DNA of 64,000 bases. It comes from an uncultured Planctomycetota bacterium (GTDB lineage: Bacteria; Planctomycetota; Planctomycetia; Isosphaerales; Isosphaeraceae). Within the stretch, counting starts at the first letter, position 1. Each line of letters begins with the position of its first letter. Where the stretch lies: positions 6,656,001 to 6,720,000 of the forward strand of contig CAVTTN010000002.1 in the NCBI GenBank assembly GCA_963737655.1, written 5' to 3'. The notes under the pieces are model-generated. The model had not been told where the DNA came from and did not search any database. It was given only the letters and a program-made list of their open reading frames with translations. This document shows, one piece after another, positions 1 through 64,000 of this stretch. Position numbers and translations under genes: made by a program.

Positions 1-120
1 ATCAAGCTCTCCGACGAGCTCCTGGCCGCCTACAACCGCGAAGGCGCCGCGATCTCCAAGAGGGAGAACGTCCACCGGATGGCCGACGCCAACAAGGCGT
101 TCGCCCACTTCGCCTGGTAA
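1..120 (+). CDS. rpsG: 30S ribosomal protein S7, 3' end (partial)
   Basis: Frame 1 reads [39 protein letters not shown], the conserved S7 C-terminus; not in the ORF track. Confidence 0.96.
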
Positions 121-215
121 GCCCCTCGGATCGCGAATCCCCCCAAAATTCCCCGGGCCGAGCGATGCCCACGCATCGCTCGGCCCGTCCGCGCCTCTCG
201 CGGAGGCCCTCGTCG

Positions 216-728
216 ATGGCGACCGCGTCCTTGCCGAAGGCGGAACAGGTCCTCGCCATGCCCGATGACGGCGTCGAGCGAGAACTGATCCGCGGCGAAT
301 TGCGCGAGAAGCCCAGGACGAGGCGCAATCGGAAGCACAGCAGGGCCACCACCCGGGTCGCCCGTTTCCTCGATGATTGGCTCGACACCCAGCCGGAACC
401 CCGGGGCGAGGTCGTTTCCGGCGAGGCGGGGTTCGCCCTCTCCCGCGATCCCGACTCGGGCGTGGGGATCGATGTGGCCTACGTCTCGGCCGATCTGGCC
501 GTCGAGATCCTCTCGCCCAGCGACCGGCAGGAAGAGATCGACCACAAGATGGCACTCTACCTGGAATCGGGAGTGGGGCTGGTCTGGGTCCTGAATCCTC
601 GACACCGGACGGTGATCGTCCACCGGCCCGGCGCGGAGCCGGTCCTGTTCAACGCCTCCCAGGAGTTGACCGCCGAGCCCATCCTGCCCGGCTTCCGGGT
701 GGCGGTCGCCGACCTGTTCGGGCGATGA
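216..728 (+). CDS. Uma2 family (DUF820) PD-(D/E)xK-like protein
   Basis: ELIRGELRE, DVAYVS, LAVEILSPSD, YLESGVGLVWVLNP, LPGFRVAVADLF; GGAGG at 202-206 before ATG 216. Confidence 0.88.
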   Translation: MATASLPKAEQVLAMPDDGVERELIRGELREKPRTRRNRKHSRATTRVARFLDDWLDTQPEPRGEVVSGEAGFALSRDPDSGVGIDVAYVSADLAVEILSPSDRQEEIDHKMALYLESGVGLVWVLNPRHRTVIVHRPGAEPVLFNASQELTAEPILPGFRVAVADLFGR

Positions 729-773
729 GACCACCGCCCCCGACCGCCTGGGGCCGGGGGCGGCGCCTCGGCG

Positions 774-2369
774 TCACTTCTTCGTCGCGTGGTGGTCGAC
801 CTTCGAGACCTTCACGACGTGCTGGGAGACCGTCACCCCGTTGACCTGGGTGGCCGTCCCGTAGAACGCCCCGCCGTTCATCCGCGAGTCCAGGGCCTGG
901 AGGAAGGCCAGGACCGCCTCGCGATCGGTCATCGGCGCCGCGGCCGTGGCGACCTTGGCCTTCTTGCCGTGGGCGCCGACGGCCGTGGTCTTCAGCGTGT
1001 ACTTCTGCTGGAACACGTAGTTGCCCGACTGGAACTTCATCGCCATGGCGGCCGTGCCGTTGCCGGGATGGGTGTAGGTCGTCGTCGACCCTCCGGCGGA
1101 CGTCGTGGTCCCCAGGAGGAGCTGCGCCCCGGCCAGGTGGGTGTAGTCGGCCGGGACCAGGTCGCTCGTCTCCAGCGCCTTGAGGTTCGGGTCGGAGGTC
1201 GAGCTCGCCAGGCTCTGGTCGGCCATCAAGGCCATGGAGTGCGACTGCACGTTGATGTTCAGGTACGTCGATTCCAGGCTCGTCAGGTTGTTCGAAGACG
1301 AGGAGCTCGACGAACCCGAGGTGGACCCCGTCGTGTTCAGGACTGCCAGGAGCTGCTTGAGGTAGGTCACGTCGGTCGCGCTGGAGACCCCGGGCTGGAG
1401 GGTTACCCCTCGGGAGGCGGCCACCTCCTCGATCATCTTGTTCGCGCCGGTGTGGTCGGCCAGGAGCTGCTGGGCGTAGTACTTGACGTTCTGGTTCGTG
1501 CTCAGGAGGTTGATGATCTGGGAATCGACGAGCTGGAGGTTGCCCATCGAGTACGCGGCCTGGAGGCCCTGGGCGTCGCTGGTGGGCAAGGTCACGGCGG
1601 GGGTCGTCGAGCTGGTCGAGCTCGTGGTGCCGGTGGTCCCCGTCGTCGAGCTCCCGCCGACCGGCACGACGACCACCCCTCCGCCGCTGCCGGAGTAGGT
1701 CGGGAAGGTCGTGGAGCCGTTGAGGAGGTTCTGGGCGCCGCTCAGGTGGACCTGGTCCTCGGCGACCTGCTGCTGGGTGAAGTTGCGGACGTCGGTGTCC
1801 GAGGTGCTGGAGGCTTCCTGGTTGCCCTGGGTGATGTCGTTGGAGTTGAGCTGGGACATCGCCTGGAGGTAGGCGGTATCGAACCCCGAGGTGTTCACGG
1901 CGCCGAGGACCGTCTTCATCAGGCCGACGTCGGTGGCGTCGGTGATCTGGGTGGGCAGGACCACGTTCTTGGCCATGGCCAGGAGGCCGAGCTGGGTGTT
2001 CGACGTCTGGTGATCGCTGACGAGCTGCTTGGCGTAGGACTGGACCTCGGGCCGAGTGGCCACCTGCGAGGCGATCGTCGACAGGATGAACTCGGTCATC
2101 CCGCCCTGGAGGTCACCCTGGAGGGCCGTGACGTCGCTGTTGGGCAGCGAGGTCGGGTTGACCGGCGGATTGCCCTGGGTGGTCGTCGTGGCGGAGGTCG
2201 TCCCCGTGCTGCCGGTCGTCGTCGCGGTGCTGCCCGTCGTCGCCAGGGCCGTGGCCTTGTGCGCCGCCTTGTGGACGACGTGACGGGCGATGGGGACGTG
2301 GGCCGTGGAGAGCAGCGTCTTCTCTTCGAGGGCTTCGAGGCTCAGGTGCCGCTTCGAGTTGCGTCGCAT
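774..2369 (-). CDS. Secreted protein with planctomycete LEPR-XLL-type N-terminus and two DUF4142-like domains
   Basis: MRRNSKRHLSLEALEEKTLLS; two repeats with VQSYAKQLVSDH / VKYYAQQLLADH; FDTAYL motif; Thr/Ser-rich linkers. Confidence 0.75.
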   Translation of the reverse strand: MRRNSKRHLSLEALEEKTLLSTAHVPIARHVVHKAAHKATALATTGSTATTTGSTGTTSATTTTQGNPPVNPTSLPNSDVTALQGDLQGGMTEFILSTIASQVATRPEVQSYAKQLVSDHQTSNTQLGLLAMAKNVVLPTQITDATDVGLMKTVLGAVNTSGFDTAYLQAMSQLNSNDITQGNQEASSTSDTDVRNFTQQQVAEDQVHLSGAQNLLNGSTTFPTYSGSGGGVVVVPVGGSSTTGTTGTTSSTSSTTPAVTLPTSDAQGLQAAYSMGNLQLVDSQIINLLSTNQNVKYYAQQLLADHTGANKMIEEVAASRGVTLQPGVSSATDVTYLKQLLAVLNTTGSTSGSSSSSSSNNLTSLESTYLNINVQSHSMALMADQSLASSTSDPNLKALETSDLVPADYTHLAGAQLLLGTTTSAGGSTTTYTHPGNGTAAMAMKFQSGNYVFQQKYTLKTTAVGAHGKKAKVATAAAPMTDREAVLAFLQALDSRMNGGAFYGTATQVNGVTVSQHVVKVSKVDHHATKK

Positions 2370-2508
2370 CTTGGAACTCCGAGTGTCGAGGCCGATCTCC
2401 GCGCGGACCGCGTCCTCGGCCCGGTCTGCTCCGGGGCCGGTCGGGTTACGGGAGGTTTCCTGGACGGAATGGTCTTTCGGGGGGGTGGGCGGACGGGCCG
2501 CTCGCCGA

Positions 2509-2525
2509 AGCAAGCTCGATGCCAA
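2509..2525 (-). promoter_or_regulatory. Putative sigma54 (-24/-12) promoter of the DUF4142 gene
   Basis: Minus strand TTGGCATCGAGCTTGCT, with GG-N10-GC spacing, close to the TGGCACG-N4-TTGC consensus. Confidence 0.65.
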
Positions 2526-2693
2526 ATCCAGGCTTGTCGACTCATCGCCGTGGCAAAGATCGGCAAGTTCTCGGGTTAGACACGAGAGAGCCCGCCTCGC
2601 GAAGCCGGGGCGGGCGGGCGAAGCTGGGGGGTGGGCCCGAGTTTGCCGTCGGACTTCCTCGCGATAGGAAGAACGTCGCGCGTCCCCCGGCGG

Positions 2694-3776
2694 TCAGAGG
2701 ACCGGGGACGGAGGCCCGGTCGGGCCGGTCGCGGAGGGTCGGCCCGGCGCCATCGCCGGAGGGCGGCAGCAGTCGACGGGGCAGACGTCGTGGCTCGGAC
2801 CGTCCCGGCCGATCGCCCGGCGATCCTCGGCCCGGCCGATCCTCTCGGCGATCAGCTCGCGGAGCATCCCGACGAACTGCGGGTCGGTGCCGACGGTCCC
2901 GGCGCGGACCATCCCGATCCCCAGCTCCTCGGCCTTGTGGCGGGCCTCGTCGTCGAGGTCGTAGAGCACTTCCATGTGGTCGGAGAGGAACCCCACCGGC
3001 TGGATCACCACGTCGGCCACGCCTCGGGCCTTCAAATCGGCGAGGTGGTCGAGGATGTCCGGTTCGAGCCAGGGGTCTTGCGGCCTCCCGCTCCGGCTCT
3101 GATAGACGAGCTTCCAGCGGTCCGGGCCGATCCCGAGCGACTCGGCCACGAGCCGGCACGTCTCGGTCAACTGCGCCTCGTAGTTGCAGTTCGCCGCCAT
3201 TGAGGACGGGATGCTGTGCGCGGTGAAGGCGACGTGGGCCGCGTCGCGACGCTCTGCGGGGAGGCCATCCAGCCCCTCGCGCACCCTCTTCGCGTTGGAG
3301 GCGACGAAGTCCGGGTGGTTGTAGAAGACCCTCATCTTCTCGAATGTCGGGGCCCCGTCGCCCACGGCCTCCCGAGCCTTCTCGACGTCCTCGCGATACT
3401 GTCGGCAGCTCGAATAGGAGCTGTACGCGGCCAGGACGACGGCCAGGGCGTGAGTCACGCCGTCGGCCTTCATCCGGGCCATCGTGTCGGCGAGCATCGG
3501 GTGCCAGTTGCGGTTGCCCCAGTACACGGGCAGGTCGATCCCATGGCGCCGGAGCTCGGGCGAGAGCGCGGCGATCAGGTCGCGGACCTGCGCGTTGATC
3601 GGGCTGATGCCGTCGAAATGGTAATAATGCTCGGCGACCTGGAGCATCCGTTCGCGGGGGACGTTGCGCCCTCGGAGGACGTTCTCCAGGAACGGGAGGA
3701 CGTCCTCCCGCCGCTCGGGTCCGCCGAAGCCGACGATCAGGAGGGCGTCAAAGGCGGGGGGAGGGGTCGGCGTCAT
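2694..3776 (-). CDS. hemH: Ferrochelatase
   Basis: GFGGPE, HYYHFDGISPIN, FTAHSIP, YQSRSG..PWLEPDI, GFLSDHMEVLYDLD. Confidence 0.93.
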   Translation of the reverse strand: MTPTPPPAFDALLIVGFGGPERREDVLPFLENVLRGRNVPRERMLQVAEHYYHFDGISPINAQVRDLIAALSPELRRHGIDLPVYWGNRNWHPMLADTMARMKADGVTHALAVVLAAYSSYSSCRQYREDVEKAREAVGDGAPTFEKMRVFYNHPDFVASNAKRVREGLDGLPAERRDAAHVAFTAHSIPSSMAANCNYEAQLTETCRLVAESLGIGPDRWKLVYQSRSGRPQDPWLEPDILDHLADLKARGVADVVIQPVGFLSDHMEVLYDLDDEARHKAEELGIGMVRAGTVGTDPQFVGMLRELIAERIGRAEDRRAIGRDGPSHDVCPVDCCRPPAMAPGRPSATGPTGPPSPVL

Positions 3777-3855
3777 GGTCGGTCCGTGGAAGGAGGGGAT
3801 CGCAACTCCTCTCCGTTGTAGGCCCCGAATCGGCGATCGCAAGCCCCGGCCCGGC

Positions 3856-4416
3856 CTAATCGTTGTGGCGCTCTCGGAGGCGGGGGGAGAGCCGCAAGAC
3901 GAGCTGGGCCCGTTCGAACTCGTCGAGCCATTCGGCCGCGACGGTCGCCGTGACGTCGTCCGATGGGGGGACGATCCCGGTCGGGCAGCTCGGCCCGAGC
4001 TGCTCGGCGGCGAGCTGGCGGTATCGCGACGCCGTGCGATCGCCGTATCGCGCGACCTCCTCGAAATCCTCGCTGAGGAAGACCACCATCGGCACCCGGT
4101 TGCCGCCGTTCATCTTCAGGGCACCCTTGACGTCCTCCCGGGCGTCGCGGTCGAGGAACTTCAGCTCGATCGAGGGCGACTCGGCGGCGAGATGGTCGAA
4201 AATCGGGCACTGGTTGATGCAGTCGCCGCACCACGCCCCGTTCAGGACGAGCACCGGCATCCTCCTCTTGAACCCGCCGAGGACGGCCTTCTGCTCGGAG
4301 GTCAGGGCGACCCGGGCATGCATCGCGTCCCACCGCTTCCTCTGCTCGGCCGAGGCGTAGCGGTCGAGGAATTCCAGGTACGTCAGCGACTCGGCGAACA
4401 CGGCGGACCAGTCCAT
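3856..4416 (-). CDS. Thioredoxin-family protein
   Basis: WCGDC motif and cis-Pro region GGNRVP. Confidence 0.85.
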   Translation of the reverse strand: MDWSAVFAESLTYLEFLDRYASAEQRKRWDAMHARVALTSEQKAVLGGFKRRMPVLVLNGAWCGDCINQCPIFDHLAAESPSIELKFLDRDAREDVKGALKMNGGNRVPMVVFLSEDFEEVARYGDRTASRYRQLAAEQLGPSCPTGIVPPSDDVTATVAAEWLDEFERAQLVLRLSPRLRERHND

Positions 4417-4525
4417 GAATCCTCCCCGATCGAGAAAACCCGGAGCGAAGGCGAGACCGCTCCCCGGGGCGAATCATTCTAGGCCCCAGGGCCGTCGGGA
4501 ACGCGGATTTCGAGCCAATCTCCCA

Positions 4526-4747
4526 CTACGTGGAACGTCCGGCGGTCGCGGGATGGGTCGGGGGAGGGGCCGGGGACCGCCACTCGATCGAAAAATCGCC
4601 GTCCTTCGCGAACTTCTCGATCTCCTCGCGGGTTTGAGGGATCTCGACGCCCGAGATCTCGCGATAGTTCCCGCTCCCGGACCGCTTCCAGTTCACCTCC
4701 GAACCGAACCAGCGGCCACCGGCCTGATAAACAATAAGGCACTTCAC
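4526..4747 (-). CDS. Small hypothetical protein (~73 aa)
   Basis: GTG start, MKCLIVYQAGGRWFGSEVNW...EEIEKFAKDGDFSIEW; coding-like codon usage; no recognised family. Confidence 0.45.
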   Translation of the reverse strand: MKCLIVYQAGGRWFGSEVNWKRSGSGNYREISGVEIPQTREEIEKFAKDGDFSIEWRSPAPPPTHPATAGRST

Positions 4748-4780
4748 GAAAAAGGCCCCCATCGGGTGGATGAAACAATC

Positions 4781-4803
4781 GTCGGGTGCATGAAATGCAC
4801 CAA
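4781..4803 (+). repeat. GTAG-type REP copy (GTCG variant)
   Basis: GTCGGGTGCATGAAATGCACCAA; same palindrome as at 20138, 20182, 32355 and 44963. Confidence 0.7.
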
Positions 4804-4864
4804 CCCCGCGGCGGCCAACGGCCGCCCACCTGATCCCTCTCGCCTCCGCACTCCGAAGCACTCC

Positions 4865-6739
4865 TCATTCCCCATCGGCGACCGCATTCATCGGCGCCTC
4901 GTCGGCCCGCAACGCCTCGATCTGATTCGAATACGCGGCGACCAGCTCCCGGCGGCTGAGGAGGCCGACGAGATGGCCGGGGTCGTCGGGATCGACCACG
5001 GGGATTTCCTCCAGGTTCAGGCCGGTCAAGCGACGGAGGGCGGTGTGGAGGTCGTCCCTCGGCGTGACGGTGACCACCGGCCGGGTCGCCAGGTCGTCGG
5101 CCAGGACGAGCGAGCCCAGATGCGACCCGAGCAGGGCCATTCGGAGGTCTCTCAGCGAAAAAATCCCGGTGAACCGATTGGCCGAATCGACCACCGGGAA
5201 CAGCGTCTCGGGCGAGTTCGCCACGATCCGCACGACCTGATCGAACGGCAGGGCCTCGGGCACCCGCTCGATCCCCTCGACCCGGATGCGGACGTCCTTG
5301 ACCTTGATCCTCTCCAAAACATCGACGACGAAATCTCCCTGATGCGCCGGGCTGTCGATCGGGCTGGGCACCTGTTCTTCGTACAGGGTCCAGCCGCGAG
5401 ACAGGGCGACGTTCAACCCGCAGACGAGCATCAACGGGACGAGCAGGCGGTAGTGGCCGGTCATCTCGCAGACCATCACGATCGACGCCAGAGGGGTCTT
5501 GGACACCCCGGCGAAGAACCCGCCCATGCCGACCAGGGCGAAGGCGGCCGGGTCGATCAGGTCGCCCCGGGGCAAGAATTCCCGGAAGAACTGGCCGGCC
5601 GCCCCGCCGAGCATCCCCCCGATGAAGACCGACGGCCCGAACACGCCTCCGCTCCCTCCGGAGCTGATCGTCAACCCGGTGGAGACGATCTTCATCAGCG
5701 CGAGCAGGGCGAGCATCCGGAAGCCCATCTGAGGGACGAACGGGCGGACCCCCGGCCCGAACGGCATGGCGCCCTCGCGGAAGAACTCCGAGGGCATGCC
5801 GATCGCCCCCCACTGGACCCATCCATAGCCGCCGGTCATCAATTCCGGGAGGGCCAGGGCCATCAACCCCAGGAGGAACCCGCCGACGGCCGGCTTGACG
5901 TGCCGGGGGATCGGCATCGGGTGGAAGAACCTGTCGCGGAGGCCGTAGAACACCTTCACATACAGCCAGCCCACCGCCGCGCACAGGAAGGCGAAGATCG
6001 TGAACAGGGGGATCTCGCGGAACCCGTGGAAGGCCAGGTCCGGGACGATGAAGATCGGCTGGGGCGTGATGAACAGGGCGAACGTCGAATAGGCGACGAT
6101 CGAGCTGGCCAGGCAGGGGAGCAGGGCGACGGATTCGGTGGCGGTCGTCGCGTACAGGACCTCCCCGGCGAACAACGCCCCGCCCAGGGGGGCGCGGAAG
6201 ATCGCGCCGATGCCCCCGGCGGCGCCGGAGAGCATGAGCAACCGCCGTTCGCCCGGGGTGAGCTTCAGGAGCCGGGCCAGGGCCGAGCCGAACCCGGCGC
6301 CGATCTGCGCGATCGGCCCTTCCTGGCCGGCCGATCCGCCGGAACCGATGGTGATGACCGACGCCACGGCCTTGATAATCGGCACCCGGCCGCGGATCTG
6401 CCCGCCCCCTCGGTGGAAGGCGCGGACCAGGGCGTCGGTGCCGTGCCCCTCGGCCTCGGGGGCGAGCGAGAAGACGATCAGGCCCGAGATCAGGCCGCCG
6501 ATGGTCGGCACGAGCAGGACGAGCCACCAGGGATGGGGCGAGGTGACCGGCCCGGCCGAACCCTCGCCCGTCGGCGGCATGTGGAAGCCCAGGAGGCCGC
6601 CCAGGAGCACCCGTTGGGTGGCATCCAGCGCGAGCAGGAAGGCGACGGCTCCGAGGCCGGCGACCATCCCGACGACCGGGCTGCACACCGTCGCCCGGCC
6701 CGTGCCTGGGGTGGCCCAGCGGGTGACCAGGCGGTTCAA
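4865..6739 (-). CDS. ClC chloride channel/antiporter with C-terminal CBS pair
   Basis: EGHGTD, GSAGQEGP, FRAPLGG, GGVFGP motifs, many TM helices, CBS domains. Confidence 0.92.
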   Translation of the reverse strand: MNRLVTRWATPGTGRATVCSPVVGMVAGLGAVAFLLALDATQRVLLGGLLGFHMPPTGEGSAGPVTSPHPWWLVLLVPTIGGLISGLIVFSLAPEAEGHGTDALVRAFHRGGGQIRGRVPIIKAVASVITIGSGGSAGQEGPIAQIGAGFGSALARLLKLTPGERRLLMLSGAAGGIGAIFRAPLGGALFAGEVLYATTATESVALLPCLASSIVAYSTFALFITPQPIFIVPDLAFHGFREIPLFTIFAFLCAAVGWLYVKVFYGLRDRFFHPMPIPRHVKPAVGGFLLGLMALALPELMTGGYGWVQWGAIGMPSEFFREGAMPFGPGVRPFVPQMGFRMLALLALMKIVSTGLTISSGGSGGVFGPSVFIGGMLGGAAGQFFREFLPRGDLIDPAAFALVGMGGFFAGVSKTPLASIVMVCEMTGHYRLLVPLMLVCGLNVALSRGWTLYEEQVPSPIDSPAHQGDFVVDVLERIKVKDVRIRVEGIERVPEALPFDQVVRIVANSPETLFPVVDSANRFTGIFSLRDLRMALLGSHLGSLVLADDLATRPVVTVTPRDDLHTALRRLTGLNLEEIPVVDPDDPGHLVGLLSRRELVAAYSNQIEALRADEAPMNAVADGE

Positions 6740-6794
6740 GAGCCGGCCGACCCGGCCTCGAACTCGGGACGAGGAGGGCGGGGGGGAGATTCGG

Positions 6795-8495
6795 TCATCG
6801 CGAGAGTTCCGGGGCCCGCCGTCTGAGCTCCGCGGTCAGGTCCGGGAGTCGGTCCAAAAGCGTCATGTACCACTCGTAACGCTCCCGGAAGTGCGCCGAG
6901 AGGAGCCGATTCTCCGCCACGTAGCGATAGGCCGCCTCGGCGATCTCCCGGCGGCGCTCGCCGTCGTCGATCAATCGGCCGAGCCGGTCCTCGAACTCCT
7001 GGGGCGAGTCGAAGATCAGGCCGGTCTCGCCGTGGCGGATCGTCTCGGCGTAGACCGTCGGGCTGGCCAGCGCCACCACCCCGTTGGCCGCACTCTCGAC
7101 GAATTTCAGGTCCGACTTGCACGCGTTGAACGCCGAGGGGCTCAACGGCAACAGCGACACGTCGGCCGTCCTCAGGATCTCCTGATACCGCTCATACGGG
7201 CAGAACGGCTCGAAATCCTTGAACGGCGTGGCCAGCGCGTCGAAGAACGCCCGATCGTAGATCACCCGGACGCGGACCCGATTGCCGAACTCCTCCAGGA
7301 GGCGATTCAGAGGGGGGAGGATGTCGGCCCAGTCCTTCTCCCGGTTCAGGGCCCCGAAGAACAGGGTGACCGGGCCGGGTTCTCGGGGGCCTCGGGGCGG
7401 AGGCAGGGAGGCGACCTGATTGGCGAAGACCTTCACATGGGGGTTGGACTGCCGGATCTTCTCGGCCAGCCGCTCGGTCGAGGTCTGGACCGCGTGGCAG
7501 GCCGAGAACGTCAGGGAGCTGTGCTCGGCGATCGCCGGGAAGTGGTCCGGGTCGTCGTCGAACTCGGCCACGACGAGGTAGCCGCCGGCGATCAGGGCGG
7601 ACTGGGCCGAGAGGTTCTCGCGACCCAGCAAGATGTTCCTCTGGCGGACGAAGATCCGGGCCTCGTCGAGCCGGATCCCGCCCAGGGCCTTCGGGTCGGT
7701 CGCGGCGATCGTGCGGACTCCCGGGATCGTCCCGAGGAACACGTCGGGCTCCACCACGCGGACCCGGGCGCAGACCAGGGGCTCGGCGATCAGCGTCTGG
7801 ATCGCCAGCTTCCTCGGAGGCGCCTCGGACTTCACCGAGCGGACGATGAATTGAAGGGCGCCGGTCCGGGTCGCGAAGGCCGACGAGTCCAGGCCCAGGG
7901 CCTGGGCCACCGGGGCCATCAGCGCGAGGAACCGCTCGAAGCCGGGCGAGGGGAAGATTCGCGGCTGGATGTCGAAGACCTGCAACCCGGCCCCGGAAAA
8001 CAGCGACCGCATCTCCTGGACGGTGAAGAACCGCAGGTGAGTGCGGTCGAGCAGGCCCTCGTCCTGGTACTCCCACCGCCCTTGAAGGAGGCCGAGGATC
8101 ATCGACCAGTGCTGGACGTTCGGGATGCACGCCACCGCCTGGCCGCCCTCGCGCAACAGGGGCACGAGCCCGGCCAGGACGCCCCAGGGGTCGAGCATAT
8201 GCTCCAGGACGTCGCCGAAGACCAGGCAATCGACGGTCCCCACGGCGACGTCCAGCCCGTCGAGATCGAGGTTGGCGGCGTCGCCGACGGCCACGGCGTC
8301 GAGCCGTCCCCGGGCGACCTCGGCCGCCTCCTCGTTCGCCTCGATCCCGAGATAGCGGACCCGGGGATTGAGCCGTCGATAGCGATCGGCCAGCGCCCCG
8401 GTCCCGCACCCGACCTCCAGGACGGTCCTCGCGTCGGGCGGGATCACCCGGAGGAGGTCCGGGTTGACCCGGTCGTAATAGTCGGGGATGGCCAT
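6795..8495 (-). CDS. SAM methyltransferase fused to GT-B glycosyltransferase
   Basis: [28 protein letters not shown]-terminal [12 protein letters not shown] and HGETGLIF. Confidence 0.85.
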
Positions 8496-8600
8496 CGGTC
8501 GCGAGCACTCCGTCCGGCGGGGAGTCGTCCAGGATACGGAGCTCTCCGGGCCTCGACAAGTCGGCGGCCGCCGGTCTCGGCCGATCCGCCGTCGATCGTC

Positions 8601-9065
8601 TCAGAGCCAGCCCAGGGCGCGGAGGCCGGCCAGGTGCTTGCAAGGCGGGGCGCCGTCAATCTCCGCGACCTCGAAGGTCCATTCGGCGCAATCGCATCGG
8701 GTCGTCCCGTCGCGGAGCCGGGCCGCGTAATAGGGGCCATCCTCCGAGGCCGGCAGGCGGGTCAGCCTCCAGAGGACCGGCGCCAGGGCCGTCCCGGCGA
8801 TCCGCTCGACCCGGTAGGTCTTGCCGCCCAGGGGGATCAGGATCGCTTTCGGCCCGTCGGTCGCGGCCTCACCGAGGGTCAGGATCGTGGCCGGGGCCTC
8901 GTCCAGGGCGGCTTCCAGGGCCGACGACCCGAATTCGGCCCGGAGCCGGTCCCACGACCGCCTCGCCTCGTCCAGGGCATGGCGGAAGTGCCAGGTGGTC
9001 TCGTGGAAAGGCCCGAGCCGGGCCTCGGCAACCTGGAGATCGGCCGCCGCCACGTCCAGGATCAT
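8601..9065 (-). CDS. Hypothetical protein with SWIM-type zinc finger
   Basis: C-terminal RCDCAEW...PCKHL (CxC...CxH). Confidence 0.65.
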   Translation of the reverse strand: MILDVAAADLQVAEARLGPFHETTWHFRHALDEARRSWDRLRAEFGSSALEAALDEAPATILTLGEAATDGPKAILIPLGGKTYRVERIAGTALAPVLWRLTRLPASEDGPYYAARLRDGTTRCDCAEWTFEVAEIDGAPPCKHLAGLRALGWL

Positions 9066-9172
9066 CCGACCCCTCTGCGCAGCTCGACCGACTTGAACGC
9101 CGGGTCCGAGCCGTCGAGGCGAGACGGCCAGGGCGATCGGCGAGACGGCGCGACCATCGACGGACCCCGAGC

Positions 9173-9427
9173 TCAGGACGCGAAAGGGGCCGAGTCGCGC
9201 GCGGATTCGGTCGGCACCAGGTGGACATAGGTCGGAGACGAACCGCCCCCCGCCTGACGGGCCGAGACGCGGTAGGCGCGACCACCCCGCGACATCCGAT
9301 CCCCCGGAGCCATCGTCTCGGCCGTTGCCAGGTCGCCGATCAGGCGGACCTCGCGGATCGTCGGCCCCGTGGTCCTGGGCCTTCTCCGCGGTCGTCGTGC
9401 TGGACTCGCCTGCGCGGAACTCGCCAT
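9173..9427 (-). CDS. Small hypothetical protein
   Basis: ATG preceded by GGAGGG; co-oriented with neighbours; no recognised family. Confidence 0.4.
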   Translation of the reverse strand: MASSAQASPARRPRRRPRTTGPTIREVRLIGDLATAETMAPGDRMSRGGRAYRVSARQAGGGSSPTYVHLVPTESARDSAPFAS

Positions 9428-9536
9428 CGCTTCCGCCCTCCATGCCGCCGGGCTCCGATCTCACGTTCAGGAGTGTACTGAACGCCAGAAAGGGAACGCA
9501 AGGGCATGGTGGACGGATTTTGCCGGTTTTTCCGGA

Positions 9537-9959
9537 TCAGTCGGCCGGGTGGCCGAGTCCGGCGGCGATCCGCTCCCGCATCCGCTCCATCTCGCCGTCG
9601 GCGTAGCTCGCGTGGGGCCACGGCCAGCGGACGGCGTCCCCGTCATATCGGGGAATGATGTGCCAGTGGACGTGATCGACGGTCTGACCGGCGATCCGGC
9701 CGTTGTTGGCGATCACGTTCAGGGCCTCGGCGCCGGTGGCCTCGCGGACGGCCCGGCAGAGCCGAGGGATCAGCGAGCCGAGATGCGCCGAAAGGTCGTC
9801 CGACAGGTCCGCCAGGACGGCGATCGGCTCCTTGGGGATCAGCAGGACGTGACCGTGGTTCACCGGGCTGATGTCCAGGAACGCCAGGGCCCGGTCGGTC
9901 TCCAGGACCTTCGCGCAGGGGATCTCTCCCCGGACGATCTTGGAAAAGATGGTGCTCAT
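9537..9959 (-). CDS. HIT family protein
   Basis: IFSKIVRGEIP, AFLDISP, GQTVDHVHWHIIPR histidine triad. Confidence 0.93.
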   Translation of the reverse strand: MSTIFSKIVRGEIPCAKVLETDRALAFLDISPVNHGHVLLIPKEPIAVLADLSDDLSAHLGSLIPRLCRAVREATGAEALNVIANNGRIAGQTVDHVHWHIIPRYDGDAVRWPWPHASYADGEMERMRERIAAGLGHPAD

Positions 9960-9978
9960 GGCACCCCCATCGGTGGTA

Positions 9979-10064
9979 ACGGATCCACACGCATCAGAAC
10001 GAGGAATGAAGAGGGACCGGATTCTGATCCCCCTTCATCCCTCCGCGATCGCGTGTGGATCCGT
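9979..10064. repeat. Intergenic long inverted repeat
   Basis: Perfect 14-bp arms ACGGATCCACACGC / GCGTGTGGATCCGT, plus inner ATGAAG/CTTCAT pairing. Confidence 0.8.
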
Positions 10065-10082
10065 GAAAAAGACGCCTCGCGA

Positions 10083-10496
10083 TCAGCTCGCCGAGGTGGC
10101 CAGCGCGGGGCGAACGGGCGACTTGACCTGCTCGGCCTCGCCCAGAAGGGCGATCACGGCCATCGGGGCGGCGTCGCCCTGGCGGACCTTGGCGAGCTTG
10201 TAAATGCGCGTGTAGCCGCCGGGCCGGGTGGCGTAGCGGGGGCCGATCTCGTGGAACAGCTTGAAGCAGACGTCCTTGCTCGTGAGGACGGCCAGGGCCC
10301 GGCGGAAGTTGTTCAGGTTGAAGCCGCCCCGGGCCAGGCTGATCAGCTTCTCGGTGAACGGTTGGACTTCCTTGGCCTTGGCCAGGGTCGTCTCGATCTT
10401 CCCGTGCTCCAGGAGCGAGGTGGCCAGGTTCCGGAGCATCATCCGCCGGTGGGACGGGCTCCTCTTGAACTTCCGGCCGGCTTTGCGGTGACGCAT
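10083..10496 (-). CDS. rplQ: 50S ribosomal protein L17
   Basis: MRHRKAGRKFKRSPSHR, IETTLAKAKE, RPGGYTRI. Confidence 0.97.
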   Translation of the reverse strand: MRHRKAGRKFKRSPSHRRMMLRNLATSLLEHGKIETTLAKAKEVQPFTEKLISLARGGFNLNNFRRALAVLTSKDVCFKLFHEIGPRYATRPGGYTRIYKLAKVRQGDAAPMAVIALLGEAEQVKSPVRPALATSAS

Positions 10497-10512
10497 GGCT
10501 CTCTCGGAAAAA

Positions 10513-10638
10513 AGTGGGCAGTGGGCAGTGGGCAGTGGGCGGTGGTAAGAAGGGAGGAGGAGAGCGGAGCCGGCCGAGTCCCAGGTTTTCCTGGCTGCCC
10601 ACTGCCCACTGCCCACTGCCCACTGCCCACTGCCCACT
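10513..10638. repeat. Inverted tandem-heptamer hairpin element
   Basis: (AGTGGGC)x4, ~56-nt spacer, (GCCCACT)x6, between rpoA and rplQ. Confidence 0.92.
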
Positions 10639-10645
10639 GCCTGCG

Positions 10646-11646
10646 TCAGGCCCCGGACTTCTGGGGCACGTGCATCCCGAGGTGCAGGCCGTGCTCTTCG
10701 AGCTTCGCCTTGACCTCGCGGAGGGTGGTCTCGCCGAAGTTGCGGACCGTCAGGAGCTGGTCCTCGCTGCGGGTGACCAGGTCGCGGACGGTGTTGATGC
10801 TCTCGGTCTCGAGGCAGTTCGTGGCCCGGACCGACAGTTCGAGCTCGGCCAGGCTCATGTTGAGCTTGCGTTCGAGCTCGGCGTCGATCGGGGCATCGCG
10901 GAAGCCGTCGCCCGCCGATCCGTCGGACGGCAGGCCGGGGCCCGGCTCGTAATACTGGACGAACGGGTTGAGGTGCTTCCGCAGGATCTTGGCCGCCTCG
11001 ACCAGGGCCATCTCGGGCCGAGGACGCCGGTGGTCCAGAGCTTCAGGATCAGCTTGTCGTAGTTGGTCCTCTGGCCCACTCGGGTGCTCACCACGTCGTA
11101 CTCGACGCGCTGGACCGGGGTGAAGATGGCGTCGATCGGGATCGCGCCGATCTCCAGGTCGTCGGTGTGCCCCTCGGCGGCCGTCCGATACCCCCGGCCG
11201 TTCTCGACGCTCATCTCGACGAGGAACGGGACGTCGTCGGTCAGGGTGCAGAGGATGTGGTCGGGGTTGATGATCTCGATCGACTCGTCGTGGAGGATGT
11301 CCGCGGCGGTCACCACCCCCCGACGATCGCGCTCGATCCGGATCGTCTTGGGCTGCTCGGAGTAGTTCTTGACCACGAGGAGCTTGAGGTTCAGGACGAG
11401 GTCGGTGATGTCCTCGACCATCCCGGGGATGGTGGAGAACTCGTGCTGGACGCCCTGGATTTTGATCTTGGTGACGGCGCTGCCCTCCAGGCTGGAGAGC
11501 AAGATCCGCCGAAGGCTATTGCCGACGGTGTGGCCGAAGCCGCGCTCGAACGGTTCGACATGGAATTCGCCGTAGGTGTCCGAAAGCTTCTCTTTGATGC
11601 AGAGGACACGGCTCGGAAGTTCGAGGCCACGCCAACGGATGCGCAT
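10646..11646 (-). CDS. rpoA: RNA polymerase alpha subunit (one apparent 1-nt deletion near 11015)
   Basis: [22 protein letters not shown] in ORF 10855-11646; alpha-[14 protein letters not shown] and NFGETTL in ORF 10646-11011; one added base gives [11 protein letters not shown]. Confidence 0.96.
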
Positions 11647-11666
11647 TGCGCTATGCTCCTAGCGAG

Positions 11667-11771
11667 TCGCGGTGGGCCGTGGGCGGTGGGTGGTGGGCAG
11701 TGAAGAGAAAGACGGAAACCGCTCGACATCCGCTTCACTACCCACTGCGTACTGCCCACGGCCCACCGCGA
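11667..11771. repeat. Degenerate inverted heptamer hairpin element
   Basis: TCGCGGTGGGCCGTGGGC...AGTGAAG / CTTCACT...GCCCACGGCCCACCGCGA, between rpsD and rpoA. Confidence 0.85.
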
Positions 11772-11773
11772 GA

Positions 11774-12403
11774 TTAGCGACTCAGCAACTCGACGATCAA
11801 CTGCGGCGTGACGGGCAGGGAGATGTCCTGCTGGGCCGGGAGACGGGAGACGCGGCCCTCGGTCGGCTCGGCCCCGGCTCGGTCGAGCCAGTCAGGCACG
11901 GCGGGCATGCCTTCTTGCTCCAGGGCGGAGGTGGCGAGCTTCTTCGAGTGTTCGCGGTCCTTGATCGCCACGGCGTCTCCGGGCTTGACGAGATAGCTCG
12001 GGATGTCGAGCTTCTTGCCGTTCACGGTGACGTGGCCGTGGGTGATCATCTGCCGGGCCTGGGGCCGGCTGGTGGCGAACCCGAGGCGGGTCACGACGTT
12101 GTCCAGCCGCCGTTCGAGGATCGACATCAGCGCGTCGCCGGTATTGCCGGGACGGCGGCTGGCCATCTCGAAATACTTGCGGAACTGCCGCTCGAAGATC
12201 CCGTAGAACCGCTTGACCTTCTGCTTCTCGCGGAGCCGGATCGAGTATTCGCTGGCCTTGCCCCGGCGGAACTGGTGCATCCCCGGGACCCCCTCGCGGC
12301 GCTCGACGGCGCACTTGGGGCTATCGCATCGGCTGCCCTTCAAGAAGAGCTTCAGGCCCTCTCGGCGGCAGAGTCGGCAGACCGGACCGGTGTGGCGTCC
12401 CAT
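11774..12403 (-). CDS. rpsD: 30S ribosomal protein S4
   Basis: [29 protein letters not shown]. Confidence 0.98.
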
Positions 12404-12422
12404 ATCTCTCGCTTCGCTGGTG

Positions 12423-12527
12423 GTCAGTTGTCGGTTGTCAGGGATCGGTTGTCAGTCAGGCCAGTCGGGGCAGTCGGAGCGTCATCGCCCTCTCCGCCCG
12501 GGGACTGACAACGGAAAACTGACAACT
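12423..12527. repeat. Inverted heptamer element of the GTTGTC(A/G) type with internal nonamers
   Basis: AGTTGTC GGTTGTC AGGGATC GGTTGTC ... TGACAAC GGAAAAC TGACAAC; CAGTC(A/G)GNN x3 at 12453-12479. Confidence 0.7.
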
Positions 12528-12534
12528 CCGGGAT

Positions 12535-12915
12535 TCAGACCCGCCGCTTCTTGGGAGGGCGGCAGCCGTTGTGCGGCAGGGGGGTGACGTCCTCGATGGC
12601 CTTGATCGAGAGGCCCGAAGCCTGGAGCGCCGTGATGGCGCTCTCGCGGCCGGAGCCGGGGCCCTTGACCTTGACCTCGACCTCCTTGACGCCGAACTTG
12701 GTGGCCGAGGAGGCGGCCGTCTCGGCGGCTCGCTGGGCGGCGAACGGAGTGCTCTTGCGGCTCCCCTTGAAGCCGACCGTGCCGCTGGAGGCCCAGCACA
12801 GGGCGTCGCCGTTGGGGTCGGTGATGGTCACGATCGTGTTATTGAACGTCGCCTTGATGTAGACGACGGCCCGGCTCACGTTCCGTCGCGTCTTTCGCTT
12901 CTTGGCCTTGGCCAC
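12535..12915 (-). CDS. rpsK: 30S ribosomal protein S11
   Basis: [37 protein letters not shown]. Confidence 0.98.
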
Positions 12916-13095
12916 GGGTCCGGCGCTCCCGACTTCTGGGGGTCTTGTCGCGGTTCGAGGATGGTGTTCTTGAGACGAAGGCGACGACCGGGCCCGGGGT
13001 GGGCCGGTCGTCGTTCGAGGGCGAGTGGACAGGAAGTTGTCGAGCCGACCGGCGATCGCGCGGGGGCCGGTCGTCCTCCTCCCGGGTCCGAGGCG

Positions 13096-13479
13096 TTACC
13101 TCATCTCCTTGACGCCCTTCTTGCCCGCGACCGTCTTCCTCGGCCCCTTGCGGGTCCGGGCGTTGGTCCGGGTCCTCTGGCCGTGGACGGGCAAGCTCTT
13201 GCGATGCCTCATCCCGCGATAGCAGCCGATGTCGCGGAGCCGGGCGATGTTCTGCTGGACCTGGCGGCGGAGCTGACCTTCGACGGTGTACTCGTTGTCC
13301 AGCAAGCCGGTGATCTTCGCCAGCTCGTCCTCGGTCAGGTCGCGGGCCCGCTTGTCCGGGTCCACGGACGCCCGTTCGCACAGTTGGTTGGCCAGGAACG
13401 GCCCGATCCCGTAGATATAGCGCAGGGAGATCACCGTGCGCTTATCGTTGGGGATGTCCACACCCAGAATACGAGGCAT
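13096..13479 (-). CDS. rpsM: 30S ribosomal protein S13
   Basis: [29 protein letters not shown]. Confidence 0.98.
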
Positions 13480-13525
13480 CCGTCCCGGTCTCCCGTGCTT
13501 TCGAATCCCAAATGGTGGCTGGCGA

Positions 13526-13642
13526 TCAACCCTGCCGCTGCTTGTGCTTGGGGTTGACCGAGCAGATCACGAAGAGCTTCCGCCGCCTCTTCACGACCTT
13601 GCAGTGTTCGCAGATCCGCTTGACGCTGGCTCGAACTTTCAT
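13526..13642 (-). CDS. rpmJ: 50S ribosomal protein L36 (Zn-binding form)
   Basis: [14 protein letters not shown]...[14 protein letters not shown]. Confidence 0.97.
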
Positions 13643-13748
13643 GACCCTGTCCGCCCGCTGTTCCGTACCGAACCGATCCGATCCCTCGCGACGAGGCGAG
13701 GGACTCGCCGAGACCGTCCGACGCTGCGGCCGGGGTCGAATTCCGACC

Positions 13749-13777
13749 AAGATAGCGTCCGGTCCCGCGATCCGCAA
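13749..13777 (-). promoter_or_regulatory. Putative sigma70 promoter for rpmJ and the alpha operon
   Basis: TTGCGG-N17-TATCTT on the minus strand, in the map-rpmJ spacer. Confidence 0.5.
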
Positions 13778-13810
13778 GTCCCCTCCGGCCGATTTTTCCC
13801 GATCGGCCGG

Positions 13811-14623
13811 TCAATCCTCCAAATACGTCAAGACCCGAGGGCCCTCGGGCGTCACGGCGACGGTGTGCTCGAAGTGGGCGCTGGCCTTGAGGTCCTTGGT
13901 CACGACGGTCCAGCCGTCGTCCAGGGTCTTCACGTCCTTGGTGCCCAGGGCCACCATCGGCTCGATCGCCAGGACCACGCCGGGCTCGAGCCGGATGTCC
14001 TGCTTCTTCAGCGCCTTGCTGACGAAGTTCGGGACCTGCGGCTCTTCGTGCATGTCCTGGCCGATCCCGTGGCCGACGAATTTCTCGACGACGTACATCC
14101 CCTGGCTCTTGACGAACTTCTCCATCAGGCCGGCGACCTCGGACCAGTACCGGGCCCGCCCCATGGCGCGGATGGCCAGGTCCAGCGTCTGCTGGGTGAC
14201 CTCCAGGAGCTTCCTCATCGGCGGCGCGACCTGGCCGATCGCCAGGGTCACGGCCGAGTCGCCGCACCAGCCGTTGAGCTTGCACCCGGTGTCGATCGAC
14301 AGGACGTCCCCCTCGCGGAGGACTTTTTTCATCGACGGGATGCCGTGGACGACCTGCTCGTTCACGCTGGCGCAGACGACGGCGGGGAAGGGGGGTTTCC
14401 CCTTGACCGTGCTCGGGACCCCTCGGAACAGGGGCACCGCGCCGAACTCCCGGAACGTGTCGGCCGCCAGGGCGTCCAGCTCCCCGGTGGTCGATCCCGG
14501 CACCGCGGCCTTCGTGATCCGGTCCAGAGCGATGGCGACGACCCGGCCCGCCTCGCGCATGAGGTCCATCTCGCGAGGGCTCTTGAGCTTGATGACCTTG
14601 GGCGTCTCTCGGGGGCGTAGCAT
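13811..14623 (-). CDS. map: Type I methionine aminopeptidase
   Basis: SVNEQVVHGIP, IDTG, GDSAVT, GHGIG..MHEEP, AIEPM, SAHFEHTV. Confidence 0.97.
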   Translation of the reverse strand: MLRPRETPKVIKLKSPREMDLMREAGRVVAIALDRITKAAVPGSTTGELDALAADTFREFGAVPLFRGVPSTVKGKPPFPAVVCASVNEQVVHGIPSMKKVLREGDVLSIDTGCKLNGWCGDSAVTLAIGQVAPPMRKLLEVTQQTLDLAIRAMGRARYWSEVAGLMEKFVKSQGMYVVEKFVGHGIGQDMHEEPQVPNFVSKALKKQDIRLEPGVVLAIEPMVALGTKDVKTLDDGWTVVTKDLKASAHFEHTVAVTPEGPRVLTYLED

Positions 14624-14627
14624 GGTC

Positions 14628-16007
14628 TTATCGCTTGCTCATCAGGCCGCTGTAATTCCGCATGATCAGGTGGCTGTCGATCTTCTGGACCAGGTCCAGG
14701 CAGACGCTGATGACGATCAGGAGGCCCGTGCCGCCCAGGAACGACGCCACGGCGAACTCGACGTGGAACTGGCTCTGGACGACCGAGGGGATCACGGCCA
14801 CGAGGCTCAGGAAGGCCGCCCCGACGAACGTGATCCTGAGCATGACCTTCTCCAGGTAGTCGGCCGTCCGCCGTCCGGGCCGATATCCCGGGATGAAGCT
14901 GCCGTAGTCCTTCAGGTTCTCGGACATGTCCTTCGGGTTGAAGGTGATGGCCGTCCAGAAGTAGCAGAAGAAGTAGATCAGGGTGATGTAGAACAGGGTA
15001 TAGACATACCCGTGAGACTGGAAGGCCGTCTCCCCCACGTGGAACAGGCCGGCGAAGAACCGGGCGACGCCCGAGCCGGTGGTCCTCCACGAGGCGGTGG
15101 CGTCGGCCAGGAACTTGAGGATCACGTAGGGGAACATCAGCAGGCTGGAGGCGAAGATGATCGGCATGACGCCGGCCTGGTTGACCTTCAGCGGCAGATA
15201 CTGCTTCGTCCCGCCGTAGACCCGCCGCCCCCGGACGTGCTTGGCCGACTGGGTGGGGATTCGCCTCTGGCTCTCGGTGATCGCGATCACGCCGACGACC
15301 ACCGCCACGAAGAGTGCCGCAAGGAGCAGGAGGACGATTACTCCGAACTTCCCGCTCTCGCCCGTGAGGCTCGGCGTGGCGTTGGACAGCAGGGTGTAGA
15401 GGGCCTGGGGCATCCGGGCGAGGATCCCGGCCATGATCAGGAGGCTGATCCCGTTGCCGATCCCGTACTCGTCGATCTGCTCGCCGATCCACATCAGGAA
15501 GATGGTCCCGGCCGTCATGATCAGGACGCAGACGATCCCGGACCACAGATTATTATAGCCGGGCAGGGCCACATTCATGCCCTCCGGGTTCATCATGTAC
15601 CGGACCCACATCGCGCTCTGGCCTATACACAAAAAGACGGTGGCGTATCGCGTGTATTCGTTGATCCGTTTCCGGCCGCTTTCCCCTTCCTTCATCATGG
15701 CTTCGAGGGAGGGGACGACGCTGCCGAGGAGCTGGAAGATGATCGAGGCCGAGATGTACGGCATGATCCCGAGGCCGAAGATCGTGCTCATGCCGATCTG
15801 GGTGCCGCCGAACATGGCCACGGTGCCGAAGACCCGGCCGGCGACGTTGTTGTTCAGGTTCTCCTGCCACTTCTCCAGCTTGCTCTGGTCCACGACGGGC
15901 AGAGGGATGTAGAAGCCGATCCGATAGATGGCCAGGAACATGGCCGTCATCAGGATCTTCCGCTGGAGCTCGGGGACCTTGAACAGGATCGTGTAGAGCT
16001 TTTGCAC
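14628..16007 (-). CDS. secY: Preprotein translocase subunit SecY
   Basis: LGIMPYISASII, GIGNGISL, NQAGVMPIIFAS, IPGYRPG, GGTGLLI. Confidence 0.98.
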   Translation of the reverse strand: MQKLYTILFKVPELQRKILMTAMFLAIYRIGFYIPLPVVDQSKLEKWQENLNNNVAGRVFGTVAMFGGTQIGMSTIFGLGIMPYISASIIFQLLGSVVPSLEAMMKEGESGRKRINEYTRYATVFLCIGQSAMWVRYMMNPEGMNVALPGYNNLWSGIVCVLIMTAGTIFLMWIGEQIDEYGIGNGISLLIMAGILARMPQALYTLLSNATPSLTGESGKFGVIVLLLLAALFVAVVVGVIAITESQRRIPTQSAKHVRGRRVYGGTKQYLPLKVNQAGVMPIIFASSLLMFPYVILKFLADATASWRTTGSGVARFFAGLFHVGETAFQSHGYVYTLFYITLIYFFCYFWTAITFNPKDMSENLKDYGSFIPGYRPGRRTADYLEKVMLRITFVGAAFLSLVAVIPSVVQSQFHVEFAVASFLGGTGLLIVISVCLDLVQKIDSHLIMRNYSGLMSKR

Positions 16008-16045
16008 GAGAGGGCCTCGGATGGGTCGGCCTGGGGCCGGACGGG

Positions 16046-16404
16046 TCAGGGGCGCCTACCCCGTTGGCGATCGCCTCGGCGATTTCGAGGGTCTGATCGT
16101 CGGTGATCATGCCGAGCCGGTGACGGAAACGCAGGAGAGAGACGGACTTAACCTGGAACGTATCGAAAGCCGAGTCTTTCCGCAGGCCGTTCTCGGGCGA
16201 CGCCGGCAGGAAGACGATCCAGGACAGGGAGGCGAAGGACGGCCTCCAATCGGTGAGCGGGACGACCACGCGGAGAGGGAGGAGGCGGACGACGTCGATG
16301 TTCAGGACGACCGCCGGACGGACTTTGCGGATCTCCGCACCGACGGCCGGTTCGAATTCGACCAGCCAGACCTCAGAGCGTCTCGGAGGAGGAACTCTCA
16401 CCAT
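16046..16404 (-). CDS. PemK/MazF family toxin (apparent 1-nt deletion just before the stop)
   Basis: RSEVWLVEFEPAVGAEIRKVRPAVV, NGLRKDS..DTFQVKSVS..RF; 359 nt to the TGA at 16046-48, one base short of 119 aa plus stop. Confidence 0.85.
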
Positions 16405-16594
16405 AGAAGTCGTCGGGCCCGTAATCACAAGTAAGGTCGGTCAACTCGGGATTGTCCCGGTAGATGGCCACGGCCAGCTTGGCCTGCTCCTCCAGGATCC
16501 GATGCCGTTCCTCGAGAGGGAGCTTGCGAAGCTCCGAGGCGGAGATTCGTCGAGGAGTGGCCGACGCTTCCGAGGGCTTGGTCAGATCATTCAT
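16373..16594 (-). CDS. Putative antitoxin
   Basis: 73 aa, ELRKLPLEERHRILEEQA, acidic C-terminus, overlaps the toxin start by 32 nt. Confidence 0.7.
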   Translation of the reverse strand: MNDLTKPSEASATPRRISASELRKLPLEERHRILEEQAKLAVAIYRDNPELTDLTCDYGPDDFYGESSSSETL

Positions 16595-16619
16595 GGCGAG
16601 TCCCCCACGATAGGACGCC

Positions 16620-17069
16620 TCAGCCGACCACGATCGCCTTGCCTCCGGCGGCCTCGATCTTCTTGACCGCGCCTTCGGAGAACTTGTGGGCATGGACGGT
16701 CAGGGGCTTGGTCAGCTCGCCGTCGCCGAGGATCTTCACGCCGTCGACGTGCCGTCCCTTGACGATCCCGACGGCCCTCAGCGCGGCCTCATCGACCGTG
16801 GCCCCGGCGTCGAAGGTTTCGAGCTTCTCGACGTTGAACGTGGCGTAGTCCTTGCGGAACTTGCCGTTGTTGAAGCCTCGCTTGGGGACGCGACGGATGA
16901 TGGGCATCTGCCCGCCTTCCATCAGGGGGTTCTGCTTGTACCCCTGGCGGGAGGAATGCCCCTTGTGCCCCTTGCCGGCGGTCTTGCCGTTGCCGGAACC
17001 CACGCCTCGGCCGATCCGCTTGGGTCTCTTGTGCTTGTGCACACCGACGTGGACGTCGTGGAGTTGCAT
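16620..17069 (-). CDS. rplO: 50S ribosomal protein L15
   Basis: RIGRGVGSGNGKTAGKGHKG, EGGQMP..RRVPKRGF, VKILGDGEL. Confidence 0.97.
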   Translation of the reverse strand: MQLHDVHVGVHKHKRPKRIGRGVGSGNGKTAGKGHKGHSSRQGYKQNPLMEGGQMPIIRRVPKRGFNNGKFRKDYATFNVEKLETFDAGATVDEAALRAVGIVKGRHVDGVKILGDGELTKPLTVHAHKFSEGAVKKIEAAGGKAIVVG

Positions 17070-17560
17070 CAGAGGGTCACTCCCCGCAGACGAGCGACTT
17101 CGTCCTTCGTCCGCAGTTGCTTCAGGGCGTCGATCGCCGCCTTGACGAGGTTGAGCTTGTTGGTGGAGCCGTAGCTCTTGGTGAGGATGTCGGTGATCCC
17201 GGCGGCCTGGACGACCGCACGGACGGCCCCTCCGGCGATCACGCCCGTGCCGGGGCTGGCCGGCAGCATCACGACCCGGGCCGCGCCGAACTTGCCGATC
17301 ACGCGATGGGGGATCGACCCGCCCCGGAGGTTCACGCGGTTCATCTGCTTGTGGGCGTCCTTGACGCCCTTCTCGACCGACGGCGGGACTTCGTTGGCCT
17401 TGCCGTAGCCCCAGGCCACCTGCCCCCGGCCGTTGCCGACGACGACCAGCGCGTTGAAGCTGAACCTTCGGCCGCCCTTGACGACCGCCGCGCACCGGCG
17501 GATCGCCACGACGCTCTCGCTCCATTCGCCTCGGTCGCGGTCACGATTATCGCTGGACAC
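17069..17560 (-). CDS. rpsE: 30S ribosomal protein S5
   Basis: [29 protein letters not shown]. Confidence 0.98.
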
Positions 17561-17583
17561 GGGTCACCCTTCAGTCTGTCGGG

Positions 17584-17708
17584 AGTGGGCAGTGGGCAGT
17601 GGGCCGTGGGCAGCGAGAAGACAGGGGATGACCGAAGAGGAAGAAGACGGGGCCGATCGCGACCGGCCGCATTCCTCAACTGCCCACTGCCCACTGCCCA
17701 CTGCCCAC
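17584..17708. repeat. Inverted tandem-heptamer hairpin element
   Basis: (AGTGGGC)x3 + CGTGGGC, spacer, (GCCCACT)x3 + GCCCAC, between rplR and rpsE. Confidence 0.9.
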
Positions 17709-17719
17709 GTCTCGAGTTC

Positions 17720-18088
17720 TTAAAACAGAAGTCCCGCTTCGCGCGCGGCGGCGGCCAGGGCCTCGACGCGGCCGTGATATTTGTAGCTTCGGCGATCGAA
17801 GCAGACCTTGTCAATCCCGGCCTGCTTCGCCCTCTCGGCGACGACCCGGCCGACGATCGTGGCGGCCGTCTTGTTGCCGCCGTAGGGCTGTTGCCCCTTG
17901 ACGTCCGGGTCGAGCGAGCTGGCCGCGGCGAGGGTCTTGCCCGCCGTGTCGTCGATGACCTGGGCGTAGATGTGTTTCGAGCTGCGGAAGACCGCCAGTC
18001 GGGGCCTCTCGGCCGTCCCGGACAGCTTCTTGCGGACCCGGCGCTGACGGCGGAGCCGCCTCGCCTCGATGATCTCTTTCTGACCCAT
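17720..18088 (-). CDS. rplR: 50S ribosomal protein L18
   Basis: [30 protein letters not shown]. Confidence 0.98.
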
Positions 18089-18219
18089 CGCTCCAGCCTC
18101 TCTCGTGACGGCCCGGGGGCGACCGATTTCCGACCGGACGCCCGGCCTTCACGCCAAACACACGGCGGGTTCAACCCGCCAAATTCGATCGATTCATGAC
18201 GGCGGGCCGGGGCCCCGGA

Positions 18220-18771
18220 TTACTTCGAGCCGAACGCCTTGCCCGACTTCCGGCGGACGACTTCGCCCTCGTACCGGATGCCCTTGCCCTTGTACGGCTC
18301 GGGCGGGCGGACCTTGCGGATCTCGGCGGCGAACTGGCCGACCTTCTGCTTGTCGGCACCCGAGATCGTGATGTGAGTGGCGTCGGGGACGACCACGCTC
18401 ACGCCTTCGGGGGCCTCCATCACGATCTGGTTGGCGAAGCCGACCTGGAGGGCCACGGTGTTGGCCTTCTTCAGCTGGGCCTGGTAGCCGACGCCGACGA
18501 TCTCCAGCTTCTTCGAATAGCCGGTCGTCACGCCCTGGACCATGTTGGCGATCAGGCTCCGCGTGAGCCCGTGGAGGGCGCGGTTCTGCCTCTCGTCGTC
18601 GGCCCGGGTGACCAGCAGTTGCTTGGCGGCGTCGTCGTACTGGACCGCGATCCCGTCGCGATAGGAGAAGGCGAGCTTCCCCTTGGGCCCCTCGACGTTG
18701 ACCGTCGAATCGGCCACCGAGACCTTCACGTTCGCCGGGACGACCACCGGCTTTCGTCCGATTCGGGACAT
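18220..18771 (-). CDS. rplF: 50S ribosomal protein L6
   Basis: MSRIGRKP, RPPEPYKGKGIRY. Confidence 0.98.
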   Translation of the reverse strand: MSRIGRKPVVVPANVKVSVADSTVNVEGPKGKLAFSYRDGIAVQYDDAAKQLLVTRADDERQNRALHGLTRSLIANMVQGVTTGYSKKLEIVGVGYQAQLKKANTVALQVGFANQIVMEAPEGVSVVVPDATHITISGADKQKVGQFAAEIRKVRPPEPYKGKGIRYEGEVVRRKSGKAFGSK

Positions 18772-18836
18772 GGCTCCCTCGTCCTTACTTGAGTGATCCC
18801 AAAGGGGGTGTACGGGTCAGCGACCGGGGGTCGATC

Positions 18837-19232
18837 TCAATGGATCAGCGCCAGGACCTCGCCGCCGACCTTCTCGGCGCAGGCCCGGCGGTCGCTGAGA
18901 ATCCCCTTGGGCGTGCTCAGGATCTGGATGCCCATGCCGCCCAGGATCGGCTTCAAACCTTTGTAGCCGATGTATTTGCGACAGCCCGGCTTGCTCACCC
19001 GGTCGATCCGGGTGATCAGCCTCTCGCCGTTCGGGCCATACTTCAGGTGGAGCCGGAGGGTCTTGGCCGGGACGGTCTCGATCTCCTCGAAGTCCCAGAT
19101 GTACCCTTCGTCCTTGAGCACCTGGGCGATCCCGGTGCGGATCTTGGAGGTCGGCATATCGACCAGGGGACGCTCGATCCGCACGCAGTTGCGAATGCGG
19201 GTGAGCATGTCGGCGATCGTGTCGGTCATCAT
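18837..19232 (-). CDS. rpsH: 30S ribosomal protein S8
   Basis: DTIADMLTRIRN, RVSKPG, ILSTPKG. Confidence 0.98.
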   Translation of the reverse strand: MMTDTIADMLTRIRNCVRIERPLVDMPTSKIRTGIAQVLKDEGYIWDFEEIETVPAKTLRLHLKYGPNGERLITRIDRVSKPGCRKYIGYKGLKPILGGMGIQILSTPKGILSDRRACAEKVGGEVLALIH

Positions 19233-19320
19233 GGGCGGGAGGGACCTGTCAACCGAAGCGGGTAACTCGCCCAGGGCGGGCGGGTCGGCGCGACGGGGAG
19301 GACTCGGACGGGGGCTTGGC

Positions 19321-19512
19321 TTACCAGCTTGCCTTCTTCACGCCGGGGATCAGGCCCTTGGAGGCCAGGGTCCGGAAGCAGATCCGGCAGATGCCGAACT
19401 TGCGATAGACGGCTCGCGGACGGCCGCAGAGCTTGCACCGATTCCGATGTCGGACCTTGAAGCCCGACTTCGGCGGCGACTGCGACTTGATCATCTGGGC
19501 CTTGGTCGACAT
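19321..19512 (-). CDS. rpsN: 30S ribosomal protein S14 (short Zn-binding type Z)
   Basis: [24 protein letters not shown]. Confidence 0.97.
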
Positions 19513-19562
19513 GAGAACCTCAAAGGGGAACCGCGTTCAGAGGTCGGCGGGGACGGCTCGGC

Positions 19563-20123
19563 TCACTTGCCCTTCTGGCCGGGTTGGCGGAACGGCATCC
19601 CGAAGGCCCGGAGCAGCTCGCGGGCCTGGTCGTCGTTCTGGGTCGTGGTGACGATCGTGATGTCCATGCCCTGGGTGTGCTGGATCTTGTCCGCCTCGAT
19701 CTCGGGGAAGACGACCTGCTCGGCCAGGCCCAGGGTGTAGTTGCCGTGGCCGTCGAAGCTGTTCGGATTGACGCCGCGGAAGTCGCGGATCCGCGGCAGG
19801 GCGATCGTGACCAGGCGGTCGAGGAACTCGTACATCCTCTGGCCTCGGAGGGTCACCTTGCAACCGATTTCGTTCCCCTCGCGGAGCCGGAACCCGGCGA
19901 CGGACGTCTTGGCCTTGGTGACCAGCGGCTTCTGGCCCGAGATCTTCGCCAGGCCGTCCACGGCCGCTTCGAGGACCGCCTTGTCCTGGGTGGCCCGCCC
20001 CACGCCCATGTTGATGACGATCTTTTCCAGCTTCGGGATCGCCATCTTGTTCTTCAGGCCGAACTTGGTCGTGAGATCCTGGGCGATCTTTGCGTTGTAC
20101 TGCTCTTGCAGGCGGGCGGCCAT
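19563..20123 (-). CDS. rplE: 50S ribosomal protein L5
   Basis: [28 protein letters not shown]. Confidence 0.98.
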
Positions 20124-20137
20124 CGAATCTCTCTCCC

Positions 20138-20202
20138 GTGGGGTGCAGGGAATGCACCGTCTTCAGTTGCGGCAAACGGATGGTGCATTTCCAGCACCCT
20201 AC
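20138..20202. repeat. Inverted pair of GTAG-type REPs (REPIN-like)
   Basis: GTGGGGTGCAGGGAATGCACC on + and GTAGGGTGCTGGAAATGCACC on -, in the rplX-rplE spacer. Confidence 0.75.
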
Positions 20203-20264
20203 CAGGACGTCCGATCGGTCCGGACCGCTCGAAGGAAATCCGAAGATTTCGACCGTCGGGGGGC

Positions 20265-20621
20265 TCACCCCTTCTTCGCGGCCCGGGCCGGCTTGGGTCG
20301 CCCGATCAGGCCGAGGCCCTCGCCGGTGACCTTGCAGTAGCGTTCCTTCTGGCCGTCGGCGGTGAAGCGGAAGCCGACGCGGACGCCTCGGCGGGCGGCC
20401 GGGCTGTAGAGCATCACGTTCGAGGCGGAGATCGGCATCTCCTTCGAGAGCCGGCCGCCCTGCTGGTTCTTCTGGCTGGGCTTCAGGTGCTTGTAGACCC
20501 GGTTGACCCCCTCGACCACGATCTTATTCTTCTCCGGCAGGACGCGGAGGACCTTCCGGGGGTCGGGGCCCTTGTCGTCGCCGGTGATCACCACCACCAT
20601 GTCGTCTTTGCGGATATGCAT
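20265..20621 (-). CDS. rplX: 50S ribosomal protein L24
   Basis: IRKDDMVVVITGDDKG (KOW), VEGVN, EMPISASNV. Confidence 0.96.
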   Translation of the reverse strand: MHIRKDDMVVVITGDDKGPDPRKVLRVLPEKNKIVVEGVNRVYKHLKPSQKNQQGGRLSKEMPISASNVMLYSPAARRGVRVGFRFTADGQKERYCKVTGEGLGLIGRPKPARAAKKG

Positions 20622-20644
20622 GGCTCGGACTCGGAGTGCCTCGA

Positions 20645-20737
20645 AGTGCTGAGTGCTGAGTGCTGAGTGCTGAGTGTGATGAGGAGGGATCGAGTCCGGT
20701 CGGCCCGAGGGCGACTCAGCACTCAGCACTCAGCACT
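20645..20737. repeat. Inverted tandem-heptamer hairpin element (AGTGCTG type)
   Basis: (AGTGCTG)x4, spacer, (CAGCACT)x3, between rplN and rplX. Confidence 0.9.
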
Positions 20738-20748
20738 TGATCGGGGAG

Positions 20749-21129
20749 TCAGACCACCTCGGCCGCGAGGCTGATGATCTTCATGAACTGGCGGTCGCGG
20801 AGCTCGCGGGCGATCGCCCCGAAGATCCGGGTGCCCCGGGGGTTCTTCTCGTTGTCGATCAGGACGCAGGCGTTGCGGTCGAACTTGACGTAGGAGCCGT
20901 CGGTCCGGCGGGTGCTATAGCGGACCCGGACCACGACGGCCTTCACCACGTCGCCGGCCTTCACGTCGCCGCCGGGCGAGGCCTTCTTGACGCTGCAAAT
21001 GATGATGTCGCCCAGCCCGGCCGTGCGCCTCTTGTACCTCGACGCGCTGCCGCCGAGGACCTTGAAGCACATCACCTCCTTGGCCCCGGTATTGTCGGCC
21101 ACGTCGAGCCGCGTCTGCATCTGGATCAT
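20749..21129 (-). CDS. rplN: 50S ribosomal protein L14
   Basis: [27 protein letters not shown]. Confidence 0.98.
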
Positions 21130-21273
21130 GGGAGCACCAAAACCTGTCTCTCAACTCGGGGGCCGACGATCGACCGGGGGAGGAAGCGAAATCGAGCCGA
21201 TCACTCTCGCACAGATCGGCCCGATCCGACAAGGGGTTTCCGTCCGAAAAATCCGCACGACCGGCCGTCGGGA

Positions 21274-21627
21274 TCACCCCTGCGTGGCCGGGGCCTCGGC
21301 CTTCGTCGCGCCCTCGCCCTCGCCGGCCAGGGCCTGCTGGGCGCCCTTGCGAACGATCCGCACGATCCGCCATCGCTTGAGCTTCGAGAGCGGCCGGGTC
21401 TCCATGATCTCGACGAGGTCGCCGACATGGGTGGCGTTCTGCTCGTCGTGGGCGTGGCAGACCGTCCTCCGCCGGAGGAACTTGCCGTACTTCGGGTGCG
21501 GGACCAGGCGCTCGACCTCGACCCGGCGGGTCTTGTTCATCTTATCCGACGTGACCATGCCGATCTCGGTCTTGCGACGGCGACGGGCCGGGGCGTCGGG
21601 CGGGGCATTGGCGGGGGCTTGGCTCAT
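21274..21627 (-). CDS. rpsQ: 30S ribosomal protein S17
   Basis: GMVTSDKMNKT, HPKYGK, AHDE, ETRPLSKLKRW. Confidence 0.97.
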   Translation of the reverse strand: MSQAPANAPPDAPARRRRKTEIGMVTSDKMNKTRRVEVERLVPHPKYGKFLRRRTVCHAHDEQNATHVGDLVEIMETRPLSKLKRWRIVRIVRKGAQQALAGEGEGATKAEAPATQG

Positions 21628-21657
21628 CGCTGCGGTCCCTCGGGGGCTCACGGGGTC

Positions 21658-21894
21658 TTATTTCGAGGCCGGGGCGGAGGCGGCCGGCGCCTCACGCTCC
21701 CTCTGGAGCTCGCGCTCGCGGAGGATCGTCTTGATCCGCGCGATCTCGCGCTTGGCCTTGATGATTTCGCTGGGGGCTTCCAGCCGCTCGGTCTCGCTCT
21801 GGAGCCGGAGCCGGAAGAGGTTGTGCTGGGTCTCGGCCAGGAGCAATTCGAGCTGGTCGTCGTTCTGCTCGCGGATCTGGGCGGGCTTGCTCAT
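21658..21894 (-). CDS. rpmC: 50S ribosomal protein L29
   Basis: LFRLRLQ, KREIARIKTILRE; lies just before rpsQ. Confidence 0.95.
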   Translation of the reverse strand: MSKPAQIREQNDDQLELLLAETQHNLFRLRLQSETERLEAPSEIIKAKREIARIKTILRERELQREREAPAASAPASK

Positions 21895-22693
21895 CGCGGA
21901 ATCCTCTCCCCCGCCTCGGACCCGGCGGGGCGGGCGGGCGTCTTGCTCAGGTGCTTCAGGATCGACTTCAGCCGGCCCCCCCACGTCGAGCGCCTCGGGG
22001 CCGGTCGCCGGGCGAAGAACAGCCCCATCGGCGAGTCCCCCTGGCGTCGCCAGGTCACCTCGAAGCCGGCCCCTCGGAGTTGACGGGCCAGGGCCTCGAC
22101 GGTGAATCGCTCGAACCCGGAGACGCGGACCTCGTCGGCGAGATGGTCGCCCGAGGTCTCGTGGAACTCCCCGGCGATCGTGTCGATGAGGTGCAATTTC
22201 TTCGAGGTCAGGAGGATCGGGAACTCGGACCCCTCGCAATCGATCTTCAGGAAGGCCACGCGCCTCCGGCCCCCGTTGGTGGCCCGGTCCAGGACGTCAT
22301 CGAAGGGGACCGTCTCAACTTTTCGCCCGGAACCGCCCCAGAGCAGGCTCCCGCCCCCGGTGTTGGCCGGGTCGCCGGAGGGGGTGAACGCCAGGGACGA
22401 GGCGGGCCGGTCGGACCGCCAGACGGCCTTGTTCACGAGCGTCACGCGGTCGCCGAAGGCCCGGAGGTTCTCCCGGGCGGCGTCGAAGTTCGACGGCTCG
22501 GCCTCGAACCCGAACAGGCGGCCGGCGCCGCGAGTCAGGGCCGAGTAGCTGAATCCGCCGATGTGAACGCCGATGTCCACCACCGTCTCCTCGGCCCGAA
22601 CGACTCGGGCATCTCATATTCGTTGTGCTCTTGGAAGTGGCGGAAAATGACCTCGTCGAGGGTTCCCGGCCGGAAGACGAAGGCGTCGCTCAT
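21891..22693 (-). CDS. FkbM family methyltransferase (apparent 1-nt deletion near 22593)
   Basis: MSDAFVFRPGTLDEVIF..NEY, then VVDIGVHIGGFS, FEAEPSNF, LKIDCEGSEFPIL, GEFHE; stop overlaps the rpmC ATG (ATGA). Confidence 0.87.
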
Positions 22694-22737
22694 GAGAACC
22701 TCCCTGTCCCGAACCTCGAAAGACCCCCGGACTCCGA

Positions 22738-23157
22738 TCAGAGGGTCGGCCGACGGGCGACGAAGCGGCAGGTCACGGGAAGCTTGTGGGCGATCCGGGC
22801 GAAGGCGGCCCGGGCGATGTCCTCGCTGACCCCCCCCAGCTCGAACAGGATCGTGCCGGGCTTGACGACGGCCGCCCAGTATTCGACTTCTCCCTTGCCC
22901 TTACCCATCCGGGTCTCGGCCGGGATCGAGGTCACGCTCTTGTGGGGGAAGATCCGGATGAAGAGCTTGCCGCCCCCCTTGACCGACTGGGCGGCCACGA
23001 TGCGGCCCGCCTCGATCGTCTGGGCGCTGATCTTGCCGGGTTCGAGCGACTGGAGGCCGAAATCGCCGAAGGCGACGTAGTTGCCCCGGGTGGCGTTGCC
23101 GCGAATCCGGCCCTTCTGGACCTTCCGGAATTTGACCCTCTTGGGCATCAAAGGCAT
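22738..23157 (-). CDS. rplP: 50S ribosomal protein L16
   Basis: [22 protein letters not shown]. Confidence 0.98.
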
Positions 23158-23215
23158 GCGAGGACTCTCTTTCTATCGATGCGAAAGGGCGCCGGTGATG
23201 GCCCGGCGCCTCGGA

Positions 23216-23959
23216 TCAACGACGACCACCCCCGCCGCCACCGCCACCGCCTCCACCACCGCTGCCGCCGCCTCGGGGCCTCCGGGGCCTCTTGGGCGGA
23301 CCTCCGGGAGCATTCTCGGGCGCCTCGTCGGCCTTCAGATAGTCGCCCTGGTGGACCCACACCTTGATGCCGATGTGGCCCTGGGCGGTCTTCGCCTCGG
23401 AGAAGCCGTAATCGATCTTTGCCCGGAGCGTCGAGAGCGGGATCGACCCGGCGTTGGCCCCCTCGGTCCGGCTCATCTCGGAGCCGCCGAGGCGGCCGGA
23501 GAGCTGGACCTTCACGCCCTTGGCCCCGCCGTCCATCGTCTGTTCCAGGGCCCTCTTGATCGTCCGGCGGAAGCTCGACCGCTTCTTGAGCTGCTCGGCG
23601 ATGTCCTCGCTGATCAGCTGGGCGTCGATCTCCGGCCGGGTGACCTCCTCGATCTTGATGTCGATCCGGCGGCCGGTGAGGGTCTGGAGCTCCTCCTGGA
23701 TCCGCTCGACCTCCGAGCCCTTCCGGCCGATGATCACGCCGGGCCGGGCGGTGAAGAGGATGACCTTCACGGCGTCCCGGGTCCGCTCGATCTCGATCTT
23801 GGGGATGCCGGCGAACGAGTATTTCTGCTTGATGAATTTGCGGATCTTGAAGTCTTCGACGAGGAGCTCGCTGAACTCGTGCTTGTTGGCGTACCAGCGG
23901 CTCCGCCAGTCTTCGTAGACCCCCACCCGGAACCCGGTGGGTCGGACTTTCTGGCCCAT
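23216..23959 (-). CDS. rpsC: 30S ribosomal protein S3 (poly-Gly C-terminal tail)
   Basis: MGQKVRPTGFR, ARPGVIIGRKG, SGRLGG, PLSTLRA.IDY. Confidence 0.98.
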   Translation of the reverse strand: MGQKVRPTGFRVGVYEDWRSRWYANKHEFSELLVEDFKIRKFIKQKYSFAGIPKIEIERTRDAVKVILFTARPGVIIGRKGSEVERIQEELQTLTGRRIDIKIEEVTRPEIDAQLISEDIAEQLKKRSSFRRTIKRALEQTMDGGAKGVKVQLSGRLGGSEMSRTEGANAGSIPLSTLRAKIDYGFSEAKTAQGHIGIKVWVHQGDYLKADEAPENAPGGPPKRPRRPRGGGSGGGGGGGGGGGGRR

Positions 23960-24032
23960 TGGGAGGCGTCCTTCAGGCTTGGCTCGTTCGGGAAGTCGGT
24001 CGGGTCGGGTTCGAGTGGGGTCGGTTCGGGGT

Positions 24033-24434
24033 CTATTCGTCGTCGCCGTCGGCCTCGGGGGCGTCCCCGGCGAGGATCGACTCCAGGTCGGTCAGGCCGA
24101 TGGTGATGTGGCACGACCGGCGGCGGATCATGTAGGCCATCCCGCGGGCCCGGGGCATCAGCCTCTTGAACATCGGGCCGCCGTCGCCTCGGGCATCGAC
24201 GACGATCAGGTCGCCGGAGTTGCGGACCCCGCGGTCCTCGGCGTTGGCCATGGCGCTCTTGAGCACCTGCTCGATCATCCTCGCCCCGCGGTTGGGCATG
24301 TATTTCAGGATGTCCAGGGCGTTGTCGGCGTACTTGCCCCGGATCAGGTCCAGCAACGGCCGGAGCTTCCGGACGCTGGACCGGGCGAACCGGTGCGACG
24401 CCTTGTACGGTTGGGGGCTCTTGGTCTTGGCCAT
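24033..24434 (-). CDS. rplV: 50S ribosomal protein L22
   Basis: RKLRPLLDLIRGK, SAMANAE, PRARG. Confidence 0.97.
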   Translation of the reverse strand: MAKTKSPQPYKASHRFARSSVRKLRPLLDLIRGKYADNALDILKYMPNRGARMIEQVLKSAMANAEDRGVRNSGDLIVVDARGDGGPMFKRLMPRARGMAYMIRRRSCHITIGLTDLESILAGDAPEADGDDE

Positions 24435-24518
24435 GATTGGGCGCCGAGGGCGATTCCGGGGTTCTGGGAAACGATCGGAAGGGCCGAGCGACCGGCCCTC
24501 GGGGGAGTGGACTCTCGA

Positions 24519-24800
24519 TTACTTCCGGGCCGGCTTGCCGCCCTTGCCGCCGTGACCGCGGAAGGTCCGCGTCGGCGAGAACTCGCCGAGCTTGTGGCCG
24601 ACCATGTCCTCGGTCACGTACAGCTTGATGAACATCTTGCCGTTGTGGATCGCGAAGTTCTTGCCGATGAATTCCGGGACGATGGTGCAGGCGCGGGACC
24701 AGGTCCGGATCGGCTCGCGGGCGCCGGTGGCCTCGGCCCGGTACACCTTTTCGAGCAGACGCTCGTCGACGTACGGGCCTTTCTTGAGCGAACGTCCCAT
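24519..24800 (-). CDS. rpsS: 30S ribosomal protein S19
   Basis: [27 protein letters not shown]. Confidence 0.98.
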
Positions 24801-24949
24801 GAGTCAGGGTCTCTCGAAACGGAGGGTCCAGGTCGGGCGAAGAGTCGAAGGTCTCGGGGCGAAGCGGCCGGGCCTCGCGATCGTTTCGCGAGGCCCGGCC
24901 CGAGTTGAAGGTCTTGGCCGAGGCGCGAACCCGGGACGGCCCCGGCGGG

Positions 24950-25810
24950 TCAGAGTTTCAACTGGCCGTAGCGGACGCTCTTGCGGCGGCGGATGATCGC
25001 CGAGTTCGACGGCTTCCGCCGGCGGCGGGTCTTGCCGCCCTTGGCCGGGACTCCGGTGGGCGAGCAGGGGTGGCGACCGCCGGAGGTCCGGCCCTCGCCG
25101 CCGCCCATCGGGTGATCGACCGGGTTCATGGCCACGCCTCGGACGTGGGGCCGACGCCCCAGCCACCGCGAGCGACCGGCCTTACCGAGGCGAATATTCA
25201 TATGGTCGGCGTTGCCCACGACCCCGATCGTCGCCCGGCACGCCGCGGGAATCCGGCGAATTTCGCCCGACGGCAGGGTGATCTGGGCCCAGGTCCCCTC
25301 GCGGGCGGTCAGGGTGGCCGAGACCCCGGCCGATCGGCAGAGCTTCGCGCCTCCGCCGGGGACCATCTCGATGTTGTGGATCGCCAGGCCCGTAGGGATC
25401 TTGCTCATCGGCAGGCAGTTGCCCACCTTCGGCTCGGCCCCCGGGCCGTTCTGGACGGTCATCCCGGCCTTGAGCCCTTCGGGGGCGACGATGTACCGCT
25501 TCTCGCCGTCCTCGTACTTGACCAGGGCGATCCGGGCGGATCGGTTGGGGTCGTACTCGATGTGGGTGACCAGGGCGGGGATGCCGTCCTTGTCGTGCCG
25601 GCGGAAGTCGATGATCCGGTACATCCTCTTGTGGCCGCCGCCCCGGTGGCGGGCGGTGATGAAGCCCTGGTTGTTCCGGCCCCCCTTCTTCTTGAGGGGT
25701 TCGGTCAGGCTTTTCTCGGGCTTCTTGTTCTTGTCGGTCAGCTCGGAAAAGTCGCTGACCGACGCGTTCCGGCGCCCGGGACTGGTCGGCTTGTAGTAGC
25801 GGATACCCAT
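24950..25810 (-). CDS. rplB: 50S ribosomal protein L2
   Basis: [32 protein letters not shown]. Confidence 0.98.
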
Positions 25811-25877
25811 TCTGTTCCCATCCTCTCCCGATCCGAGGGGCGCCGTCTCGCCGAGCCTGGCGATCGTACCGATCCGA

Positions 25878-26204
25878 TCAATAGAAATCAATCCGGTGTT
25901 CGTCCGTGAGCTTCACGATCGCCTTCTTCCAGTTCCTCATCCGGCCCACCTTCGTCCGATGACGGCGGACCTTACCCCGGCGGTTCTGGGTCCTCACGTC
26001 GGCGACCTCGACGTGGAACAGGATCTCGACGGCCTTCTTGATCTCGGTCTTCGTGGCCAGGGGGTTGACCTCGAAGGTGTAGGCGTTGTGCCTCTCGGAG
26101 AGGTGGGTCGCCTTCTCGGTGATCAACGGGCGGAGGATCACCTGGTACGGTTCGAGCTTCGGCCCGGAGCGTTCGTAGTGGGGGGCGTGGCGGAGGGTGA
26201 CCAT
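25878..26204 (-). CDS. rplW: 50S ribosomal protein L23
   Basis: [32 protein letters not shown]. Confidence 0.97.
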
Positions 26205-26210
26205 GGCGGA

Positions 26211-26990
26211 TTAGCTCTCCTGTCCGGCGGTCGCGGGGGCGGCGACAGCGACGGCGGGCCTGGGCCGGCGGGCCGGCTTCTCCTTGACCCGCTCCTTCAG
26301 CGCCGCGAACGCCTCGCGGGTCAGGAGCAAGTACTTCTGCTTGAGCACGTCGTAGGTGTTGAATTCGGCCACCGGCGCGACGGCGACCCCTTCGAGGTTC
26401 CGGGCGCTGCGGTGGAGCGTGGGGTCGAGCGCCGGGGTGCCGATGAGGATCGTCCGGCCGTCGAGCGTCCGCTTCCGGGCGGCGGCCTTGGTCTCGGTCG
26501 GCTCGGGCGTCGCCTCGTCGTCCTTCAGGTCGGGCCGGGCGATCGCGCGGAGGAGGGTGGCGACGACCTTGGTCTTGGGCTTCGCGTCCGGACTCGCGGT
26601 CCCCAGGCCCTCGACGATCAGGGCCTCGCCGTCCTGGAACTTGGAGAGGATCGCCTGGCGGATCGCGGACCTCACGGCCTTCTTGGGCATCGTGTAGGAG
26701 TAGTCGCGATTCCTCTTGGCGAACGCGACGCCGCCGCCCTTTCGCTTGTTCGTCCTCTTGGCGCCGGCGCGGGCGTTGCCGGTCCCCTTCTGGCGGAAGA
26801 GCTTCTTGCCGGACCCGGCGACGTCGGCCCGCCCCCGGGTGTTCACGGTGCCGACCCGGCGGTTGGCCAGGTGCATCACCACCACGTCGTGGAGGAGTTG
26901 CTTGTTGACTTCGCCGCCGAAGTCGGCCGGGTCGATCGACTCCTCGCCGATCTTCTGGCCGGTGGTGTTGTAGACGGGCACGCTCAGCAT
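26211..26990 (-). CDS. rplD: 50S ribosomal protein L4 (internal insertion, C-terminal extension)
   Basis: KKLFRQKGTGNARAG, GGGVAF, SARNL. Confidence 0.97.
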   Translation of the reverse strand: MLSVPVYNTTGQKIGEESIDPADFGGEVNKQLLHDVVVMHLANRRVGTVNTRGRADVAGSGKKLFRQKGTGNARAGAKRTNKRKGGGVAFAKRNRDYSYTMPKKAVRSAIRQAILSKFQDGEALIVEGLGTASPDAKPKTKVVATLLRAIARPDLKDDEATPEPTETKAAARKRTLDGRTILIGTPALDPTLHRSARNLEGVAVAPVAEFNTYDVLKQKYLLLTREAFAALKERVKEKPARRPRPAVAVAAPATAGQES

Positions 26991-27100
26991 GGGATCGCAT
27001 CCGGAGTTCGGAACACGGAAAGATCGCGGAGGGGGGGATCGATCGGCCCGATCCCGGTCCCGTCTCGGGGATCACCCGCGTTGATCTGTGAGAGAAGTCC

Positions 27101-27736
27101 CTAGACCTTGTTCGTCTGCCGGACGGTCACGAAGGCGTTGTTGTGCCCCGGGACGGCGCCTCGGACCAGCAGGAGGTTGTTCGTCGGATCGACCCGGACG
27201 ACCTTCAGGTTGCGGACGGTCACCCGGGCGTTGCCGTGGTGCCCCGGCTTGCGGATGCCCTTGCGGGTGTGGGACGGGTCGGCCGACGGGCCGCTGGAGC
27301 CGGGGTGGCGGTGCATCCGCTTCACGCCGTGGGTGGCGCGGAGGCCCTTGAAGCCGTGGCGCTTCATCACGCCGGTGAAGCCGCGGCCCTTGCTCGTGCC
27401 GATCACGTCCACGCGGCCGATCGCGTTGAAGACCTCGACGGTGAGGGTCTGCCCCTCGCTCACGCCGTCGGCCGGGGCGTCCTGGCGGATCTCCCGGACG
27501 AACTTCTTGGGCTCGGCCTCCACCTTCCGGGCGTGGCCGCGCTCGGCCTGGGTGGCGCTCTTCCGCTTCTTGTCCGCGAAGCCGAGCTGGACGGCGTGGT
27601 AGCCGTCCCGTTCGAGGGTCCGGACCTGGAGGACCGTGCAGGGCCCGCACTCCAGGACCGTCACCGGGACGGCCGTGCCGTCCGCCTCGTAAATCTGGGT
27701 CATGCCGACTTTGCGGCCGAGCAATCCGACGTTCAT
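27101..27736 (-). CDS. rplC: 50S ribosomal protein L3
   Basis: [41 protein letters not shown]. Confidence 0.98.
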
Positions 27737-27909
27737 GGGTCCAGACCGCTCCCGAAAGGCAACGAGGAGGACGGGAGGCGCCTCCGCCAGGGGGGCCGAA
27801 GCCCGAAATCCCGGCACCGACACGGGACTAGCGGGGCGACAGGGCCCCGGCCCGGAGGTCGGCTCCATCGAGTTGTGGGGAAAATCCTTCCGACCGAATG
27901 GCGGGTCGA

Positions 27910-28242
27910 TCAACCCCCGGTCGGCCCGGCCTTGATCTTGATATCGACCCCGGCCGGGAGGCTGAGCTTGTTCAGGGCGTCGATCGTCTTGGCCGTCGGC
28001 TGGACGATGTCGATCAGACGCTTGTGGGTGCGGATCTCGAATTGCTCCCGCGACTTCTTGTCGATGTGCGGGCTGCGGAGGACGGTGTACCGCTCGATCC
28101 GGGTCGGCAGCGGGATCGGCCCGTGGACGATCGCCTCGGTCCTCTTGGCCGTCTCGACGATGTCCTTGGCGGATTGATCGAGGATGGTATGGTCGTACGC
28201 CTCCATCCGAATCCGAATCCGCTCGTTGCTGATGCCGGCCAC
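27910..28242 (-). CDS. rpsJ: 30S ribosomal protein S10
   Basis: [31 protein letters not shown]. Confidence 0.98.
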
Positions 28243-28317
28243 GCGTCTTATCCCTTCCCGAAACGGACGAGTTCACGCAAGGTGGGCTGTCCTGACCCCC
28301 ACCTCGGGGAAAGTAAG

Positions 28318-28346
28318 AGTGTAAAGGGCGTTCACGGATCGGTCAA
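28318..28346 (-). promoter_or_regulatory. sigma70 promoter of the S10 operon
   Basis: TTGACC-N17-TACACT on the minus strand, ~75 nt upstream of rpsJ. Confidence 0.8.
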
Positions 28347-28449
28347 GCGGACTTCTCGGGTTTTCCGCGAGAATCCGCGCGATGGCGGGACGAGACTCGG
28401 GGCGATAGCATGGCCTGAGGAGCGTCTCCACCTTGTTGAGGTCCCCAGA

Positions 28450-29231
28450 ATGCCCACCCCTTTTCCCGGGATGGACCCCTACCTCGAAATCTCGGGGGAT
28501 TGGCGTGACTTTCACGCCACTTTCATCGCGACCTGCCCTAACACCCTCAACGATCTCCTGCCGGAACACTACGTCGCGAGGATCGACGAGCGATTTCGGA
28601 TCATGGAGACGCCCAACGATCGCGGCCCATCGCGCTGCCCCGACATTGCGGTGGAGAAGACCCGGCCGAGGGAGGCTCCGGGAGGGGCTGAGACGGGCGT
28701 TGCCGTGCTGGACCTTCCCCCGGTCATGGTCCGATTGGCCCCGACCCAGCGCGAAGAGGTCCGCGAAACCTGGATCGAGATCCGCAAGGCGCCGAACTGG
28801 GACCTGGTCACTTCGATCGAGCTCCTCTCTCCCTCGAACAAGGAGGAGCCGGGGTTCTCGGACTACCTGGGCAAGAGGGCGGACCTGATCGAAAGGCCGG
28901 TGCATCTGGTCGAGCTGGACCTGCTCGTCCGGGGCCGGCGCCCGCCGATGGCCGACCCCCTCCCGCCGGGGACTATTTCGCGATCGTCTCGCGGGCCGAG
29001 CAGCGGCCGGCGAGCGAAGACTACGCGTGGTCGGTCCGCCGCGTCTTGCCCACGATCCCGATCCCGCTCTCCCGGCCCGACCCCGACTTGCCGCTCCGTC
29101 TCTCGGAAGTCTTCTCGCTGGCGTACCGTCGGGGCCGCTATGAGCGGACGATCGACTATCGACGGCCCCTGAATCTCCCTCTCACCCCCGAGGATCGTGC
29201 CTGGGCCGAGGCGACCGCCACCCTCCGTTGA
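28450..29231 (+). CDS. DUF4058 family protein (apparent 1-nt deletion near 28968)
   Basis: MPTPFPGMDPYLE, IELLSPSNK, HLVELDLL; second frame gives LPTIPIPL...IDYRRP. Confidence 0.85.
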
Positions 29232-29337
29232 CCCGCCGATCGGATCGACTTCAATATCGCGCACCGACTCACGAAGCCTTCTCATGACCTGGGTAGGATG
29301 AGAATTCGTCCGTAAAAGTCCCGTGGGGAGAAGTCGC

Positions 29338-31254
29338 ATGCCTCGGACGCCGTTCGCCCTTCTGAAGTTCGTGGCCAAGGCCGCCCTGAACGCGGTCGGA
29401 GGCGGCTTGCTGGGCGATTTCGTCGTCGAGGTCCTACCCGAGTTCTGCCTCGACGTCTGGGACGGCTGGAGCCGGGAGACGACCCCGGAGGAGCGTCGGG
29501 CGGAGCTGGAGGGCCTGATCCGCGCCCCGGACGAGCAAATCCGCCTGGCCGCCGAGGCGATCGTCGAGGAAATCGCCGCCGGCCAGCCCGAATCGGTCCG
29601 CCAGGGCCTGACCACGTTCCTCCGCCAGGTCCCGGCGGCGATCCGCCGGTCACAACGGAGGCCCGAGGACGTCACCGGCAAGACGCTTCGCCCCGGCCTG
29701 AAGCTGGAGAAGGCCGAAGACCTGATCCCGCTCCTCCCCGCCCGCTCGGCCCGGTTCCAGCCCGGAGACCGCCCCTTGCCCGGGACCGACTGGGAGCTTG
29801 TGGAACTTCGCGGGACGGGCGGGTTCGGCGAGGTCTGGCTGGCGAAGCATGCGTTTCTGCCGCAACTCCCCCGGGTGGCGCTGAAGTTCTGCACCGACCC
29901 CGAGGCCCGCCGCCTCCTGAAGCACGAGGCCCAGTTGATCGCGAGGGTGCAAGGGGCGGGGAGCCATCCGGGGATCGTCCCGATCCAGATGACCTACCTC
30001 GGCGCCGACCCGCCCTGCCTCCAGTTCGAATTCGTCGAGGGAGGAGACCTCGCCGGCCTGATCCACGACTGGCACGCCGATGGCCGATCGCCCGACCCGA
30101 TCCAGGTCGCCCGAGCGATCCTCCGAATCGCCGAGATCGTCGCGTTCGCCCACGAGAAGGGGATCGTCCACCGCGACCTCAAGCCGGCGAACATCCTCGT
30201 GCCCCTTCGCGACGGCAAACCAACGATCCGCATCACCGATTTCGGCATCGGCGGGATCGCCGGCAAGCAAGCCCAAAGCGCCTCTTTGAAGGGGACCATC
30301 CCCAGCCAATCCCAAACCGCCGGCCTCCGAGGCTCCTGCACGGCGAATTACGCCTCGCCCGAGCAGATCAACGGAGGCGACCCCGACCCCCGCGACGACG
30401 TCCACGCCCTGGGCGTGATCTGGTATCAGATGCTCCTCGGCGACCTGACCAGGAGGGCGCCCAGCGCCTCGGGCTGGAAGCGGAAGCTGACCGAAGGACG
30501 GGGCGTCCCGTCAGCGATGATCGATCTGCTGGAATCCTGCTTCGAAGAGGCCGCCGAGCGGCCCGACCATGCGGGGATTCTGGCGGAACGCTTGCTCGGT
30601 TTGATTCCCGCGCGTCCGAGTACCTCGCCGCCACTACCTGAAAACGAGGTCCGAGAGGAGCCGGTCGGAGCGGCCAGGTCGGGCAATGGTGTCGTACCGC
30701 ATCCAACGAGTCGCCAGGAGAACGAAATCGGCGATCCCAGGTGGGATGACCCGATCAAGACAAACCCAAGTCCCGCCGGCTACACCAACCGCGGCATCGC
30801 GTGGCGTGAGAAGAAGGAGTACGACTGCGCCACCGCCGACTACACCGAGGCGATCCGGCTCGACCCCAAGTATGCCATCGCCTACAACAACCGCGGCCTC
30901 GTCTGGCATGACAAGAAGGAGTACGACCGCGCCATCGCCGACTACAGTGAGGCGATCCGGCTCGACCCCAAGTACGCCATCGCTTACGCCAACCGAGGCA
31001 ATTCATGGTTTGCGAAGAAGGAGTACGACCGCGCCATCGCTGACTACACCGAGGCGATCCGGCTCGATCCCAAGCATGCCCCCGCCTACAACAATCGTGG
31101 CTACACCTGGGAAGAGAAAGGGGACTTCGATCGCGCCATCGCCGACTATGAGCAGGCCCTCAAGATCGATCCGAACCATGCCTATGCTCGACCCAACCTC
31201 GACCGCGTCCTGAAAGCGAGGAAACCGGCCAAGAAGGGGTGGTTCGGGACGTGA
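29338..31254 (+). CDS. Ser/Thr protein kinase with C-terminal TPR repeats
   Basis: GTGGFGEVW, VALK, HRDLKPAN, DFG, YASPEQ; four 34-aa repeats AYNNRG...AIADYTEAIRLDP. Confidence 0.93.
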   Translation: MPRTPFALLKFVAKAALNAVGGGLLGDFVVEVLPEFCLDVWDGWSRETTPEERRAELEGLIRAPDEQIRLAAEAIVEEIAAGQPESVRQGLTTFLRQVPAAIRRSQRRPEDVTGKTLRPGLKLEKAEDLIPLLPARSARFQPGDRPLPGTDWELVELRGTGGFGEVWLAKHAFLPQLPRVALKFCTDPEARRLLKHEAQLIARVQGAGSHPGIVPIQMTYLGADPPCLQFEFVEGGDLAGLIHDWHADGRSPDPIQVARAILRIAEIVAFAHEKGIVHRDLKPANILVPLRDGKPTIRITDFGIGGIAGKQAQSASLKGTIPSQSQTAGLRGSCTANYASPEQINGGDPDPRDDVHALGVIWYQMLLGDLTRRAPSASGWKRKLTEGRGVPSAMIDLLESCFEEAAERPDHAGILAERLLGLIPARPSTSPPLPENEVREEPVGAARSGNGVVPHPTSRQENEIGDPRWDDPIKTNPSPAGYTNRGIAWREKKEYDCATADYTEAIRLDPKYAIAYNNRGLVWHDKKEYDRAIADYSEAIRLDPKYAIAYANRGNSWFAKKEYDRAIADYTEAIRLDPKHAPAYNNRGYTWEEKGDFDRAIADYEQALKIDPNHAYARPNLDRVLKARKPAKKGWFGT

Positions 31255-31365
31255 CCATGGGCTGGCGTGGACGTCCATTGCGGGGCTTCCATCGATCGGC
31301 AATCGCATGGGGACGGGACCGAGGATTGAGGACGGAGCCACGTCGCTCCGATGCGCACCTCTTCC

Positions 31366-31604
31366 GGGTGGCCCCGGTTCTTGAACCGGGGGGCCGAAGG
31401 CCCAAGAGGCGGCAGACTCTCGGCTCGGGTGGCCTCTCAGGCCTTCGGCCCCCCGGTTCGAGAACCGGGGCCACCCCTGGAGACACAAGCCTCTCGGGCC
31501 TTCGGCCCCCCGGTTCAAGAACCGGGGCCACCCAGAAGTATTGGATGCAGCTTTCAATGTGCGATTGACAGCTCTCTCGGGTGGCCCCGGTTCTTGAACC
31601 GGGG
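31366..31604. repeat. Cluster of four REP palindromes downstream of the RAYT
   Basis: GGGTGGCCCCGGTTCT(T/C)GAACCGGGG at 31366 (+), 31451 (-), 31508 (-) and 31579 (+). Confidence 0.92.
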
Positions 31605-31631
31605 TCGCGGAGCGACAAGAGGCGTCCAGCC

Positions 31632-32147
31632 CTATTCGATCCATCGGATCGGCACCCCGACGGTTTGTTGCCATCGGTACCAGCGAGCCGAGCTCCATTT
31701 CCAGTCGGTCGGACGGCTGACCAATCCGGCCCGGACCGGGTTCTCGTGCATGTAGGTTAACTTCTCTTCGATCTGGGCGTCTTGATCGATCTGAAAGGCG
31801 TAATACTTCGGATACCAGAAGCGGTCCCCCTCGCCGAAGTCGGCGAAGTAGCTGGGTGCCTCGCGGCGATACCATTCGCGGATGAGGAAGCTGGATTTGC
31901 GCTTCCAGCCGTGCATGAAGCGGCTCAAATCGCCGGGCTTCGGGAACCAGACCAGCGCGTGGACGTGCTCGGGCATCACGACGAACCCGACGCACCGGGC
32001 GTCGTGCGATTCCAGCACCTCGTTCAAGACTCCGAGGAGAATGCGTTTCGGATGGTCGAGATCGAACAACCGACGACGACGATCGACCGAGAACGTGACG
32101 AAGTGGACGTAGAGCCGGTCGTCGAAGATGCGGCGTCGGGTCGCCAT
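31632..32147 (-). mobile_element. REP-associated tyrosine transposase (RAYT, Y1 HUH)
   Basis: HFVTFS, VVMPEHVH (HUH), FW, YMHENPVRAGLV..WKWSS; REPs on both sides. Confidence 0.92.
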
Positions 32148-32197
32148 GCCGCCTCGGACTCCCACGGTTGCACTCACGACCAGTCATGGACCAAACT

Positions 32198-32303
32198 GGG
32201 TGCCCCCGGTTCTTGAACCGGGGCGGCGCAGCCGCAAGAGGCCATCGTTCATCGACCGGCCTCTTGTCGCTTCGCGACCCCGGTTCAAGAACCGGGGGCA
32301 CCC
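32198..32303. repeat. Inverted REP pair upstream of the RAYT
   Basis: GGGTGCCCCCGGTTCTTGAACCGGGG at 32198 (+) and 32278 (-). Confidence 0.92.
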
Positions 32304-32354
32304 GAATACCTCGCCATCAAACCTCGATGGTCGAACTCATCGAACTCATCGAAC

Positions 32355-32377
32355 TTGGTGCATTTCATGCACCCTAC
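32355..32377 (-). repeat. GTAG-type REP overlapping the fusA stop codon
   Basis: Minus strand GTAGGGTGCATGAAATGCACCAA; its TAG is the fusA stop. Confidence 0.8.
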
Positions 32378-34476
32378 ATGCCTCCCAAAATCTCCAGCAT
32401 GCTGTCGGGGGCGGCGGCGTATTCGAGGGGTTCCATGCTGTAGCTGGCCCGGCCCTGGCTGAGGCTTCTTACCGCCGTGGAGTAGCCGAACATCTTTTCG
32501 AGGGGGGCGCGGGCCTCGATGACCTTCAGGCGGCCCCGGTCGAAGGTGTTGGTGATCTCGGCCCGGCGGCTCATGAGGTCGGCCATCACGTCGCCGAAAT
32601 AATCCTCGGGCGTGACGACTTCGAGCTTCATGATCGGTTCGAGGAGGACCGCCCCGGCGTCGTGGACGGCCTTGCTCAGGGCGTCGGCGGCGGCGAAGCG
32701 GAAGGCCAGCTCGTTCGAGTCGGTGTCGTGCGACTGGCCGTCGACGAGCGTGACCTTCAGATCGACCAGGGGGAAGCCCGTGCGGCCTCCGGACTTGGCC
32801 TCCTCGCGGATTCCCGCCTCGATCGCCGGGAGGAACTCGCCGGGGATCACCCCTCCCTTCAGCGAGTTCAGGAACTTGACCGGCGCGGCCCCCTTGGGCT
32901 GAGTCTCGGGTTCGAGGTCGATCGTGACCTTGGCGTAGAGGCCCGAGCCTCCGGTCTGGCGGATGCACGTCCCCTGGACCTTTTTGACCGCTTTTTTGAT
33001 CGTCTCCCGGTAGCTCACGCGGGGGCGGCCGACGTGGACCTTGAGGTTGAAGTCCCGGATCATCCGGTTCTTGAGGATCTCCAGGTGGAGCTCGCCCATC
33101 CCTGAGATCAACGTCTGGCCGGTCTCCTCGTTCACCTTGAAGGAGAACGTGGGGTCTTCGCGGGCCAGGGCGTTCAGGGTGTCGGCGAGCTTCCCCTTGT
33201 CGGACGAGCTCACCGGCTCGATCGACATCGAGATGACCGTCTCGGGGAATTCGATCTTCTCCAGGAGGATCGGGTGCGAGGGGTCGCAGAGCGTGTCGCC
33301 CGTGACCGAGTCCTTCAGCCCGACCACGCCGACGATGTCTCCGGCCGCCGCTTCCTCGACCTTCTCGCGGTCGTCGGCGCGGATGTGGTAGAGCCTGGAG
33401 GCGTTCTCCTTCTTGTCCTTGCCCGGGTTCAGCGGTCGGGAGCCTCCGGCCTTGAGCTTCCCGGAATAAATCCGGACGAAGGCGAGGTCGCCGTGGGCGT
33501 CGTTGGTGATCTTGAAGACCAGGCCGCAGAACGGTTCGTCGGGGTCGGGCTTGCGGACGATTTCCGTGCCTTTTTTCGGGTGATGGCCGACGATCGGCGG
33601 CTTGTCCAGCGGGCTGGGCAAGTAGAGCTTCACCGCGTCGAGCAGCTTTTGAACGCCGACGTACTTGAAGCTGGACCCGCAGAGGACCGGCTGGGCCTGG
33701 CCGGTCAAAGTGGCTCGCCTCAGGGCGTCGCGGATGGCCTCGACCGTCAATTCCTCGCCTTCGAGGTGGGCCATGTACTGCTCGGCGAACGGCTCGTCGA
33801 ACCCGGAGAGGGCGTCGAGCATCTTTTCTCGCCAGAGGTCGGCCTCGGGGCGGAGGTCGTCGGGGATTTCGGTCTCGGTGATCGTCGAGCCGAGGTCCTC
33901 GGTCTTGTAATAGAGGGCCTTCAGCTCGACCAGGTCGATCAGGCCCTGGAATTCGCCCATCGTCCCCTCGGGGCCGGCGCCGATGGGGATCATGATGGGG
34001 ATCGGGTGGCTTTCCAGGCGTTCGGAGATCTCGTTGAAGACGCGGTCGAACTCGGCGCCGATGCGGTCCATCTTGTTGATGAAGCAGAGGCGGGGGACGG
34101 AATACTTCGTCGCCTGCCTCCAGACGGTCTCGCTCTGCGCCTCCACGCCTTCGACGGCCGAGAACACGACGATGGCGCCGTCCAGGACGCGCAGGGAGCG
34201 CTCGACCTCGGCGGTGAAATCGACGTGGCCGGGGGTGTCGATGATGTTGATCGTCACGTCCTTCCACTTGCACGTGATCGCGGCGGCGACGATGGTGATG
34301 CCTCGCTCGCGCTCCTCCGGCAGGTAGTCGGTGACGGTGTTCCCCTTGTCGACGTCCCCCATCCGGTGGGTTTCGCCCGTGTAATAGAGGATGCGTTCGG
34401 TGGTGGTGGTCTTCCCGGCGTCGATGTGCGCGATGATGCCGATGTTGCGCAGGGAGCGTAATTGGGCGGGGTCCAT
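32374..34476 (-). CDS. fusA: Elongation factor G
   Basis: AHIDAGKTT, RGITI, DTPGH, NKMD, GMGELHLE, LLEPIM; 700 aa. Confidence 0.98.
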   Translation of the reverse strand: MDPAQLRSLRNIGIIAHIDAGKTTTTERILYYTGETHRMGDVDKGNTVTDYLPEERERGITIVAAAITCKWKDVTINIIDTPGHVDFTAEVERSLRVLDGAIVVFSAVEGVEAQSETVWRQATKYSVPRLCFINKMDRIGAEFDRVFNEISERLESHPIPIMIPIGAGPEGTMGEFQGLIDLVELKALYYKTEDLGSTITETEIPDDLRPEADLWREKMLDALSGFDEPFAEQYMAHLEGEELTVEAIRDALRRATLTGQAQPVLCGSSFKYVGVQKLLDAVKLYLPSPLDKPPIVGHHPKKGTEIVRKPDPDEPFCGLVFKITNDAHGDLAFVRIYSGKLKAGGSRPLNPGKDKKENASRLYHIRADDREKVEEAAAGDIVGVVGLKDSVTGDTLCDPSHPILLEKIEFPETVISMSIEPVSSSDKGKLADTLNALAREDPTFSFKVNEETGQTLISGMGELHLEILKNRMIRDFNLKVHVGRPRVSYRETIKKAVKKVQGTCIRQTGGSGLYAKVTIDLEPETQPKGAAPVKFLNSLKGGVIPGEFLPAIEAGIREEAKSGGRTGFPLVDLKVTLVDGQSHDTDSNELAFRFAAADALSKAVHDAGAVLLEPIMKLEVVTPEDYFGDVMADLMSRRAEITNTFDRGRLKVIEARAPLEKMFGYSTAVRSLSQGRASYSMEPLEYAAAPDSMLEILGGM

Positions 34477-34554
34477 AAGCCGGGTCCAGTTCCGAGGAGG
34501 GTCCGCGCCGGGGAGGGCCCGTCGGAGGAAAGCGTGCGGGTTCCGTGGCCCTGT

Positions 34555-34583
34555 ATTGTATCGAGGTGGACCCGATCAGGGAA
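34555..34583 (-). promoter_or_regulatory. Putative sigma70 promoter of fusA
   Basis: TTCCCT-N17-TACAAT on the minus strand, ~80 nt upstream of the ATG. Confidence 0.5.
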
Positions 34584-34684
34584 TTGCCCGTGAATCGGAC
34601 GGCCCCGGCGGGGAAAAAATCGAACCGGAACCCCTCGCCGTGGCACTATGAGGCGATCTCACGAGGGTTCGAGGAGGCCGATCG

Positions 34685-35956
34685 GTGGAGATAGGTCGTC
34701 GGGGGGACGTGGCGAAGCGGTTCCGGGCCCTGTTCGAGGCCGGCTCCGCGTCGGGCTTGAGCGATCCCGAGCTGCTGGATCGCTCGCTTTCGGGCGGGGT
34801 GGCGGCGGAGGTTGCCTTCGCGGCCCTGGTCGAGAGGCATGGGCCGATGGTCCTCCGCGTCTGCCGGCGGGCCCTGGGAGACGTTCCCGACGCCCACGAT
34901 GCGTTCCAGTCCACGTTCCTGATTTTGGCCCGCCGGGCGGCCTCGATCCGCGATCGGGGCTCGGCGGCGAGCTGGCTCCATGGAGTGGCGCTTCGGGTGT
35001 CGCGAACGGCCCTGGCGAACGAGGCGAGGCGGAGGCGTCACGAACGGGCCTCGGCCCTGGGAAAGTCCTCCGTGGCGACGGCCGAGATGCCCGACGACCT
35101 CGGCTCGGCGCTCCATCAGGAGGTCGGCCGCCTGCCGGGTCGGTTCCGGGAGCCGGTGGTGCTCTGCTATCTCGAAGGCCGGTCGTGCGAGGAGGCCGCC
35201 GAGGCGCTGGCCGTCCCCGTGGGGACGGTCAAGAGCCGATTGGCGACGGCCCGGGGCCGGCTCCGGGATCGCCTGACCCGGCGTGGCCTCGCGCCGTCGG
35301 CGGCCGGGGCGGTGGCGACGCTCCTGGCGGCGGAGGGCGCCTCGGCCTCGGCGGCGCCTCTGCCGGGCCTCTCGGTCGAGACGACGACCGAGGCCGCCCT
35401 GCGATTCTCGAAGGTTCCGGCGATGGCGGGCTCCGGGATGGTCCCGGATCGGGCCCTCGCCCTGGCGAAAGGGGTGCTCCGAGCCATGATGATGAACAAG
35501 CTGAAGGTCGCGGCGGTCGCCCTGAGCGGCGTCCTGGTCCTCGGCTCGGGCCTCCTGGCCCAGCAGGCCCCGCCGGCCGGAACGACCACGACCCAGGACG
35601 ATTCGGTCCGCCTCCAAGAGATGGAGAGGAAGCTCGACCGCCTGTTGCGAGCCGTCGAGGGCCCGAAAGTCGGGGTGACGGCGACGACGGTCCGGACCAC
35701 CGAACAATCGGCCACTCCGCCCGTCGCGATCCCCGCTCCTCCCATGGTCCCGGCGGTCCCGGAGGGGAGCATCACCGTCAAGAACACGTCCGCCCCGTTC
35801 CCCTGGCAGCACACTCAGGCGAGCGTCGATCGGATCACCGCCATCGAGCAGAAGCTGCAACGGCTGGAGGAGCGGATCGGCCGGCTCGAAGCGAAGGTCT
35901 CGGGCGAGGGCCGGACGTCCGCCGAGGTGAAGACGGTCGTCGATCCGTTGAAGTGA
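34685..35956 (+). CDS. Planctomycete ECF sigma factor with long C-terminal extension
   Basis: AFAALVERHGPMVLRVCR, DAFQSTF, VVLCYLEG..EEAA..VGTVKSRL; TM segment and coiled coil in the tail. Confidence 0.9.
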   Translation: MEIGRRGDVAKRFRALFEAGSASGLSDPELLDRSLSGGVAAEVAFAALVERHGPMVLRVCRRALGDVPDAHDAFQSTFLILARRAASIRDRGSAASWLHGVALRVSRTALANEARRRRHERASALGKSSVATAEMPDDLGSALHQEVGRLPGRFREPVVLCYLEGRSCEEAAEALAVPVGTVKSRLATARGRLRDRLTRRGLAPSAAGAVATLLAAEGASASAAPLPGLSVETTTEAALRFSKVPAMAGSGMVPDRALALAKGVLRAMMMNKLKVAAVALSGVLVLGSGLLAQQAPPAGTTTTQDDSVRLQEMERKLDRLLRAVEGPKVGVTATTVRTTEQSATPPVAIPAPPMVPAVPEGSITVKNTSAPFPWQHTQASVDRITAIEQKLQRLEERIGRLEAKVSGEGRTSAEVKTVVDPLK

Positions 35957-36001
35957 TCGATCGACGGGGAGGGCCGCGACCCGGCCCTCCTCGTCGCTTG
36001 C

Positions 36002-37419
36002 TCAGCCCTCGAGAAAGCCCGCTTTCGATGAGGAGGAGCCGTCCTGGTGCTGCAAGGCCCCCATGTCGGCGAACCCTCCGGTCGACAGGCCCGGGATCGG
36101 GCCGGGCGTGCCGAGTGCGCGGCACGAGGCGCCTCCCCCGAACGCGTTGTTCAGGCTCCAGTCGCCGGCCGAGGGATTCGTGAACGGGCTGGCCGTGAGG
36201 ATCACGTCCAGGACGTTCGCATACGGCGCCACCCCGTTCACTCCGCTCGTGTCGTCGCAGTTGAATCGGCCTCCCCAGGCGTTGTTGTAATAGGCATTGC
36301 CGTCGTATCGGGGATCGGCCGGGAGGCCGGAGGCGCCTCCGCCCACGTAGCCGTAGCCGCCATTCTGGCTCATCAGGTTGTTGCGGACCTGGCCGTTGAT
36401 CAGGTTGCTATCGACCTTGTTGATCCCATGACGGCCGCTGTTGTGGATCGTGTTGAACATCGCCACCGTGCCGTAGCCGATCCTCACGCCGTCGGACGAC
36501 GATCCCGAATTGTTGACCACGACGTTCCACGCCACGGCATCGTCGTAGGTCGCCACGATCCCCACCCCGGCGTTGTCGTGGACGTGGTTGCGGAGGATCT
36601 TCACGTTGGCGCTATTGGTGTAGATCGCCGTGCAGCCCGAGAGGCCGCCGGTGACCTGGCAATCGCTGATCGCCGAGTCGCCCACGGTCGCGGCGATGCC
36701 ATACTGGGCGAAATTCGCGACCTTGCACCGCCGACAGTCGGAGAACTGGCCGGCCAGGACGACCCCGCTGGACATCGCCATCCCGACGCAATCGATCGAG
36801 GCGCCGTCGAGGATCCAGCCGGTCCCGGAGAAGTTCAGGGCGGTGATCGGCGAGGGATCGGTGCCGTTCGCCCCTCCGGCGGAGAGCTTCAGCGAGAACA
36901 TCCCGCCGTCGCCCCGGCTCGTCGAATAGCCGAGCACGCGGCTGGGCGGGACCGAGTTGCTCGGGCTCGGCGAGATCGACGCGGAGAAGTTGATGGTGGT
37001 CGTCGTCGAATAGGCCGGGCCCGACCCCCGGACGAACGCCTTGTTCGAGGCGATCATCGCCGCCGCCAGGGCGTTCAGCGTCGCCAGGGCCCCGCCCACC
37101 CGGCCGGTCGTCCCCGATCCCGAGCCGGCCGAGCGATCGAGCGTGACGTCCTGGGCCCCGACATATCCGGTGATTTCGTAGAAACCGGCCGAGAGCGGAC
37201 CGCCGCTTAACTGGATGAGGTTGCCGACCATCGCCGGAGTGAACCCTCCGGAGGCGGTATGGAGGTTCGTCGTCCCCGAGGCGGAGAGGTCCGAGAGCGT
37301 CAACTGGGGCGAATCCTGCTGAGAATAGTCCGTCCCGGGGGCCCGGCGCGGAACCCCCCGCCGTTGCCATCGTTGCCGGTCGAGCGGCACTCCCACACGG
37401 TCGCCGAAGACAAGGCCAT
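36002..37419 (-). CDS. Right-handed beta-helix protein with phage-like N-terminus (apparent 1-nt deletion near 37341)
   Basis: MALSSATVWECRSTGNDGNGGGF joins GTDYSQQDSPQL with one added G; Gly/Asn-rich repeats (RNHVHDN, NTIHNSG, NNLMSQNGGYG). Confidence 0.7.
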
Positions 37420-37559
37420 GACCAGTCACCCCCGATCGATCGGTACAGACACCGCCCGCCCCGCCTCGCTGGAGTCCGGGTCGGGCCCTGACCTGTACCA
37501 TCGCGACCGGGAGCCACCTCGATCATGCGATCCCTCACCATCCCAGATTGTCTCCGGGT

Positions 37560-39470
37560 TCATCCCCGGTCGAGATACCGGCGAAACCACAATTCCAGCA
37601 TCAGGAGCGCCCACAACCGATAGGCATGATCGCGGAGCCCCGACTCGTGCTCCTCGATCAGGGTTCGGACCGCCTCGGGCCGGAAGATCCCGCGATCGAG
37701 GCTGATCGGGTCGAGCAGGACGGCGCGAAGCTCGTCCTTGAGCTCGCCCCGGAACCAGCGGTCGATCGGCACGCCGAACCCCATCTTCGGCCGGGTGCGG
37801 ATCGGGGGCGGGAGCAGGTCGGCGAAGGCCGCCTTCAGGGCGACCTTCGACCGCCCCCCCCGCAGCCGGAGCTTGCGGCCGACCGGCAGGGCCAGGGCCA
37901 TCTCGACCACGCGATGATCGAGGAACGGCCCCCGGCATTCCAGCGAATGGGCCATGCTCGCCATGTCCACCTTGACGAGCAAGTCATTGGGCAAATACAG
38001 GAGCAGGTCGGCGACCTCGGCCCGCGTGACCGGATCGCGCCTGGAGGCGACTTCCCAGGCATCGAACAGGAGAGACGCCGGATCGGGCTCGCGGATGTTC
38101 ACGAGAAGATCCAGGAAATCGTCGGAGAACAGGGAGGCCCGGCTCGATTCGTCGAATGTGGTCATCCAGCGGAGATAGCGGGCCTGGGGCGTCTCGGTAA
38201 TCCCTTCCAGGAGTCGCCGGATGCGCCTCAACCGGGTCTTTGCCCGGGACGATGCGGGAATCGCCCTCGCCACCGGACCGGCCAGGACGCCTCGGGGGCC
38301 GTCGGGCAAGCGGTCGAGCATCGCCGCCAGGGCCACGGCCCGGTAGCGGTCGTACCCGCCGAACAACTCGTCGCCCGCGTCGCCGGTGAGGGCCACCGTC
38401 ACGTGCTCTCGGGTCATTTTCGACACGAACCACGTCGGCAGGGCCGAGCTGTCGGCGAACGGCTCGTCGAACTGGTCGGCCAGCGAGGGCACGGTCTGCC
38501 ACGCCCGGGGCTCGAGTCGGAAGGCGTGGTGCTCGGTCCCCAGATACTTCGCCGCCATCTCGGCGTAACGCGTCTCATCGAACGCCGGGTCGTCGAAGCC
38601 GATCGAGAACGTCTTGACCGGCCCGCTCGCATACTTTTGCATCAGGCCGACGATGATCGTCGAATCGATCCCGCCCGAGAGGAACGCGCCCAGGGGCACG
38701 TCCGCCACCATCTGCTCGCGGACGGCGTCCCCCAGGAGTTCGCGGAGCTTCTCGGCCTCCTCGCCCGGAGGCTGGGCCTTCTCGACGTTCCACGCCGGCT
38801 CCCAGTAGCGTTCGAGGGTCATCCGGCCCTCGTGCCAGACCGCCAGGTGGGCCGGGGGTAGCTTGAAGACGCCGTCCAGGATCGTCCCGGGATGCGGGAC
38901 GTATCCATACGTCAAATACCGATCCACGGCCGACGGATCGACCCTTCGAGGGACGTCCTTCTCGGGCAGGGTCAACAACGCCTTGAGCTCGCTCGCGAAG
39001 CTGATCCGCGACGGATCGACCCGATAGATCAACGGTTTCTGGCCCAGGCGGTCGCGGGCGAGGACCAGGACCTTCTTGACCGAGTCCCAGATCGCCAGGG
39101 CGAACATCCCCCGGAGGAGGCGGACGAACCCCGGGCCCTCGTCTTCGTACAAATGAACGAGCACTTCCGTATCGCCCGACGAGCGCAAGGTATGCCCGGT
39201 GGCCTCCAATCGGCGGCGGAGGCTGGGGAAGTTGTAGATCTCGCCGTTGAAGGCGGTCCAGATCGTCCCGTCCTCGTTCGAAAGCGGCTGATGGCCGCCG
39301 GAGAGGTCCACGATCGAAAGCCGACGGAAACCCAGTGCGGCCGAATCGTCGCGATATGTCCCCGAGTCGTCGGGCCCGCGGTGGCGGAGCCGATCGACCA
39401 TCCCGCCCAGCTCGCGCTCGGAGATCGCCCGGCCCGGGTCGTTCCAGGCCGCCCCGCAGATCCCGCACAT
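37560..39470 (-). CDS. asnB: Asparagine synthase (glutamine-hydrolysing) family amidotransferase
   Basis: MCGI, HRGPD, FNGEIYN, LSGGIDS, DELFGGY, RPKMGF. Confidence 0.95.
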   Translation of the reverse strand: MCGICGAAWNDPGRAISERELGGMVDRLRHRGPDDSGTYRDDSAALGFRRLSIVDLSGGHQPLSNEDGTIWTAFNGEIYNFPSLRRRLEATGHTLRSSGDTEVLVHLYEDEGPGFVRLLRGMFALAIWDSVKKVLVLARDRLGQKPLIYRVDPSRISFASELKALLTLPEKDVPRRVDPSAVDRYLTYGYVPHPGTILDGVFKLPPAHLAVWHEGRMTLERYWEPAWNVEKAQPPGEEAEKLRELLGDAVREQMVADVPLGAFLSGGIDSTIIVGLMQKYASGPVKTFSIGFDDPAFDETRYAEMAAKYLGTEHHAFRLEPRAWQTVPSLADQFDEPFADSSALPTWFVSKMTREHVTVALTGDAGDELFGGYDRYRAVALAAMLDRLPDGPRGVLAGPVARAIPASSRAKTRLRRIRRLLEGITETPQARYLRWMTTFDESSRASLFSDDFLDLLVNIREPDPASLLFDAWEVASRRDPVTRAEVADLLLYLPNDLLVKVDMASMAHSLECRGPFLDHRVVEMALALPVGRKLRLRGGRSKVALKAAFADLLPPPIRTRPKMGFGVPIDRWFRGELKDELRAVLLDPISLDRGIFRPEAVRTLIEEHESGLRDHAYRLWALLMLELWFRRYLDRG

Positions 39471-39642
39471 GATGGAAGGCCCTCATCGGATGGGTCGTGG
39501 CCACCACTCTAGCATGGGGGCGGTCGGCTTTCAGCGGCCATCGCTCCACACCGCCCACTGCCCACCGCCCGGCGGGAGTGCTAGGATCGATCTACCTCTC
39601 CCGCCTCGGCCCCCTGAATCCTCTCGCCTCGGGCGGTGATCC

Positions 39643-40455
39643 ATGCGCATCCGGATCGGCTACGACATCGTGTTCGACGTCCCCCATCCTACCCCCGTCG
39701 TGATGCTGTTGCGGGTCCACCCTTCGGCCCAATCCCTGCTGATCGGCCCGGAGGCCCCTCGCCTGGAGCCGGATTTGCCCACGTCGAGTTATGGCGACTC
39801 GTTCGGGAATCGGGTCGATCGGATCGTCGCTCCGGCGGGGCGGCTCCGGCTGACGAATGACGCGATGGTGGAAGTGGACGGTCGGCCCGACCCGGTCGAG
39901 CCCGGGGCCGAGCAGCTCGCCGTCTCGGACCTCCCGCCCGAGGCGATCCCGTTCCTCCTGGCCAGCCGCTACTGCGAGGTCGATCGGCTCGGCCAGGTCG
40001 CGTGGGACCTCTTCGGCTCGGGCCCACGAGGCTGGGGCCGGGTCCAGGCGATCTGCAACTGGGTCCACAACCATCTGACCTTCGACTACATGTCCGCTCG
40101 ACCCACCAAGACGGCGTTTGACGCCTACCACGAGCGCCGGGGGGTCTGCCGGGATTTCACCCATTTGGCCATCACCCTCTGCCGATGCATGAACATCCCC
40201 GCGCGGTACGCCACCGGCTATCTCGGCGACATCGGCGTACCGCCGTCGCCGTCCCCGATGGATTTCAGCGCGTGGTTCGAGGTCTACCTGGGAGGCCGAT
40301 GGTGGACGTTCGACGCCCGCCACAACGTCCCCCGGATCGGCCGAGTCCTGATGGCCCGGGGGCGAGACGCCGTCGATGCGGCGCTGACGACCTCGTTCGG
40401 GCCGACCTTCCTGGCGAAGTTCGAGGTCTGGACCGACGAGATGCCCGGATCTTGA
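39643..40455 (+). CDS. Transglutaminase-like protein
   Basis: GVCRDFTH, IPARYATGYLGD, WFEVYL..W.TFDAR, GRDA.D. Confidence 0.9.
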   Translation: MRIRIGYDIVFDVPHPTPVVMLLRVHPSAQSLLIGPEAPRLEPDLPTSSYGDSFGNRVDRIVAPAGRLRLTNDAMVEVDGRPDPVEPGAEQLAVSDLPPEAIPFLLASRYCEVDRLGQVAWDLFGSGPRGWGRVQAICNWVHNHLTFDYMSARPTKTAFDAYHERRGVCRDFTHLAITLCRCMNIPARYATGYLGDIGVPPSPSPMDFSAWFEVYLGGRWWTFDARHNVPRIGRVLMARGRDAVDAALTTSFGPTFLAKFEVWTDEMPGS

Positions 40456-40559
40456 GGCGGAAGAGTGCGGGGAGAGGAATGATCGACCCTCGCTTGAGGA
40501 ATCCCGAAGGGTCGGGTATCCTCGGGATGTTAAACAAGGTTCGACCACGCGGATCGGGG

Positions 40560-43521
40560 ATGGCCGACACGATGCGGATCGGGATCGCGCTGATGCTCGG
40601 GATGCTCCTCGTCGCCTCGACCGCCGCCGGGGCCGACCCGTCGCCCCTGGACTCGGGGCCGATCGCCGAGCGGTTCCGCGACGAGGTCCGGCCGTTCCTG
40701 AACACCTACTGCCTCAAGTGCCACTCGGCCGAGAAGCCCAAGGGGGACATGGACCTCTCGGCCTTCGACTCGCCCGCGAAGGTGGCCGCCGACCTCGCCC
40801 GCTGGGAGCTTGTCCTGGAACAGCTCGAAGGCAAGACGATGCCTCCGGCCGAGGCGAAGCTCCACCCGCCGGACTCGGCCCGGAGCGGCGTGATCGCCTG
40901 GGTCCGCGCCGTTCGCAAGGCCGAGGCCGACCGAAACGCGGGCGATCCCGGCTCGGTCCCGGCTCGGCGGTTGAGCAACGCCGAATATGACTACACGATC
41001 CGAGACCTCACCGGCCAGGACATCCGACCGACCCGCGAGTTCCCCGTCGATCCGGCGAATGAGGCGGGCTTCGACAACTCGGCCGAGTCCCTGACCGTCT
41101 CGCCCTCGCTCGTGAAGAAGTACCTGGAGGCCGCCCGGAAGGTCGCCGATCACGTCGTCTTGAGGCCCGACGGCCTGGACTTCGCCGCCCACCCCGTCGT
41201 CGCCGATACCGATCGCGACAAGTACAGCGTCCGCCGGATCATCGATTTCTACAAGAGTCAGAAGCTCGACCTCGGCGACTTCGTCTTCGCCGCCTGGCAA
41301 TTCCGGAATCGCGAGGCGCTCGGCAAGCCCTCGGCGACCCTGGACGACCTCGCCGCCGATCGCGGGATCAGCCCGAAGTACCTCAAGACGGTCTGGGCGA
41401 TCCTGAATGATCCTACGGCCGATTCCGGGCCGATCGCGGCATTGCAAGCGATGTGGATCGACCTCCCCGGGCCGACCGAGCCGGGCCTGGCCTTCCTCGG
41501 ATGCGAACGGATCGGCGGGTTCCTGAAGGAGCTTCGCCTGAAGCTCTCGCCCGAGGTCAAGAACCTCCGGGTCCGGGGGATGGGGGACGGGTCCCAGCCT
41601 CTTGTCCTGTGGAAGAACGGCCAGTTCGCCGCCACTCGCCGGCGATACGTCGGGACCGCCGCCCAGGTGAAGCCCGACGACCTCTCCGCGGGCACCTCGG
41701 GCGACCGCCGGATGGCGTTGCCCGCCGATCCCGAGTCCTTGAAGCGGGCCGAGCCGGATTTCCATCGCTTCTGCTCCGTCTTCCCGGACGCCTTCCTCGT
41801 CTCCGAGAGGGCCCGGGTCTTCCTCGACCCGAAGGCCGACAAGGACAACACCGGACGCCTCCTGAGCGCCGGTTTCCACAGCATGACGGGCTACTATCGC
41901 GACGATGCGCCGCTCTCCGAGTTGATCCTCGACGAGGCCGGGCGGGCGGAGCTCGATCGACTCTGGATTGACTTCGACGTGGTGACCGGGGCCCCGGCCC
42001 GCCAGTATTCCAGCTTCCTCTGGTTCGAGAGGGCCGAGACCCGGTTCCTCTCCGGCACGGAATTCGACTTCGCCCGCGCCGAGGACAAATCCGCGAATTC
42101 CGAGCCGATGATGGCCCGTTTCGCCGCCGTTTATCTCGCCAAGGCCGAGAAGAACGGCGGGAGCGAGGAAGCCCTGAAGGCCATCCGCGACTTCTTCGCC
42201 ACGATCTCCGGCCAGCTTCGCCGGGTCGAGCGGACGAAGCTCGAAGCCGAGCCCCGGCACCTTGAGGCCCTCCGCAAACTGGCCGAGAGGGCCTATCGCC
42301 GACCGCTCTCGAAGGCCGAATCCGACGGCGTGGAGCGGTTCTATCGCATCCTCCGCGACGAGGACGGCCTTTCCCACGAGGACGCCGTTCGCGACTCGGT
42401 CGTCGGCATCCTGATGTCGCCGCACTACCTCTACCGGGTCGATCTGCCGTCGCAAGGCACGGGAGTCCGGCCCCGGTCGGATCACGACCTGGCGAGCCGA
42501 TTGAGCTATTTCCTCTGGTCGAGCCTGCCGGACGACGAGTTGCTCGCCCTCGCCGCGAAGGGCGAATTGCACCGGCCCGACGTCCTCGCCAGGCAAGCCC
42601 GGAGGATGCTCCGGGACGACCGCGCCCGGGCCCTGGCCGTCGAGTTCGGCGGCAACTGGCTGGATTTCCGCCGATTCGAGGAACACAACAGCGTCGATCG
42701 CGGCCGGTTCCCCGCGTTCAATGACACCTTGCGCCAGTCCATGTTCGAGGAGCCGATCCGCTTCGTCGTCGATCTGATGAGGCGAGACGGTTCCCTCGAC
42801 GAGTTCCTCGACGGCACCCACACGTTCGTGAACGCGCCCCTGGCCCGACACTACGGGATGCCCATGCCGCCGGCCGGTGCCGACGGCTGGGGCCGCATCG
42901 ACGACGCGAGGCCGTTCGGCCGGGGCGGCCTGTTGCCGATGGCCGTCTTCCTGACGAAGAACTCGCCCGGCCTGCGGACCAGCCCGGTCAAGCGAGGGTA
43001 CTGGGTCGTCAAGAGGCTCCTCGGCGAGAACATCCCTCCCCCTCCGGCGAACGTCCCCGAGCTCCCGGCCGACGAATCGAAGCTCGGCGACCTGACCTTG
43101 CGCGAAGCGCTGGCCCGCCATCGCGCCGATCAGAGCTGCGCGGGCTGTCATGAGCGGTTCGACGCGGTCGGCCTGGCCTTCGAGGGGTTCGGGCCGGTCG
43201 GCGAGTCGAGGAAGCTGGACCTCGGCGGCCATCCGGTGGACGTCCGCGCGACCTTCCCGGGCGGGATGGAGGGGCTCGGGGGTGGAAGGGCTTCGCGACT
43301 ACCTCCGCGACCGCCGCCGCGAGGACTTCGCCGACAACCTCTGCCGAAAATTGCTCGCCTACGGCCTCGGCCGGACCCTGATCCCCTCCGATGACGCCAC
43401 GATCGCCGCGATGAAGTCCCGAGCCGCCTCCGAAGGGGGCCGATTCGGCGCCCTGATCGAGGCGATCGTCACCAGCCCGCAATTCCTGAACCGCCGGATC
43501 GACGCCGGACCCTCGGAGTGA
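40560..43521 (+). CDS. DUF1592/DUF1588/DUF1587 (PSD) cytochrome c-type protein (apparent 1-nt insertion near 43280)
   Basis: Signal peptide, CLKCH, RRLSNAEYDYTIRDL, LASRLSYFLWSSLPD, TSPVKRG, CAGCH; C-terminus KLLAYGLGR...IVTSPQF in another frame. Confidence 0.88.
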
Positions 43522-43529
43522 GGCCCCAG

Positions 43530-44858
43530 ATGAGCGAAACCAGCGCTTCGAGGCATTCGCGACGGACGTTCCTCCGGGGGGCGGGCGTGACGATGGCGCT
43601 GCCCTGGATGGAGTCGTTGCCGGTCTGGGGCGACACCACGCCGGCCGTCGATTCGGCGTTCCCCAAACGATTCGCCGCCCTGTTCATGGGCTGCGGAGTG
43701 AACCCCAACGGCTGGTGGGCGAAGGGCTCGGGCGCCTCGATGGAGCTCGGCCGATGCCTGGAACCTTTGGCGACATTGCGGAGCAAGATCAACGTCGTCA
43801 ACGGCCTGTTCAACAAGAACGCGCTGGGCGTGGGCATCCACCCGGGGCAGACCGGCAACATCCTCTCCGGCGCCGCCCTGCAGAAGGGGGCCGAGCTGAA
43901 GGGCGGGATCAGCGTCGATCAGGTCCTGGCGAACCACCTCGGCGATCAGACCGTCCAGCCGAGCCTGGTCCTGGGCTGCGAGCAGCCGATCACCGGGTAC
44001 CACGAGACGAATTTCTCGATGGCGTATAGCTCGCACATCTCCTGGCAGAGCGCCACCAGCCCCGTTCCGATGGAAGTCTACCCGTCCCTGGCGTTCGACA
44101 GCCTGTTCGACAACAAGGGCACGAGGCGAAACAAGAGCATCCTCGACCGCGTCCGCGACGAGGCGACGGACCTGGGCCGAAAAGTCTCGGCCGGGGACCG
44201 CGCGAAGCTGGAGGAGTACCTCACCAGCGTCCGGGAGGTCGAGAAGCGGGCGGCCTCGGCCCGCCAGGCGAAGGACCAGGCCGACGAGCGGGCCCGGGGC
44301 GGCAACACCCCGGCCCCGTCCATGCCCCGGCCCGACAACGGCTTGCCCGAGGACATCCGCGAACATATGCGGCTGATGGCCGACATCGTCGCCCTCGGCT
44401 TCCAGACCGACAAGACGAGGGTCGCCACGCTCCTCCTCTGCCGGGACATCTCGGGCCTCTTCTACCCGTTCCTCGACGTCCGGACGGCCCACCACGGCGC
44501 CTCCCACGACGACAAATCGGCGGCCTACGAGCGGGTCACGCGGTTCTACGTCGAGCAGCTCGCCTACCTCGCCTCCCGGCTCGACGCCATGCCCGAAGGG
44601 CAGGGGACCGTGCTCGATCATTCGTGCCTTCTGTTCACCAACAGCCTCTGGTCGGGCACGCAGCACGACGCGACCAAGCTGCCGGTGGTCCTCGCCGGAG
44701 GACTCGGCGGGACGATCGGGACCGGCCGGGTCCTGGACTATCGCGACAAGGGCAACGCCAACCGCAAGCTCTGCTCCATGTACCTCTCGATCCTCGACCG
44801 GATGGGCGTGAAGCTCGACCGCTTCGGCGACGCCGACGCCCGGCTGGCGGGGTTCTGA
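43530..44858 (+). CDS. DUF1552 protein (Tat-like signal)
   Basis: SRRTFLRGAGVTMALPWMESL, ISVDQ, KLEEYLTSVREVEKR; usual partner of DUF1592. Confidence 0.9.
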   Translation: MSETSASRHSRRTFLRGAGVTMALPWMESLPVWGDTTPAVDSAFPKRFAALFMGCGVNPNGWWAKGSGASMELGRCLEPLATLRSKINVVNGLFNKNALGVGIHPGQTGNILSGAALQKGAELKGGISVDQVLANHLGDQTVQPSLVLGCEQPITGYHETNFSMAYSSHISWQSATSPVPMEVYPSLAFDSLFDNKGTRRNKSILDRVRDEATDLGRKVSAGDRAKLEEYLTSVREVEKRAASARQAKDQADERARGGNTPAPSMPRPDNGLPEDIREHMRLMADIVALGFQTDKTRVATLLLCRDISGLFYPFLDVRTAHHGASHDDKSAAYERVTRFYVEQLAYLASRLDAMPEGQGTVLDHSCLLFTNSLWSGTQHDATKLPVVLAGGLGGTIGTGRVLDYRDKGNANRKLCSMYLSILDRMGVKLDRFGDADARLAGF

Positions 44859-44880
44859 GATCGGGACGAGTTGCTGCTCC

Positions 44881-44910
44881 GGGTGGCATGCCCACGTCTT
44901 CGTGGGCATG
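44881..44910 (+). repeat. GGGTGG-footed REP-like palindrome
   Basis: GGGTGG CATGCCCACG TCTT CGTGGGCATG; same leader as the RAYT REPs but a different stem. Confidence 0.65.
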
Positions 44911-44962
44911 TCTCCTCCCGAGCACCAAATCGAGGAGGATGGCGGGTCTCGTCCGCCGCCGG

Positions 44963-44985
44963 TTGGTGCATTTCATGCGCCCTAC
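44963..44985 (-). repeat. GTAG-type REP overlapping the phosphodiesterase stop codon
   Basis: Minus strand GTAGGGCGCATGAAATGCACCAA; its TAG is the stop at 44982-44984. Confidence 0.8.
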
Positions 44986-46648
44986 AGGTATCCGAGATCC
45001 GCCAGGCGTTGCTGGATCGCGGCGTCTTCCTCTTCGGAGTACGCCACGCCGACGGGGGCGCCGGACGACGGAAGCGGCTCGGGCGATTCGGAGGCCGGCG
45101 GGGGGACGACCGCCGGGTCGAGGATCTCGTCGAGGACCCGACCGTCCATGTCTCCGGGCACCGGCACGCCCAGGAGGTGGAGGACCGTGGGCGCGATGTC
45201 CAGGAGCGTGGCCCCCTCGGGCCTGGAACCCGGGCGGAACGCCGGCCCGAGGCGATCAGGACCCCTTCCATCCGGTGGTCCCCCGTCGGGCCGAACGCCG
45301 GGGAGATCGTCTTGTGAGTGGTGAAGTCGTACAGGCCGATCGTCCGGTATTTCCAGTCCCCCAGGACCACCGTGAGGTCCGGCCCCAGATGCGCATGAGG
45401 CCCCGAATAGAGGTCGTCCCGCTCGAAGACCCGCTCGATCAGGGGGGCGCCGGTCTCGGGATGAGGGATCGCCAGGAGACGGGCCTTGAGGTCGTCCAGG
45501 ACGCTCCGGGCGTCGGCCGGCTCGACGCATCCCCGGGGCTGTCGGCCCTTCAAATTCAGGAAGATCTGGCCGAAGTTCCCCTGGGCATAGGCCCTGGTTC
45601 GTGACCAGTCGATATGCCGTCGAGAGAGGAACGAGGCGTCGGCCAGACGGTCGAGCCAGTTCATCTGCTTCCCTCGGAAGCGATCGACCCGGTTCTTCGC
45701 CAGCCCGAACTTGCTGATCAGCCCATAAAACCATTCGGGGGTGACCCCGCGGTCCCAGAACCAGCGCTTCTGCTTCACGTAGAGCGAATCCTGGAGCGCG
45801 ATGAAGCCCTGCTCCAGCAGCCAGACGTTGAAATTCACGTACTGTTCGATCGGCCCGAAGCCGTGGTCGCTCATCAGGATCAGGGCGGTCCCCGGCGGCA
45901 GCGCGGCCTCGATCTCGCCGATCCCCCGGTCCAGCCGTTCCCAGAACGCGCGGAACCCCTCGCGGACGGCCGAGAGGTCCCGCCCCCTGGCCTTCGCATG
46001 AGACGGGTCCCACGCATGCCAGAGCTCGTGCTGGATGCGGTCGGTGGCCATCAGGTCGAACATGAACAGGTCCCACGGACACCGATCCATGAGGAACCGG
46101 ACGGCCTTCAGGTGGTGGTCGAGGAAGTCGGTCAGATCGGCCAGAGCCGCCGGCTCCTTGCCGCCGTCGTGGACGGCCGCCGACCACGGCCGATAGGGCG
46201 TCCCGAGGGCCTGTTCCAGCTCCGCGAGCAAGGCCGGGTCGCTCGAAAAATCCTTCGCGCCGGCCGGGCTCAGGAAGTCGCCGAGATAGAAGCCCGGGGC
46301 CTTCCGGGGCGGGTAGCTCATCGGGACGCCGCCGGCCACCGTCGTCTTGCCATGACGCCCGGCGATCTCCCAGACCAGCTCCGCCTGGATCGCCCGGGAC
46401 GAATTGACGCGCCCGCCCATCGGGTCATGGCCGAATTCGAGGAACTCGAACACCCCATGCTTCCCCGAGTTCTTCCCCGTCATCACGCCGGTCCAGGCCA
46501 CCGGGCTCAGAGGCGGGAACACCGAACCCAGCAATCCCGACGCCCCAGCCGCTCGGAGCCGGGCCAGGTTCGGCAGCGACCCGGCCTCGATCAAGGGAGC
46601 CAGGATGTCCCAGGTGGCCCCATCCAGGCCCAGTACAAAGACCTTCAT
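44982..46648 (-). CDS. Alkaline phosphatase superfamily / type I phosphodiesterase (apparent 1-nt deletion near 45246)
   Basis: VLGLDGATW, TGKNSGKHG, SDHGFG, TGDH; second frame gives LLDIAPTVL..MDGRV..LADLGYL. Confidence 0.88.
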
Positions 46649-46944
46649 CCATCCGCCCTCACATGCTTCAACAACCTCGCCACCGACCCGACGCCCGGCT
46701 CCGAGTGTACTCCAACGGCGCGAAACCTGTAAGGTCGGACGGACCCCACCGATCGCCCTGACCCACACTTCTTGCGCCTCGTCGTGCCATCAACTTCGAC
46801 GGTCTTGCCTTATCCCTAAGCAAGACCTCCCGGGCCGCAAGATCGCCGACCCTTCGCCTCAGCCTGGCAGATTTTTCGCAAGTCCTTGGCTTATGAGTAG
46901 TTAGTATCAAAGCCCTGGATCAGTTCTAGGCATTTTTCGCACAC

Positions 46945-46960
46945 TGGCACGTCTCCTGCT
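46945..46960 (+). promoter_or_regulatory. sigma54 (-24/-12) promoter
   Basis: TGGCACG-TCTC-CTGCT with exact GG-N10-GC spacing; predicted +1 near 46971. Confidence 0.75.
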
Positions 46961-46970
46961 TTATTCCTAT

Positions 46971-47081
46971 TTCGTGAATCGCGGGTGACCGCGAGACGGT
47001 CTTCCGGGACCGATTGAATCACGAGCAAGCGTCGTTCTCCCTGGCTGTGCCCGGCTCCCTCGGGGGGAGCCGGGCTTTTTT
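46971..47081 (+). ncRNA. Candidate structured small RNA (~110 nt)
   Basis: Three-way junction with GUGA and UCCG tetraloop hairpins, starting at the predicted sigma54 +1 and ending in an intrinsic terminator. Confidence 0.65.
47049..47081 (+). terminator. Rho-independent terminator
   Basis: GCCCGGCTCCC-TCGGG-GGGAGCCGGGC followed by TTTTTT. Confidence 0.88.
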
Positions 47082-47149
47082 CGTTATTGCCCTGCGCCAT
47101 AACGGTTACAAGAATGGAGGTGAACCCCGGGGCACACAAAGGGCACACA

Positions 47150-47903
47150 ATGCGGCGGTCCAACTCGAGTCCCTTCTGGCGCGAATCCAAGGGCGCCTTC
47201 TACTGCTGGATCGACGGCCACCAGCGGTCCCTGGGCAAGACCAGGCGGGCGGCGGACGCCCGGTACCGCGAACTCCTGGCCGACCGCGAAAAGCTGGCCG
47301 CCCGGCGGCCCTGGACGGTCCGCGAGTGCTTCGACCACTACCTCGAGCACGCCGCCACCCTCAAGCCCAACTCGTTCCGCAATCGCAGGCAGGCCCTCGA
47401 CCGCTTCTGCGCCGAGGCCGTGGTCGGGCGGCTGCCCTATTACGACCTGACGGTCGACCACCTCGAGGCCTGGGTCCGGCGGCACCCCGGCTGGTCCGCC
47501 TCGATGCGGCGGACCTGCATCGATCACGTCATGGCGGCCTTCAACCACTGCCTGAAGCGGAAGAAGATCCGCGAGAACCCGGTCCTCGGGGTGGAGAAGC
47601 CCCGGTGGGAGCGGCGCAAGGCCGTCCTCGGCGCCGAGGACGAGCGGAAGGTCCACGAGGCCGCGAAGGGGGAGTTCCGGGACATCCTGACGGCCCTCCG
47701 CGAGACCGGGGCCCGGCCCGGCGAGCTCTGCTCGGCCCGGGTCGAGCACTACGCCAAGGGCGTGATCACCCTGTCCGAGCACAAGGAAGACGCCTCGGGC
47801 GAGCCCCGGACGATCTACCTGAGCGACGCGATCGCGGCCCTGGTGGAGCGCCGGATCGCCGGGCGGGCCGAAGGCCCGATCTTCCTCAACGACCGGGGCA
47901 AGC
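47150..47903 (+). pseudogene. Tyrosine recombinase/integrase, C-terminally truncated
   Basis: Short N-terminal arm domain, core-binding domain (ENPV) and catalytic Arg in ETGARPGEL; similarity ends at PIFLNDRGK, with no HxxR or Tyr. Confidence 0.82.
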
Positions 47904-47974
47904 AGTCTGGCCGGGCGGCGACCACTCCGACGACTCGGGGTCCGTGCGGCGGAGCCGGCCTCGGCGCGGGCCGC

Positions 47975-49137
47975 CTAGTGCAGATTCAAGGCTGATCCTT
48001 TTCGAAGGCATCGTCGTAGAGAGGGTATGAAGCCACCCCTGTTCGTCCGCCCGTTGTCCCCCGAGGAGCACCGGGCCCTTAGGGACGGCCTGCGCTCCCC
48101 CTCGGCCTTCACCCTGCGGCGCTCCCAGATCCTCCTGGCCAGCGCCGAGGGGCTCAAGCCCGCCCTGATCGGCGCCCGGCTCGGCGGCTCGGCGCAGACC
48201 GCCCGCAACGCTATCCGCGCCTTCCACGCCATCGGCACCGACTGCCTCAACGAGGGCTCGCATCGCCCCAGGTCCGCCCGGCCGGAGATCGACGACGCCG
48301 GGTGCGAGCGGCTGCGGGCCCTGCTGCACCGCAGCCCCCGCGACTTCGGCAAGCCGACCTCGCTCTGGACGCTGGCCCTGGCCGCCGAGGTCGCCTTCGC
48401 CGAGGGCCTGACCGCGCGGCCGGTCAGCGGCGAGACGATCCGCCAGGCCCTGAGGCGCCTCGGAGCCGGCTGGGAGCGGGCCAAGGCCTGGATCACCAGC
48501 CCCGACCCGGCGTACCTGCGAAAAGAAACGCGCGCGACCGGCTGATCCGCCTGGCGGCGTCGCACCCCGACTGGGTGCTCGGCTTCCAGGACGAGGTCTG
48601 GTGGAGCCGGCTGGCCCGGCCGGCGCTGCATGCCTGGGCCGGCGGCCAGCCGCGGCGGCTGCGCGAGCCGGCGGCCGACGCCGCCGACACCGACCCGAAG
48701 GCGCCGGCCTGCTACGGGCTGCTGCGCGGCGACACCGGCGGGATGCTGCTGCGGTTCGTCCGGGGCCGGCCGGTCAGCCAGGTGACCGAGGACTTCCTGG
48801 CCTGGGCCTGCACGCGGCTGCCGGCCGAGGGGAAGCGTGCGCCGTTGCTGGTCTGGGACAACGCCGCCTGGCATGTCAGCGCGCGGGCGAGGGCCTGGAT
48901 CAAGGCGCACAACCGCCGGGCGAAGGCCGAGGGCGGGGTGCGGATCATCGCCTGCTACCTGCCGGTGAAGGCGCCGTGGCTCAACGCGATCGAGCCGAAG
49001 TGGGTGCATGGCAAGCGCGCGATCATCGAGCCGGACCGCAAGCTGACAGCGGCCGAGGTCATGGAGCGGGTCTGCGGCTACTACGGTTGCGAGCAACTCG
49101 ATCGACTCACACAACAAGCCGCTTGAAAATGCACTAG
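47975..49137 (+). mobile_element. IS630 family insertion sequence (two ORFs, -1 frameshift)
   Basis: Ends CTAGTGCAGATTCAAG / CTTGAAAATGCACTAG; HTH ORF 48027-48545; DDE ORF to 49126 (QDE, WDNAAWH, LNAIEPKW). Confidence 0.92.
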
Positions 49138-49270
49138 GTCTTCCTCCTCCCGATGCGAGAAGTCCGCGGCCCGGCCCTGGGCCGGGCCATGGTCCACGTC
49201 GTCGACCGCGAGGCCGACTCCGTCGCCCACCGGCGGCAGTGGTCGGCCGACGGCACCTGGCCCTGGTCTT
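49138..49270 (+). pseudogene. IS4-like transposase remnant
   Basis: LPMREVRG...MVHVVDREADSVAHRRQWSADG contains the DREAD motif. Confidence 0.5.
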
Positions 49271-49994
49271 TGCCGAGGGCTGCAAGATCCTTCGGAAGGA
49301 CGAGGCGGCGGCCGAGCACGCCCTCGAGGATCGATACGGTGCGGCCCTCGCCGACCCCCGGCCGTCGACGACCCCCGGGGAGGAGGCAGGGTGTCCGGCC
49401 GGGCCCGCTGCCCTGCCCTCCCGACCCGCGAGGAGCGATCACCGATCCGCGCGGGTCGGGGGCCGAGATCGGGCGTCCGTCGCGAGGGATCCCCGGTTGA
49501 GAGGCCGTCCCCCCGCGTCGGTCACGCCGTTCGGGGCGTCGGCCGGGCCTTCCGATCGGCCGTGGCGGACGCCATCGGGGTGGACTCCCCCGGCCCATCT
49601 CCCCGCGATGAAGCCCTGGGACCCCGAGGCCCCTCCTCGGTCGACGAGGGATCCCGGCGGTGGCTGGCGGCGGTCCCCGGACCGACTCGGTGTCGACGAC
49701 CCGACCGCGTCGAGCGGGGCGGATCTCCGTCCGGGTTACGATCCCCAGGGCGGCCGGCCACTCGTCGCCCTTCGGAGGCCGCCGTCGACGGCGTCTCCTC
49801 CCCCCTCCTCGCTCTTTCGGGGTCCGGGACGAGCCACGACGAGGGACCCCGCGGCGGCAGGGCGGCCCCTTCGGATGTTTCGTAGGACGGCGAACTGGGA
49901 AGTAACCGGCCGGCGACGCGGGGGCCTCGCGAGCCGGTGACGATGGACGCGGCCCGGGTGGGCCGGGCAAGAACCCAAATGAGGAGGTCCAGCC

Positions 49995-50477
49995 ATGGCG
50001 ATGAAGGACGAGGGGCCGATCGGGCCCGAAGGCGACCTGCCCGCGGAGGTCGCGGCGGCCCTGGCGGGCGTCGATCGCGCGATCGGCCGGCTCGTCAAGC
50101 TCCTGGCGACCGGCGACCCGGCCACGCTGGCCGGGGCGTTGGGGGTCATCGAGCGGCCGGGCACGGCGACGATCCCGGCCCTGGCCTCGGCCCTGCGGCG
50201 GGCGACGCCCGACCAGGGCCTGATCATCATCGCCCTGCTGCACGTGCTGGAGGCCCCCCTGGGCGGCCCGGCCGGCCGGGCCCTGGTGGAGGTCGTCCGC
50301 AGGCCCCGCGTCCCGGAGATGCGGACCCTGGCCCAGATGACCATCTCGGCCAGGAAGATGGCCGAGCTGAAGGCGGCCGCATCCGCGACGCTGCCGGTCG
50401 CCGACGGCCCCGCCTCGCCGTCGCGGCCCGGCCGGCCGCGACGCCGCCCCCGCGCGACCCCGGCCGACCCCGCCTGA
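49995..50477 (+). CDS. Hypothetical helical protein
   Basis: GAGGAGG RBS, coding-like codon usage. Confidence 0.65.
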   Translation: MAMKDEGPIGPEGDLPAEVAAALAGVDRAIGRLVKLLATGDPATLAGALGVIERPGTATIPALASALRRATPDQGLIIIALLHVLEAPLGGPAGRALVEVVRRPRVPEMRTLAQMTISARKMAELKAAASATLPVADGPASPSRPGRPRRRPRATPADPA

Positions 50478-50565
50478 GGGGCCACGCCCGGGGGATCGCG
50501 CCGGCCCTCCCCCCGGGTCATCCCCCCGAACCCCCGACCGTGCGGCCCCCCGAGCGGAGGTGACG

Positions 50566-51138
50566 ATGAGCCCTGACCCCGACCCCTCGATGGACGCCGT
50601 CGGCGACGCGGCCGATTGCCCGACGCCCGAGCCGCCCGACGCCCCGGCCGGGGACGGCCCCGGGACCCAGGCGGGCCTCCTGCGCCGCCAGCTCGCCGGC
50701 CTGGACCTCCACGGCGCCTCGGGCCTCCGGCCGCTGATCGAGGTCGACGACTTCGTCGCCTACCTCGACGGCGCGGCCCGCGACGCCGGCGGGCCGGCCG
50801 ACCCGGTGGAGCGGATGCTCCTGGAACAGATGGTGGCCGCCCATCACGCCGTCGGGCGGGTGCTGGTGGAGGCCGCCAGCACGCGGGCGGTGGAGGCGGC
50901 GACGGCCTACCTCGGCGCCGCGGCCCGGCTGATGGCCGAGCACCGCGAGACGGCCCTGGCCCTGAGGGAGTACCGCTCCGCCGGGGCCGCCGGCCTCGCC
51001 CGCCCGGGCCAGGGCGACCCCCGCGTCGCGGCCGCCGGCCCGGAGGCCCTCGGGCCCCGGCTGGTGGAGGCCGGCGGGACCGACGGGCCGCCCGCTTCGA
51101 GGGGGGTGGGCCGTGGCCGAGCCGGCCGGGCCGCCTGA
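50566..51138 (+). CDS. Hypothetical protein of a phage/integrative-element module
   Basis: GGAGGTG RBS; PADPVERMLLEQMVAAHH...LALREYR. Confidence 0.7.
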   Translation: MSPDPDPSMDAVGDAADCPTPEPPDAPAGDGPGTQAGLLRRQLAGLDLHGASGLRPLIEVDDFVAYLDGAARDAGGPADPVERMLLEQMVAAHHAVGRVLVEAASTRAVEAATAYLGAAARLMAEHRETALALREYRSAGAAGLARPGQGDPRVAAAGPEALGPRLVEAGGTDGPPASRGVGRGRAGRAA

Positions 51139-51472
51139 GCCGCCCAGGGTCCGGGCCGGGCGGAGGAACCGGGCGCTGCGGGTGGGGCTGACGCCCGGGG
51201 GCCGGGAACGCCTGCGGGAGGCCGCCCGGGCGGGCCGGCCGTGGGAGCACGCCACCGGGCCGAGGACGGCCGAGGGCAAGGCCCGCTCGGCGGCGAACGG
51301 CCGGGCCGGGCAGTCGGGCGAGGCCTCCGCCCGCGGCCTCCGCGCCGAGCTCGCCGGGGTCCGGGCGCTGCTGGCCCGGATGCGCGAGGCCCGCCGCCAC
51401 CTGGCCCCGGCGCCCGGGCCGCGAGCCGACGACGACCGGCCGATCGCGGCCGAGGGCGCCCCCGAGGCCTGA
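51113..51472 (+). CDS. Small protein with STGP/TGPRTxEGK motif (HGGxSTG-related)
   Basis: LTPGGRERLREAA...PWEHATGPRTAEGKARSAANG. Confidence 0.7.
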   Translation: MAEPAGPPEPPRVRAGRRNRALRVGLTPGGRERLREAARAGRPWEHATGPRTAEGKARSAANGRAGQSGEASARGLRAELAGVRALLARMREARRHLAPAPGPRADDDRPIAAEGAPEA

Positions 51473-52012
51473 GGCGAGGCCGGCCCCGGGGACCCTGCCG
51501 GCCCCGGCACCGGGCCGGCGGTCGGCTCACGGCCTCGGGGCGGGACGGCCCGCCGCTGGGGCCTCCGCCCGGGGAAACCGCCTCCTGTCGGCATGCTGGC
51601 GGGACCGCGGACGTCCGGGTGAGGCGTGGGCCGGGGCCGCCCGGCCCTCGATCCAGGAAGTGGCGAGGCCCGCCACGCCGCGAGGCCCGGGCCTCGCGGA
51701 CGGGAGCCTTGCCGCTCGTCGGTCGCGGGTTTGGCAGGGGGGCCCGGCCGGGCCTCCTCCGGAGGCCCGTCGGAGACACGTCGCGGTTTCTCGTCGTCTT
51801 TCCGCACTTCCCCGCCGCCGCCGGATGGGGCCGGGCGAGGGCTGCCGGGGTCCTGGCGACTGCCACGACGGCGCCCGAGGTCGTGGCGGGCGGGGCGATG
51901 ACTGCGCCCCCGGAGAGGTCCCGGCCCCCGGCTCGTGCCGCCGGCCCCCGGCGACCCGGCCGGCGAGCGTTCTCGGGGTTCGGGATCGCCCATCGGTCGC
52001 CCAGGCCCCGGG

Positions 52013-52215
52013 CCCTGTCCGGTGAACCGCAAGCGGGACCCGCAGTTCGACGGGGAGGCGTACCGGCGGCGGGACGTGGTGGGCGATGCGCCATGTGGCT
52101 GAAGGAGAGCCGCCGGCTGGCGACCCGCCCCGAGGAGCCGGCGGTGGACTCCCAGGCGATGGTCGGACCGGCCATGATCCGCCGCGGCTTCAAGGCCCGC
52201 GGATCACCGGACGGG
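52013..52215 (+). pseudogene. IS5 family transposase C-terminal remnant
   Basis: NRKRDPQFDGEAYRRRDVV/RCAMWLKESRRLATR..AMV..AMIRR resembles YRxRNxVERxxxWLKxxRRxATRxxK. Confidence 0.7.
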
Positions 52216-52289
52216 AGCTGGCCGAGTGGCCGGAGGCGAACGGGCCGTAAGGGCTTGCGGTCTTCGCCCCGCCGGTGGCCCCGCCCCCG

Positions 52290-52511
52290 ATAGCGGCGGG
52301 TGATGACCGAGCCGAGGCGCCCGAACGAGGAGCCGGGGCCGCGGACTCGTTTGGCGGGGCCGTTCCCGCGCTGGCCGGCGGCCCTCCGCCTGGTCGGCGT
52401 CGTGATGCCGGAGATCGGCGACGAGCGGGAGGGGAGCCGCAAGCGGCTCGCGATGAAGCCGGACCGGCCCGCCGCCGGGCCGGGAATCCGAAGGATCGGA
52501 GTTGCACCACC
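52290..52511 (+). pseudogene. IS256 family transposase C-terminal remnant
   Basis: RPNEE...RTRLAGPFP...ALRLVGVVMPEIGDEREGSRKRLAM resembles ERLNxExxRRTRVxxxFP..LRLV..EEW. Confidence 0.65.
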
Positions 52512-52712
52512 CCGAAACTTATCGGCAACGACTCAAACACCCACAGCCCCTCTCGCCCCTCCTCGACCCCGGGCGCGTCGGCCCGTCCCTTGAGCCGCCG
52601 GCCGGGCGGTGGCATGATCGAGCCAACCCCACCCGGCCGCCGATCTTCGGAAGAAATTCCGGGCCGGCGCGCGCCCGCGACGTCGCGGGCGTCTCTTCCA
52701 GGGGAGGCACCC

Positions 52713-53270
52713 ATGCCCTTCGACGACGACGCCGGCCGGCCGATGGAGAACTTCCGCGAGTACCTCCGCCTCCTGGCCAGGGGCGGGCTGGACCCGAAGC
52801 TCCGCGGCGCCCTGGACCCTTCCGACCTCGTCCAGCAGACGCTCCTGAGGGCGCACCGCCAGAGGGACCAGTTCCGCGGGTCCACCGACGGCGAGCGCGC
52901 CGCCTGGCTGCGAGCGATCCTCGCCCGCCAGATCGCCGACGCCCTCCGCCGCCACGGCCGACGCCCCGAGGGCCGCGCCCGCTCCCTGGAGGCGGCCCTG
53001 GAGGCGTCCTCGGCGCGGCTCGGCGACTGGCTGGCCGCCGAGGCGCCCTCGCCCAGCCGCGTGGCGATGGGCCGGGAGCGGCTCCTGGCGATGGTCGAGG
53101 CGCTGGCCTCGCTGCCCGAGGACCAGAGGACGGCCCTGGAGCTGCGCCACCTCCGCGGCCTGTCGGTCCCCGAGGTCTGCTCAGCGATGGGCCGCACCCT
53201 CCCGGCCGTCGCCGGGCTGCTGCATCGCGGCCTGAAATCCCTGCGCGAGAGGATGGAGGAGGAGCCATGA
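52713..53270 (+). CDS. Planctomycete-type ECF sigma factor
   Basis: FREYLRLLAR..LDPKLRG.LDPSDLVQQTLL, LPEDQR.ALELRHL.GL..EV...MGRT..AVAGLL.RG; GGGGAGG RBS. Confidence 0.92.
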   Translation: MPFDDDAGRPMENFREYLRLLARGGLDPKLRGALDPSDLVQQTLLRAHRQRDQFRGSTDGERAAWLRAILARQIADALRRHGRRPEGRARSLEAALEASSARLGDWLAAEAPSPSRVAMGRERLLAMVEALASLPEDQRTALELRHLRGLSVPEVCSAMGRTLPAVAGLLHRGLKSLRERMEEEP

Positions 53271-56200
53271 CCGACGCCCCCGCCGCCGACGTCCCGGACC
53301 GCGAGCGACGCCTGTACGAGGCCCTGGGCGACTACTTCGCCGCCGTCGAGGCCGGCCTCGACCCCGACCGCTCCGCCCTGATCGCCCGCCACCCCGACCT
53401 CGCCGACTCGCTCGCCGAGTTCTTCTCCGGCCAGGACCGATTCCACCTCGCCGTCGGGCCTCTGCGCCCGTCGTGGGCGACGACCACGACGGGCCGTCCC
53501 CCGACCCGGCGCACACCGACGGCTCCGGGGGGATGGCCCCGCGTCGGCCCTCGCCAAGCGCCCGGACCTCGCTCTGGACCGACGGCGAGCGGCCGCCCGG
53601 GCTGGCCCTCCGCGACCCCGACCCGGCCGACGGCCCGCCCGGACTGCCCCGCCCCGGCCCCCTGCCAAGCTTCGCCGACGACGGCCGGCCGCCCCGCTAT
53701 CAACTCCTGGGCGAGATCGCCCGAGGGGGCATGGGGGCCGTGATCCGCGGCCGGGACGCCGACCTCGGCCGCGACCTGGCCATCAAGGTCCAGCTCGAAG
53801 CCCACCGCGACGACCCCGAGATGCTCCGCCGGTTCGTCGAGGAGGCGCAAATCGGCGGCCAGCTCCAGCACCCCGGGATCGTCCCGGTCTACGACCTCGG
53901 GGCCCTGGCCGACCGCCGCGCCTTCTTCGCCATGAAGCTCGTGCGAGGCCGCACGCTCTCGGCCCTCCTGCGCCAGCGCCCCGAGCCGTCGGCGGACCTG
54001 CCCCGCTACCTCGGCATCTTCGAGCAAGTGGCGCAGACGCTCGCCTACGCCCACGCCCGGGGCGTGATCCACCGCGACCTGAAGCCGTCGAACGTGATGG
54101 TCGGCTCGTTCGGCGAGGTCCAGGTGATGGACTGGGGACTCGCCAAGGTCCTCAAGGAGGGCGGAGAGGCCGACGACGATGCGGCCTCGCGGCCGGACGC
54201 CGGAGCCGGCGCCGTCCGCACCGTCCGCAGCGGCTCGGACGCCGCCGACTCCCGGGCCGGCTCCGTGCTCGGGACGCCCGCCTACATGCCGCCGGAGCAG
54301 GCCCGAGGGGAGATCGACCGCCTCGACGAGCGCGCCGACGTCTTCGGCCTCGGAGCCATCCTCTGCGAGATCCTGACCGGCAAGCCGCCGTTCGTCGGCG
54401 GCACGGCGGCCGAGCTTCGCGACCGCTCCGCCCGCGGCGACCTCGCCGACGCCCTCAGCCGCCTCGATTCCTGCGGCGCCGACGCCGAAATCCTCGACCT
54501 CGCCCGCTCCTGCCTCTCGGCCGACCCGCAATCTCGCCCTCGGGACGCCCGCATCGTCGCTGGGCGGATCACGGCCCATCTCGTGGGCGTCCAGGACCGC
54601 CTCCGAGCCTCGGAGCTGGCCCGCGTCGCCGCCCAGGCCCACGCCGAGGAAGAGGCCCGACGACGACGCCTGACCGTGGCCCTGGCCGGCGCGATCCTCG
54701 CCCTCGTCGTCGTCGGCGGCGGGGCCATCGGGCGGTCGATCCAGCAACGCCGGGTGCGCGACACCCGCATCGTCGCCCTCCTGGACGAGGCCGGCCGCGC
54801 CCTGGACCGCACCGAGAGGGCCGCGGGGCCCCAGGCGACCGCCGCGCGCGAGGCGGCGCGGACCGCCCTCACCACCGCCGAGGAGCTGCTCGGGCGGCGA
54901 TCCCGGGGGCGAACTCGCGGGCCGCCTCGACGCCTCCCGACGGAGGCTGGCGGCCACCGATCGCATCCGGCGCCTGGTCGCCGACCTGGAAGCGATCCGC
55001 GAGGAGTTCGCCGACATTCGGGACGCGGCGAGGTTGGAAGCCGCTTTCTCTGGGGCGTTCCGCGACTTCGGGTGGGACCCGGACCATCCCTCGAATCTCG
55101 ATGCCGGATTGGACCTCGCCATGGTCAGACGACAGGCCGGCGCCGAGATCGCGGTGGCCCTGGACAATTGGTCGAGCTTGCGCCGCGCCTGGGCGCGTGC
55201 GAGCGTAGCCTCGCCGCTGCGATCGCTCGCGGCGGCCTCGCACGCGCTCGATCCCGATCCCTGGAGGGACGGACTCCGAGCCGTGCTGGATCGTCCCGCA
55301 GACGAGGCCCGGGAGGCCCTGCTGCGGCTGGCCGACGACGAGGCCACGTTGCGACGCCAGCCGGCCGCGAGCCTGGTCCTGCTGGCCCAGGAGATCCGGG
55401 CTCTGCCTGACCGGGACCGCTCGGCGGCGATCCTTCGGGCCGCCTGGTCTCGGTTCCCCGGAGACTTCTGGATCGCGCACGACCTGGGGACGATCTCGGG
55501 GGCTCATGGACGATATAACAACCCCGAGGAAGCCGTCCGCTTCCTGACCGCCGCCATTGCGATTCGCCCCGGAAGCAGCGATGCTCACTTCGACCTCGGC
55601 CGAGTCTTGCATAACAAGGGGGACCTCGACGGCGCGGAAGCGGAGTGTCGCGAGGCGATCCGACTCAAGCCCGATCACTCTGGGGCTCACTTGAACCTCG
55701 GCGTCGCCCTGCGCCACAAGGGAGACCTCGACGGCGCATTAGCGGAGTATCGCGAGGCGATCCGACTCCAGCCCGATGACGCAGGGGCTCACAGGAACCT
55801 CGGCGGCGCATTGCTTGGAAAGGGGGACCTCGACGGCGCATTAGCGGAGTGTCGCGAGGCGATCCGACTCCAGCCCGATCTCGCAGACGCTCACAGCAAC
55901 CTCGGCGGCGCCCTGCAGGACAAGGGGGACCTCGACGGCGCATTAGCGGAGTATCGCGAGGCGATCCGACTCAAGCCTGATCACGCAGGGGCTCACTTGA
56001 ACCTCGGCGACGCATTGCTTGACAAGAGGGAACTCGACGGCGCGGTAGCGGAGTATCGCGAGGCGATCCGACTCAAGCCCGATCACGCAGGGGCTCACAA
56101 CAACCTCGGCCAGACGCTCCAGGCGCAGGGTCGCTACACCGAAGCCCTCGCAGAAATCCGTACCGGTCACGCGCTGGGCTCCCGACTTCCCGACTGGAGA

Positions 56201-56761
56201 TATCCATCGGCTCAATGGGTCGCCGAGGCCGAGCGAATGGTGGCCCTGTCCTCACGGCTTCCGACCGTCTTGCGGGGAGAAGACCGGCCCCGCGATCCCG
56301 CCGAAATCTTCGTGCTGGCCACGATCGCCTCTCAACGATCCCTCTATATGGGCGCCGCCCGGCTCTACGCCGGGGCACTCGACACCAACCCCAAGCTCGC
56401 CGAGGACCGCACCGCCCAGCACGCCTACAACGCCGCCTGCTGCGCCGCCCTGGCCGGATGCGGTCGGGGGAAGGATGACCCCCCGCCCGACGAGGCCGCC
56501 CGGGCGAAGCTGCGGGCGCAGGCCCTGGGCTGGCTCCGCGAGGAGGCGTCGGCCTGGAAGCGCGCGGCCCTGACCGCCGGCGATCCCGACCGGCCGAGCG
56601 TCGCCCCGACGCTCGCTCACTGGAAAGTCGATCCCGACCTCGCCGGTGTCCGCGACCCGGACGCGCTGGCGAAGCTGCCGGAAGCCGAGCGGGCCGCCTG
56701 GAAGGCGCTCTGGGACCACGTCGAGGCCCTGAGGAAGAAGGTCGCCCCGATCGGCCGTTGA
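53267..56761 (+). CDS. Ser/Thr kinase with TM segment and TPR repeats (two compensating apparent indels near 53468 and 54892)
   Basis: ATGA overlap with the sigma gene; IARGGMG, HRDLKPSN, DWG, GTPAYMPPEQ; six TPRs; C-terminal YNAAC...DPDLAGVR. Confidence 0.88.
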
Positions 56762-57177
56762 CGGATGGGGCTCGTCCGCCGACGGGGGCTCCCGATTCGG
56801 GGAGCCGCCTCGCGGCGGGCCAGGCCGGGCACGGTGCGCCCATCTCTCCCGCCCGCCCGATCCGGCGAGGGAGGCGCTCGCCCGGGCGTGGATTGGCCGC
56901 GATCGGGGCGAGTCCGGGCCGACGGGCCCCGCTCCGCATCCGACCTTGTGGAAAAAAATCTCGCCGTCGGCGCGCGCTGGATGCGGGGGCGGCGTCTGGG
57001 AGGGTAGACGACGGCGGCGGGGCATGGGGCCCGGCCGCCCAGGGGCTCGCGAGGTCCGGCGATGTCTTCGCCCGGCACGCTCGCGAGCCGACCGACCCCC
57101 TCGGGCGACCGGCCTGCACGCCCGGGGCATCCTGCGACCCACCCGACGCGGGCCGGGATTCGATGGAGATTCCGACC

Positions 57178-58806
57178 ATGACGCCCTTCCGCAACCCCCT
57201 GGCCCGATTTCGCACGACCGAACGCCTCCCCCGCCGCGGGCGCCGGGAGCTCCGATTCGAGGCCCTCGAAGGGCGCGCCCTGCTCTCGGGGATCGCCACC
57301 ATCACCGAGTTCCCCGCGGCGAGCGTCAACGCCGCGACCGGCGGGATCGTGGCAGGCCCCGACGGAAACCTCTGGTTCACCGAATCCGCGACCAACGCGA
57401 TCGGCATGATCAACCCGACCACTCACGCGGTCAGTTCCTTCGCCACTCCCACGGCGAGTTCGGACCCATGGGGAATCACGGTGGGAGCCGACGGCAACCT
57501 CTGGTTCACCGAACAGGGCGCGAACAAGGTCGGCATGATCAACCCAGCAACTCACGTCATGAGCGAGTTCGACACTCCGACCACCAACTCGGGTCCCAGG
57601 GCGATCACGGCAGGCCCAGACGGCAACCTCTGGTTCACCGAGATCCATTCCTACAAGATCGGGGTCATCAACCCGACGACCCATGCCATGAGCGAGTTCG
57701 CCCTGACGAACTCGGCCGTCGTCATGGGCGACGGAATCACCGCGGGCTCCGACGGCAACATCTGGTTCTGCGACCAGGGCTGGCAGGAGGTGGGGATGAT
57801 CAGCCCGACCACCCACGCCATTTCGTTTTTCGGGGTCGGAAAGTCAGCTTGGGGAATCGCATCCGGACCCGACGGTAACCTTTGGTTCACGGGGAATGGG
57901 TTCAACGGCACACCCAGGGGCATCGGCACCATCAACCCGACCACCCACGCCGTCTCTTCCTACACCACGGTTCCGATACCGCGGGGCATTACGACAGGCT
58001 CCGACAACAACCTCTGGTTCCTGGAGCCGAATAATGGCCAGATCGGCCGGATCGCTCCGACCACCGGCACCATCACCGAGTACCCGATCCCTTCGGTCAG
58101 CACGACCGGTGACAGCCTCACGACTGGCCCCGACGGCAACCTCTGGTTCATTGATAGCAACAACAACGCGATCGGCGAAGCCACCCTCACCACGTCTCAA
58201 CTCGTCGTGACGCAACGGCCGAGCACGGTCACCGCGGGCAACCTGTTCGGGCTCACGGTCGCGGCGGAGGATTCCTCGGGGAACCTCCTGACCTCGTACA
58301 ACGGCCCCCTGACGGTGTCTCTCGGGAACAACCCCGGCGGTGGCACGCTCGGCGGCACGCTCACGGCGACGGCGACGGACGGCGTGGCCACGTTCTCGGG
58401 GCTATCTCTCACGACGGCCGCGACGGGCTACACGCTGGGGGTCTCCGGCGGCGGGTTCGGGATCGGGACGACGTCGGCCTTCGCCGTGACGCCCGCGGCG
58501 GCCACGCAGATCGTGGTCACCTCGCAGCCGCCGTCGAGCGTCGCGACCAACACGGCGTTCACCGTCGTCGCGACCATCGAGGACCAGTACGGCAACGTCG
58601 TGACCTCGGCCAACAACTCGGTGACGGTGTCGCTGGGGAGCAACCCGGGCGGCTCGACGCTGGGCGGGACGACGACCGCCACGGCCGTGGACGGGGTCGT
58701 CACGTTCTCGGCCCTGAAGCTGAACAAGAAGGGCAAGGGATACACGCTCCGGCTCGCCTCGGCGGGGCTGACGGGGGCGACGACCTCCGCGTTCAACGTC
58801 TCCTGA
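57178..58806 (+). CDS. Secreted Vgb-like beta-propeller protein with Ig-like tail
   Basis: RFEALEGRALLS N-terminus; seven GPDGNLWF-type repeats; two QxPSxV...GVATFSGL domains. Confidence 0.88.
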   Translation: MTPFRNPLARFRTTERLPRRGRRELRFEALEGRALLSGIATITEFPAASVNAATGGIVAGPDGNLWFTESATNAIGMINPTTHAVSSFATPTASSDPWGITVGADGNLWFTEQGANKVGMINPATHVMSEFDTPTTNSGPRAITAGPDGNLWFTEIHSYKIGVINPTTHAMSEFALTNSAVVMGDGITAGSDGNIWFCDQGWQEVGMISPTTHAISFFGVGKSAWGIASGPDGNLWFTGNGFNGTPRGIGTINPTTHAVSSYTTVPIPRGITTGSDNNLWFLEPNNGQIGRIAPTTGTITEYPIPSVSTTGDSLTTGPDGNLWFIDSNNNAIGEATLTTSQLVVTQRPSTVTAGNLFGLTVAAEDSSGNLLTSYNGPLTVSLGNNPGGGTLGGTLTATATDGVATFSGLSLTTAATGYTLGVSGGGFGIGTTSAFAVTPAAATQIVVTSQPPSSVATNTAFTVVATIEDQYGNVVTSANNSVTVSLGSNPGGSTLGGTTTATAVDGVVTFSALKLNKKGKGYTLRLASAGLTGATTSAFNVS

Positions 58807-59599
58807 GGCGTCGCCGACGGGGCGAGTCCCCGGGGCGACGGCGGCCCCTCGGCCGCGCCCCCGGGCCGCCCCGCCGGTGGGGATCGGCCCGGCCGTCGCC
58901 GGTGCCGAAAGGCACGGCCCTCCGGGCTGCCGATGCGCCGGGAGCGGTGCGAGTGCTCGGGATCTCGGCCGGGTCGCCGGGATCGTCGCGACGGCCCCGG
59001 CACCGGCGACGAGGTCTCTCGCCGATGCTGACCAGGCCCCGGGCGTCCCCCTTGCGGTGCCGGCCGGGCGGACGGACCCACGGGCCGACCCGCTGGGTGC
59101 TCGAGTGCCGGGGCCGCCTCGGGACGAGGTCGGCGGCCGCCGGCGGCCTCGCCTCGGCCTCGCCGGCGCGCCGGTCGGAAGGCGTGGGACATCGGTGAAG
59201 GGCATCGGGCGGGTACCGGAGGTGGAACGTCCCCGGCCCGTCGCCGTCGATCTGGAGGGCGGCGAGGTAGGCGGCCGCGGGCCCGGAACGGGCGGCCGTG
59301 ACGGGGCCTGTCCCCGGGATCAGTCACGTGTCCGAATGGCCCCTTGGCGGCGAGGCGGATCCACCCGGACCGAAGGGGGACGCCTGCGGCGGGCCCGGCC
59401 GGCCCGGGCGCGTCTCGGCGCCAGGAAAATGCCCTCGTCGCCCCCCGGGTCGACCCGGGGGGCGACGAGGCGGGGGTGGTTTCAGGGGGTCGCGGTCCGT
59501 CCGCCTCACCGCCGGGCGACGAGCAGGGCGAGGGCCCCGCCGGCCGTGGTTCCTCCCGGGGTTGCGACAAAACCCAGGGGCCTGTAGGGCGGACCCGGC

Positions 59600-59830
59600 G
59601 GGGGTGGCCCTTCGGCGCTGGTCGAGCCATGGATCGGCGGTGGGGCCCGGCCGGGCCCCCTTCGCGGCGAAGGTCCGGAAGGATCGAGGGCGGGTCCTCG
59701 ACGACGCTCGTCGGCGAATCCCCCGACGGGCCGGTCGTGATCGAAGGGCGATCGGCCACGTCGGCCCTGGACCATCGCTCGGCGGATGCCCTCGCGGGGG
59801 GCGGGTACTCAGTCGTCCGAAGACCCATAT
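59600..59830 (+). pseudogene. Possible ISL3 transposase C-terminal remnant
   Basis: LRRW...PFAAKVRKDRGRVL...RI/GPV.IEG...HRSADAL; weak resemblance only. Confidence 0.3.
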
Positions 59831-60286
59831 CTGCCTCCGCCGCGGCCGCCCGCGCCGGTCGGCCCTGGGCCCCTCGACGAACTTCAGGACGGGAGGGCCG
59901 GGTGTGGCCTGGTGGCCTCGGTCATCTTCGAGGGACCTGAAGACCGCCCCGTCGGCGCCGGGGTCGGCCCCATCCGGCGAGGCCGCCGTGCGAAGGGGGC
60001 CATCCGTGGGATCGACGTCGCGGCGACGCTGCCCGCCCGGCCGGGGAGCCCGCGTGGGATGCCCTCGGTCGGCTCGTCGGGGCGGGCCTGACGGGCCGGC
60101 CGGTGCCGGGGACGCGCCCCTCGGGGGTCCTTCCGGCCCCGCCCTCGCGGCCGCGGCTGACCGATGAGGCGGGCTTTCGGCGATCCCCGGCCGGCCGGCA
60201 CGACGGTTACGGAGGACGGCCCCGACCGGGGCACCTCGGGCGTCCCGGCTCGGCCCGCCCCGGCGCTGTCTCGCCCGGGCCGGGCC

Positions 60287-63200
60287 TTATCGACCCTTCC
60301 TTTTCCCTCGGGCGCGGGCGGCATCGAGGTGCCCCGGGGCGGGCCGGGCGGGCCCGTGGATCGCCGGGCGGAGCCTCACGAGCGTCTTCCTCGTGATCGC
60401 AGTGGAGAAATCGGTCCCGGGCGCCCCGGAGCCGGCCAGGGGGAGGCCCGAGGGGCCGGCGATCCCCCCGGGCGGCGTGCCGACGACCGTCAGCCGATAG
60501 GCCCTGTGGACGTCCAGGAGCCGCCTCGGCGTCAGCAGGACGGTCCTCCCGTCCGAGGCGAGCTTGACCGAGGCCAGGCCGATCGGCCGGCCGCCCGGAT
60601 CGGTGATCCGGTAGTTCGCCGGGTCGGTGGCGCGGGCCGGGTCGACCGCCTCGCTGAAGGTGACGACCAGCGTCGTCGGCTCGGCATGGAAGCCGTAGCG
60701 CGCCACGCCCGACACCGTCGGCGCCTCGGGGGCCGGGGACCCAATGGCCGGGGGCGTCGAGGGGGCCGCGACGAGCAGGACGACCGGGGCCGAGGCGGCG
60801 GCCCTCAGCGACGCGTCCCCTCCGAAGATGGCGCTCAGGGTGTGAGACCCCGGGGACAGGGTCGAGACGACGACCGCGGCCCGGCCGCCGGGGCCCAGCG
60901 GGGCCGTAGCGATCGGCGCCAGGCCGTCGTAGAACGTGACCGTCCCCGACGGCCCCACCGGACCGGAGACCGAGGCCGACAGCGTGACTGGCGCCCCCGC
61001 CTCCGCCGGGTCGGGCGAGGCGGAGAACGCCGTCGAGGCCGCCGCCCGGCCCACGTCCACCGAGGCCGAGGAGGCGCTCGGCGTCGAGGTCGAGTCGCCC
61101 CCGTAGGCGGCCGTGATCGTGTGAGGGCCGGCCGGGAGCGAGGGGTCGGTGAGCGAGGCGGTCGCCGACGATCCGCCGGGCGCCTCAACGAGCGGCACCG
61201 TCGCCACGGCCGAGCCGTCGACGGAGAACGTCACCGCGCCGCCCGGGGACGCCGGCCCCGTCACCGAGGCCGTGATCGTGACGGGCTGGCCGACGGTCGG
61301 CGCCTCGGGGGAGGCGGCCAGGGTCGTCGTCGTGGCCGCCCGGGCGACCTCCTGGGCGATCGCCGCCGAGGTGCTGGGGGCGAGGTCGGCGTCTCCTCCG
61401 TACGAGGCGGAGATCTGATGGCCGCCGACGCCCAGCCCCGAGAGGACGAACGAGGCCGACGCCGAGAGCCCGTCGGCCGAGGCCACGACCGGCACGGCCG
61501 CAACCTCCTGGCCATCGACCGAGAAGGCCACGGAGCCGCTCGGCCCGCCCCGCGGCGAGTTCCCCGAGACCGTCGCGGTGAGCGTGACGGCCTGCCCCAG
61601 GGACGAGGGATTCGGGGAGGCGGCCAGGGAGGTCGTCGTCGGCGCGGCGGTGACGGTCGTGGACGCGGTGGCCGAGTCGTCGGTCGGGTCGGGGTCGGCC
61701 ACCGGAGAGGCCGCCGAGAGCGTGTCGACGACCGCCCCGAGCGCCGTGGCCGTGCCCGAGACGGTCACGGTGAACGACGCCCCGGCCGGGAGGTCCGGGA
61801 CCAGGACGGTCAGCCTGCCGCCGACGATCGAGAGATCCCCCATCGAGGCCGCGGCGGAGGCATCGGCCAGCGAGGGGGGGAGGTCGTCGGTCGCGACGAC
61901 GCCCGAGGCGGGGTCGGGGCCCCGATTGGTGATCGTGAACACGTCGGAGATCGTCCCCCCGATCGCGACCGTCCCGGAGGGGGGAGCCGCCGAGGCCGAG
62001 AGGTCGGCGACGAGGAGGGTCCCCTTCTGGACGTCCCGGGCGAACTCGGAGGTGTTGCCGTCGGGGTCGGTGGCGGTGGCGGTGAAGAACCGGCCGCGGA
62101 GGTCGCCCGGGGCGACGAACGAGAAGCTCGCGTCACCGTCCGGGTCGGTCATCACCGAGATCTGGCCCAGGTAGGTCCGGCCCTGGCCGAAGCCCGAGGG
62201 GTCGGGCAAGGGATCGGCGAAGAACTGGACGAGGAACGCGGCGCTGGCGGCGCTGTTCAGGGTGCCGAAGATTGTGGACGAATCGGCCGAGGTCGCGGCC
62301 CCGATCAGGACGGGATAATTCTGGAGGTCGTTGGCCCCCTGGTGGGGCCCTCCCGGGGTGTTCGGGGTCACGCCGTCGCCCCCGAGGTCGATGCCGAGCT
62401 TCGCGTTGTCGTGGATCGAATTCGAGAGGATCGAGTTATCGTCCTGGGGCCCCGGCTCGACGAGGACTCCGGCCCCCCCGTTGTAGGCGATCACGTTGGC
62501 AGAATCGCGAGAGCCGCCGATCTGGTTGCCGGGGCCGCGATAGGTGGAGGTGGAATCCTCGCCCTGGATCAGGATGCCGTCGACGGCGTTGCCGAAGGCC
62601 CGGGCCCCGGAAGAATCGGTTCCGAGGAAATTGCCCTGGACGAGCGTGGGCCGGTACTGACTGGGGTCGCCCAGGACGAGCCCGTTTCGTCCGTTGCCCG
62701 AGATCACGTTGCCGGAACCGGCGACCGTCCCCCCGATCGTGTCCTCGTTCCCGGCCTCGTCGTAGCCCCCGACCGCGTCGAGCCCGTCATCGGCGTTGCC
62801 CAGCGCCGCGGTCTGGTCGCGGTTCAGGCCGATGATATTCCCCTCGATGAGATTCGCGCCGGTTTCATGGAAGAGGAGGCCATCGGCCAGGTTGCCCGAG
62901 ATGATATTGCCGGCGCCGACGACGGTCCCGCCGATCGTATTCGTCGAGGAGAAGAAATCCTGGATGCCGCTCCCCCCGTTGCCCAGGGCGATCATCCCGG
63001 AGACGTCGGTGCCGATCTCGTTGCCCTGGATGACGTCGTCGGTGGCCCCCTCGGCGTCCATCGAGATCCCGTCCATGAGGTTCGCCGAGATCACGTTCCC
63101 CTGGCCGGGGGCTGTCCCGCCGATCAGGTCGAAGGCCCCTTCGAGACGGAGCCCGTCGCCCCCGTTGCCCAGGGGCTTCGTGCCGCCGATGTCCGTGCCG

Positions 63201-64000
63201 ATCCTGTTGCCCTGGATGATGTTCTTGTTCGCGTACAGGGTGATGCCGGTCCCGCCGGACTTGCCCTCGGAGATCACGTTGTCGAGGATGACCATCCCGC
63301 CCTGGGCCACGACGCCGCTGCCGGTGTCCCCGTCCAGGACCTTCGTGCCGGTGGGGTCGGTGCCGAACAGGTTGCCCTGGATCAGGCCGGCCGCGTCGGT
63401 CATCACGGCCGCGTTGAAGGCCCCGCTGATCAGGTTCCCCGACCCGGCCGCCGGACCTCCGATGGAGGCGTCCGGGGAGGCCGTGAGGCGGATGGCCATG
63501 TTCGACTGCCCGAGGCGGGCCGTCCCCGAGCGATCCGTCCCGTAGTAGCTCCCGAGGAACTGGGCGCCGGGGGAGTTCGAGCCCATCACCTCCTCGCCGA
63601 CGTCTGCATAAAGCCCGTTGTCGGACAACAAGTCGCGGTCCCCGGGGCCGGTCCCCCCGATGGTGACCCCGCTCACCCCGTCGAGGAAGACCCCGGCGGA
63701 GGTGTTGCCGTCGGCGGTGGTGCCGTCGGGATCGACCCCGAGGAAATCCCCAGCGACCTCGTCGTCGGCCGCCCCTTCGAGGTGGATCCCGTCGCGGAAG
63801 CCGGTGATCGAGAGCCCTCGGATCAGGCTGTCCCCCCCGGCGACTGCCAGGCCGTCGACCGTGCCCCCGAGGGAGGCCCCGCTCAGGTGGACCCGAAGGA
63901 CCGCGTCATCGCCGGTCGCCAGGTCGTTCGGCGAGGCGGAGGATTCCGTGTCGCCGTCGAGGACGACCGGCCAGGCGATGGCGGGCAGGGGCGAGGTCGG
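60287..64000 (-). CDS. Large surface protein/adhesin: beta-helix repeats, DUF11, three Ig-like (Big_3) domains (5' partial)
   Basis: IGGT...GNVISGN repeats, ATATDPDGNTSEF, TITNRGPDPA, TTTSL.SPNP..GQ.VT repeats; frame is open to the window end (PTSPLPAIAWPVVLDG...). Confidence 0.9.
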   Translation of the reverse strand, partial: PTSPLPAIAWPVVLDGDTESSASPNDLATGDDAVLRVHLSGASLGGTVDGLAVAGGDSLIRGLSITGFRDGIHLEGAADDEVAGDFLGVDPDGTTADGNTSAGVFLDGVSGVTIGGTGPGDRDLLSDNGLYADVGEEVMGSNSPGAQFLGSYYGTDRSGTARLGQSNMAIRLTASPDASIGGPAAGSGNLISGAFNAAVMTDAAGLIQGNLFGTDPTGTKVLDGDTGSGVVAQGGMVILDNVISEGKSGGTGITLYANKNIIQGNRIGTDIGGTKPLGNGGDGLRLEGAFDLIGGTAPGQGNVISANLMDGISMDAEGATDDVIQGNEIGTDVSGMIALGNGGSGIQDFFSSTNTIGGTVVGAGNIISGNLADGLLFHETGANLIEGNIIGLNRDQTAALGNADDGLDAVGGYDEAGNEDTIGGTVAGSGNVISGNGRNGLVLGDPSQYRPTLVQGNFLGTDSSGARAFGNAVDGILIQGEDSTSTYRGPGNQIGGSRDSANVIAYNGGAGVLVEPGPQDDNSILSNSIHDNAKLGIDLGGDGVTPNTPGGPHQGANDLQNYPVLIGAATSADSSTIFGTLNSAASAAFLVQFFADPLPDPSGFGQGRTYLGQISVMTDPDGDASFSFVAPGDLRGRFFTATATDPDGNTSEFARDVQKGTLLVADLSASAAPPSGTVAIGGTISDVFTITNRGPDPASGVVATDDLPPSLADASAAASMGDLSIVGGRLTVLVPDLPAGASFTVTVSGTATALGAVVDTLSAASPVADPDPTDDSATASTTVTAAPTTTSLAASPNPSSLGQAVTLTATVSGNSPRGGPSGSVAFSVDGQEVAAVPVVASADGLSASASFVLSGLGVGGHQISASYGGDADLAPSTSAAIAQEVARAATTTTLAASPEAPTVGQPVTITASVTGPASPGGAVTFSVDGSAVATVPLVEAPGGSSATASLTDPSLPAGPHTITAAYGGDSTSTPSASSASVDVGRAAASTAFSASPDPAEAGAPVTLSASVSGPVGPSGTVTFYDGLAPIATAPLGPGGRAAVVVSTLSPGSHTLSAIFGGDASLRAAASAPVVLLVAAPSTPPAIGSPAPEAPTVSGVARYGFHAEPTTLVVTFSEAVDPARATDPANYRITDPGGRPIGLASVKLASDGRTVLLTPRRLLDVHRAYRLTVVGTPPGGIAGPSGLPLAGSGAPGTDFSTAITRKTLVRLRPAIHGPARPAPGHLDAARARGKRKGR

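Follow-up and report, generated by a model that had tools for sequence, protein, structure and literature searches.

The window (the whole 64 000-nt stretch of DNA that was analysed, G000:C2:6656001-6720000) contains a predicted small RNA (sRNA) gene on the plus strand at 46971-47081, with a divergent upstream neighbour, a gene of the type I phosphodiesterase/nucleotide pyrophosphatase family (44982-46651, minus strand; PF01663, E-value 2e-33). Downstream, on the same strand as the sRNA, a short direct repeat (47129-47149) lies just before a truncated tyrosine integrase gene (47150-47995; partial PF00589 match with E-value 3.6e-4, below the cut-off). The integrase gene starts 69 nt past the sRNA terminator and is followed by an IS630-like insertion sequence (47975-49137, plus strand; HTH and DDE_3 frames, PF13565 and PF13358) with imperfect terminal inverted repeats, whose ends were read by eye. 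The phosphodiesterase-family gene has a frameshift near its 3' end, with the C-terminus in a second frame; this could be a real break or an assembly indel. The regulatory region of the sRNA gene reaches upstream to 46785.

The predicted transcript is 111 nt long; its start was derived from a sigma54 promoter box and its end from an intrinsic terminator found by scan (47049-47081, plus strand: stem at 47049-47075 and T6 at 47076-47081). Homolog transcripts, delimited in the same way by box-derived start and terminator end, would be 101-187 nt long. The 5' domain (46971-47016) folds into a three-way junction with two hairpins and is followed by a conserved core predicted to be single-stranded (47018-47048). 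For 46971-47081 we obtained a minimum free energy of -54.4 kcal/mol (z-score -2.72; 1 of 200 shuffles was equally stable), and for the 5' domain folded alone a z-score of -2.73 (4 of 200 shuffles). An earlier note on this DNA had described an outer stem, a GTGA hairpin, a second hairpin and the terminator, and all of them were recovered: the outer stem (46972-46977 with 47019-47024) had pair probabilities of 0.86-0.98, and the hairpins are at 46979-46994 and 46997-47012. The second hairpin had been called a UNCG hairpin; it is present, but its UCCG loop is closed by U-G, while the canonical UNCG loop has a C-G closing pair. The proposal of one non-coding transcript of ~110 nt agrees with the predicted promoter and terminator. 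Comparison of the homologs points the same way, as they have a promoter and a terminator of their own and no conserved ORF, with no ATG at all in 33 of 69 copies. In a soil metatranscriptome (one run, share 0.12) a single 151-nt contig with depth 2 was observed over the core of a homologous locus (L078); the contig extends beyond the terminator, may be DNA and was left out of the evidence.

A BLAST query of positions 46880-47150 against 40 relatives (24 from the same family) matched just the 3' part, ~47016-47082, with 85-99% identity in 17 of the 24 same-family genomes. A 27-letter pattern was found at 65 loci among 185 579 genomes; 64 of these loci are labelled planctomycete, many of them Isosphaeraceae, and the remaining locus carries the label 'bacterium' only. 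We built a covariance model on the 3' ~70-71 nt of the sRNA. Among 61 genomes of the family Isosphaeraceae (completeness of at least 90%) the model matched 47 (46 at full length) with scores of 71-99 bits, and the sRNA was single-copy in each carrier genome except for a duplication in one of them (G487). Genomes of the same class but of other families (114) scored no higher than 25.3 bits, and in five weak loci that we inspected outside the family the core was absent. One locus from another family (L135, G025:C261:3531-3598, minus strand; 24 bits) has a similar terminator behind a CU-rich stretch, with only 53 nt upstream on its contig. A 15-letter pattern gave, in 400 genomes of the phylum, nine places in eight genomes, none with the remaining core or the terminator, and two patterns gave no matches in viral contigs. 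The predicted sRNA gene is, by these comparisons, common to most Isosphaeraceae, with nothing convincing in other families.

The predicted pairing seed, 16 nt at 47029-47044 on the plus strand (GCGUCGUUCUCCCUGG), was invariant in 80 of 80 aligned copies; this count is inflated because loci found by pattern had to contain the 16 nt, and the same invariance was observed in 18 copies found by BLAST. The seed is CU-rich and anti-Shine-Dalgarno (anti-SD)-like. In the window sequence the core had a mean unpaired probability of 0.71, while across 67 homologs the value per seed base averaged only 0.2-0.7; no covarying or conserved structure was detected in the core of the aligned homologs. One genus (g16; L018, L082, L099 and L129-L131) has retained the seed and shows drift in the 5' half of its core. 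In the terminator alignment 97.1% of cells are paired, and compensatory changes were observed at 3 of 11 pairs (37 cells), a covariation exceeding all 500 shuffles and all slid controls. The whole 5' part varies in length and sequence and has no detectable homology among 67 homologs; GNRA and UNCG loops occur together in 1 of the 67, and a stem closing the 5' end on the core in 4. The three-way junction, offered as the defining structure, did not survive this comparison: it is specific to this genome, lies in a hypervariable domain and is not the conserved part of the predicted sRNA gene. The earlier note had missed the main signals, which are the 16 invariant nt of the core and the activator sites in tandem.

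The sigma54 -24/-12 promoter box (46945-46960, plus strand; TGGCACG-N4-CTGCT) has its GC at 46958-46959, and the transcription start is therefore predicted at 46971. Taken by itself, the window gives no more box matches than chance would (one, with 0.62 expected). Scored against the sigma54 consensus, boxes reaching at least 9/12 were observed in 64 of 69 loci (after removal of duplicates) versus 49 of 1445 control windows, with GG and TGC as the invariant positions of the homolog boxes. When a matrix was made from 67 homolog boxes, that of the window being left out, the window box ranked second among 91 sites of the genome with >12 bits. A set of 58 metagenome loci contained 43 distinct ones with sufficient flank, and 40 of the 43 had the box. 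The sigma54-type promoter claimed earlier is thus found at its place and, judged at the level of sequence, is conserved across homologs.

Two tandem 17-bp sites, 21 bp apart (46785-46822, plus strand) and 160 bp upstream of the box, are predicted to be the UAS of a sigma54 enhancer-binding activator. We observed the tandem motif at -175 to -150 in 56 of 66 homologs (in 52 at -161 to -155), with 6-9 in shuffles. As the motif was seeded by eye from the same loci, the held-out tests count most: in the held-out window the best UAS site scored 14.6 bits, at -160, with the second best at 1.7 bits, and among scorable new metagenome loci 33 of 35 had the tandem motif at -165 to -145. Between UAS and promoter there is an AT-rich tract with IHF-like sites (46876-46917); the AT fraction was 0.55-0.64 in bins 80-41 bp upstream of the box versus 0.40-0.50 farther upstream. 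Matches to the IHF consensus at 7 or more of 9 positions were seen in 36 of 67 loci near the box and in 10 of 67 far from it, and the TATCAA site at 46905-46917 agrees with 8 of the 9 defined positions. Both the tract and the consensus matches speak for the IHF-like site that had been suspected here. A conserved GG-N10-GC box at -24/-12, activator sites 80-200 bp upstream and a bending-protein site in between are the sequence-level features of sigma54-dependent genes, and all of them were observed here.

The genome has rpoN and ~13 activator genes, encodes RNase E/G and carries two genes of HU/IHF type. An HU/IHF-family gene (G000:C2:2646390-2647231) adjoins a csrA paralog. The other strong sigma54 sites of the genome stay below the UAS score of the window (the best reaches 13.5, at -48), which suggests a dedicated activator. 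Co-occurrence across genomes singled out no one activator. A REC-AAA-HTH protein (G000:C2:1897682) was found in 41 of the 47 carriers and also in 9 of the 14 non-carriers; it is absent from genus g16, whose UAS also scores poorly; the case for this protein as the activator is suggestive only, and the comparison of its paralog (C2:7344722-7346134) covered seven genomes. Paralogous sRNAs were sought as well: among the top 80 sigma54 sites of the genome a strong terminator was found only behind the box described here, and two other sites precede weak terminators.

According to our own gene caller, the phosphodiesterase-family gene adjoins the sRNA upstream in 52 of 68 loci. Downstream genes vary: the nearest one is convergent in 38 of the 68 loci, any given downstream family was seen in at most three, and the integrase family of the window follows the sRNA in two. 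At ten syntenic sites examined in non-carriers (one of which offered a 511-nt flank only) UAS and RNA were jointly absent from all ten, with the phosphodiesterase gene kept; it follows that the sRNA unit is chromosomal and was lost whole in some lineages. One of the ten (L429 in G459) retains an orphan sigma54-like box ~185 nt away from the start of the phosphodiesterase gene, with neither UAS nor RNA; this box may be left over from loss of the gene. From its synteny, the predicted sRNA gene is a core chromosomal gene and no part of the adjacent island.

The closest relative of the integrase, a protein of 330 aa, is encoded at the same site in another genome (G016) and is 55% identical over residues 1-251. 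The next closest relative (39%), in G534, adjoins an exact 25-bp copy of the terminator 3' half, located 119.6 kb downstream of the sRNA of that genome, and a similar short tandem repeat is present at both ends of the G534 island. This integrated element of ~120 kb (L120 to L401, G534:C1:724350-844015) has GC up to 0.79 and the terminator repeat at its borders. At another locus (L106) an exact 62-bp duplicate of core and terminator was observed 433 bp downstream. The earlier suggestion that the RNA is an integration landmark gains from the duplicated terminator 3' half beside an integrase in G534. By this comparison the terminator 3' half is the attachment core of related integrases, and the island lies next to the predicted sRNA gene because tyrosine integrases use its terminator as attachment site. 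The direct repeat before the integrase start probably represents arm-type integrase binding sites; repeats of this type were seen downstream of the sRNA in 7 of 69 loci versus 11 of 690 shuffles, numbers that are too small for mapping. No fitting terminator copy of at least 14 nt was found for the far end of the island in this genome; given also the truncated integrase and the IS630-like element behind it, the island here is decayed. The remnant at 49150-55000 has GC 0.78, small hypothetical ORFs and, by eye, an ECF-sigma-like ORF; in the same part of the window a Ser/Thr kinase (PF00069) is split over several frames. Elsewhere in the window, ORFs contain 102-bp repeats (TPR-like, 34 codons) at 55580-56110 and 129-bp repeats (43 codons) at 57343-58193.

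With its anti-SD-like core the gene most likely encodes a base-pairing sRNA acting without Hfq; hfq was found in none of the 61 family genomes, with positive controls. A trans-encoded, Hfq-independent base-pairing sRNA gene of Isosphaeraceae is the best explanation of the locus, and taken as a whole we consider it reasonably probable. The tandem sites at -160 would be occupied by an enhancer-binding activator and the AT-rich tract bent by an IHF/HU-type protein; sigma54 polymerase would start at ~46971 and produce a transcript ending at the terminator. The variable 5' hairpins could form a protective leader, and RNase E may cut at the start of the conserved core, in an ArcZ-like manner. The exposed 16-nt core would then pair over the SD site and the spacer of target mRNAs, blocking translation, with the canonical csrA paralog (csrA1) as one candidate target. 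Separately, tyrosine integrases would use the terminator as attachment site.

Pairing of the seed with start regions was stronger than with coding DNA by -1.28 kcal/mol (25 shuffles gave +0.20 +/- 0.47, none as low), a preference that stems mostly from the anti-SD half. The seed complement differs from the consensus start region of this genome, and in a genome-wide ranking of the best duplexes the top 50 include no start region and the top 500 include 12. Perfect 12-nt seed matches were observed beside start codons in many genomes, in differing genes. Among 50 places read of 86 found by pattern there was no shared target; a second pattern set (81 fetched of 194 places) gave no shared gene beyond close pairs, and 34 pattern matches mapped to orthologs in this genome gave no shared target either. 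Three candidates were rejected: a peptidase gene, for which a comparison of 13 orthologs showed no conserved pairing; csrA pairing across AUG-CUU-GU, which occurs in two paralogs of this genome and is not conserved in relatives; and csrA2, which gave no pairing signal. Further candidates, from pairing predictions in this genome, include an MFS transporter, an FKBP-like and a CsbD-like gene. The csrA2 protein (G000:C2:5251146, plus strand; orthologs L178-L217) is nearly invariant in the family and its gene has a conserved GGA-rich leader, which suggests autoregulation.

There are nine csrA copies in this genome and 5-17 per family genome. In the csrA1 class the core can pair across SD, spacer and start codon; in 21 carriers the median rank of this duplex is in the top 4.9% of start regions, and none of 60 shuffles retaining the anti-SD half did as well. 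In a fixed register, pairing of 8-9 of the 9 bases before AUG was observed in 26 of 31 carriers (a count that leaves out five genomes of unknown carrier status), versus 4 of 11 non-carrier genes and none of 31 outgroup genes, a set that retains a row from a search returning one genome. The background for 8-9/9 pairing is 127 of 4254 genes of this genome (3%), and 15 genes here have 9/9 pairs. The csrA1 gene of this genome reaches 7/9 in the fixed register, yet has a 12-bp helix over AUG. The carrier/non-carrier energy gap of csrA1 was matched by 9 of 60 shuffles and is not significant, and the csrA1 leader folds an SD hairpin of its own, which could explain the leader conservation. The csrA1 lead arose post hoc from four ortholog sets, in which related genomes are not independent and the outgroups have lower GC. 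Genus g16, with the seed kept, has no csrA1-class match; the drift in the 5' half of its core would fit loss of the csrA1 partner, as a single event. That the csrA1 mRNA start region is a target of the predicted sRNA is a tentative proposal, and we would give no more credence to its consequence, that a sigma54-driven sRNA in a host free of Hfq lowers CsrA by pairing over the csrA1 start, without protein sponging. A sigma54-csrA link in Planctomycetia has been reported at promoter level (PMC12316311, text in part). Two of the nine csrA paralogs (G000:C2:3497068 and C2:3925271, both plus strand) lie behind strong sigma54 boxes; one of these is the top-scoring sigma54 box of the genome, and the csrA gene behind it is not csrA1.

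The signals described could also be read in other ways. It seems rather unlikely that the sigma54-driven RNA is a protein-binding or sponge RNA, in which the core and the terminator top would bind a protein or another ncRNA and titrate it. The 16 invariant bases, a terminator conserved beyond the needs of pairing, the fact that no widely shared mRNA target was found, and the multiplicity of csrA (5-17 copies per genome, no Hfq) would all suit such a sponge; against this, the core is without conserved structure and its anti-SD character fits mRNA pairing, and the RNA is not CsrB-like, with no GGA in the core and at most two in the 5' part of 58 of 69 copies. A broad anti-SD RNA dampening many mRNAs, with a target set that turns over between species and no fixed target, is an improbable reading and a variant of the base-pairing explanation with the same chemistry. 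It would account for perfect 12-nt start-codon matches falling in differing genes and for the 15 genes with full 9/9 pairing, but the start-region consensus of this genome differs from the seed complement, and total invariance would be easier to understand with at least one fixed partner.

We give very little credence to the two readings that take the conserved segment out of trans regulation. A cis-acting leader or attenuator of the integrase, an idea of the earlier note, draws on the position of that gene (69 nt past the terminator, same strand) and on a read-through fold that shortens the terminator stem. It is contradicted by synteny, as 38 of 68 downstream genes are convergent, no downstream family occurs in more than three loci and this integrase follows in only two; besides, in G534 the integrase is located at the opposite end of the island, at a distance of 120 kb. 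Hardly more credible is the reading that the segment is no RNA gene and represents either a conserved element of the DNA or the beginning of a small gene on the minus strand: the minus strand does read SD, spacer and TTG, and the site is a recombination target, yet 7 of 69 loci have lost that TTG, the frame length ranges from 4 to 108 codons, and the plus-strand promoter, UAS and covarying terminator all have the same direction.

The locus marks a real and apparently undescribed small-RNA gene, as far as comparative evidence goes. At the gathering threshold there were no Rfam 15 matches for the window and four homolog loci, in agreement with the earlier note, in which no known family could be assigned; best scores were 12-16 bits versus cut-offs of 32-98, and PrrB_RsmZ scored 12 bits versus a cut-off of 44, on the opposite strand. 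ARAGORN reported no tRNA or tmRNA at the sRNA locus; its only prediction in the window was a tRNA-Pro(CGG) at 5742-5833 (minus strand), with an unusual length of 92 nt. We found no description of this RNA in the literature on planctomycete RNAs, csrA and sigma54, as far as partly available texts show and with most subscription journals outside the scope; the main text of a large ncRNA screen, in its available part, does not name planctomycetes (PMC11109978). In the same body of partly available texts we found regulatory sRNAs described neither for Isosphaeraceae nor for other planctomycetes; Hfq is lacking in this group, and csrA is abundant. In our view the locus represents a new family within a known kind of sRNA; as a gene it is well supported, and its function is a prediction. 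The family comes with a complete layout of control elements, a seed without variation and a defined motif for activator binding, and the records include cultured hosts (Singulisphaera acidiphila, Paludisphaera soli, Aquisphaera insulae, Tautonia and Tundrisphaera). The family could give a handle on sRNA action without Hfq in a GC-rich phylum, and its terminator is a neutral integration site already used by mobile elements. If true, csrA1 pairing would tie the expanded planctomycete CsrA system to a two-component/sigma54 signal, and an sRNA with such pairing would be the first regulatory sRNA family for planctomycetes.

Several known classes were considered and rejected: the Hfq-dependent sRNAs (ArcZ, Qrr, GlmZ), given no hfq in 61 genomes; riboswitches and attenuators, given no conserved co-directional downstream gene in 68 loci; and the CsrB/RsmZ sponges, ruled out by the lack of multiple GGA motifs. 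Qrr sRNAs have a sigma54 promoter with activator sites and IHF. In GlmY/GlmZ, likewise, a sigma54 promoter, activator sites and IHF drive an sRNA (PMC3045617, text in part). Both these and Qrr are proteobacterial, whereas the sRNA of the window is without Rfam match and single-copy. CsrB/RsmZ are comparable as small RNAs of a csrA-rich genome, with a possible Csr link here; they bind the CsrA protein, while for the window sRNA pairing with csrA mRNA is proposed, without GGA repeats.

Pxr of myxobacteria resembles the predicted sRNA in its length of ~110 nt, its sigma54 promoter with enhancer site and its multi-stem fold, as well as in being lineage-restricted, in a host without Hfq, and, by prediction, in having long and short forms (PMC5568312, text in part). 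There is no sequence or Rfam match between the two. Pxr lies behind the activator gene nla19, while the window sRNA adjoins a phosphodiesterase gene (from the same available part of PMC5568312), and the conserved parts of Pxr are its 5' stem-loops, whereas the 5' stems of the window sRNA are variable (PMC5684412, text in part). ArcZ of Enterobacterales likewise has a variable 5' portion followed by a strongly conserved 3' stretch of 55-65 nt that closes with the terminator; the conserved segment corresponds to the predicted seed here, and RNase E is encoded in this genome. ArcZ needs Hfq and is controlled by ArcAB, while the window sRNA has no family-level match and its processing is predicted by analogy (PMC11331407, available in part, for both the likeness and the differences). 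Integration into tRNA, tmRNA, csRNA and ffs genes is known, and there, as for the sRNA gene of G534, a small-RNA gene stays intact while its 3' end is copied by a tyrosine integrase; here the target would be a new sRNA, with the terminator 3' half as the duplicated core (PMC12540744, text in part).
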